DNA from: a virus
Taxonomy: Duplodnaviria > Caudoviricetes
Reading direction: 5' to 3' (one strand)
DNA: 34,796 bases
IMG/VR virus record: IMGVR_UViG_3300025018_000078
Span: 1-34,796 of that record
The position numbers and the translations under genes are program-made. Each line of letters opens with the position of its first letter. The first letter of the stretch is position 1. This document shows positions 1 through 34,796 of this stretch, in pieces. The notes under the pieces are model-generated. The model saw nothing but the letters and a program-made list of their open reading frames with translations, was not told the DNA's origin and made no database searches.

Positions 1-118
1 GGCAGCGTCCAGCGGTAACAACAGCACGGCAGCGTCCAGCGGTGACTACAGCAAGGCAGCGTCCAGCGGTTACTACAGCAAGGCAGCGGCCAGCGGTAAC
101 AACAGCACGGCAGCGTCT
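1..118 (+). repeat. 27-bp coding tandem repeat, about 4 units
   Basis: Units GCAGCGTCCAGCGGT-NAC-NNC-AGC-AMG read directly. Confidence 0.95.
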
Positions 119-712
119 AAAGGCGAGCATTCCGCGTGTTCGGCACTTGGATATAGAGCCGCAGCAAGCGGAGACATTGGCAATCTTATCATGGCATCCG
201 AGTATGTTATAAAAGGTGGTAAATATATCCCCGTTGGCGGCAAGGCTGATATTGTGGATGGTAAAAAACTCAAGGCTGGGGCATGGTACATCGTCAAAAA
301 AGGTAAATGGGTTGAGGTTGATTTTACTGATGGTATCTTTACTTATATTATTTCAAATAAAGGCGGCGTAAAGAAGGTCAAAGACGAAAGCGGCAACGTG
401 ATGTATGTCGTTACGGACGGGGAAAACCATGCACACGGCGATACCATTAAAGAAGCCCGTGACGCTCTGATTTATAAAATATCTTCACGCGATACCTCTG
501 CTTATGATGGATGGAAACTGACTGACGAAAAGCCGCTTGCCGAGATTATCAAAGCATACCGTGCTATTACGGGTGCATGTGAAAGCGGCACAAAGTCTTT
601 TGTCGATAGTCAGGGTGAATTGCCAGATAGTTTGACTATTAAAGATGTGATACTTGCGACTAGAGGCGCGTTTGGCAACGCTGAATTTGAGGCTTTCTTT
701 AAGGATAAATAG
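2..712 (+). CDS. C-terminal part of the same repeat protein (AASSGNNST... then HGDTIKEARDAL / YRAITGACESG domain)
   Basis: Frame 2 is open from base 2 and in frame with track ORF 191..712; it starts with the same repeat units as the window end. Confidence 0.85.
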   Translation, partial: AASSGNNSTAASSGDYSKAASSGYYSKAAASGNNSTAASKGEHSACSALGYRAAASGDIGNLIMASEYVIKGGKYIPVGGKADIVDGKKLKAGAWYIVKKGKWVEVDFTDGIFTYIISNKGGVKKVKDESGNVMYVVTDGENHAHGDTIKEARDALIYKISSRDTSAYDGWKLTDEKPLAEIIKAYRAITGACESGTKSFVDSQGELPDSLTIKDVILATRGAFGNAEFEAFFKDK

Positions 713-741
713 TGCTATAATCCGACCGCGTTCATGAAACT

Positions 742-770
742 GACCCCGTGTAAAAGCGGGGTTTCTTTTT
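742..770 (+). terminator. Rho-independent terminator
   Basis: GACCCCGT-GTAAAA-GCGGGGTT stem followed by TCTTTTT, downstream of the ORF ending at 712. Confidence 0.8.
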
Positions 771-977
771 GTGCGCTGATTGGTACTAATAGTACCTTAT
801 GCGGTACATCGTATAATTTAAGGTTATACGGTTTAACTCATAAACCGACAGAACGGCGCATATATGACGATTGGATTGTTGATTTCCTTGGGGGGATTTT
901 TGCGCGTTAGGCCATAAAAATCGTATCCAGATACTTCGCAGCCGCATTGCAATCTGGCTGTCCAGATAGGCTCTGGT

Positions 978-1199
978 TTATTTTTCACACAATTCGAGCC
1001 AGACGGAATTATTTTCATCAGCTTCTGCCCGTGTTTCGGGGGTATCTTTATCACTAGTATACACTGGGCTATAAATCGCGCAAAAGCTATTTGCGTGTGA
1101 ATCGCTTACGCACCCTGCCAGCATAATCAGGATCACTCCGCAGCCGATCACGCGCAGCGTTTGCCTTGTCCACGTTATCAACGATTTTTTCTGCGGCAT
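978..1199 (-). CDS. Putative o-spanin (Rz1-like lipoprotein); start uncertain
   Basis: Hydrophobic stretch plus lipobox LAGC (VILIMLAGC), two further Cys; overlaps the i-spanin candidate in another frame at the end of the lysis cassette. Confidence 0.65.
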   Translation of the reverse strand: MPQKKSLITWTRQTLRVIGCGVILIMLAGCVSDSHANSFCAIYSPVYTSDKDTPETRAEADENNSVWLELCEK

Positions 1200-1314
1200 C
1201 GAGTTGGGCACGTGTCTTTCCCTTTGCTTCATTGTCTTTGCGGAGATAATGCAGGAGCAACACGAAGCCAGCAAATGCGAGAATAGCTGCCAGTGCCGCC
1301 CCTGCATAGATCAT
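1087..1314 (-). CDS. Putative i-spanin (Rz-like)
   Basis: N-terminal TM helix then charged helical tail; position in the lysis cassette. Confidence 0.6.
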   Translation of the reverse strand: MIYAGAALAAILAFAGFVLLLHYLRKDNEAKGKTRAQLDAAEKIVDNVDKANAARDRLRSDPDYAGRVRKRFTRK

Positions 1315-1505
1315 TACTCGCCCTTTACGTCAGAGTCAGAGAACAAGAACGCAACAGCACCTGCCAGACCAACGCCGACCGTGATGATGTATTCTTGAAG
1401 TTCCGGCGCAAGTGCCAAGCCAGTCGCAGAGACAAGGCCGATAATCCCCTGCCACGTGGACGGATACTTGAGGTGGTTAAGCAGTTTCAATGCCAGTGCT
1501 TTCAT
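1314..1505 (-). CDS. Putative holin (2 TM)
   Basis: 63 aa, two hydrophobic segments, PSTWQG motif, directly after the endolysin. Confidence 0.55.
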   Translation of the reverse strand: MKALALKLLNHLKYPSTWQGIIGLVSATGLALAPELQEYIITVGVGLAGAVAFLFSDSDVKGE

Positions 1506-1507
1506 AG

Positions 1508-1900
1508 TCAGTTTCCTTTGTAAAAAGATTTGTTAAGTTCAAAGTGTACACCATCTTTGAAATTTTTCCAATTTCCGCCCCATACGATAGGTATATCCAT
1601 CTTTGCGGCAGTCTCCATAATGTGCATTGCAATCCGTTCGTAAACGGGAAAATCCCAAGTTACCTTGCCGTCAACGTAGGCCACAACATCCACCGCATGG
1701 CCTGTCAGATGGCGGCTGTTCATAGTCTGGCTCTTGCCATCCTTGACGAGTTCCTGTTGTCTAGTGACGCCTCTAAGACCCTCTGTAATGCCGAAGTCAT
1801 ACGGGCTACGCTCTATAGCCGCAATCATCAGGCGGCGCATATCTTCATGCACGCCCTCCATGCGGTCTAGGCTTCTTTGTGAGAATTTGTATTTTGGCAT
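1508..1900 (-). CDS. Endolysin, M15-family L-Ala-D-Glu peptidase
   Basis: FSQRS..GVH, ITEGLR..RQ, SRHLTGHAVD, WGGNW..FKDGVHFEL motifs; likely start MPKYKF at 1900. Confidence 0.9.
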   Translation of the reverse strand: MPKYKFSQRSLDRMEGVHEDMRRLMIAAIERSPYDFGITEGLRGVTRQQELVKDGKSQTMNSRHLTGHAVDVVAYVDGKVTWDFPVYERIAMHIMETAAKMDIPIVWGGNWKNFKDGVHFELNKSFYKGN

Positions 1901-1904
1901 AGAC

Positions 1905-2123
1905 TTATACCTTCCAGACATGCGCGACGATCCACGAAATAAACCCAGAAAGACCTGTAGTAACTGCGATAACAACTTTAGCCGCCCCTCTCATCTGTGC
2001 CTGACTGTCCTCTAGATCGTCAATCCGCTTGTCGTGTTTTTCAAGCATACCGGAAAGATCGGTCTTAATTTCCCGAATGTCTTGCTTGACGGATTTCAAA
2101 TACTCAAGGATAGGATCGCTCAT
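1905..2123 (-). CDS. Coiled-coil protein with C-terminal TM (holin/XhlA-like)
   Basis: GAGGTG RBS before MSDPIL; heptad pattern then hydrophobic tail; precedes the endolysin. Confidence 0.55.
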   Translation of the reverse strand: MSDPILEYLKSVKQDIREIKTDLSGMLEKHDKRIDDLEDSQAQMRGAAKVVIAVTTGLSGFISWIVAHVWKV

Positions 2124-2325
2124 CTTCACCTCTAGGTGCATTGTAACATTTGTTCACGTACTTATCAAAATGTTCCATGTCTGGAAATGTGTGCAAAACC
2201 CCGTTGCTAGAGATTGTCACCGTACCGTCCTTGCGTTTGAGGATGTCCACGTAATGCCCCATTTCAGCGTCAAACAGCCGATCTAACGTACCTTCGGGAT
2301 GGTCTTGGGTTGTGGCGGGGGTCAC
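2104..2325 (-). CDS. Hypothetical protein
   Basis: Translationally coupled (4-nt overlap) to the upstream gene. Confidence 0.55.
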   Translation of the reverse strand: MTPATTQDHPEGTLDRLFDAEMGHYVDILKRKDGTVTISSNGVLHTFPDMEHFDKYVNKCYNAPRGEDERSYP

Positions 2326-3254
2326 AGTGCCCCCAAACCAGCGGACATATTTGCGTGGATTTTCGCATGACCAAGGTTGTTCGGATGAACATTATCTGCA
2401 AGGTCAGTCGTGTTATCAACAGATGCATGGTTATCAACGAGCATGATATTCAAACCGTCAGCAGACAATTCTGTAATCATGTCGTCAATAATAGCGTTGT
2501 ATTCGTCAATTGTTGCAGAAGTGATACCAAATGACGTATAACCAGCGGCGCTATATTCAATGACGTTAGACAGGGCGACACCTGCGCTGTCAATATCGTC
2601 CGAGCCAGCAACGAAATCGAAATAGAAGTACTTCCCGTTTGGAGATGTTACCGTAAGCTCCACCGTGTGCGATCCTGCACCAAAGCCCGAAAAACGCTCA
2701 CATGCGCCAGCGTAGTTTTGACCGCCAACTGTTGCGCCGTTCATGCGGCAACCGACCGTCCCGACAAGGTTACCATCAACACGCACCTCTGCCGTACTCT
2801 CTGCGGCTGCGGCGTTTTGAATGAGGTAGCCAAGATAAAGCGTATCACCGCTAAATGTTTCAGTGACCGTTGCGCCGTTCTGTGTGCTTACTTTACCGAA
2901 GGCGTTACCTGCGGTATTGCCCCACGTACCAGTATAAACCGCAGTGCCAGACGTGCGGGCTTTCTTGAGTGTCGGGCATGTCATCCATACAATACCGCTG
3001 CGGAGAAAGTTTTTATAATGAGCTTGCTTTGTCGTGTCACTTTTATAATGACGTGCATCGTTCGTGCCGATCATAATAGCATATTTCTGTGTGGGGTCTG
3101 CCGTATGGCTTGTCTGGATAATCTTCGCCATATCCCCCGCGCCATCGCCCGATGCTGCCGCGTTTTCAGGAGTGAAAAGACCCACCCAAGATTTACTAGA
3201 TTGGCTTGCGCCGTTGCCTACTGTGATGCTGTCGCCGAATGATTTGATGCTCAT
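2322..3254 (-). CDS. SGNH/GDSL-family esterase with an inserted beta-sandwich domain
   Basis: Block I FGDSIT, block III IGTND, block V DNVHP; central insert GTW..T / VRVDG / GSHTVELTV..FYFDFV typical of carbohydrate-binding sandwiches. Confidence 0.8.
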   Translation of the reverse strand: MSIKSFGDSITVGNGASQSSKSWVGLFTPENAAASGDGAGDMAKIIQTSHTADPTQKYAIMIGTNDARHYKSDTTKQAHYKNFLRSGIVWMTCPTLKKARTSGTAVYTGTWGNTAGNAFGKVSTQNGATVTETFSGDTLYLGYLIQNAAAAESTAEVRVDGNLVGTVGCRMNGATVGGQNYAGACERFSGFGAGSHTVELTVTSPNGKYFYFDFVAGSDDIDSAGVALSNVIEYSAAGYTSFGITSATIDEYNAIIDDMITELSADGLNIMLVDNHASVDNTTDLADNVHPNNLGHAKIHANMSAGLGAL

Positions 3255-3303
3255 ATTAGAAATTTCTTTGTTTTAGATGATTGAAAGCTTCAGATTAAGA
3301 ATA

Positions 3304-4062
3304 TTAGTATTCTGTCCTATATGTCAAGATGCGCTGATATAGATCATCGCACTCTGCTTCGGTTAACCCGCTTCCAACGTGTGCGAAGCTAAATTGCGAT
3401 GCATTGTTGTTAAAAATACCGCCGCATACTTTAAATGGATTTGCTGAGACTGCAACGCTTGCATTACTTGCAACCGCGCCTGATAAAGCGCCGTTTTTTA
3501 CAAAGAAGGCTTCTGAACTATTAAGCCTTGATGCTACTGGGTGGCCTACTCCGCTTGCAACAGCACGACCAATAGCATTTCCTGTTGTGTTGATGGAAAA
3601 GTAGGTATTGCCTCCTGCAAAAGGTCGTATCTCAATATCCTGCAAGTCACTACCAATAGCCGGAGTGTTTGCAGTTTGCGCGCTTTCAATGTAGCCACCG
3701 ATGTGTGCGCTATCTTGTGAGAATTTAGAGAACGTAGAAATGTTTGCAGACGTTTTAAGGTATCCGCTTGCAGCACCTGCATATCCGGCATCGGCTGTGA
3801 AAACAGGTGAACCTGATGTAGAAAGATCATGAGTACCCGGCTGTATAAGGTTAAGTTGCGCTGCCTGTGCCGTGTGCATCTTAAAAATATACAGAGCATC
3901 GAACTTCGACCAAAGACCGTCATCGACAATACCACGCACAAAATTATCAATAGCTTTTGTTATTTGAGCGCTTGGTTTTGTGCTCATAGCATTGATGTAT
4001 GCCTGTGTGTATGGATGCAGCCCTTGAAAAATTAAAGGCATAAATTTTGTATAGTAGGACAA
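3304..4062 (-). CDS. Putative tail-associated lectin-like (ConA/LamG-like) protein
   Basis: IDNFV..L..DGLWSKFDALY N-terminus and GLTEAE..LY C-terminus seen in phage structural proteins; adjacent to the tail fibre. Confidence 0.5.
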   Translation of the reverse strand: MSYYTKFMPLIFQGLHPYTQAYINAMSTKPSAQITKAIDNFVRGIVDDGLWSKFDALYIFKMHTAQAAQLNLIQPGTHDLSTSGSPVFTADAGYAGAASGYLKTSANISTFSKFSQDSAHIGGYIESAQTANTPAIGSDLQDIEIRPFAGGNTYFSINTTGNAIGRAVASGVGHPVASRLNSSEAFFVKNGALSGAVASNASVAVSANPFKVCGGIFNNNASQFSFAHVGSGLTEAECDDLYQRILTYRTEY

Positions 4063-5094
4063 TTATGCCTCCTCTGTTACGCCCACAACATCGAATTTAG
4101 TATCTGTGTCATTCCAAACAAGTCCAATATATAGCGTTTTACTAATAACTGTCGTTGTTGGTAGCGTTGTGCCAATGGCTCTATAGTTTGTCCCAAATGT
4201 TACAGCCCTTGCCGTACCATCATCTTTTATACGTATAATAAGAGCCTGACCTTGAACCATTGTTCCTGTGGGGTTTGCGATGTCTAGAGCTTCTGCCTGC
4301 GCCGTTACCACAACAAGATCGTTTGTGCTTGTCGGTGTGACTGTTGCTGCGGATGTTACGGATTGAACACGCGGATTCAATTCTTGATATGCGCGATCAA
4401 GTTTTGACGGTGTTACCGCATCGTCATTAATTTTTGCAGTCGTAACTGCTGCATCATTAATTTTTGCAGTTGTGACTGCTGCATCATTAATTTTTGCAGT
4501 TGTGACTGCGCTATCAGCAATTTTTGCAGTTGTTACCGATCCATCTGCTATAACAGCTGTTGCAGGATTAAGCATTTCCCACCGCGTATTATCTAAGTCA
4601 TAACGTAATGCCGCTTCATACCCTGCCGCTGGAATATCCCCAACCGCCAAAGCAGAACCGCCGTTTTTGACAATGGCATATGCAGTCAATCCATCAGGTG
4701 CAAAAGTAGGGTTTGTTACGGTATTAGAACCGCTTGCACGGAAATACGCAATCTGACCATCTGCCAGTGCCGTTAATGGAATAGGGTAGTTTACGGTAAT
4801 TGCGTCAGCCGTACCGCCTGCATCATTCCAGTGCAAAGAGCCGTTAATTACCTGATCTGCTCTCGCGTAGTGTGTTGATGCAGTTGCAGCGCCGACACTG
4901 GTATGACGGAAAGAAGCCATAGGTAGGTTTGCCGTGATCGTCGTCTGACCGTCTTTGGTAATACACTGAGAAAGACCATTGGCAAAGTTATCATCTTCGC
5001 TATCGTGACGGTCAGCGCGGATTTTAATACCGCTTGCCGCGTCATTAACCCAGTTCCTTACGCGCAGAAATACGCCTGAGCCGTTAAAAGCCAT
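4063..5094 (-). CDS. Tail fibre / tailspike-anchoring protein
   Basis: MAFNGSGVF N-terminus, DG..T..ANLPM motif, (D.AVTTAKI)n repeats, ALIIRIKDDGTARAVTFG C-terminal module. Confidence 0.75.
   Translation of the reverse strand: MAFNGSGVFLRVRNWVNDAASGIKIRADRHDSEDDNFANGLSQCITKDGQTTITANLPMASFRHTSVGAATASTHYARADQVINGSLHWNDAGGTADAITVNYPIPLTALADGQIAYFRASGSNTVTNPTFAPDGLTAYAIVKNGGSALAVGDIPAAGYEAALRYDLDNTRWEMLNPATAVIADGSVTTAKIADSAVTTAKINDAAVTTAKINDAAVTTAKINDDAVTPSKLDRAYQELNPRVQSVTSAATVTPTSTNDLVVVTAQAEALDIANPTGTMVQGQALIIRIKDDGTARAVTFGTNYRAIGTTLPTTTVISKTLYIGLVWNDTDTKFDVVGVTEEA
4411..4551 (-). repeat. 30-bp coding repeat (DAAVTTAKIN, about 5 units) in the tail fibre
   Basis: Recurring aatttttgcagt every 30 nt. 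Confidence 0.9.
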
Positions 5095-5099
5095 CTTTG

Positions 5100-7169
5100 T
5101 TATCTCCCTTGCAAAATCCGTTCGATGTCGGAAAAGTCCTGCATCGGCTTTTGACGTTGATTTAGTATAGCCTCAATGTCTGAAAAATCATCTTGTTTTG
5201 TAGGTATGGATTGCTGTGTAACCGTCTGCTCTGTGGCAGTAGGCGCAACCATTCCACCAATAGCGGCACGTCCAAGCGGCAAAGACTGATTAAGCGCTGC
5301 GCGGTTGGCGATAATGGAAGGAAGCCCGATATTGCTCAATTCCTGAATGGCGGTCTGTTGCCCACTTGCAACACGGCGCAGTAAATCCATACCTTGTTCT
5401 GTAAGCATAAGATCAGCCATGTCGGCATAGAATTGCGGGTCTTGATCTGGCGTACCCTTACCAAACATACTTGCGACTTTACGCGCAACTGCTGTAAACC
5501 CGCCTGTTTTTACGTCAAGTGCTGTATCTGCCGCAGCCTTTGCTAGCCCTTGCTCTGCTTGCATGCGTGGTTGTGTCGGTGAACCGTAGCGCATACGTTC
5601 ACCAAGCTTCGCCTGATTAATAACACCTAATGTCTCCTCAATCGGAGCGTATTGATTACCAGCATAAGAGCGCATCATATCGCTTGTGCGCTTGTCAGGT
5701 GCGATACGGCTTGCAATGTTTACAGGGTCATTCCGTAGCTCATCCATTGCGCCGTAAATACGGGTTGCGGCGGCTGTTGGTGCGCGTTCACCCAATGCTT
5801 GCGCTGCAAGGTCGGCGTTTTGCTGTGTGCCGCTGAATAGCTGCTGACCTACACGCTTTGCTTCCATTGGGTCAATATCAGCCAACGCGCCGATACGTTC
5901 ACGCATTTGCAAAGCATCAGGATTGCCAGAATATATTCCTCTAGCCTGTCCATATTCGGGGCTTACTTCGTCCATTGCGCTCAAAAGCTGTGTTTTTGCG
6001 CTATTGATCAAACGCGCCTCGTTGCGATTTCCAGCGCGGCCAGCGGATTCTGCCATATCATCAAGGCTGCGCTTAACGGCATCAAGCGCTTGAATGGAAT
6101 TATCAGCTAAGTCGCCAATTTCCTGCGCGTAAACAGGATTAGATTTTGCCTTTTGCAACGCGCTTTGAATAAGTGGATTTTGCAGAATGGGTGCGTTTTC
6201 AGGCAATGCCGTTTGATAAGCCTGAGCGTAAAGGGGCGCAGCTTGACCGCTAAGCTGTCGTGTAATATTACCAGAAGCCTTACCAGCCTGACCAATAACA
6301 GCAGCAGCCGCTTCGTCATAACTTCCTACGGTATGATCAAGCTCACGTGCAAGCTGCATAAGTCTTTGCTCAATCTGACCTGACTGCTGTGGTGTTCCAG
6401 AGCGTCCTGCGTACATCTGAGCCATGCGCCCTGCTGTCATGGGATTACTTGCAATAACCGCCTGTTGTGCCAAAAGCGGATCAGACGGAGTTTGCGCGAC
6501 CATTTCAGCCAATGTTAAGGGTATGCCTGACTTTTGAGAAGCTGCCGCCATACCCTCTGCACGTGCCAATTGTTCAGACAAATCAGGCCTTGCCGCAAGC
6601 TGTCGTGCGAGTTCTTTTTGGGCTTTATTGTCAAAACCATTGGCTGTTTTTTCTGTTACGGACTTATAATCAACGTTGTCAGGTGATTTTCCCATCCGAG
6701 CCAATGGAGAAGTAGCAGCACCAAGTAAAGCACCAGTACCTGCACCGATACCCATGCCAGTAAGACGGTCAACCAGTGTATCATCCGCACCGCCCAAACC
6801 AGAAGCTGCGCCATATCCAGCACCAACCAAAGCGCCTTTTCTTGCCCCTGCCAACTTACTGCCGCCGCGAATCCAATTAGCCGCCGATTGTGCCGTTTTT
6901 GTGAGTCCAAGTGGTACACTCCCCGCAGCTTGCCCCGCAAACGATAGAATAGGGCTTTCTTTCCAGTCTTGCCCAAGCTCTTGACGTGATAATTCACGCG
7001 CCATTTTCAGGGCATCTTTAAACGTCAAATCCTCAGACAAAGCAGAGGCAACCGCAGCGGCGGGTAAATCTTGCAATTCATCAGCAAACCCAAAGGTAAT
7101 ACCCTGCTTCGCCTGACGGCCAAAACGCATCAATTCCTCTGCGAGTTTCTCTGTTTTTGTTTTAGCCAT
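5100..7169 (-). CDS. Internal virion / DNA ejection protein
   Basis: QGITFGFADE motif, Gly/Ala-rich hydrophobic segment, helical Ala/Gln-rich body; position after the tail genes. Confidence 0.7.
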   Translation of the reverse strand: MAKTKTEKLAEELMRFGRQAKQGITFGFADELQDLPAAAVASALSEDLTFKDALKMARELSRQELGQDWKESPILSFAGQAAGSVPLGLTKTAQSAANWIRGGSKLAGARKGALVGAGYGAASGLGGADDTLVDRLTGMGIGAGTGALLGAATSPLARMGKSPDNVDYKSVTEKTANGFDNKAQKELARQLAARPDLSEQLARAEGMAAASQKSGIPLTLAEMVAQTPSDPLLAQQAVIASNPMTAGRMAQMYAGRSGTPQQSGQIEQRLMQLARELDHTVGSYDEAAAAVIGQAGKASGNITRQLSGQAAPLYAQAYQTALPENAPILQNPLIQSALQKAKSNPVYAQEIGDLADNSIQALDAVKRSLDDMAESAGRAGNRNEARLINSAKTQLLSAMDEVSPEYGQARGIYSGNPDALQMRERIGALADIDPMEAKRVGQQLFSGTQQNADLAAQALGERAPTAAATRIYGAMDELRNDPVNIASRIAPDKRTSDMMRSYAGNQYAPIEETLGVINQAKLGERMRYGSPTQPRMQAEQGLAKAAADTALDVKTGGFTAVARKVASMFGKGTPDQDPQFYADMADLMLTEQGMDLLRRVASGQQTAIQELSNIGLPSIIANRAALNQSLPLGRAAIGGMVAPTATEQTVTQQSIPTKQDDFSDIEAILNQRQKPMQDFSDIERILQGR

Positions 7170-8669
7170 TTAAAGCCCCTTGGCTTGAATGTACTGCTGA
7201 ATACGATCTTCCGGTATTCCAGAGTTTCGCAATTGTTGAATAATCTGGTCTCTGCCAGCGCTTTGCGGCTGTGTAGAAACAGGTGGCGGCAAGAATTGAT
7301 CAGACTGGCCGCCAAAGCGTTGATAGTCTTGATCGTATGCTTGCCTAATATTTTGCAAAGAAGATACGTGCTGCCTGTTAAAAGCATCAAGGTTTTGCAT
7401 AAACTGTTCGTAGCTTTGAGAGTTTGAGAGATTGCTATATGCAGCCTTAAGCAGATCAAGTTCCTTTTCACTCACGTTTCCTAGTGCGCCGCCAGTGGGC
7501 GAATTATCGCGCATGTTTTGCAAAGTATCAAACGCGGCTGTAGCTTCTAGAGTTTGAAGGTTCATTTTTAGGTCATAAGCAGGAGTACCCGGAATTGCAT
7601 TTGCAATAGAGCCTGTAAATCCAGTCGTAAAAGCGCGTTGCGCCGTTTGAGATACTTGATTAACAACCCTTTCGATGTTACCTCTGCGTAACTCTGCGGA
7701 TTTTAAAGCACGTTCCATCTTCGGAAGCGACTGCCTACCTTCTTCCATATACTTGGCACGGAGCTTGGCGCGTTCTTTTTCGGCCTCTATAGTTCCTTCT
7801 CTTTGCGCCATAACCTGATCAGCACCCGGCACAGAAGAAATACTAGGCGCTTGGAATGACAATTCAGGGCGCTGCATCGGGCTAACACCTGTTTGCGCCT
7901 GTTGCTGCATAACTGCTTGAGCGTGTTGCTGTAAAGGATCAACACTAGCGTTCTGCATACCTTGCTGAGGCACAGACGGCAGAGTACTCCCTTGGGGAAT
8001 ATCCATTCCCTGCTGTGGCGGCATATACTGGGGCATCTGTCCGCCGCCTTGCGGCATATTATACTGCGTAAGTCTGTCAAAACCGTATGTTTTAGCAGAC
8101 TGCCCAATAAGGTTAAAGCGTCTTTCGGCTTCATATCGAGGGTCTTGGAAACGCTCTGGATACATGACCTTTTCTTGAGCAAGCATATCCTCTGCAATCT
8201 GAATGGCTGCAGGTGTATTACCACCGGACGCGGCACGAATACCTGCAATATTTTCCATTTGCTCAGCACGGCGTTGGTCACTCAGAATATCAGAATACAT
8301 GCGAATTGCGGCATCACTCGTATTTGGGTCTTGTGCTAGAACCTTCGCAGCGTTCATTTGGTCGGGATTGCTCAAGGCTTCAACAATCATTTCTTGTCTG
8401 CGTTTTTCAGCTTCTGCAAGTTTTTCATCAGCTTTACCAAGCTGCATTTCGCCTGTAAATCGTTGTGCCGCCTGATTGATATTTTCCCATGGAGAACGCT
8501 TGACAGTCATACCGCCAGCGGTTTCATTACGCTGTGGCGCATTACCTTGCTGAATAAGCAATTCAGCCAACTGGCGCTTGCGCTTTGCTTCGCGCTCCTG
8601 TTGAGGATCAAACATAACGGCTTGCGTTTGTTTCGGCAGGCGCGATCTTCCGAGTTCTGGCATAAACAT
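7170..8669 (-). CDS. Internal virion / DNA ejection protein
   Basis: Q/M-rich; C-terminal AFDTLQNMR.SPTGGALGNVSEKEL..L motif common in podoviral ejection proteins. Confidence 0.7.
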   Translation of the reverse strand: MFMPELGRSRLPKQTQAVMFDPQQEREAKRKRQLAELLIQQGNAPQRNETAGGMTVKRSPWENINQAAQRFTGEMQLGKADEKLAEAEKRRQEMIVEALSNPDQMNAAKVLAQDPNTSDAAIRMYSDILSDQRRAEQMENIAGIRAASGGNTPAAIQIAEDMLAQEKVMYPERFQDPRYEAERRFNLIGQSAKTYGFDRLTQYNMPQGGGQMPQYMPPQQGMDIPQGSTLPSVPQQGMQNASVDPLQQHAQAVMQQQAQTGVSPMQRPELSFQAPSISSVPGADQVMAQREGTIEAEKERAKLRAKYMEEGRQSLPKMERALKSAELRRGNIERVVNQVSQTAQRAFTTGFTGSIANAIPGTPAYDLKMNLQTLEATAAFDTLQNMRDNSPTGGALGNVSEKELDLLKAAYSNLSNSQSYEQFMQNLDAFNRQHVSSLQNIRQAYDQDYQRFGGQSDQFLPPPVSTQPQSAGRDQIIQQLRNSGIPEDRIQQYIQAKGL

Positions 8670-9799
8670 TACACGGCCTCCCGCATTTCAACGCCGATTT
8701 TAGCGTAATCAACCGCCAAATACCCGCCAATATCTTCAACGGCTTCCGGCATTATGCTTTCGATTTCTTGTGCGATAACCCCAATATAAGACTTATCAGG
8801 CTCACCGCGATAATTAAACGAATAAGTATTAAATCCGTTTTCTTTACCGTATGGCTTAATATTCTCTTTAAGGCGCTCATCGGAAAAGGCAAACAGTCCG
8901 CCAAGCGCAGAGCCGAGGAATCCCCCTCCTGACGCGCCTAAACCACCAAGCAGACCAGCGCCACCCAAGGCCGCGCCACTAAGTCCAAACGCGCTGCTCA
9001 TTGCGCTGCTTTGGTTATTGGCTGCCGCTTGTTGGTTGCTGTAGTAATCACGCATAGAATTCGCAATATCAAAAGGCTGAATGCCTTGATACCCCGTGCT
9101 TTGGAATTGCGGATTTGTGATCTGCGTTCCAGACGTAAGGCCGATATACTCATTAAGAGGGGCATTGCGCTGTGTATTGTACTCGTCAATTTCCTGTGTC
9201 CGGCGCTGCAAGGCTTGGTTTTGCGCGTTCCCGCCGTACTGTTGACCTGCCAGAATAGCCTGCATCCGTGCGTCATTTTGGGCTTGATTAAAGCTGTCCA
9301 TTTCACGCTGATACGCCTGCGATCCTTGTCCGATACCTTGGTTAATAAGGCGCGTCCGAAGGGCTTCCTCTTGTTGAGCAAATTGCGGGTTCATGCGCGA
9401 CATAAGAGCTTCCTCGGCTCTCGTTTGCGCGGACATAATATCAGATTCCATAGGAAGGGTGTTTTGGATGCCAGAATAAGAATACGGGTCTGCAACAACA
9501 TCAGTAATACGGCCAATTTGCTGCTCTCCAAGCTCATTCATGGCAATCCCTTGACGGTTTTGACTGTCAAGGATTTGCTGCTGTTCAGGAGAAAGGTTTA
9601 TTGTCGATGTAAACTGAGGAGGCTTATTAGGGTCATACGTACCATCGCCTTGCTGCTCCCATGAAATACTACCATACGGAGTATTCTGGTTTACGTTTTG
9701 TAAAACGGCGTTCCAGTATGCTGTTTCTTTGTTTGTCGCTGTCTGCGCCTGAGCTTGCTCCCGTGGATTTGGCGCTTTCGGCCCTGATTTGCTACCCAT
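8669..9799 (-). CDS. Virion (ejection/pilot-like) protein with C-terminal Peptidase_S74-type chaperone domain
   Basis: NQNTPYGS N-terminal motif, Gly-rich hydrophobic segment, SDERLKENI..YSFNY..GVIAQE..PEAV..GYLAVDY. Confidence 0.75.
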   Translation of the reverse strand: MGSKSGPKAPNPREQAQAQTATNKETAYWNAVLQNVNQNTPYGSISWEQQGDGTYDPNKPPQFTSTINLSPEQQQILDSQNRQGIAMNELGEQQIGRITDVVADPYSYSGIQNTLPMESDIMSAQTRAEEALMSRMNPQFAQQEEALRTRLINQGIGQGSQAYQREMDSFNQAQNDARMQAILAGQQYGGNAQNQALQRRTQEIDEYNTQRNAPLNEYIGLTSGTQITNPQFQSTGYQGIQPFDIANSMRDYYSNQQAAANNQSSAMSSAFGLSGAALGGAGLLGGLGASGGGFLGSALGGLFAFSDERLKENIKPYGKENGFNTYSFNYRGEPDKSYIGVIAQEIESIMPEAVEDIGGYLAVDYAKIGVEMREAV

Positions 9800-10226
9800 T
9801 TTTCACCCATTTACATTCTGATTTAAGCATACCCCAAGAAATAGCGTCACCGCCCAAAGGCCAAGCCTCTAGATGATAACCCTCTTGACGAAAACCTAAT
9901 CTTTTGTTGAAAGCCACGACATCCCCATTATTTGCAGAGCAAAGCGTATGCACTCTTTTGACCTTGAGATCAATGAAGGGATGCCTGAAAAACGCTCTTA
10001 AATTATGCCTAGTCGCCCATGTTTTGTCAATACTCGCGATAGACATTTCAATAGATACAGGGTTATTTTCTCTGTCTGTGCAGTAATTGCTATAAATAAC
10101 GCCTGCGATTAGTTTGCCATTACTTACTACACCTATAGCCCCTGAATCCCGAAACCAGTCCTTATGCCCCACAAGCTGCAATGAAGCCCAGTCGCAAACG
10201 TCCTGATCTGCCCCATAAAGAAGCAT
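9792..10226 (-). CDS. GNAT-fold virion assembly protein
   Basis: AIGV..GKLIAGVIY, F.HPF..L...RV, N...LGFRQEG motifs; lies between nozzle and ejection genes. Confidence 0.7.
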   Translation of the reverse strand: MLLYGADQDVCDWASLQLVGHKDWFRDSGAIGVVSNGKLIAGVIYSNYCTDRENNPVSIEMSIASIDKTWATRHNLRAFFRHPFIDLKVKRVHTLCSANNGDVVAFNKRLGFRQEGYHLEAWPLGGDAISWGMLKSECKWVKNG

Positions 10227-11770
10227 CAGAGAGAACCTCCAACCTCATAAATAACATCGGTGGAAACCCATTCGTATTTAAAGCCTTTTGCGTTGGTTGC
10301 GATATATAAACCCCCTGCAATTCCGATACCAGCTATTGATTGCCAGTTTCTAGAAACAACGTCACCAAGCGCCCATTCTGCTACATCCCACTCGGCTACA
10401 TCCCATTCTGCCCCCGCCGAAGGTGCAAAAGACGTAGTTGATAAGATCAGCCGAGAGCGAAAATCAACGTTAATGCTTACGCTTGGGATAATGCTACCGT
10501 CACCGATAAAAATAGGCCGTGCCATTTTGAAAATCTTTACAAGTCCTCTATTTCCAAAATAGTTATAGGCTTGCTGGATAACCCCGCCGATCTCACTGCC
10601 ATTATCGTCTGAGCCTATATCAGCCTCAACAACAGCGCCATCCGTACCAAAGAATAGCCGATCATCCATAACCTCAAAACATGCGGCGTTCCAGTCCGTA
10701 AACCTGCACCATGCGCCATGCTGTGTATTCATAACATATTGGATAGATGTATCACCATCGATTACGGGAACATTTATAATTAGCTTGTTTCCAGTCGGGA
10801 ATATAATTGGCTGCCAGCCGAAGTTATTGAAATATGCCGTTGTGTCAGTGTTGATCAGGGTTGAGATTTTATCCGTAGCCGCCAAGTTTAGCTGGGAACG
10901 ATCCGTCAGCAGTGCCTTAGAAAGGGGAAAAGCGCCATCAGTCGTAATGACAAGTACATCCGCGCCAGCTTTGACCATGCAACGATACCCAAGCGGCCTA
11001 CCCATGCGGAAAGTACCCACTAAAGCCCATGTAGAGGCACTGGAAGGGTCTGTGCCTTTGTAAAGGGCTACCTCACCTTCTGATGTGATAAAACAAGCGT
11101 AATCGTCAATACCAGCAGCGTTATCAATTGTCCAGTTGCCCATAGCAACAAGATAACCACCAAGTTTAAACAGTCCTGATAGGTCAATATTATTCGCTGC
11201 GCCGCCAATGCTCGAAACAGGCAAATACCATGCGTTCATGCTTTCTTTTTCAATAAACCAAACGCGGTTTTTAAAGTTATTAATATTTATTGCATCTGCC
11301 GTATCAAAGCCAGTAACGCTTGTCGTTGTGCCATCCTCATACCATGCCGATCCTGTATAAACATGCATTTTATCCTCTCCGTTTACGCAGAGCATAAAAA
11401 AACCGCCCGCCGTACCGAAGTTAATCGTTTGAAACCTTGAATTAGTCAGGCCACTAACAACCGCTGATCCTGCTGCACCCGCTGCTGTGGCATCATAAAC
11501 ATTCCCACCAGCAAACGCATAAAGTTCGCTTTGGATACCATTTTTGTAAATAGAGAGAGTTTCAACAACGCTTCCAGTTCCCGTCAGGTGATCAACAGAG
11601 CCTTTTCTTCCCTCAACGCTAGAAGGTTTCGGAAAATAGTTGTCCATTATAACGGCATCGGTGTCTGGCATATCAGCCAATGGGTCACGCGCATTTAAGC
11701 CGCCCGTAGGGGCTTGGATTGTCGTTTGCTTGGATACCCGTTGTTTTTTTGCTCTCTTTTGAGGGAACAT
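10226..11770 (-). CDS. Tail nozzle / packaged-DNA stabilisation protein (P22 gp10-like role)
   Basis: APTGGLNARD N-terminus, beta-propeller-like composition, WD...WD...W C-terminal motif; follows the adaptor. Confidence 0.7.
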   Translation of the reverse strand: MFPQKRAKKQRVSKQTTIQAPTGGLNARDPLADMPDTDAVIMDNYFPKPSSVEGRKGSVDHLTGTGSVVETLSIYKNGIQSELYAFAGGNVYDATAAGAAGSAVVSGLTNSRFQTINFGTAGGFFMLCVNGEDKMHVYTGSAWYEDGTTTSVTGFDTADAININNFKNRVWFIEKESMNAWYLPVSSIGGAANNIDLSGLFKLGGYLVAMGNWTIDNAAGIDDYACFITSEGEVALYKGTDPSSASTWALVGTFRMGRPLGYRCMVKAGADVLVITTDGAFPLSKALLTDRSQLNLAATDKISTLINTDTTAYFNNFGWQPIIFPTGNKLIINVPVIDGDTSIQYVMNTQHGAWCRFTDWNAACFEVMDDRLFFGTDGAVVEADIGSDDNGSEIGGVIQQAYNYFGNRGLVKIFKMARPIFIGDGSIIPSVSINVDFRSRLILSTTSFAPSAGAEWDVAEWDVAEWALGDVVSRNWQSIAGIGIAGGLYIATNAKGFKYEWVSTDVIYEVGGSL

Positions 11771-12696
11771 TATTGACCACCAAAGCCAGTATCTGGAATG
11801 TTATAGCCATTTAGAAACTGTACGTTAAACCCATCACCGCCCAAAGACAGGTCACGGCTTCCTCCATCACGCGCAATTGTTCTTTGAACATCGGCGTTAT
11901 ATGTCTCGTACTCCTCCATATAGTCTAGGCCTTTTGCGCGGAGAAAACGCCATTTTAAGCCTTGGATAAATACATCCTCGTCTAACAGATATGTATCCTC
12001 ATCTGTTGTCCATACGTTGCTATATCCACCAGCATCAGCTGCTACAGGGGCATTTGAATAGTAATCATATGCAATAAGGGTGTTATCTGTCGGAGATGGG
12101 TCAAGCCACATCTTATTTTGGCGAATATAGAACTTATTACGTGGGCCACTAGCGACAACGCCATAGCGAAGGATTTGCTTTTCCTGTGCCGTAATAGGGC
12201 CGATTAACGCCCATTTAAACTTGTTATCCCAGAAAGTCTTGTCAATGAAAAATTCAAAGTCACTCGGCAAGCTATAGGCGATCTGTCCGAATGTCAAAGA
12301 AACGCCAGTTTGTGTGCTTAGGCAGGCATTACTAACCGTGACCTGTGTCGCGCTGTCAACAGATACAATCCGCGTTCCAGCCTGAAAGCCATTACCGGAT
12401 ATAGCCCATGTGTCAGCCACAAGTCCTGCCGTTGATGGAATATTTGTAATAACTGCTGAATCTGCCGTTGTGTTGCCTGTTGTTGCAAGGAACTGGGTTG
12501 TAAAGGTGTATTCCTTATGAAGGTTTTGCCAGCCGCCGTTTTTATTGGCTACGGCTGAAAACTCCTTTACTTCCCTGTTCCCTAAAGCAATTAATTGTCG
12601 CTCTGTATCCCCCACATTCCCAAACAAAGATGTAGGCCGCGGAATACCTATTTCATCCGCTGCTTGTTGTACGAGTTCCAGAAACGACCTTGGCAT
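11770..12696 (-). CDS. Head-tail adaptor (tail tubular protein A-like) with inserted beta domain
   Basis: LELVQQAADEIG N-terminus, YSLPSDF, GLKWRFLRAKGLDY C-terminus. Confidence 0.7.
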   Translation of the reverse strand: MPRSFLELVQQAADEIGIPRPTSLFGNVGDTERQLIALGNREVKEFSAVANKNGGWQNLHKEYTFTTQFLATTGNTTADSAVITNIPSTAGLVADTWAISGNGFQAGTRIVSVDSATQVTVSNACLSTQTGVSLTFGQIAYSLPSDFEFFIDKTFWDNKFKWALIGPITAQEKQILRYGVVASGPRNKFYIRQNKMWLDPSPTDNTLIAYDYYSNAPVAADAGGYSNVWTTDEDTYLLDEDVFIQGLKWRFLRAKGLDYMEEYETYNADVQRTIARDGGSRDLSLGGDGFNVQFLNGYNIPDTGFGGQ

Positions 12697-12699
12697 TTA

Positions 12700-13311
12700 T
12701 TATTCCTCTGTTTTTTGCTGACGTCCGCGCTTGGGCTTTTCACTGTTTTCGGACAATGCGGCAATCTGGTTTTTCAGGGCTTCAATCTGCTCCTTGAAGA
12801 ATTTATTCTCTTCTTGGAGAGCCAGTACACCAGAGCCGCCTTTGGCGTTTTCAATATACGCCTTGGCTTTTTCTCTGTATTCACGTGCGCCCATGCCAAG
12901 ATTATTAAGGTTTGTGTCTGACACCGCAGCAAGCTGCTCGACCGTATGAACATTTACGGATTTAAACATCATGGCTTGGCTTTTTGTCAGAATAGGCCAC
13001 TCCTCAACAGGCGTTCCATCATTAACTTGCGTCTGCTTGTTTTTAAACGCTGCGTATTGTTTAGGCCAGCGATTAGCGTCCGATGGGCTTTGGTGATCAT
13101 CGAATTTTTTAACGGGTCTGCAAACAACGGTATGTTTGTCACCTACAGGGATAATCTTGATAAATTCCACATCTCGGAAGATTGGTCTACCTTCTTTCAG
13201 GCTGCTTTCTTCGTCTTTAATGGCTTCAAGGTAAAACTCAACGTAAAGACCCGCGTCTGTTCCGTGCTGTACGTGGTTTCCGTTAATCGCTTGAATGGGT
13301 GCAAAAGTCAT
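12700..13311 (-). CDS. Phage head-module hypothetical protein
   Basis: EGRPIF.DVEFI, RWP..Y..FK, GTP.EEWP, V.TVEQLA motifs; AGGAG RBS. Confidence 0.7.
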   Translation of the reverse strand: MTFAPIQAINGNHVQHGTDAGLYVEFYLEAIKDEESSLKEGRPIFRDVEFIKIIPVGDKHTVVCRPVKKFDDHQSPSDANRWPKQYAAFKNKQTQVNDGTPVEEWPILTKSQAMMFKSVNVHTVEQLAAVSDTNLNNLGMGAREYREKAKAYIENAKGGSGVLALQEENKFFKEQIEALKNQIAALSENSEKPKRGRQQKTEE

Positions 13312-13409
13312 TTTAGTTCTCCTTTGGGGGTTAAGATTTCAGGGGAAAGGGAGAGGAAAGTTTTTGGCAATCCCCTCCCCCCTTCCCCCGAAGGGAGGCC
13401 GTTAGGCCA

Positions 13410-13877
13410 TTAGATTGTTGCACCTACAGTAGGATAGGTAAGCAACGCGGCTGCGAGGTTACTGGATTCGGCTGCTGTCGTAACAACGCCATCAATAACC
13501 TCAGCGCCAGCCGCGGCATCATCATCGAGACGACCAGCCGTGGCGGTAGAGTTAAGCGCAGTGTTTGCCGCAGCACTCGGGCCGACAGACAATGTGCAAG
13601 CGCCGTAAATCTGCGCCCATCCATAGTCGTTATCGTCAAAAGCGATGCTTACAACACCTACGCGATCACCAAAAGCGGAAGCGGTAGACGTAGTGTCAAC
13701 CATTTCCACCTGACCAGCTTCAGTGATAACAACCGCAGCATTTGTCGTGAGTGCCTCACCAGCCTGAACATAGATAAATTCCTTATCCGTGTTCGGGTCA
13801 TAATGGCGCGTACCAAGTTCAAATTCGGCGGTAGTCGATTTAGCACCGACAGATGCGCCAAGAAGTGTTTGAGCCAT
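13410..13877 (-). CDS. Capsid decoration/cement protein
   Basis: Directly after the capsid gene; FELGT, FIYVQAG, YGWAQIYG motifs. Confidence 0.65.
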   Translation of the reverse strand: MAQTLLGASVGAKSTTAEFELGTRHYDPNTDKEFIYVQAGEALTTNAAVVITEAGQVEMVDTTSTASAFGDRVGVVSIAFDDNDYGWAQIYGACTLSVGPSAAANTALNSTATAGRLDDDAAAGAEVIDGVVTTAAESSNLAAALLTYPTVGATI

Positions 13878-13895
13878 AGTTTGTATCTCCCTTTA

Positions 13896-14870
13896 TTAGG
13901 ATTCAGAAAGAACACCTTGCAACGAAGCGTTGCTCAGTGTCATGTTACCAGCAAAGACGATTAGCTTAACCATTGCGTCTTGGTTTACAGCGAAACGCTC
14001 ATCACCAATCGGAACCATGTTACGGGCTGCGTGAGGACGGAAGTGGATGTAATCCGTATTCAGGAAGTACATCGTGTTAGCCGGACAGTTACCACCTTGA
14101 CCGCCGTCAAGAACAACGTCTGCCGAACCTCCATGGCCGTAGTACTTCAGGCTCGTAAAGCCGGAAGCTGCCATCTCAGGATCAGTAATACGTTGAATTG
14201 CTTGAAGGCTGGACAGATAGAAATTGTAGTAATTACCATCAGCCACGATCAGGTCAGTGCGATCCGTACCACGAACAAGCGAGAGAGCCATGGTATTCAT
14301 GCGCTCTTGGATGTTCGTTGCACTTGCCGCCGTACCGGATACGGTTGCTTTGTTCTGCCAGAAAGCCCACGTTGCGCGGTCAATACCACCAACAGTTCCG
14401 GAAGTCGGAGTTTTGGAAACCAGCAACTGCAAGCCGCCGATCTGCTTACCACCGTCTGCCGTACCGTCCGAATAAATATCCGCAGAGATACCATTCATCA
14501 TGGATTTCTGAGCGTTTTTAATACGGGAGGCCAGCAAGTCGATGATTGCATCCGGGCCGCTGTTTTGCAGTTCTTCAAGACCAGAGCAGGAAACAGCAAC
14601 AGCGGCTTGTTTAAAGTCAAACTCCGCTGCCGTGAATACATCACTCGGTGCAATGTTGAGGGTTTCATATCCGGAATAACGCTTATACGTGCTGTTGTCT
14701 GCGTATTCCAGTTCTTGAACGATAGTGCGACCGCCAGCAACAGTCTTAACCTTACCGCGCTTTTTCAAGCGGTTCAGCAATGCGTTGTTGTCCAGCATGT
14801 TATCAGCCAACTCACCCGTGCGGTTACGCAAGGTAGTCGTGACAATTTCCGAAAGGTTCGGAGAGGCCAT
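13896..14870 (-). CDS. Major capsid protein
   Basis: 324 aa; LADN...NNALL.RL, GG.TI...L.Y, YSDGT..GGKQIGGLQ, YFLNT.Y; AAGGAG RBS; follows the scaffold. Confidence 0.9.
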   Translation of the reverse strand: MASPNLSEIVTTTLRNRTGELADNMLDNNALLNRLKKRGKVKTVAGGRTIVQELEYADNSTYKRYSGYETLNIAPSDVFTAAEFDFKQAAVAVSCSGLEELQNSGPDAIIDLLASRIKNAQKSMMNGISADIYSDGTADGGKQIGGLQLLVSKTPTSGTVGGIDRATWAFWQNKATVSGTAASATNIQERMNTMALSLVRGTDRTDLIVADGNYYNFYLSSLQAIQRITDPEMAASGFTSLKYYGHGGSADVVLDGGQGGNCPANTMYFLNTDYIHFRPHAARNMVPIGDERFAVNQDAMVKLIVFAGNMTLSNASLQGVLSES

Positions 14871-14925
14871 AATAATGACTCCTTAACTACTTTGTTAAGT
14901 CGGGAGCCACCATGACACCCGACCT

Positions 14926-15930
14926 TTAGAGAGCCTGACCTTGTGACGCCATAAGCTGTTCACGAAGTTCATCCTCTAATGATTTTTGGGGTGCTTTTGC
15001 CGATGGTGAAGCCGTGCCGGGGCTTCCAGTGACAGACGCAGAGGCTTTCTTTTTGCGATCAATTTCCGTTTTTCGTTTTGCTGCAAGTTCAGTTTCCTGC
15101 TTTTGCAGCATCTCGGCGCGGATGGATGGATCACTCCAAATAGCCATTTCGTAAGCTTCTTGCAGATTCTTGGCGCGTCCGTTTGCAATTAGTGATCCAA
15201 TGATGGGTCTAAATGCATTAAAGTAGACGTTTTCAGGATTCGCTGCAAACGCTTCAATCTCGTTTTTAATCCTATCACGCTCCATTTCGTCTTGCAACTC
15301 ACTTTTAATCTTTTGTGGGTCAGCTTGTTGACGGAGGCGGTGCATTTCTTCTTGCATGGCGGCAAAGGGGTTATATTGATTTTGCTGACCACCCATGTAA
15401 GGGCGCAAATCAACATTAAATTGCTGCGCTGCCTGCATAAGGACTTGCGCTTTTTGCTGGGGAGAACCAGTGCGAAGAACGTAAGCCGTGTTCATCAGGT
15501 CTTTGAAAGCACCCTCAACCGTACCCCCCTCTGCTGCGATAATGGCCTGATATGGCGTTGAGATTTCCTTAATTGAACGACCAAGGCGCAACTCTCCGTC
15601 ATGCGCGGTCATGGCTTTGTGAAAATCATCCTCACGTTTTTTAATCTCGTCCTGAACTTCTTTAGGAAGTTCGTTCCATTTTGCTTTTACCGCGCCAGAC
15701 CAAGAAACTGGTGGCAGCTCTACGGTTTCTTTAACCTCTAGGGGCTTATCAATTTCCTTATCTTTGGGCGCACCCTTAACCTTCGGCTCTTCAACTTCGG
15801 GTTTCTGTTCATCAACAGGGTCGACTTCCTCAATTACCCCATCAACAACAGGATCGTCTTGCGGCTCATCGCTAACCATAGCGGCGCGGATTTCATCCTC
15901 AAGGCTGATTTCTTTCTGTTTTACACTCAT
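14926..15930 (-). CDS. Capsid scaffolding protein
   Basis: Acidic N-terminus, PP.SW...K..W..LP..VQ, L.EAYE.A.W.DP motifs; between portal and capsid. Confidence 0.75.
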   Translation of the reverse strand: MSVKQKEISLEDEIRAAMVSDEPQDDPVVDGVIEEVDPVDEQKPEVEEPKVKGAPKDKEIDKPLEVKETVELPPVSWSGAVKAKWNELPKEVQDEIKKREDDFHKAMTAHDGELRLGRSIKEISTPYQAIIAAEGGTVEGAFKDLMNTAYVLRTGSPQQKAQVLMQAAQQFNVDLRPYMGGQQNQYNPFAAMQEEMHRLRQQADPQKIKSELQDEMERDRIKNEIEAFAANPENVYFNAFRPIIGSLIANGRAKNLQEAYEMAIWSDPSIRAEMLQKQETELAAKRKTEIDRKKKASASVTGSPGTASPSAKAPQKSLEDELREQLMASQGQAL

Positions 15931-16328
15931 TTTCGTTTTCCTTTCAGGGTGGTTGTTTTAAGGGTTTCGGCAACTGCTTTTTTCCAGTTGATCTCTTTTG
16001 TCTTGGGTTTCAAAGGCTCTTTTGGGGCATCGTCACCAACAATGACAAGGCCTTTTTCTTTAACAGCGCGATAATACGCAGCGCGGGAATCGTATCTTTT
16101 ACCGTCAGCGGGGTTTAAAACACCCTGAACGCCCATACTATCTGTTGACGCATAATGCATAGGCGGCGTTACATTGTCTGAGTATAGCCAGCCAGATTGC
16201 TTATATTTTCCATCGCTAAGCTCGTATGCTTTTTGCTCGGAAATATACTTAAGGCCAACAGTTTCCTTATGACCTTCGGGGACTTTCTTTAAAAGCCCGT
16301 TTTTTCCAAAATCATAATAGACCGTCAA
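15927..16328 (-). CDS. Hypothetical head-module protein
   Basis: NPADGKRYDSR motif; overlaps both neighbours by 4 nt. Confidence 0.65.
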   Translation of the reverse strand: MTVYYDFGKNGLLKKVPEGHKETVGLKYISEQKAYELSDGKYKQSGWLYSDNVTPPMHYASTDSMGVQGVLNPADGKRYDSRAAYYRAVKEKGLVIVGDDAPKEPLKPKTKEINWKKAVAETLKTTTLKGKRK

Positions 16329-18358
16329 ACCACGACCTCTTGTTGCTTTTGAATTACCTGAGCCTGCTTTGCGGCAACGTCTAGATTTTTAATCTGTAAA
16401 TCAAGTGACTTAAGGCGCTCATCGGCTTGTTTAATTTGCAGTTCAATTTGGCCTTTTTGATAGTCGGCCTGAGCCTTTGCTTGGATTTGCGCCATCTGCG
16501 ACTCGTGCTGCTGTTGTGCCATCTGCATATCAGCTTGCGTACGCTGCATCTCAGCCTGTGCCTTAATTTCTTCGGGGGAAGGTTGAGGCTGTTTCGGCTG
16601 ATCTTGCTCTTTTTGGATTTTAGCCATTGCAGATTCAAAGGAAGTTTCAAGCTCACGACTGACCTTAAACCCGCGAACGCCAAACAATAGCAACTCCATA
16701 GCCAGCGGCTGAAGCTGCGGAGGTACGTTAATTGCCTGCTGCATAAAGCTACTGACAGCGCCAAGGAATTCAATGCGGGATTGCTTTTCGTTGTCCTGAT
16801 CGGTCTTGATCGTGCTGTCTGTCTCAATATCAATACGGAAACATCTGGCCGTATCATCGCGAATAAGCTGCTCGACTTCTTCCCATGTAGGAAGCTTCAT
16901 AAGGTCTTGCATTTTGTCAGGTAATGGCGCTTCTTGCCCCATTTGCTGAGCTTGCATCATCTGCGCCTGAATTTGCTGCTTTTCCATCATGGTCATAAGC
17001 TTTACGCCAGACACGGCCTTAATCGTGTCAAGAGAGAAATGCTTGGCAATAATCTCAGTCATAATAACGACCAAATCCTTGCTAAACCGCGCAACGTCCT
17101 TTTGGTTGTTGTCTAGGCGAAGCGTAGCAAACTGGCCTTTGATCTGCTGTGCGGTTGCTGTCTCGCTGGCGTTTGTCGCGCCGCGTACAATGTCAGAAAT
17201 ACCAGTGATTTCGTACAGGTCATTTTTAACCTGTTCACGTACTTGATAAAGCCCTTGCAGCGTTTGCAGGATTTCAGCCAACGGAAAAAAGCTGACAGCG
17301 CCCGGCAATCCTTTACCGCCGCCCAATACTGCCCACTGCTGAACGGGAATAAGCCTATTCTCAACGCCCTCAGTTAAGAGGCGGTCAATACCCTCTGCCG
17401 ATGCGTCATATACACCAGCGACCTTTACAGCCTTTGCAATCGCGGTAATACGCCCAGTGATCATATCAAGCTCGATTGCCTGATCCTGATATTGAACATA
17501 ATCTGGTGTAGGGATTAAATCATCGTTGGCAATCGTAGCGTAAATAGGCTCTGGACATGGGAAGAAGTCTTTCAATCTAAGCGGGTCATCCAACTCGTCA
17601 AGAACATCAGGAACGGATTTGTGTATCCAGATTGCCTTCTTCTTTGCTTTATCCCAAATTTCGTAAATATATGCCTTTTTACCGCTTGAGACTTTGCTGC
17701 CGTTAGCATCGTTAATAACTGCATCCAGAGGAACAAGGTTGCCCTTTTCCTGACCAAATCGCTTTACCAATTCAGCGCGTGTTAGGCATACCCTTCGCCA
17801 TACACCACGCACCTCTTGCCATGTACGCGCCCAAGTGTGGCCGAAGTCGCCCCAGTGTACGTAATCTGGAATAACATCCTCGGAAAGAAGATTTTCCGGC
17901 ATGTCCATATCGTAATCTTTGTTTTCCTCATCATCCGTGATCTGCGGCGCTTCCTCAAACACAGGACAATAGCGCACCCATACAACGCCGCGACCGGGCA
18001 AAAGCCTGTCCAGTGTGGATTGCTTCATCACCTTGTCAAACATATCGTTCTTTACATAGTAAGAAACAGCCCGTTCAAGAACAAGCGCGGCATAGCGGCC
18101 TAGATCATCATCATCCTGAAAGCGGCGGTCAATGTTTGGTGTCGGTGGATTTGCATAGATAGCAGGGTGCAGCGTTTGGATATTTGACCAGAGGATATTA
18201 AACTGGGATTTGTTCTTTTCAGCGGATTTGCGCTCGTTTTTATAACGCTTTACGATCTTCTTTGATCGATCTTCCCAATCTCGAAAGCGGCTCTCGTAGG
18301 TCTCAATCTCCTCCATCCAAAAAGCGACTGTAGAGCTTGGCTTCTGTTCTTCTTTCAT
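16325..18358 (-). CDS. Portal protein
   Basis: 677 aa; FNILWSN, FFPCP.P, EITGISDIVRG..ETATAQQIK motifs; Q-rich tail; downstream of terminase. Confidence 0.9.
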   Translation of the reverse strand: MKEEQKPSSTVAFWMEEIETYESRFRDWEDRSKKIVKRYKNERKSAEKNKSQFNILWSNIQTLHPAIYANPPTPNIDRRFQDDDDLGRYAALVLERAVSYYVKNDMFDKVMKQSTLDRLLPGRGVVWVRYCPVFEEAPQITDDEENKDYDMDMPENLLSEDVIPDYVHWGDFGHTWARTWQEVRGVWRRVCLTRAELVKRFGQEKGNLVPLDAVINDANGSKVSSGKKAYIYEIWDKAKKKAIWIHKSVPDVLDELDDPLRLKDFFPCPEPIYATIANDDLIPTPDYVQYQDQAIELDMITGRITAIAKAVKVAGVYDASAEGIDRLLTEGVENRLIPVQQWAVLGGGKGLPGAVSFFPLAEILQTLQGLYQVREQVKNDLYEITGISDIVRGATNASETATAQQIKGQFATLRLDNNQKDVARFSKDLVVIMTEIIAKHFSLDTIKAVSGVKLMTMMEKQQIQAQMMQAQQMGQEAPLPDKMQDLMKLPTWEEVEQLIRDDTARCFRIDIETDSTIKTDQDNEKQSRIEFLGAVSSFMQQAINVPPQLQPLAMELLLFGVRGFKVSRELETSFESAMAKIQKEQDQPKQPQPSPEEIKAQAEMQRTQADMQMAQQQHESQMAQIQAKAQADYQKGQIELQIKQADERLKSLDLQIKNLDVAAKQAQVIQKQQEVVV

Positions 18359-18615
18359 TATGCAATACCCGCTTCAAATGTGCCGAGGCTATCCCAGTTA
18401 CTTGCGCCGTTCTCAACGGCAAAGGCGTTTTGCGCGTCAACCAAGTTTGTATAGGAGGCAGAGAGATATGTGTTGATATAACCAAGTAAACGCTCGTTAA
18501 ACGTACTTCCATCAATGCTATATTCGTCAAAAAGGGCTTGCCAATCGCCCTCATAGCTTCCTGTCGTTGAAGTAATCGCACGGACGCTTGCTTGTTTTAG
18601 TGACTGATTACTCAT
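18358..18615 (-). CDS. Hypothetical protein
   Basis: GGGAG RBS, coupled to the portal start. Confidence 0.65.
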   Translation of the reverse strand: MSNQSLKQASVRAITSTTGSYEGDWQALFDEYSIDGSTFNERLLGYINTYLSASYTNLVDAQNAFAVENGASNWDSLGTFEAGIA

Positions 18616-18646
18616 TTGAACTCCCTAAAAGATAATAACCGCTATT

Positions 18647-20068
18647 TCAAATCCGTTCAATACTTGATTTGTTGCCAGTATCAGCCCAGAAAATCTCATC
18701 GATCGTCATGTCAGTGAGAAACTTAGGCTTCTCGTTCTCTGCTGCATTTTTGGCCGTTTTCCACACCTGAGCGACAATCTCATAAGCATCCGCGCCGTGT
18801 GAATAAACATCATGCACTGGGGTTTGAGAATACCCTCCATCGTCTTTTTCTGCAAATGCGTATTTTTTTAGGCATCGAATACCTTGCTTGCAGCGGTCTG
18901 CATCAAACCAAGAAAGGTCAATTGTCGCCCGTGCTGCTGAAATCTGGTTCTGCTGGCTTGTCGCGGCAACAACCCTTGACTTCACCCCAAACTCATGAAG
19001 CTGATCGACAACGCTGCGACCGCCAGCCTGTAACAGTTTGTTTGCCGCATCGTGAGGCACGTAATTGTCGGAATAATTGTATTCTACCCGATGCTCAGCG
19101 CCATCGATAGGCTTGCCAAGCTTGAACGAAAGAACCTTACCATTTGCGCCAAATTCGCAATCTTCTTCGGGTATTTCCCTACCGTAAATCTGCTCTGCAT
19201 AGTGCCGCATGTCTTGGCGGTTATTTTCATAGAAGTCTATGAGCCTGACTTCATTGCCAGCCACCTGAAACCACCAAATGGCCGTATCATCAGAATAGCC
19301 CAAATCCCAAGCCGTAAACACTGGCAAAGACGGATCGTATAGGTCTTGCCTAATACGCTCTGCAACACGCGCCTTTTCAATCCATTTGCCGTAAACCGCA
19401 GCCTCGTTGTTTACGTTGAAATTGCCCTCCCAAATCCAGCCGTATTTCTCAGGTGTGTTTTTAAGGGCTTTCAGGCGTACCTTGTTCAGTCCCTCGGGAA
19501 ACCAAGGGTTATCATACCAATTGATTTTAACACACTTGGTGCGCTCGTCTGCCTGATTAACGAACAACTCTTGGATAGGATCATCTTCCTCCTCTGGGTT
19601 CCAGCTTGCCCAAATCTCGCAGTCTGGAAAATCGCGCATAACGGTCGGTATAAGATAGTCCAAAGATGTCTGGCTGACCTTCTGCGCCTCCTCAAGCCAC
19701 GTCCGGCGCACGTTGTGAAGGGATTTAATCTCGGCAATATTTGTACGCAGTCCGTAAAACAGAAACTCATTTCCGTTCTTGTGGCGTATAAACTCCCTAC
19801 CCACCTCAAATTGGTCGGATAAGCCCATCTCCTCAATTTGGCTAACAATAACGCTATGAACGCTGTCTTTTAGGGATTTTTGCAACTCACGGCCACAAAG
19901 GAATTTCCAAGGCTTGCCATTGCAAAGCTGCGTTGTCTCAAGGACTGACATCTTAGCAAATCCAATAGTTTTTGCCGCACCGCGTCCACCATATGCGCCG
20001 CGATAGTCAGCATCACCTTGGAATATCTGGCCTAGCTTTTCAGGGATTTGAACCTTAAGAGTGGTCAT
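18647..20068 (-). CDS. terL: Terminase large subunit (PBSX-like)
   Basis: YGGRGAAKT Walker A, WLEEAQ Walker B, SWNP, AWDLGYSDDTAIW nuclease motif, SHGADA. Confidence 0.95.
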   Translation of the reverse strand: MTTLKVQIPEKLGQIFQGDADYRGAYGGRGAAKTIGFAKMSVLETTQLCNGKPWKFLCGRELQKSLKDSVHSVIVSQIEEMGLSDQFEVGREFIRHKNGNEFLFYGLRTNIAEIKSLHNVRRTWLEEAQKVSQTSLDYLIPTVMRDFPDCEIWASWNPEEEDDPIQELFVNQADERTKCVKINWYDNPWFPEGLNKVRLKALKNTPEKYGWIWEGNFNVNNEAAVYGKWIEKARVAERIRQDLYDPSLPVFTAWDLGYSDDTAIWWFQVAGNEVRLIDFYENNRQDMRHYAEQIYGREIPEEDCEFGANGKVLSFKLGKPIDGAEHRVEYNYSDNYVPHDAANKLLQAGGRSVVDQLHEFGVKSRVVAATSQQNQISAARATIDLSWFDADRCKQGIRCLKKYAFAEKDDGGYSQTPVHDVYSHGADAYEIVAQVWKTAKNAAENEKPKFLTDMTIDEIFWADTGNKSSIERI

Positions 20069-20378
20069 TCTTCGTGGGCGCTACATGCTCAATGATGATC
20101 TTGTTTACAGTGCTGATCGGATCGCCGTTAACACCTGTAATCTCTGTAGGGATTAGCTTTGTAACGAGCTTGTAAAAGTCTGTTGGATGTTCTCTACCCC
20201 ATTGAACCAAGGCAGGAACGCCGCCCATTTCCTCGAAAGCAAGGCGAAAAGCGTCCTTTATTGCAGCAGTGTGCTTGTTCAGCATACCCTTAGGCCTGCC
20301 GGGGCCGGGGTCTGGCACTGGCTGGCCGTTAATGGGGGAAACTGCCTTTTTTTTAGGTTTTTTAATGCCGTTGTCCAT
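20055..20378 (-). CDS. terS: Terminase small subunit
   Basis: GPGRPKG..NK.T...K motif and EITG.NG.PI tail; directly upstream of terL. Confidence 0.75.
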   Translation of the reverse strand: MDNGIKKPKKKAVSPINGQPVPDPGPGRPKGMLNKHTAAIKDAFRLAFEEMGGVPALVQWGREHPTDFYKLVTKLIPTEITGVNGDPISTVNKIIIEHVAPTKNDHS

Positions 20379-20417
20379 ATCGCAATAATAAACGCTAATT
20401 GAGTATATCGCAAGCCG

Positions 20418-20618
20418 TTATTTGAACAAAACCATTGGCAGAGCAATAGGCCAGATGATCGCCAAACAGATGGACATAATGGCCGCTGGTATAATACCGA
20501 TAGTGCCTCCCAACAATGCGCCGTATTCATCAATTACCAGAAAATAGAATATTACAAACAGCACAACGGCTGATAATGCCGCTACCGTCAGATATGTTAA
20601 AATTGTTAATTCGATCAT
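20418..20618 (-). CDS. Small membrane protein
   Basis: Highly hydrophobic, IIWPI motif; ATGA overlap with the upstream micro-ORF. Confidence 0.6.
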   Translation of the reverse strand: MIELTILTYLTVAALSAVVLFVIFYFLVIDEYGALLGGTIGIIPAAIMSICLAIIWPIALPMVLFK

Positions 20619-20707
20619 CTTATTTTGCTCCATAAATATAAAATCGATGCACCTAGTAACTGGCCTATTCCAAAACCTAAGACCATCAAAGACATATTAT
20701 ATAACAT
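20615..20707 (-). CDS. 30-aa single-TM micro-protein (MLYNMSLMVLGFGIGQLLGASILYLWSKIR)
   Basis: Read by hand; GAGGAAG RBS; ATGA coupling to the next gene. Confidence 0.5.
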   Translation of the reverse strand: MLYNMSLMVLGFGIGQLLGASILYLWSKIR

Positions 20708-20717
20708 CAGTTCTTCC

Positions 20718-20963
20718 TCACTGGAAACATATCCGATTTTGTTTGCTTAATAAGCCTATTAGACCGACAACGCCAAGTGGCGGAAAGAAAATAACATACT
20801 TCATTTTACAAAACACTCCAAAAAAGCGATTAGCGCGATATTGAAAATAATCCCGAACACAACAGACCACGCTTGCCAGCGCAAGCAGTGACTTGTGCTC
20901 TTTTTCATCACGCACATAAACCAAAACGCCTATTCCAGTAACGATTAGCCTTGGGTAGGTCAT
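20718..20963 (-). CDS. Hypothetical protein
   Basis: ATGA overlap with the upstream HTH gene; GGGGGAG RBS. Confidence 0.45.
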   Translation of the reverse strand: MTYPRLIVTGIGVLVYVRDEKEHKSLLALASVVCCVRDYFQYRANRFFGVFCKMKYVIFFPPLGVVGLIGLLSKQNRICFQ

Positions 20964-21139
20964 TTCTCCCCCACCACCTGCCTTACGGCTTCCTTGAGGT
21001 CTAAAACGGCTTGGCGGTGTGCATCTGGGATATGGTTCTGGTATGACCAGTCATAAACCGTCTTGATCGATAGCCCCAGATGCACGGCGATCTTCTCAAA
21101 CTTTAGGCCAATCGAATTTAAAAGCTGTCTGTCGTTCAT
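20960..21139 (-). CDS. Cro-like HTH protein, probably leaderless
   Basis: FEKIAVHLGLSIKTVYDW..IP HTH pattern; ATG lies 6 nt after a -10 box. Confidence 0.7.
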   Translation of the reverse strand: MNDRQLLNSIGLKFEKIAVHLGLSIKTVYDWSYQNHIPDAHRQAVLDLKEAVRQVVGEK

Positions 21140-21145
21140 GCTTCT

Positions 21146-21175
21146 ATCATACACCGTAAAAAATTACCTTGTCAA
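21146..21175 (-). promoter_or_regulatory. sigma70 promoter with a palindromic operator in the spacer
   Basis: TTGACA-N18-TATGAT; GTAA-AAAA-TTAC palindrome at 21156-21167. Confidence 0.7.
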
Positions 21176-21268
21176 CATGCCTTTGCCCGTTGGTTCTTAA
21201 TCATCCGTTCAAGTTCTGCAATGATGGCGCGGAGGCGGTCGATTTCTTTTTGTTTTTCGTCACACTGG

Positions 21269-21793
21269 TCACAAGTCAAGACTATCGCCTCCTTTTTTCC
21301 AAAACTCGACTGGCAAAGCCTGCAAGTCGTCCTCAAACTGGATGTCGTCAAGTTTAAACGCATTTGAGTGCCTTTCAATGAATGAGCGCAGTAATTCCCC
21401 CACGGTGACGATCACCGCATCCCTGCCCCTTGGTTTATGCAAGGATTGGGCATCCTGTGCCGACCGTGCCACGGCATAGACCTGCCCCCCGATTTTGTAT
21501 TCGAGGTACACGGGATCATACGGCGCGTGCCCGGCTTCGTTTGCCAGCCTCTCCAATAACCCCCAACCTCTGATTGTACCATCCACGAGCGTTATGATAT
21601 TCAGCGCATCGGCATTTGCAATCGCCTCGGCCAGCTTATCGGTCTGTCTTTCCCACTTCTCGCGCACGTCCGGCGGTGCGAGGCTTTGCAGCCGCCCGAT
21701 GCCCCACCTTGTTTCGTAGTCGGTGGCGACCTGATCCAGCCTCTCTATCTGCCGCCTGATTATGTTATGCGCGTTGTCTGTTTCTTCCAGCAT
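21269..21793 (-). CDS. Phage hypothetical protein
   Basis: RWGIGRL motif; AAAGG RBS; downstream of the primase-helicase. Confidence 0.7.
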   Translation of the reverse strand: MLEETDNAHNIIRRQIERLDQVATDYETRWGIGRLQSLAPPDVREKWERQTDKLAEAIANADALNIITLVDGTIRGWGLLERLANEAGHAPYDPVYLEYKIGGQVYAVARSAQDAQSLHKPRGRDAVIVTVGELLRSFIERHSNAFKLDDIQFEDDLQALPVEFWKKGGDSLDL

Positions 21794-21799
21794 GTTGTG

Positions 21800-21985
21800 C
21801 CGCCTTTCTATATTTCCAGAAAAATATTTTTGTTATTTTTTACACTTGGATAATCAGCAAGATTTTTTTGTTTGACAGTTCGGATTTTTGCTGGCACCAT
21901 GACGGGCATGGTGTCCAGCGAAAAATACTCCTGCAAAAGCTGTCCGGTTCGAGAATTTTTTAAAATTGGAAAATGAGAATTTAAT
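21800..21985. other. Candidate replication origin (AT-rich, with inverted repeat)
   Basis: A/T-tract-rich non-coding gap containing ATTTTTGCTGGCACCATG-N5-CATGGTGTCCAGCGAAAAAT, next to the primase-helicase. Confidence 0.45.
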
Positions 21986-21987
21986 CA

Positions 21988-24159
21988 TTATTCCGTCTCA
22001 CCGAGAAGCCAAATATATCCACGATCAAAGCCAATTTTATTCTTCTTACGTAAAGCTGTACGTGCGTTGATTGTGGCAATCTTGACCTTTTCTTCCGGCA
22101 CCTCGTCACGGAAGCCCATCTCCTCAAGCTGTTGTCCTAGCTGTCCGTATCTGATGCAGTTCTTCTGTGTTCCACCGCCAATATTGCGAATCTCACCATG
22201 ATCAACAATGCAATTGCAAATAGCGTCATAGATAAATTGCTGGATGTGGGTTAGCGTGTCTGCACCGCGCTTTGGCTGGACAATATCATCAGGATCAATG
22301 ACTGTGACCACGCAAGACTTGACTTCCTCATTGTGTTTGTTCACGCCAATCGTGACCGATTTTAGGCCAAAAAACATATCCTCTGCCATTTCCATGTCGC
22401 GCTGCTTGACGGTCTTGACGGTGCTGAAATGATCATCTTCGCCCCGGCTTACCTCAATCTCTGTGTCAACGGCGGCACGGAGGCTGCTGTGACCACGCGC
22501 ACCCTTTGCCCTGTCCTTGCCGCTGTGGTGGATAAAGCAAACGTGCGCCCCTGTGGCCTCTCTGATTAAATCTGCATGGCTGACCAGCAATCCCATATCC
22601 TGACCGCTGTTTTCGTCACCGCCAGAAATGGCGCGTGCGAGGGTATCAACAACCACCAGTTTGACGTTCTCAACCTGATCGGCAACGTATTTGATAGTTT
22701 CAATAAATGCTGCCAGTTGACCGTCTGGAGAATTATCCAGAAAGTTAATCTGTGTCGTGACCACGGCAAATGGCATACCCCTGCTATCATCGGGGTATGT
22801 TTCCATGAAAGCCGCAATACGGTTGCTTAGTCCATAGCTGCCTTCCAAGGCAACATATACAACGCCGCCTTGATCCACACGTCTATCACGCCACCGCTTG
22901 CCCATAGCAACATGAAATGCAAGGTCGGTCATAAAGAACGTCTTGCCGCAGTTGCTCTCTCCATAGACTACGGAAAACTGACCATTGCCAAGCATACCCT
23001 CGACAAAATCATTAGCGTTAATCTGTGCTTCGATGTCATACGCCCATTTAAAAGGCAAGATTTTGCCGTTTTTAGGCGTTTCCAGCACTTCTCCGGTGTT
23101 GTTCACCTGCTCAATCCGCAGCGGCTCTACGTGCTTCCTCTGCCCCTCTTTTGCGACAATGCAATCCACCGTTTCCAGCCCGCGTACCTTGCTACGGGTA
23201 AAAGCTGACAGCTTGGACTTGATCTTGCTTTGCATAAGCTTCTGGCCGCGCCCTTCTTGGTCGAGAGTCTTGCCGTTTCGGGGTGTGACTTTACGGCTGT
23301 AAACAGGCCAAGCGTCATCAAACACTTCTTGCGCGGTCGGCCAGCGGCCAAGCTCTGCCGTTATGTTGACAATCGCAGCACATAGCATCTCGTGCATGTA
23401 CTTCTCGCGCCCGTCCTCAATGCGCTCCTCGAACGGGTTCACGGCAACGCTGGTCACATCCTGCGCTGCAACAATGGCCGCGTCATGCTGGAACACGCCT
23501 GCCGGATAGGTACGCAGGAAAGTTTCGACATTGACCGACTGCGTGGCATTTGACGGAATAATAACCTCGGTCGGCTCTGTGATGCGTCCAGACTTCTTAG
23601 GCCATGCAATCGTGCCGCCAAGGCGCATGAGGCTGGTCACGTTCTTTACCGCACGGTCACCGCCAAAACACTCTTGCACCCCTTCCAGCGCCTCGCGCAG
23701 CGTGTCTGCGTCTGTGATAGGCTCGGACAGCTTCCACCAGAGGTGTGTGCGGATGTGCGGGTGTCTGCCCGTCACCACCACCAGCGAGGGCGGCAGGGCG
23801 GCATAAGTGGTCTTTAATTCGTCAGGCGTTGTCTGCCTGTCGATGTCGCACCAGATAACGCCAGAGGCATAAAAGTCGGTGTCGCTGCTGCGGCCATTGG
23901 GGAAACAGTCAGGATCAAGGTATGACCCGACAACGTACACATTGCGCCCGTCACGGTTCTTTTTGTCTGCAAAATCAACGGCTTTTTCTATATCTTCGGC
24001 TGCGAAGTTCTCTGCCATGCGGGGGATGTTGTCGCTGTCACCATAGGCGATCTCAATGCGTCCATCGCAGAAATCAGCCATGTTTTGTGTAATGAATTCA
24101 ATATGCTTGCGTATTAACGCCTTGTCAGGATGGAAAAGTTTAACCGCGTTATCCTGCAT
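21988..24159 (-). CDS. Primase-helicase: N-terminal RepB'-like AEP primase plus C-terminal AAA_25/RepA-like SF4 helicase
   Basis: NVYV, WCDID, PS.VVVTG...H.WW.L, MRLGGT (primase); GESNCGKT, VVVDTLAR, IHHSGKD, RGHSSL..AVD (helicase). Confidence 0.9.
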   Translation of the reverse strand: MQDNAVKLFHPDKALIRKHIEFITQNMADFCDGRIEIAYGDSDNIPRMAENFAAEDIEKAVDFADKKNRDGRNVYVVGSYLDPDCFPNGRSSDTDFYASGVIWCDIDRQTTPDELKTTYAALPPSLVVVTGRHPHIRTHLWWKLSEPITDADTLREALEGVQECFGGDRAVKNVTSLMRLGGTIAWPKKSGRITEPTEVIIPSNATQSVNVETFLRTYPAGVFQHDAAIVAAQDVTSVAVNPFEERIEDGREKYMHEMLCAAIVNITAELGRWPTAQEVFDDAWPVYSRKVTPRNGKTLDQEGRGQKLMQSKIKSKLSAFTRSKVRGLETVDCIVAKEGQRKHVEPLRIEQVNNTGEVLETPKNGKILPFKWAYDIEAQINANDFVEGMLGNGQFSVVYGESNCGKTFFMTDLAFHVAMGKRWRDRRVDQGGVVYVALEGSYGLSNRIAAFMETYPDDSRGMPFAVVTTQINFLDNSPDGQLAAFIETIKYVADQVENVKLVVVDTLARAISGGDENSGQDMGLLVSHADLIREATGAHVCFIHHSGKDRAKGARGHSSLRAAVDTEIEVSRGEDDHFSTVKTVKQRDMEMAEDMFFGLKSVTIGVNKHNEEVKSCVVTVIDPDDIVQPKRGADTLTHIQQFIYDAICNCIVDHGEIRNIGGGTQKNCIRYGQLGQQLEEMGFRDEVPEEKVKIATINARTALRKKNKIGFDRGYIWLLGETE

Positions 24160-24185
24160 TGTATGCCCCCGAGTGGTGTGTTTTG

Positions 24186-24225
24186 AAAGAAGAAGGGCGG
24201 CGGCCTTGCAAGTACCACCGCCCTT
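24186..24225 (-). terminator. Terminator/attenuator between the SSB-like gene and the primase
   Basis: Minus-strand AAGGGCGGTGGT/GCCGCCGCCCTT stem followed by CTTCTTT. Confidence 0.65.
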
Positions 24226-24257
24226 TGTAGTGCCAAGGTGTGTTAACGAGTGTTCAC

Positions 24258-24884
24258 TTAAAACTCGCTAACGGCAGTCGCGGCTTGCGCCGCGGGTGCT
24301 GCAACGGCTTCGGGGGCGGTTGCTGCGGTTGTTTTGTCGCCAGCCAGCGCGGCCGGACGGTCAACCCATTTGACGATCTGGAAAAGCGGCTTGTAGTTTG
24401 TGCCTTGCTTATCCTTCATAGCGACAGTGCCGGAAGCTTGAACAACTGGTAGCTTGCCAGCGTTGTTTTTTGCTTCCTGCTTGTATTGCGCATAAAGTTC
24501 CGCGATTGCATTGTTCAAGTGCATAGAAGCACCAGACAAAACAACCACGCCACCAAAAGACTGTTCGCTATATAGCTTTGTTTCAAAGCCACGTTTAAAG
24601 CAGTCACGTGTTACGCCTTTTTCGTCAACGTAAGTTTGTTGCGGCTTTGCAGAAGGTTTTTCAAGGCTCTCGTCAAAAACCTTTTGCGGCGCAGCACCAG
24701 CTTTAAAGAAAAACCAACCTGTTTTGATGTTTTCGAAGTCTGCGACAAAAGTAGGGTTTGTTACTTCAACCTCACCCTCGTCTTTTTTGACATACCAGCG
24801 GCCTGCTTTGGCGTTGTATTTCACATACGGGTCAAAATCGCCACCAGTGGTTACAATATTCAGCATGTTATTTAGTCCTTTCAT
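24258..24884 (-). CDS. Putative single-stranded DNA-binding protein (start may be 24866)
   Basis: Beta-rich body, Ala/Pro linker and acidic-aromatic C-terminus (SEF); directly upstream of the primase. Confidence 0.55.
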   Translation of the reverse strand: MKGLNNMLNIVTTGGDFDPYVKYNAKAGRWYVKKDEGEVEVTNPTFVADFENIKTGWFFFKAGAAPQKVFDESLEKPSAKPQQTYVDEKGVTRDCFKRGFETKLYSEQSFGGVVVLSGASMHLNNAIAELYAQYKQEAKNNAGKLPVVQASGTVAMKDKQGTNYKPLFQIVKWVDRPAALAGDKTTAATAPEAVAAPAAQAATAVSEF

Positions 24885-24922
24885 TTTGCGTTAATAATTA
24901 AGCGTTGTGCATTTTTTCTGTG

Positions 24923-24975
24923 TTGACTTACTGCCCAACATGTCGGATATTAAATGAGGAATTTTTCCCCGTCAA
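24923..24975. promoter_or_regulatory. Overlapping divergent sigma70 promoters with operator
   Basis: Plus TTGACT-N17-GATATT (24923-24951); minus TTGACG-N17-TAATAT (24975-24947); GAGGAATTTTTCCCC at 24956-24970. Confidence 0.7.
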
Positions 24976-24993
24976 TAGGTTTCAGGAATAAAA

Positions 24994-25752
24994 ATGCAAA
25001 ATGGTTTTGAACGTCACGGAATCCAGCACACCTCGCCCAGCTCGTTGAATACTTTCGCAGCCGCGCCGGATGTGTGGGTTTGTGAAAAGCTTTTTGGAAA
25101 ACGTGGGCGCATGGGCGCACCTGCATTTCGCGGCATCCTTGTTGAGAAAGCTGTGGTTAATGTCATTGCATACGGCGTAGCTGCGGATGACGCAATCGCG
25201 GAATCTGTCAAGAATTTTAACAAAGAAACTTTGTTTTCAAATTCTGACAAGATCATCAAAGAGCGTGAGGCCATCGCGCCATGCGTTGAAATGGCTTTGC
25301 AGGAACTGAAACAATACGGCACACCTGAATTCCAGAGCATCAACAAACAGGACAAGATTGAATTGGTATGCAATGGCGAAGGCTGGAAACTACCTGTCAT
25401 TGGCTACACTGATTTGCCTTTTCCAAAGCACGGTTTGATCGTTGACCTGAAAACAACACTAAAAGCACCGTCTGAAATGTCTGATCCGCACCGCAGACAA
25501 GCCGCGATATACCGCAAGGCCAGTGGTAACATGGCGGTAAAGTTTCTGTACGTCACGCCTAAAAAAGCCGTCTGGCACGAGTGCAAAGATGTGGATAGCA
25601 CGCTGGCAGAGGTAAAGCAGATACTCAACAGGCAAGAGCGTTTCTTGCGGTTGGGCGACAAAGAATTGCTGCGTGATGTTGTGCATTTTGATCCGTCCAG
25701 CTTCTATTGGTCGGGGAACGAGCAAGGACGCATGGAGGTATTCGGGGTATGA
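24994..25752 (+). CDS. PD-(D/E)XK (RecB/Cas4-like) exonuclease
   Basis: HTSPSSLN N-terminus, IGYTDL, IVDLKTT, RQAAIY motifs. Confidence 0.85.
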   Translation: MQNGFERHGIQHTSPSSLNTFAAAPDVWVCEKLFGKRGRMGAPAFRGILVEKAVVNVIAYGVAADDAIAESVKNFNKETLFSNSDKIIKEREAIAPCVEMALQELKQYGTPEFQSINKQDKIELVCNGEGWKLPVIGYTDLPFPKHGLIVDLKTTLKAPSEMSDPHRRQAAIYRKASGNMAVKFLYVTPKKAVWHECKDVDSTLAEVKQILNRQERFLRLGDKELLRDVVHFDPSSFYWSGNEQGRMEVFGV

Positions 25753-26207
25753 AAATACTTGGGGTTGATCCAGGCATGTTTGGCGCTATTGCTTATTATG
25801 ACGGTGACGAATTAATTATTTGGGATATGCCTATTTTCAAAAAAGAAAAAGGCCATGATCTAGATATTCACCGCCTTGCGCTTTACTTTGACGAAGCTGA
25901 TGCGGAACATATGTTTCTTGAAAAGACAACCGCCATGCCAAAAGTGAGTGGTAAAGCCGCCTACAGCATGGGTAAGAGCGAGGGGGCTATCCTTGGTATT
26001 GCTGCGGCAAAGGCGTTTAGCTACACGCTGACACGCCCTGCGGAGTGGAAGAAAGCCCTATCATGCCCTGCCGACAAAGACGCAGCACGGCAACGCGCCA
26101 GCCAGCTGCTGCCGCAATACGCGCACAACTGGGATTTGAAGAAACACGATGGACGTGCAGAGGCTGCATTGATTGCCTTGTACGGCTTTAATAAGATGAA
26201 GGTGTAA
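25749..26207 (+). CDS. RuvC-like Holliday junction resolvase
   Basis: MKILGVDPG..GAIA, FLE, P.EWKK, DGRAEAALIA; ATGA overlap. Confidence 0.85.
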   Translation: MKILGVDPGMFGAIAYYDGDELIIWDMPIFKKEKGHDLDIHRLALYFDEADAEHMFLEKTTAMPKVSGKAAYSMGKSEGAILGIAAAKAFSYTLTRPAEWKKALSCPADKDAARQRASQLLPQYAHNWDLKKHDGRAEAALIALYGFNKMKV

Positions 26208-26209
26208 AC

Positions 26210-26341
26210 ATGGAATTTGAAGAATGTGATTGCGTTGAGATAAAAGAGGACGAGGTTTATTCCGACAACGGCAAGCTTTGCCTGATTGGAGAATGCACCA
26301 AGTGCGGCCAGCTTTATGAGGGTGTGATTAATAATGATTAA
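26210..26341 (+). CDS. 43-aa Cys-containing (Zn-ribbon-like) protein
   Basis: Read by hand: MEFEECDC...ECTKCGQLYEG; fills the operon gap. Confidence 0.55.
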   Translation: MEFEECDCVEIKEDEVYSDNGKLCLIGECTKCGQLYEGVINND

Positions 26342-26513
26342 AAAAGATTTAGAACGTATCCGTACGCAGAAAAACTACAACAAGCAAGAAATGGCAGACT
26401 TCCTCGGCTGCGACCGCAAGACATATCGCAAGTATGAGCGTGAGCCGCAGAATTATCCAGAATGGAAGATGCAAGGCATCCTGCAACTGGCGCGAAAAGC
26501 ACCTAAAAAATAA
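26334..26513 (+). CDS. XRE-family HTH transcriptional regulator (59 aa)
   Basis: Read by hand: LERIRTQKNYNKQEMADFLGCDRKTYRKYER. Confidence 0.8.
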   Translation: MIKKDLERIRTQKNYNKQEMADFLGCDRKTYRKYEREPQNYPEWKMQGILQLARKAPKK

Positions 26514-26539
26514 TCTTCGAAATATTTTTGAATTACCCC

Positions 26540-26568
26540 TTGCAATGGGGAAAAATTCCCCGTATATT
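26540..26568 (+). promoter_or_regulatory. sigma70 promoter with palindromic operator GGGGAAAAATTCCCC
   Basis: TTGCAA-N17-TATATT; operator at 26547-26561; AAGGAG RBS downstream. Confidence 0.75.
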
Positions 26569-26595
26569 CATCCTTACAAACAAGGAGCAAACCAA

Positions 26596-26994
26596 ATGAC
26601 AGATATTAAACACACGCCGTTGCCTTGGGTAGTATCAGGAGAAGATGAATCTGACGGATTGCCGTTTATTGGCATTGAAACGCCATTTCGCGGTGAAGAT
26701 ACAAAGATAATTTCTCACGTACAGCCAAACAATGACGAAGGAGAATTTTTACAATTATGTGATGAGGATCAGGCAAACGCAGCCTTCATCGTCCGCGCAT
26801 GCAACGCCTACTACGAAAACGAAGCGATCAAGGTTGAACTGCTGGAGGCTTTGGAAGCCGTACAAAGCCAAGTAGATTGCTTCCATACAATTCTAGTTAA
26901 CGCAAAAGGCCGTGACGATAACAAGGAAACTAAGGCAGCTATATTGCAAACTGTACGTGCCGCAATCGCCCGCGCAAAAGGAGGTGCAGCATGA
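26596..26994 (+). CDS. Phage early protein (HTP.PW / ANA.FIV.A.N family)
   Basis: KHTPLPW, ANAAFIVRACN, ELLEAL, RAAIARAKG; AAGGAG RBS. Confidence 0.75.
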   Translation: MTDIKHTPLPWVVSGEDESDGLPFIGIETPFRGEDTKIISHVQPNNDEGEFLQLCDEDQANAAFIVRACNAYYENEAIKVELLEALEAVQSQVDCFHTILVNAKGRDDNKETKAAILQTVRAAIARAKGGAA

Positions 26995-27197
26995 CCAACC
27001 TAGACGCAGCAATCGCGCAGATCAACGGGATGGGGTATTACGTTCGCATGCACCAGTATCGACAAACTCTTAACGGGTACTGTGAGGCTGTATATATAGA
27101 TACAGATAAATATTTTGGATTTGCGGCAGGAGAAACCATCACCGAAGCCGTCCTAAACCTATTGGACAAACTGAAAACCGCGAAGGAGTTGGGGTGA
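26991..27197 (+). CDS. Hypothetical protein
   Basis: GGAGGT RBS, ATGA overlap. Confidence 0.65.
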   Translation: MTNLDAAIAQINGMGYYVRMHQYRQTLNGYCEAVYIDTDKYFGFAAGETITEAVLNLLDKLKTAKELG

Positions 27198-27307
27198 TGA
27201 AAGACCTAATTGCACTGGCCGTAGAGGCTTACAATCAAGTAACGTTGCCGCAATTCCTAGCCATCATGTTCCTGCTGTCCGTTTGTGTTTTTGGGGGTGC
27301 TTTGTGA
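27197..27307 (+). CDS. 36-aa membrane micro-protein
   Basis: Read by hand; TGATG coupling, hydrophobic C-terminal half. Confidence 0.5.
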   Translation: MKDLIALAVEAYNQVTLPQFLAIMFLLSVCVFGGAL

Positions 27308-27393
27308 GTTTAGTATGGACGCAAGAGTCGCCAAACTCAACTAACCAACACCGCGCCGAAGAATTAAACCGACTTTTTGACAGGATTTTACCA

Positions 27394-27627
27394 ATGAGCA
27401 ATACCACACAACATAGCTTCAACTGGAACGGCTGCGCTTGGCGCGTCGAGATTGACCAAGACTTTCAGGAAATCGTCTGGGCAGAGTGCAACGGCGAACG
27501 GTTTGACTGTGACGAAGCTGCGGAGATTATCGTGCGCTTAGGTAAGGGTGACTTTAAGATCGTTGACTTTAGCAATGCGCTGTATGATGCGGCGTTGGAG
27601 ATTGATCCGGAGGGGGTGACCGCATGA
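27394..27627 (+). CDS. Hypothetical protein (start may be GTG at 27304)
   Basis: ORF track; AGGA RBS before MSNTT. Confidence 0.55.
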   Translation: MSNTTQHSFNWNGCAWRVEIDQDFQEIVWAECNGERFDCDEAAEIIVRLGKGDFKIVDFSNALYDAALEIDPEGVTA

Positions 27628-27851
27628 CCTACCGAATCCGCTACTACCTATGCCTTGTGGCCTTACCTATCACCGCTGCGCTTTGCCTTAATATCGGGCA
27701 TACGTTGGGCTTGGAGGACATGGCACAGTCCTACGACAAAGCAAACGGCGCAAAGCTGCAACAGATCGCAGAGATACGCAGTGTGCTTTGTGAACTACCA
27801 GTCGGCGGCTCGGTTTGTATGCCGAGGTTGCCAGTTAGAAAACCGATTTAA
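27624..27851 (+). CDS. Hypothetical membrane-anchored protein
   Basis: N-terminal hydrophobic helix, ATGA overlap, PVRKP tail. Confidence 0.6.
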   Translation: MTYRIRYYLCLVALPITAALCLNIGHTLGLEDMAQSYDKANGAKLQQIAEIRSVLCELPVGGSVCMPRLPVRKPI

Positions 27852-27857
27852 GTTTAT

Positions 27858-27953
27858 GGGGTAGCGTCTGGTTCGTGACCAGAGGGGAAATTTGCCACAG
27901 TACAATCCCGCCGCTTAGCAACCGGACAGTCAGCCAATCTGACCACCCCGCCA
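27858..27953 (+). ncRNA. tRNA-like multi-arm structured element ending in GCCA
   Basis: GGGGT/ACCCC closing stem plus GCCA; arms TCTGGT/ACCAGA, GGGA..TTG/CAA-TCCC, CCG/CGG, GTCAG/CTGAC; fills the gap between the 27851 stop and the 27971 start. Confidence 0.45.
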
Positions 27954-27970
27954 GAACAAGGAGAGAGAAG

Positions 27971-28216
27971 ATGAAAAAGACATGGGCTGAAAAGGGAGAG
28001 AGCGCCTTCCCGCTTCCTGCCGTTTACACACCAGAAGGCATGAATGCTCACCGCCAAGAGTACGGAATGTCTTTGCGAGATTATTTTGCTGGACAGGCTT
28101 TGCAGGGGCTTCTATGCATGGGGTATGGCAAGGCTGATGGACCAGATGGAATAAAGTACGGTGCAGAAACGGCTTATAAGTTTGCAGACGCTATGATTGC
28201 AGAGAGGGTAAAATGA
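27971..28216 (+). CDS. Phage protein of the GM(S/T)LRDYFA family
   Basis: AFP...GMSLRDYFAGQALQG...AY.FADAMI.ER; AAGGAG RBS. Confidence 0.8.
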   Translation: MKKTWAEKGESAFPLPAVYTPEGMNAHRQEYGMSLRDYFAGQALQGLLCMGYGKADGPDGIKYGAETAYKFADAMIAERVK

Positions 28217-28656
28217 ACATGGCCACCACAACCGAAGTAATCCGCGAGGGGGATGAGCGTGAGAAGGCTTTGCGTGCGTTCGAAAATGCGATTGACGATA
28301 AGGGCATTTTGAAAACGCTGATGGGGTTAGATACCAGCTATTCAGCGCAAAACAGGCGCGCCCAAGATGCAGCGGAATGCAGCGAAAAGTTACCGTGCGG
28401 GAACGTGACGGTGAGGCACATTAAGGGGGCAGTAGAACGACTTAACGAAACATACCTTTTGAATAAAAATCTGCAAGGCTCTTTTTCAATACAAGAAATT
28501 GCTGACATTAAAACCCTCATCCGCGCCGCCACGCAGCAGCAGGAGGTGTCCGATGAGAGGTTTGAAATCATCTGCCAGATGGCGTGTATCCATACAACGG
28601 ACAGATTTAGACAATGGCTGGAAACAAACGGCTTCAAGATTGTGGGAGGGCCGTGA
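28213..28656 (+). CDS. Hypothetical protein
   Basis: ORF track, coupled overlaps at both ends. Confidence 0.6.
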   Translation: MNMATTTEVIREGDEREKALRAFENAIDDKGILKTLMGLDTSYSAQNRRAQDAAECSEKLPCGNVTVRHIKGAVERLNETYLLNKNLQGSFSIQEIADIKTLIRAATQQQEVSDERFEIICQMACIHTTDRFRQWLETNGFKIVGGP

Positions 28657-29516
28657 TGAATATTGTTGTATGGGTATCTGCGGGAGCCGCCAACGCGGCT
28701 GCTTTAAAAAAGACAGTTGATTTATATGGTGATAAGGCGAACATCCGCGCCGTTTATAATCCGGTCAAGGAAGAGCACAAAGACAATCTGCGCTTTTTGA
28801 AGGACGTAGAAAAATGGTGCGGCGTTGAAATAGAGATAGCTAAAAACCGCTCGTTTCCAACGAATAGCGCAATTAAGGTTTGGCGCAAGCGTGGCTACAT
28901 GTCGGGTATCTATGGCGCACCATGCACGGAGAATTTAAAAAAAGAAGCCCGTCGTCAATGGGAAGATGTGAACGCGTATTTTGCTAATACCTGCTACAAC
29001 GTGTTCGGTTTTACCGTCGGAGAAGAAACCCGCCATACCGAGCGCGTCAAAGACGGGATGAAAATGCTTCCCGTTCTTATTTCGGAAGGTATGACGAAAG
29101 ACGACTGTTTTAAATTTGTAAAAGATGCAGGGGTCAATCTGCCTGCAATATATAGCATTTCGTCGCCATTTGGCACTGGATTCCCTAATGCAAACTGCAT
29201 TGGATGCGTAAAGGCGACCAGCGCCACCTATTGGAATCATGTGCGGCACACATTCCCCGCTCGGTTTTAATTCCTTGCAAAGTTGTCTCGATTTTTGGGC
29301 GCGAGACTGGTCAGATGCCACCCAAAATATTTACCGTTTTATAAACTTAGTGACGGAAGGTGGACCGACACCCGTGACGGTTCGCAGCCGTATAACGAAA
29401 AAGGAAAGTTTGAAAGTCCTAGGATTTTTCTTGATGAATTACCGCCAGATGCGCGTGGACGTTCAATGAAAACAATGAAAATCGAATGTGGCATTAGCTG
29501 CGGAAGGGATGATTGA
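28656..29516 (+). pseudogene. PAPS-reductase-like (adenine nucleotide alpha-hydrolase) gene interrupted by an in-frame TAA at 29268-29270
   Basis: WVSAGAANA PP-loop-like motif, GAPCT..LKK, GFT..E..R, NANCIGCVK; the same frame continues after the TAA with LGARLVR..RIFLDELPP..ECGISC. Confidence 0.75.
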
Positions 29517-29743
29517 AAATGTCATGTTATTGCGGAGACTGCCAAAAATGCGGCCATAAGTGCGGCTTTTGCGGGGCAAATTATGACGGATACTTTCCGA
29601 ATGATAAACCTTCTTGCGATTGTGCGGAAAAATATAAAGCACAGAAATCTAAACAAAAAATGAATGAGAATTTATTAGATAAAATAGAAGTATGGAGTCC
29701 AATTTTACCGTGGGATACCAGAACAGAACAGAAGGAATTATAA
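29513..29743 (+). CDS. Cys-rich small protein
   Basis: Eight Cys in CxC/CxxC patterns; overlap with the upstream stop. Confidence 0.55.
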   Translation: MKMSCYCGDCQKCGHKCGFCGANYDGYFPNDKPSCDCAEKYKAQKSKQKMNENLLDKIEVWSPILPWDTRTEQKEL

Positions 29744-29745
29744 CA

Positions 29746-30069
29746 ATGACAACCCCCACCCCCGACCAGTGCCGCGAGAATGCACTATATGCGTTAACTC
29801 GACTTTCTCATGGATACCCATACGAAGATCCAAACGCATCTTTTGATAACTCGCTGGACATAGAGACAGTACAAGCCGCCATTCAATCACGCCCCACGGA
29901 GGAGCAAGCATGCGAAACCTGCAAGGACGATCCAGCAACATGCGCTATGGTTACGTCACTGCGTCACTGTGAGGCCGCGAACAGGGAGCAACCCGCTGGC
30001 GATAGGCGGGAGGCTTTGGACAGCCTTACAACAATCGCCACGCTCGACAAGATAATGGAGGGGCAGTGA
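29746..30069 (+). CDS. Hypothetical protein
   Basis: AAGGA RBS before MTTPTP; CxxC motif. Confidence 0.55.
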   Translation: MTTPTPDQCRENALYALTRLSHGYPYEDPNASFDNSLDIETVQAAIQSRPTEEQACETCKDDPATCAMVTSLRHCEAANREQPAGDRREALDSLTTIATLDKIMEGQ

Positions 30070-30221
30070 TGGAGTATATTTTAATCGTATATATATATAG
30101 TGCCAAAACTAGATGTATTGAAATGCAGGAAATATCTACAAAAGAACAATGCCTGTTTATTGCCGCCGAAATAGAGAAAGTAGCAGGCTATGGTGTAAAA
30201 ACCATGTGTTACCCCAAATGA
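30069..30221 (+). CDS. 50-aa phage protein (MEYILIVY...QC..A...CYPK)
   Basis: Read by hand; GGAGGG RBS, TGATG coupling. Confidence 0.6.
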   Translation: MEYILIVYIYSAKTRCIEMQEISTKEQCLFIAAEIEKVAGYGVKTMCYPK

Positions 30222-30262
30222 CCCGCCCCAACAAATCAAAATGGCGCAGGCTGAAAAAGGGC

Positions 30263-30291
30263 TTGTGTTTATAAAATACCTACGCTATAAA
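30263..30291 (+). promoter_or_regulatory. sigma70-like promoter
   Basis: TTGTGT-N17-TATAAA; predicted start near 30298. Confidence 0.55.
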
Positions 30292-30297
30292 TAACCC

Positions 30298-30395
30298 AAC
30301 AAGAGAACAGGGATGATCTCACGCAATAGATCGAAGCAAATACGGCGCAACCCCACCCGCGCAAGTCTGTCCGGCCTTCATCCCGCCGTCTTGTT
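30298..30395 (+). ncRNA. Structured leader/sRNA motif, copy 1
   Basis: AACAAGA/TCTTGTT, GGGAT/ATCCC, GCGC/GCGC, CGGC/GCCG pairings; homologous to 34321-34398. Confidence 0.7.
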
Positions 30396-30403
30396 TGTAA
30401 CAC

Positions 30404-30442
30404 GCCGACCCCGTTTGACAGGCGCGGGGCGGTATTAATTTT
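30404..30442 (+). terminator. Terminator-like bulged hairpin after motif copy 1
   Basis: GCCG-A-CCCCG...CGGGG-CGGT followed by ATTAATTTT, then AGGAG RBS. Confidence 0.5.
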
Positions 30443-30454
30443 AGGAGATTTGGG

Positions 30455-30748
30455 ATGAAAAAGATATACAAGTATGTACTTGATTACAGTCGAATGGGAT
30501 ATGTGGATGGACTGTTCATTGCGGAAGAATCTGAAATTCAGGCAGCAATGGGAAAGACAATATACTTCGGAGAAATCCTTGGTAAGTATTCGGAAGTAAT
30601 CGACGATCTAACAGAGGATAGCTTGACTGTTCTTTCTGACAATCAGGACTTTATTGCTAAGTTTATCGAAGTGATGGGCGATGGAACAATTTCTGGATAT
30701 AACCCGCTTGACTATATTCAGGACGAAGACGAAGATGAGGACGAATAA
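30455..30748 (+). CDS. Acidic phage hypothetical protein
   Basis: RMG.V.GLFIA, YFGEILGK.SE, SGYNPLDY motifs; AGGAG RBS. Confidence 0.75.
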   Translation: MKKIYKYVLDYSRMGYVDGLFIAEESEIQAAMGKTIYFGEILGKYSEVIDDLTEDSLTVLSDNQDFIAKFIEVMGDGTISGYNPLDYIQDEDEDEDE

Positions 30749-30882
30749 AATTAACCCCTGATTTATCAACACTCAAACCAACGAAAGGCCTTGAGATTGT
30801 TCAGATAGAATATATGAGACAGGGGATTAACGGGGCGGCTGCATCTTCGGGTGCGGTCGTCCTGATTAACAAGGGATGAGAT

Positions 30883-31032
30883 ATGACCAACGACTACAAA
30901 GAAGAAGACAAACCAAAGCGCGAGCCAGTAAAGCGAAACTGCCTTGTATGCGAAAAGCCTTTTATAGCCGATGGTCGGTTTATCAGGCTGTGCGATTTGC
31001 ACAGGAAAGATGTTTATGATGGGGGGTGTTGA
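30883..31032 (+). CDS. 49-aa Zn-finger-like protein (RNCLVCEKPF...RLCDLH)
   Basis: Read by hand; stop abuts the next GTG start. Confidence 0.65.
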   Translation: MTNDYKEEDKPKREPVKRNCLVCEKPFIADGRFIRLCDLHRKDVYDGGC

Positions 31033-31242
31033 GTGACCGACCTAACCAAAGAAAATCTGGACGCGATCATGGAGGCTTATGATCGAGGATTAATCACACC
31101 AACAGACAATTACAGACTGGCAAAACGCAATGGCGAGATTGTATTGCAGCGGCTAATTAACCATAGCAATGGCAAAGACTGGCCAGAGCAAAAATGGGAA
31201 GATTGCGAAACGGTGGTTTTGGAGGATAAAGATAATGCTTAA
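31033..31242 (+). CDS. Hypothetical protein
   Basis: VLQ...W.D..TV motif; overlaps the rtcB start. Confidence 0.6.
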   Translation: MTDLTKENLDAIMEAYDRGLITPTDNYRLAKRNGEIVLQRLINHSNGKDWPEQKWEDCETVVLEDKDNA

Positions 31243-32410
31243 AGTTATTGGACAACATGACGATGCGACAATTGCGCAGGCCAACAATGTCCTTGCAAAA
31301 GGTGCTGACAGGTTCATCCTTTGTGCGGATGGACACCTTGGATACGGCCACCCTATCGGCGGTGTAGCCGCCTACAAAGACCGCATTTCCATTTCAGGTG
31401 TTGGCTTTGATATTGCCTGTGGAAACATGGCTGTTAAGCTTCCAGTAAAGATTAAAGAAATCAAGGGCAGCCTTCAATCAATCGGGGAGCAGATCGCAAC
31501 CCGTATTTCCTTTGGTGTGGGTAGAACAAACGCTGAAAAGGTTGAGGCTGAATTTTTGGATACGGAAGCAAACTGGAACAATGAAGCCTTATCAGGACTT
31601 AAAGACCTTGCCGCCACGCAGCTTGGAACGGTTGGCAGCGGAAACCATTACGTTGATGTTTTCCATGATGAGGACGGATTTGTCTGGATCGGAGTTCACT
31701 TCGGCTCTCGTGGACTTGGACACAAGGCAACAACACATTTCCTTAAAGCTATGGGGGCAAAAGACGGTATTAACTCTGATCCTTGCATTGTTGACTTAAA
31801 CAGTGACGTAGGACAGAACTATCTGGAAGCTATGACGCTTGGCGGCAAGTACGCCTATGCTGGCCGTGAATGGGTATGCAAGACCGTTGCGGAAATCATC
31901 ACTGGTAAAGATGAATACCTTGATGAAGTCCACAATCACCACAACTTTGCCTTTCTTGAGGAACATGACGGAGAGACATACTATGTTGTTCGCAAGGGGG
32001 CAACCCCTGCATTTCCTAATCAGCGTTGTTTTGTCGGCGGTTCTATGGGCGATATGTCTGTAATCCTTGAGGGGATGGACACGCCAGCAGCGAAAGAGAA
32101 TCTTTATTCGACGGTTCACGGCGCGGGGCGTGTACTTTCACGCACGGCAGCGGCGGGGGAAAGCAAATGGATTGGCGGCAAAAAGGTGCGTGTTTCGGAA
32201 GGTTTGGTAAATGAGGACGCTATGCGTTCAAAGATGTCAGATAAAGGAATCCTGCTTTTTGGCGCTGGGGCTGACGAAGCACCTGAATGCTATAAAAACA
32301 TTGAGGAAGTTCTTGGTTTTCACAGTGACAGCGTAGCTATTAAACACAGACTTACACCTGTGATTGTTGCAATGGCTGGCGCAAACGAGTATGATCCTTA
32401 CAAGGATTAA
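31235..32410 (+). CDS. rtcB: RtcB RNA 2',3'-cyclic-phosphate/3'-phosphate:5'-OH ligase
   Basis: DGH.GYG.PIGG, VGFDIACG, LGT.GSGNHY, H.GSRG.G, HN, RKGAT, GSMG, HGAGR, DEAP..YK; GGAGG RBS before ATG at 31235. Confidence 0.95.
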   Translation: MLKVIGQHDDATIAQANNVLAKGADRFILCADGHLGYGHPIGGVAAYKDRISISGVGFDIACGNMAVKLPVKIKEIKGSLQSIGEQIATRISFGVGRTNAEKVEAEFLDTEANWNNEALSGLKDLAATQLGTVGSGNHYVDVFHDEDGFVWIGVHFGSRGLGHKATTHFLKAMGAKDGINSDPCIVDLNSDVGQNYLEAMTLGGKYAYAGREWVCKTVAEIITGKDEYLDEVHNHHNFAFLEEHDGETYYVVRKGATPAFPNQRCFVGGSMGDMSVILEGMDTPAAKENLYSTVHGAGRVLSRTAAAGESKWIGGKKVRVSEGLVNEDAMRSKMSDKGILLFGAGADEAPECYKNIEEVLGFHSDSVAIKHRLTPVIVAMAGANEYDPYKD

Positions 32411-32416
32411 ATAGTG

Positions 32417-32495
32417 CGGAGAGTGGGGAAGTCAGGCCGTTCCCGTTGCTTTTGGAAAGCAAAGCTCGTAGGTTCAAATCCTACCTCTCCGACCA
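32417..32495 (+). tRNA. tRNA-Pro(UGG) with encoded CCA
   Basis: CGGAGAG/CTCTCCG acceptor (C1-G72, A73), GGGA/TCCC D stem, TTGCT/AGCAA anticodon stem with loop TT-TGG-AA, GTAGG-TTCAAAT-CCTAC T arm. Confidence 0.93.
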
Positions 32496-32795
32496 CTAAT
32501 CCTCCTCCCCCTCATCATCCTCAAAATCCGCATAGCCGATAAGATCATCCTTGATCTCGTCGCGCAAATCTTCCAGCGTCAGACAGGCTAGTGCGGAATG
32601 GTACGGCGTGTCAGGAAGAAAGCCCCAATCCGTAAAATCGTTCTCGTCAATCGCCAGAATGAACACGGATTTAAACCGACCGTCTTTTAGAGCCTTTGCC
32701 CAACGCCGCATGAATTGCTGCACCTGTTCACCTTCCGGCGTTTCGATGCGCTCTATGGGCTTGCGGGTTTGTATATCAAGGACGTTGTCGGTCAT
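32496..32795 (-). CDS. Hypothetical acidic-tailed protein
   Basis: MTDNVL start with ATGA overlap to the upstream gene. Confidence 0.65.
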   Translation of the reverse strand: MTDNVLDIQTRKPIERIETPEGEQVQQFMRRWAKALKDGRFKSVFILAIDENDFTDWGFLPDTPYHSALACLTLEDLRDEIKDDLIGYADFEDDEGEED

Positions 32796-33892
32796 AGCAT
32801 TTCCGGCCTTATGGTAACACGTGAAACTTCCCCGTATTCTTTGGAGTAGGTTATCACACATGCGCCGCGATTGGATACATAACCCCCGCTGGCTGAATGT
32901 GCGTCCTTTGCTGCTAAGGTAGGGTGCTGCTCGACGATCATCAAGCTATCTTCTTTGCTGGCGACATGGTGCAAGTGACCCATATGCGCGTAGCTATATT
33001 TGGTCTTACCCCATAACTGACGGTATAGCCCTGCGAATGTCTGACTGATTTCGTTAAGCCGTTTCTTGTGGCCGTGGTGGAAGAACAAAGACGTATTACC
33101 CCACTCGACCGCATAGTAAGGATTGGGGCTGTTGTCCACTGTTACACGCGGCTCTTGCTCATAGAACGCTTTGAACATTTCCCGTAGCCATACGGATGAT
33201 GCTAGGTCGTGGTTACCTTCACATAATACAATATGCACATTGATATGCTTTTGTAACAACATTGTAACAATACGGCGCATGGCACGGATAGCCACGCGGA
33301 CAATCTGGCAGTATCTGCTGTCAGCGTCTAAGACGTGCTTTGAGGTGGGTGTAACGGCTTCTAGGCTGTCATAGTGCAGGAAGTCACCCAGCTGCGCTAG
33401 AACGGCTGTTTCGGACTTTGGAGCGGCTTCTATCGCTGCGGAGAACCAGTCCACCAGCATTTGTTCGGCAATCTCTATATTCCAATCTGCGCCTGTTTCC
33501 TCTGCCCATGATAATTGCCCGAGGTGGTAGTCTGTTAATACGTAAACACTAGCAAGACTGTCCTTTGTCCTAGGACTGGATTTGGACGGCTTGGCGGGGG
33601 GTATGCTGTCTTTCAGGGCTTGCGCGGCTTCTCGGAGCATATCTTGTTGACGTTCCAGATCAGCCGTAGTCTTAACCCACGTCATGCGCTCGTTGCCGTC
33701 TTTGTCGTATAGCGTTGATGTGCCTTTGAGTTTCTGACCGTCTGGCATCATGGCTTTGTGTAGTCGATAGGCGAGTGTTCTGACGGGTATGCCAAGCTGT
33801 CTTGCCGCTTCTGCCTTATTCCCCTGCGCCTTTTCAAACGCGTCCAGAGCCTGTTGCTTTAAATCCTCTGACAATGGCGCAACGCCCATCAC
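32792..33892 (-). CDS. Calcineurin-like metallophosphoesterase with N-terminal Fis-type HTH
   Basis: GNKAEAARQLGI...TL..RL HTH; TDYHLG, LGDFLH.D, GNHD, HHGH, GHLHH motifs. Confidence 0.85.
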   Translation of the reverse strand: MMGVAPLSEDLKQQALDAFEKAQGNKAEAARQLGIPVRTLAYRLHKAMMPDGQKLKGTSTLYDKDGNERMTWVKTTADLERQQDMLREAAQALKDSIPPAKPSKSSPRTKDSLASVYVLTDYHLGQLSWAEETGADWNIEIAEQMLVDWFSAAIEAAPKSETAVLAQLGDFLHYDSLEAVTPTSKHVLDADSRYCQIVRVAIRAMRRIVTMLLQKHINVHIVLCEGNHDLASSVWLREMFKAFYEQEPRVTVDNSPNPYYAVEWGNTSLFFHHGHKKRLNEISQTFAGLYRQLWGKTKYSYAHMGHLHHVASKEDSLMIVEQHPTLAAKDAHSASGGYVSNRGACVITYSKEYGEVSRVTIRPEML

Positions 33893-34227
33893 CCACCCCT
33901 TTCAAAAGCCGCCGCCCAGTCGTAACCCTTGGAAATGACACAGGCGGTTTGTTTCTCGTCAATGGCGATAATCACCCAATAGCCCAACCTAGGGCTGACA
34001 AATAGCTGGAACACCATATGCTGGTCAGATATGAACGTAGCCGCAAAGGCATAGCCGTTTTTCAGATAGTGCCCGACCATTACTTTTTGCGTAGCGCATG
34101 GAAAACTGTCTTTAGCAAGGAGAGGTAAAGGTAGAAACACAGCACCAAAAAAAAACACAGCCAAGGCGCAAACCCTGACTGTGTTTTTAAGGCGTGTGTG
34201 GAGGATACGTAAATCAAGCAATGGCAT
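33889..34227 (-). CDS. Hypothetical exported/membrane protein
   Basis: Signal-like hydrophobic segment, two Cys in the mature part; GGGAG RBS. Confidence 0.6.
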   Translation of the reverse strand: MPLLDLRILHTRLKNTVRVCALAVFFFGAVFLPLPLLAKDSFPCATQKVMVGHYLKNGYAFAATFISDQHMVFQLFVSPRLGYWVIIAIDEKQTACVISKGYDWAAAFERGG

Positions 34228-34242
34228 TACTCCCTGTTGATA

Positions 34243-34271
34243 AGTATAGTTAAAAAACGGTTAATTGTCTT
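34243..34271 (-). promoter_or_regulatory. Promoter with a CtrA-type box in the spacer
   Basis: Minus strand AAGACA-N17-TATACT; spacer contains TTAA-CCGTTTT-TTAAC. Confidence 0.6.
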
Positions 34272-34284
34272 TCAAATTGTTTTC

Positions 34285-34313
34285 TTGACACTTCCACGTT
34301 CATGCCCTAATAT
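34285..34313 (+). promoter_or_regulatory. sigma70 promoter
   Basis: TTGACA-N17-TAATAT; predicted start near 34320. Confidence 0.75.
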
Positions 34314-34320
34314 CCATCAA

Positions 34321-34398
34321 ATCAAGGGTAGGGATGCCTCACAAAATTCAAACTAGCGCATGTGCGCGAGTATATCCGGTTTATCCCACCGCCTTGAT
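34321..34398 (+). ncRNA. Structured leader/sRNA motif, copy 2
   Basis: ATCAAGG/CCTTGAT, GGGAT/ATCCC, GCGC/GCGC, CGGT/ACCG pairings; homologous to 30298-30395. Confidence 0.7.
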
Positions 34399-34403
34399 AT
34401 GCC

Positions 34404-34438
34404 TCCAGTCCGTTCTGATATGCGGCGGCTGGATTTTT
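34404..34438 (+). terminator. Terminator-like bulged hairpin after motif copy 2
   Basis: TCCAGTC..GGCTGGA stem followed by TTTTT, then RBS. Confidence 0.6.
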
Positions 34439-34456
34439 AAGGAAAGGGATAGACTA

Positions 34457-34796
34457 ATGACCGAAGCAGAAAAGATTATTGATAGCTTGAAAGAGGTTTT
34501 CGCAATCGCAAAAACAGGTTTTGACGATTTTAAAAAGGATGCGAAAGAGATTGCCAGCGGTTACTACAGCAAGGCAGCGTCCAGCGGTGACTACAGCAAG
34601 GCAGCGTCCAGCGGTTACTACAGCAAGGCAGCGTCCAGCGGTGACAGCAGCACGGCAGCGTCCAGCGGTTACTACAGCAAGGCAGCGTCCAGCGGTGACT
34701 ACAGCAAGGCAGCGTCCAGCGGTTACTACAGCAAGGCAGCGTCCAGCGGTAACAACAGCACGGCAGCGTCCAGCGGTAACAACAGCACGGCAGCGT
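34457..34796 (+). CDS. N-terminal part of a 9-aa-repeat (AASSG[YDN][YNS]S[KT]) phage protein; continues across the genome junction into 2..712
   Basis: ATG at 34457 after AAGGAAAGGG RBS; reads MTEAEKIIDSLKEVFAIAKTGFDDFKKDAKEIASGYYSKAASSGDYSK... and stays open to the window end; missing from the ORF track because it has no stop in the window. Confidence 0.85.
   Translation, partial: MTEAEKIIDSLKEVFAIAKTGFDDFKKDAKEIASGYYSKAASSGDYSKAASSGYYSKAASSGDSSTAASSGYYSKAASSGDYSKAASSGYYSKAASSGNNSTAASSGNNSTAA
34554..34796 (+). repeat. 27-bp coding tandem repeat, about 9 units; the last 35 nt equal window bases 1-35 (terminal overlap, circular assembly)
   Basis: Direct comparison: ggcagcgtccagcggtaacaacagcacggcagcgt at both 1-35 and 34762-34796. 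Confidence 0.95.

Follow-up and report, generated by a model that had tools for sequence, protein, structure and literature searches.

Two short, similar stretches lie just behind promoter-like sites in the genome of a small virus, raising the question of whether they encode a structured RNA and whether such an RNA controls the gene that follows. The window analysed here is the whole virus record, 34,796 bp long, which carries direct terminal repeats (35-bp repeat) and is rated complete. The gene content comprises a podophage-type head, a portal, a terminase, a primase-helicase, lysis genes, the RNA ligase RtcB and a tRNA-Pro. An alphaproteobacterial host seems probable because the nearest named capsid is that of a Bradyrhizobium phage (63.8%) and a Hyphomicrobiaceae genome is the named source of one close RtcB. 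The scanned proteins of the complete genome included no match to an integrase or antirepressor.

Two copies in the window and their homologues

The motif occurs twice in the window, with ~140 nt per copy, a promoter-like site upstream and a terminator-like hairpin included; all features given below are on the plus strand unless stated. Copy 1 follows a likely sigma70-type promoter of weak consensus, TTGTGT-17-TATAAA (30263..30291), found in the same register in 4/4 copies, and its body covers 30298..30395. The terminator-like hairpin of copy 1 (30404..30442, stem 30404-30433) ends in a weak U tail, with the poor tract ATTAATTTT, and is followed at 30443..30459 by the Shine-Dalgarno sequence AGGAG and by GGGATGAA across the start codon (30455). 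Copy 2 has a better promoter, TTGACA-17-TAATAT (10/12; 34285..34313), a body at 34321..34398, a terminator-like hairpin at 34404..34438 with a U5 tail, and a ribosome-binding region at 34439..34459 upstream of and across an ATG at 34457. A first-pass annotation of the letters had placed a -10 box with 17-nt spacing before each copy; the promoter scan called that of copy 2, while the promoters of copy 1 and of the homologue L146 were not called. All four sequences of the motif nevertheless carry a TTG ~35 nt before the closing stem and a TA 23 nt later (TTG-N20-TA). The annotated downstream hairpins and ribosome-binding sites are likewise present, although neither window hairpin was called a terminator by a simple scan. 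The terminator-like hairpin belongs to the motif, being conserved and paired with it, so that the element exceeds the extent first proposed and runs from 30298 to 30442 and from 34321 to 34438. A promoter-like site on the minus strand (34271-34243) diverges from the promoter of copy 2, and contigs from four DNA runs showed the motif without variants.

The gene settings of the two copies differ. Copy 1 precedes a gene for a 97-aa acidic viral protein (30455..30748; phrog_5848, no assigned function), and rtcB and tRNA-Pro(TGG) (31235..32495) lie distally in the same gene run. It had been described as heading an rtcB-tRNA cluster; this does not hold well, as copy 1 sits three ORFs and ~0.8 kb upstream of rtcB, the description fits one of four copies, and no rtcB or tRNA was seen near the others. 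The RtcB ligase followed directly by tRNA-Pro(TGG) at 31235-32495 in a 35-kb phage is a possible counter-defence pair, and RtcB relatives of 70-79% identity are found, many on contigs of 30-45 kb. Directly after the 97-aa gene, 30746-30875 (plus strand) is a second structured intergenic stretch, in which a long stem with interruptions (z -3.2) is joined by a UUCG hairpin of very high stability (z -6.3) that lacks a U tract; a GGGATGA ribosome-binding site comes next. The stretch may be a processing site or a second RNA element. Copy 2 precedes a single gene (34457..34796), which crosses the 35-bp terminal repeat to position 712, with a strong terminator behind it that faces the lysis genes. 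Its product of ~338 aa (34457-34796 and 1-712) has SAASSG-type repeats and a viral C-terminal domain and thus spans the genome ends; the repeat number may reflect assembly.

Taken by themselves, the two window copies are only marginally similar, with a local-alignment score of 30 compared with a mean of 25.2 (sd 2.1, max 31) for 200 shuffles, and single-sequence fold z-scores of -1.7 and -2.1. The case that the motif is real comes from independent homologues with high scores. A pattern scan of metagenomes, with the stretches scored by a covariance model of the kind that the first-pass annotation had suggested, gave two: three loci hold two new sequences, L135 and L145 sharing one and L146 carrying the other, which score 47.2 and 44.9 bits (E ~1e-11 and ~1e-10) in a model trained on the two window copies only. 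In the metagenome pattern scan of 39 stretches, 2 were the window's own contig and 33 were chance; a further locus, L130, is an identical 1,283-bp piece of the window. The neighbours of the homologues are phage-type, one lying before a DUF6948 gene and after a run of genes with a Lar-domain gene, the other after ERF and YqaJ genes. There are thus four distinct sequences with pairwise identities from 66/107 to 107/129 aligned columns, and the downstream genes encode unrelated proteins without assigned function (phrog_5848, the repeat protein and DUF6948). Copy 1 and L135 also share ~80 bp upstream (window 30218-30294; L135 611-692), beginning at an ATG, overlapping the preceding stop codon, that opens a short Lys/Arg-rich ORF overlapping the promoter; the window has a 1-nt indel relative to L135 just upstream of the -35.

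The motif had not been recognised as a named family, and this stands: Rfam 15 gave no family over the motif at the gathering threshold or at E up to 10, the only match in the window being tRNA-Pro, with best scores over the window motif of 11-15 bits against thresholds of 40-70, and no match over the L135 and L146 motifs. Elsewhere the motif is rare. Viral pattern scans returned 3, 0, 119 (of ~150), 2 and 119 (of ~130) stretches, none a true copy by inspection or model. Among capsid-related viral records the motif was found in 0/50 with the first model, and the third model gave two weak matches (13.9 and 10.9 bits) without the motif blocks. Around DUF6948, 0/80 loci and 0/48 records held it under a somewhat less sensitive model, whose lower terminator pairs are one column off and which also served for the closest relative; a 12.9-bit match in that relative lies antisense over coding sequence and was not counted. 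Four loci of the 97-aa protein held no copy, and all matches from blastn against phages and plasmids were short and attributable to chance. A genome-collection scan with CTCAC fixed yielded 20 matches, all chance, and prokaryotic genomes are poorly searched because this sole scan fixed a block later found not to be conserved. The motif was seen in 0/201 Pseudomonadota genomes, a sample in which alphaproteobacteria may be scarce, as GcrA was present in 0/10 of those tested. Two tRNA-Ser-like genes (L142 87-114; L163 1335-1362) have a 16-nt run in common with the motif core, spanning the tRNA-Ser variable arm into the T arm, and were treated as chance. No description of the motif was found in the literature; four supplementary files of PMC10690425 held no match, and its alignment archives may list the motif.

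Predicted fold of the body and its pairing with downstream sequence

The four sequences share AGGGAU, a GCGC hairpin, RAGUMURUCCGGY, AUCCC, RCCG and the downstream hairpin with the loop GAYAKGC, and three of the four have AUCGAAGCAA in common. The ordered blocks of the first-pass annotation are present at both places in the window; among the homologues, CTCAC is absent from L135 and L146, so that it is not conserved among the four sequences, and CAAA is not kept as a block. The closing stem P1 (30298-30304/30389-30395 and 34321-34327/34392-34398) differs in sequence and is paired in 4/4. It holds two of the three compensatory changes described earlier (AACAAGA/TCTTGTT vs ATCAAGG/CCTTGAT), the third being in the helix CGGC/GCCG vs CGGT/ACCG (30372-30375/30385-30388 and 34377-34380/34388-34391), and all three are in the sequence, as are the GCGC hairpins (30345-30348/30359-30362 and 34356-34367). 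Over five helices, 97.2% of 108 cells are paired and 7/27 pairs are compensated; 0/500 shuffles do as well, and slid controls are paired at 32-47%. The comparison ignores relatedness and uses a structure derived from the same four sequences, and copy 2 by itself accounts for 5 of the 7 compensated pairs. The GCGC, CGGY/RCCG and terminator helices are also found independently by RNAalifold, and G-U pairs favour the plus strand as the RNA. A leader peptide was considered and rejected, since the reading frame that begins at the AUG of AGGGAUG differs between copy 1 and L135, and L146 lacks this AUG.

Within this body, the 5' GGGAU (30310-30314; 34331-34335) is complementary to AUCCC (30380-30384; 34383-34387) in the loop of the CGGY/RCCG hairpin, as the first reading had noted. 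The five core pairs of this helix, P2, are invariant across the four sequences, and the extensions match within each copy (GGGAUGA/UCAUCCC, GGGAUG/UAUCCC, CAGGGAUG/UAUCCCUG and GGGAUAAGG/UCUUAUCCC). P2 and the CGGY/RCCG helix would form a pseudoknot on a continuous 3' strand. The alternative pairing of GGATG with TRTCC, proposed as a two-state switch, is available in sequence, but that state lies 6-9 kcal/mol above the default fold. Taken together, the comparison supports a conserved, covarying and probably pseudoknotted RNA at likely transcription starts, without an Rfam family.

Two further pairings were missed by the first reading. The terminator loop GAYAKGC (GACAGGC, 30417-30423; GATATGC, 34417-34423) is complementary in 4/4 to a 7-nt strand of the body, GUMURUC (GTCTGTC, 30365-30371; GTATATC, 34370-34376), the pairs being GUCUGUC/GACAGGC in copy 1 and L146, GUCUAUC/GAUAGGC in L135 and GUAUAUC/GAUAUGC in copy 2. 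All 28/28 cells are paired and 2/7 pairs are compensated, these being the sole variable columns on either side, a score reached by 16/500 shuffles; a downstream loop complement was present in 10/119 chance pattern matches and in 4/4 true copies. RNAalifold leaves a 9-nt terminator loop consisting of two pyrimidines and the seven pairing bases, a geometry that would allow this second pseudoknot with the stem closed. Extended to 13 bp, the antiterminator duplex has -13 to -17 kcal/mol, close to the energy of each hairpin, yet 51, 374, 401 and 147 of 1000 shuffled bodies do as well, and therefore only the 7-bp core is relied on. Forcing the loop pairing in nested models, which cannot score pseudoknots, costs 6-17 kcal/mol, and the nearest-neighbour default fold is the terminated form. 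In copy 2, a second CCG-N4-GATATGC (34389-34402) overlaps the 3' strand of the closing stem and duplicates the terminator-loop partner. The -10 region could also pair over 9-12 bp with the conserved TTGTA linker (30286-30294 with 30392-30400; L135 681-692), which would need read-through transcripts and could compete with the closing stem.

The second of these pairings involves the AUCCC strand, which can pair with a GGGAU at the ribosome-binding site or start codon after the hairpin over 9, 10 and 8 bp in copy 1, copy 2 and L135, respectively, making this partner as long as or longer than the 5' one (7, 6 and 8 bp). In copy 1, the start-codon sequence is complementary to TTCATCCC of the body, and in copy 2, GGGATAGAC (34446-34454) is complementary to GTTTATCCC. 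For the same three sequences, 4, 0 and 6 of 47 other ribosome-binding regions in the window and 36, 4 and 19 of 1000 shuffles do as well, and GGGAT occurs near 2/47 other window starts and 5/144 starts in related phages. L146 shows no such partner (46/47 do as well) in the ~40 nt between the hairpin and the end of its contig, and it carries two 5' GGGAU instead. In three of four copies the ribosome-binding site and start lie within ~25 nt of the hairpin, a distance in which a further promoter would not obviously fit. Outside the motif body, GGGATGA occurs on the plus strand at 28250, 29055, 29506, 30452 and 30873, three of these at or just before gene starts.

A candidate conditional terminator and its rivals

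The motif is a predicted 5' transcript leader, with transcription probably starting at the promoter-like sites, termination at the hairpin and two states. In the reading tentatively favoured here, held at slightly below an even chance, the conserved leader would be a cis-acting conditional terminator with coupled control of translation of the next gene; among the options listed in the first-pass annotation, riboswitch or attenuator fits best. In the ON state, GGGAU would hold AUCCC and leave GUMURUC free to capture the nascent terminator loop before the 3' strand of the stem emerges, which would block or delay closure of the hairpin and keep the ribosome-binding site accessible. Without stabilisation of the compact fold, in the OFF state, the hairpin would close and transcription would stop; in any read-through RNA, AUCCC could then pair with GGGAU at the ribosome-binding or start site. 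Because nearest-neighbour folding favours the terminated form, a stabilising factor would be needed for the ON state. A small-molecule ligand is predicted as its likeliest trigger, though unlikely in its own right, followed by a protein as somewhat less probable and then by an RNA in trans or folding kinetics alone; the unrelated downstream genes give no clue to a ligand.

The most serious competitor, unlikely but clearly ahead of the remaining ones, is a stand-alone small RNA gene of ~140 nt with its own promoter and terminator, the terminal hairpin docking on the body. Such an RNA would act in trans, either as a protein decoy or as an antisense RNA whose C-rich AUCCC loop targets ribosome-binding sites, with the downstream genes reached by leaky read-through, and could coexist with a cis role. 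The promoter-like site and hairpin in 4/4 copies fit it, as do the unrelated gene contexts, resembling a mobile cassette, and a default fold in the terminated form; since the 7-bp pairing with the loop could form while the stem is closed, it may simply lock a finished small RNA. All five other genomic GGGATGA sites, complementary to the UCAUCCC of copy 1, are on the sense strand within 28250-30873, but this clustering was noticed post hoc and is not reproduced in L145 or L146. Each body moreover pairs best with its own adjacent ribosome-binding region among the four, and copy 2 heads a single gene without another obvious promoter, both of which speak against a stand-alone RNA. Less can be said for a promoter-terminator cassette that was duplicated and whose RNA does nothing more than terminate constitutively, a reading that has a very slight chance: while it would account for the marginal similarity of the window copies and for the shared descent of copy 1 and L135 over ~80 bp upstream, it appears already largely refuted by the compensated pairs of the loop pairing and the CGGY/RCCG helix and by a core kept in four gene contexts.

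To our knowledge, few cases are known in which RNA alone controls the early genes of a phage, namely the put RNAs and the C4/CI RNAs. P1 C4 and P4 CI are leader RNAs of phages, short and structured, in which the closing stem is interrupted and single strands pair with the leader downstream; by way of bipartite targets that are repeated, they control an antirepressor operon in a temperate phage. The motif shares the short structured leader, the interrupted closing stem and strands pairing downstream, and a related immunity RNA could be imagined in which the terminated leader acts in trans to block the loop pairing, forces termination and confers copy-specific exclusion. The copies would be orthogonal, as cognate body-terminator duplexes are stronger than cross-copy ones (-16.2 vs -12.6 kcal/mol for copy 1; -14.1 vs -9.7 kcal/mol for copy 2). 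Even so, this idea is improbable: Rfam gives no C4 match, no integrase or antirepressor is found among the scanned proteins, P1 begins at the predicted +1, and a second bipartite target at a gene start was looked for and none was seen. Processing from a longer leader is a further trait of C4 and CI RNAs, which the cited source lists as RNase P substrates (PMC5499578). Hardly more than a slender chance is left for a new self-cleaving ribozyme, its products handled by the phage RtcB, another option of the first reading that is weakened here despite the double pseudoknot, the highly conserved core and rtcB downstream of copy 1. HDV-like and theta ribozymes have a nested double pseudoknot in the HDV strand order and abut a tRNA. 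Here the strand order misfits that fold, there is no room for P3/P1.1 between CGG and AUCCC, the tRNA is 2 kb from copy 1, rtcB is seen near only one of four copies, Rfam matches no ribozyme, and there would be no leader to cut because P1 begins at the predicted +1. Finally, an antiterminator of the put kind, also suggested at first, would act processively and without other factors, binding RNA polymerase and suppressing terminators far away; this is doubtful and only a shade more probable than the immunity RNA. The put RNA of HK022 binds the beta-prime zinc-binding domain of the polymerase. As in HK022 with putL and putR, as far as the cited account describes them (PMC9378689), the genome carries two related copies, and an early-type promoter directly precedes each, that of copy 1 being weak in consensus. 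According to the same account, put RNA consists of two hairpins of ~70 nt acting up to 10 kb away, whereas the motif is a closed multi-helix RNA of ~140 nt that includes its own terminator. There would also be little for it to suppress, as the unit of copy 2 is one gene with a strong terminator behind it and 24990-32600 contains only three terminator candidates, all weak, in a scan for Rho-independent sites.

Relation to known attenuators and significance

The closest counterpart of the proposed conditional terminator is the guanidine-IV riboswitch (GGAM-1/mepA motif). In the cited descriptions of that riboswitch (PMC7736828, PMC11611296), an upstream RNA pairs with the loop of an intrinsic terminator during transcription, which is proposed to hinder its closure; the terminator stem is part of the ligand-bound fold, and read-through is promoted by a kissing loop that has only a narrow transcription window in which to form. 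The likeness lies in the pairing of upstream RNA with a terminator loop, predicted here with 7 bp in 4/4. Differences are that the partner is a junction strand in a multi-helix body with a further pseudoknot, instead of the loop of a simple 5' hairpin as there described, that the ribosome-binding site is paired in addition, and that the motif precedes unrelated phage genes and not sugE or mepA. Rfam has no match over the motif, which is set apart from guanidine-IV by its described architecture and gene context. The motif is best read as built like a guanidine-IV riboswitch, probably without being a member. A tertiary structure beside an intrinsic terminator can also suppress termination in a 'tug-of-war', as reported for ZTP-type riboswitches (PMC13307975); here it is the terminator loop itself that would pair, and Rfam shows no ZTP aptamer match. 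Overall, the motif would seem to work like a terminator-loop pseudoknot attenuator, yet appears to fall outside every tested family.

The rarity of the motif, with four sequences, and the absence of a gene clue to the trigger limit its significance. The element is nevertheless short, has natural compensatory variants at hand and suits routine transcription and probing assays. A terminator-loop pseudoknot in the uncommon geometry of guanidine-IV, combined with pairing at the ribosome-binding site, would be a second natural example of this mechanism, and if driven by a ligand it would be a riboswitch class native to phages. In its fullest form, which is rather unlikely, a double-pseudoknot aptamer would sense a host metabolite or defence signal, capture the terminator loop and free the ribosome-binding site. 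If this were true, the condition of the infected cell would turn on early accessory genes, including those for the RtcB ligase and tRNA-Pro behind copy 1, and the two copies would carry orthogonal loop codes.
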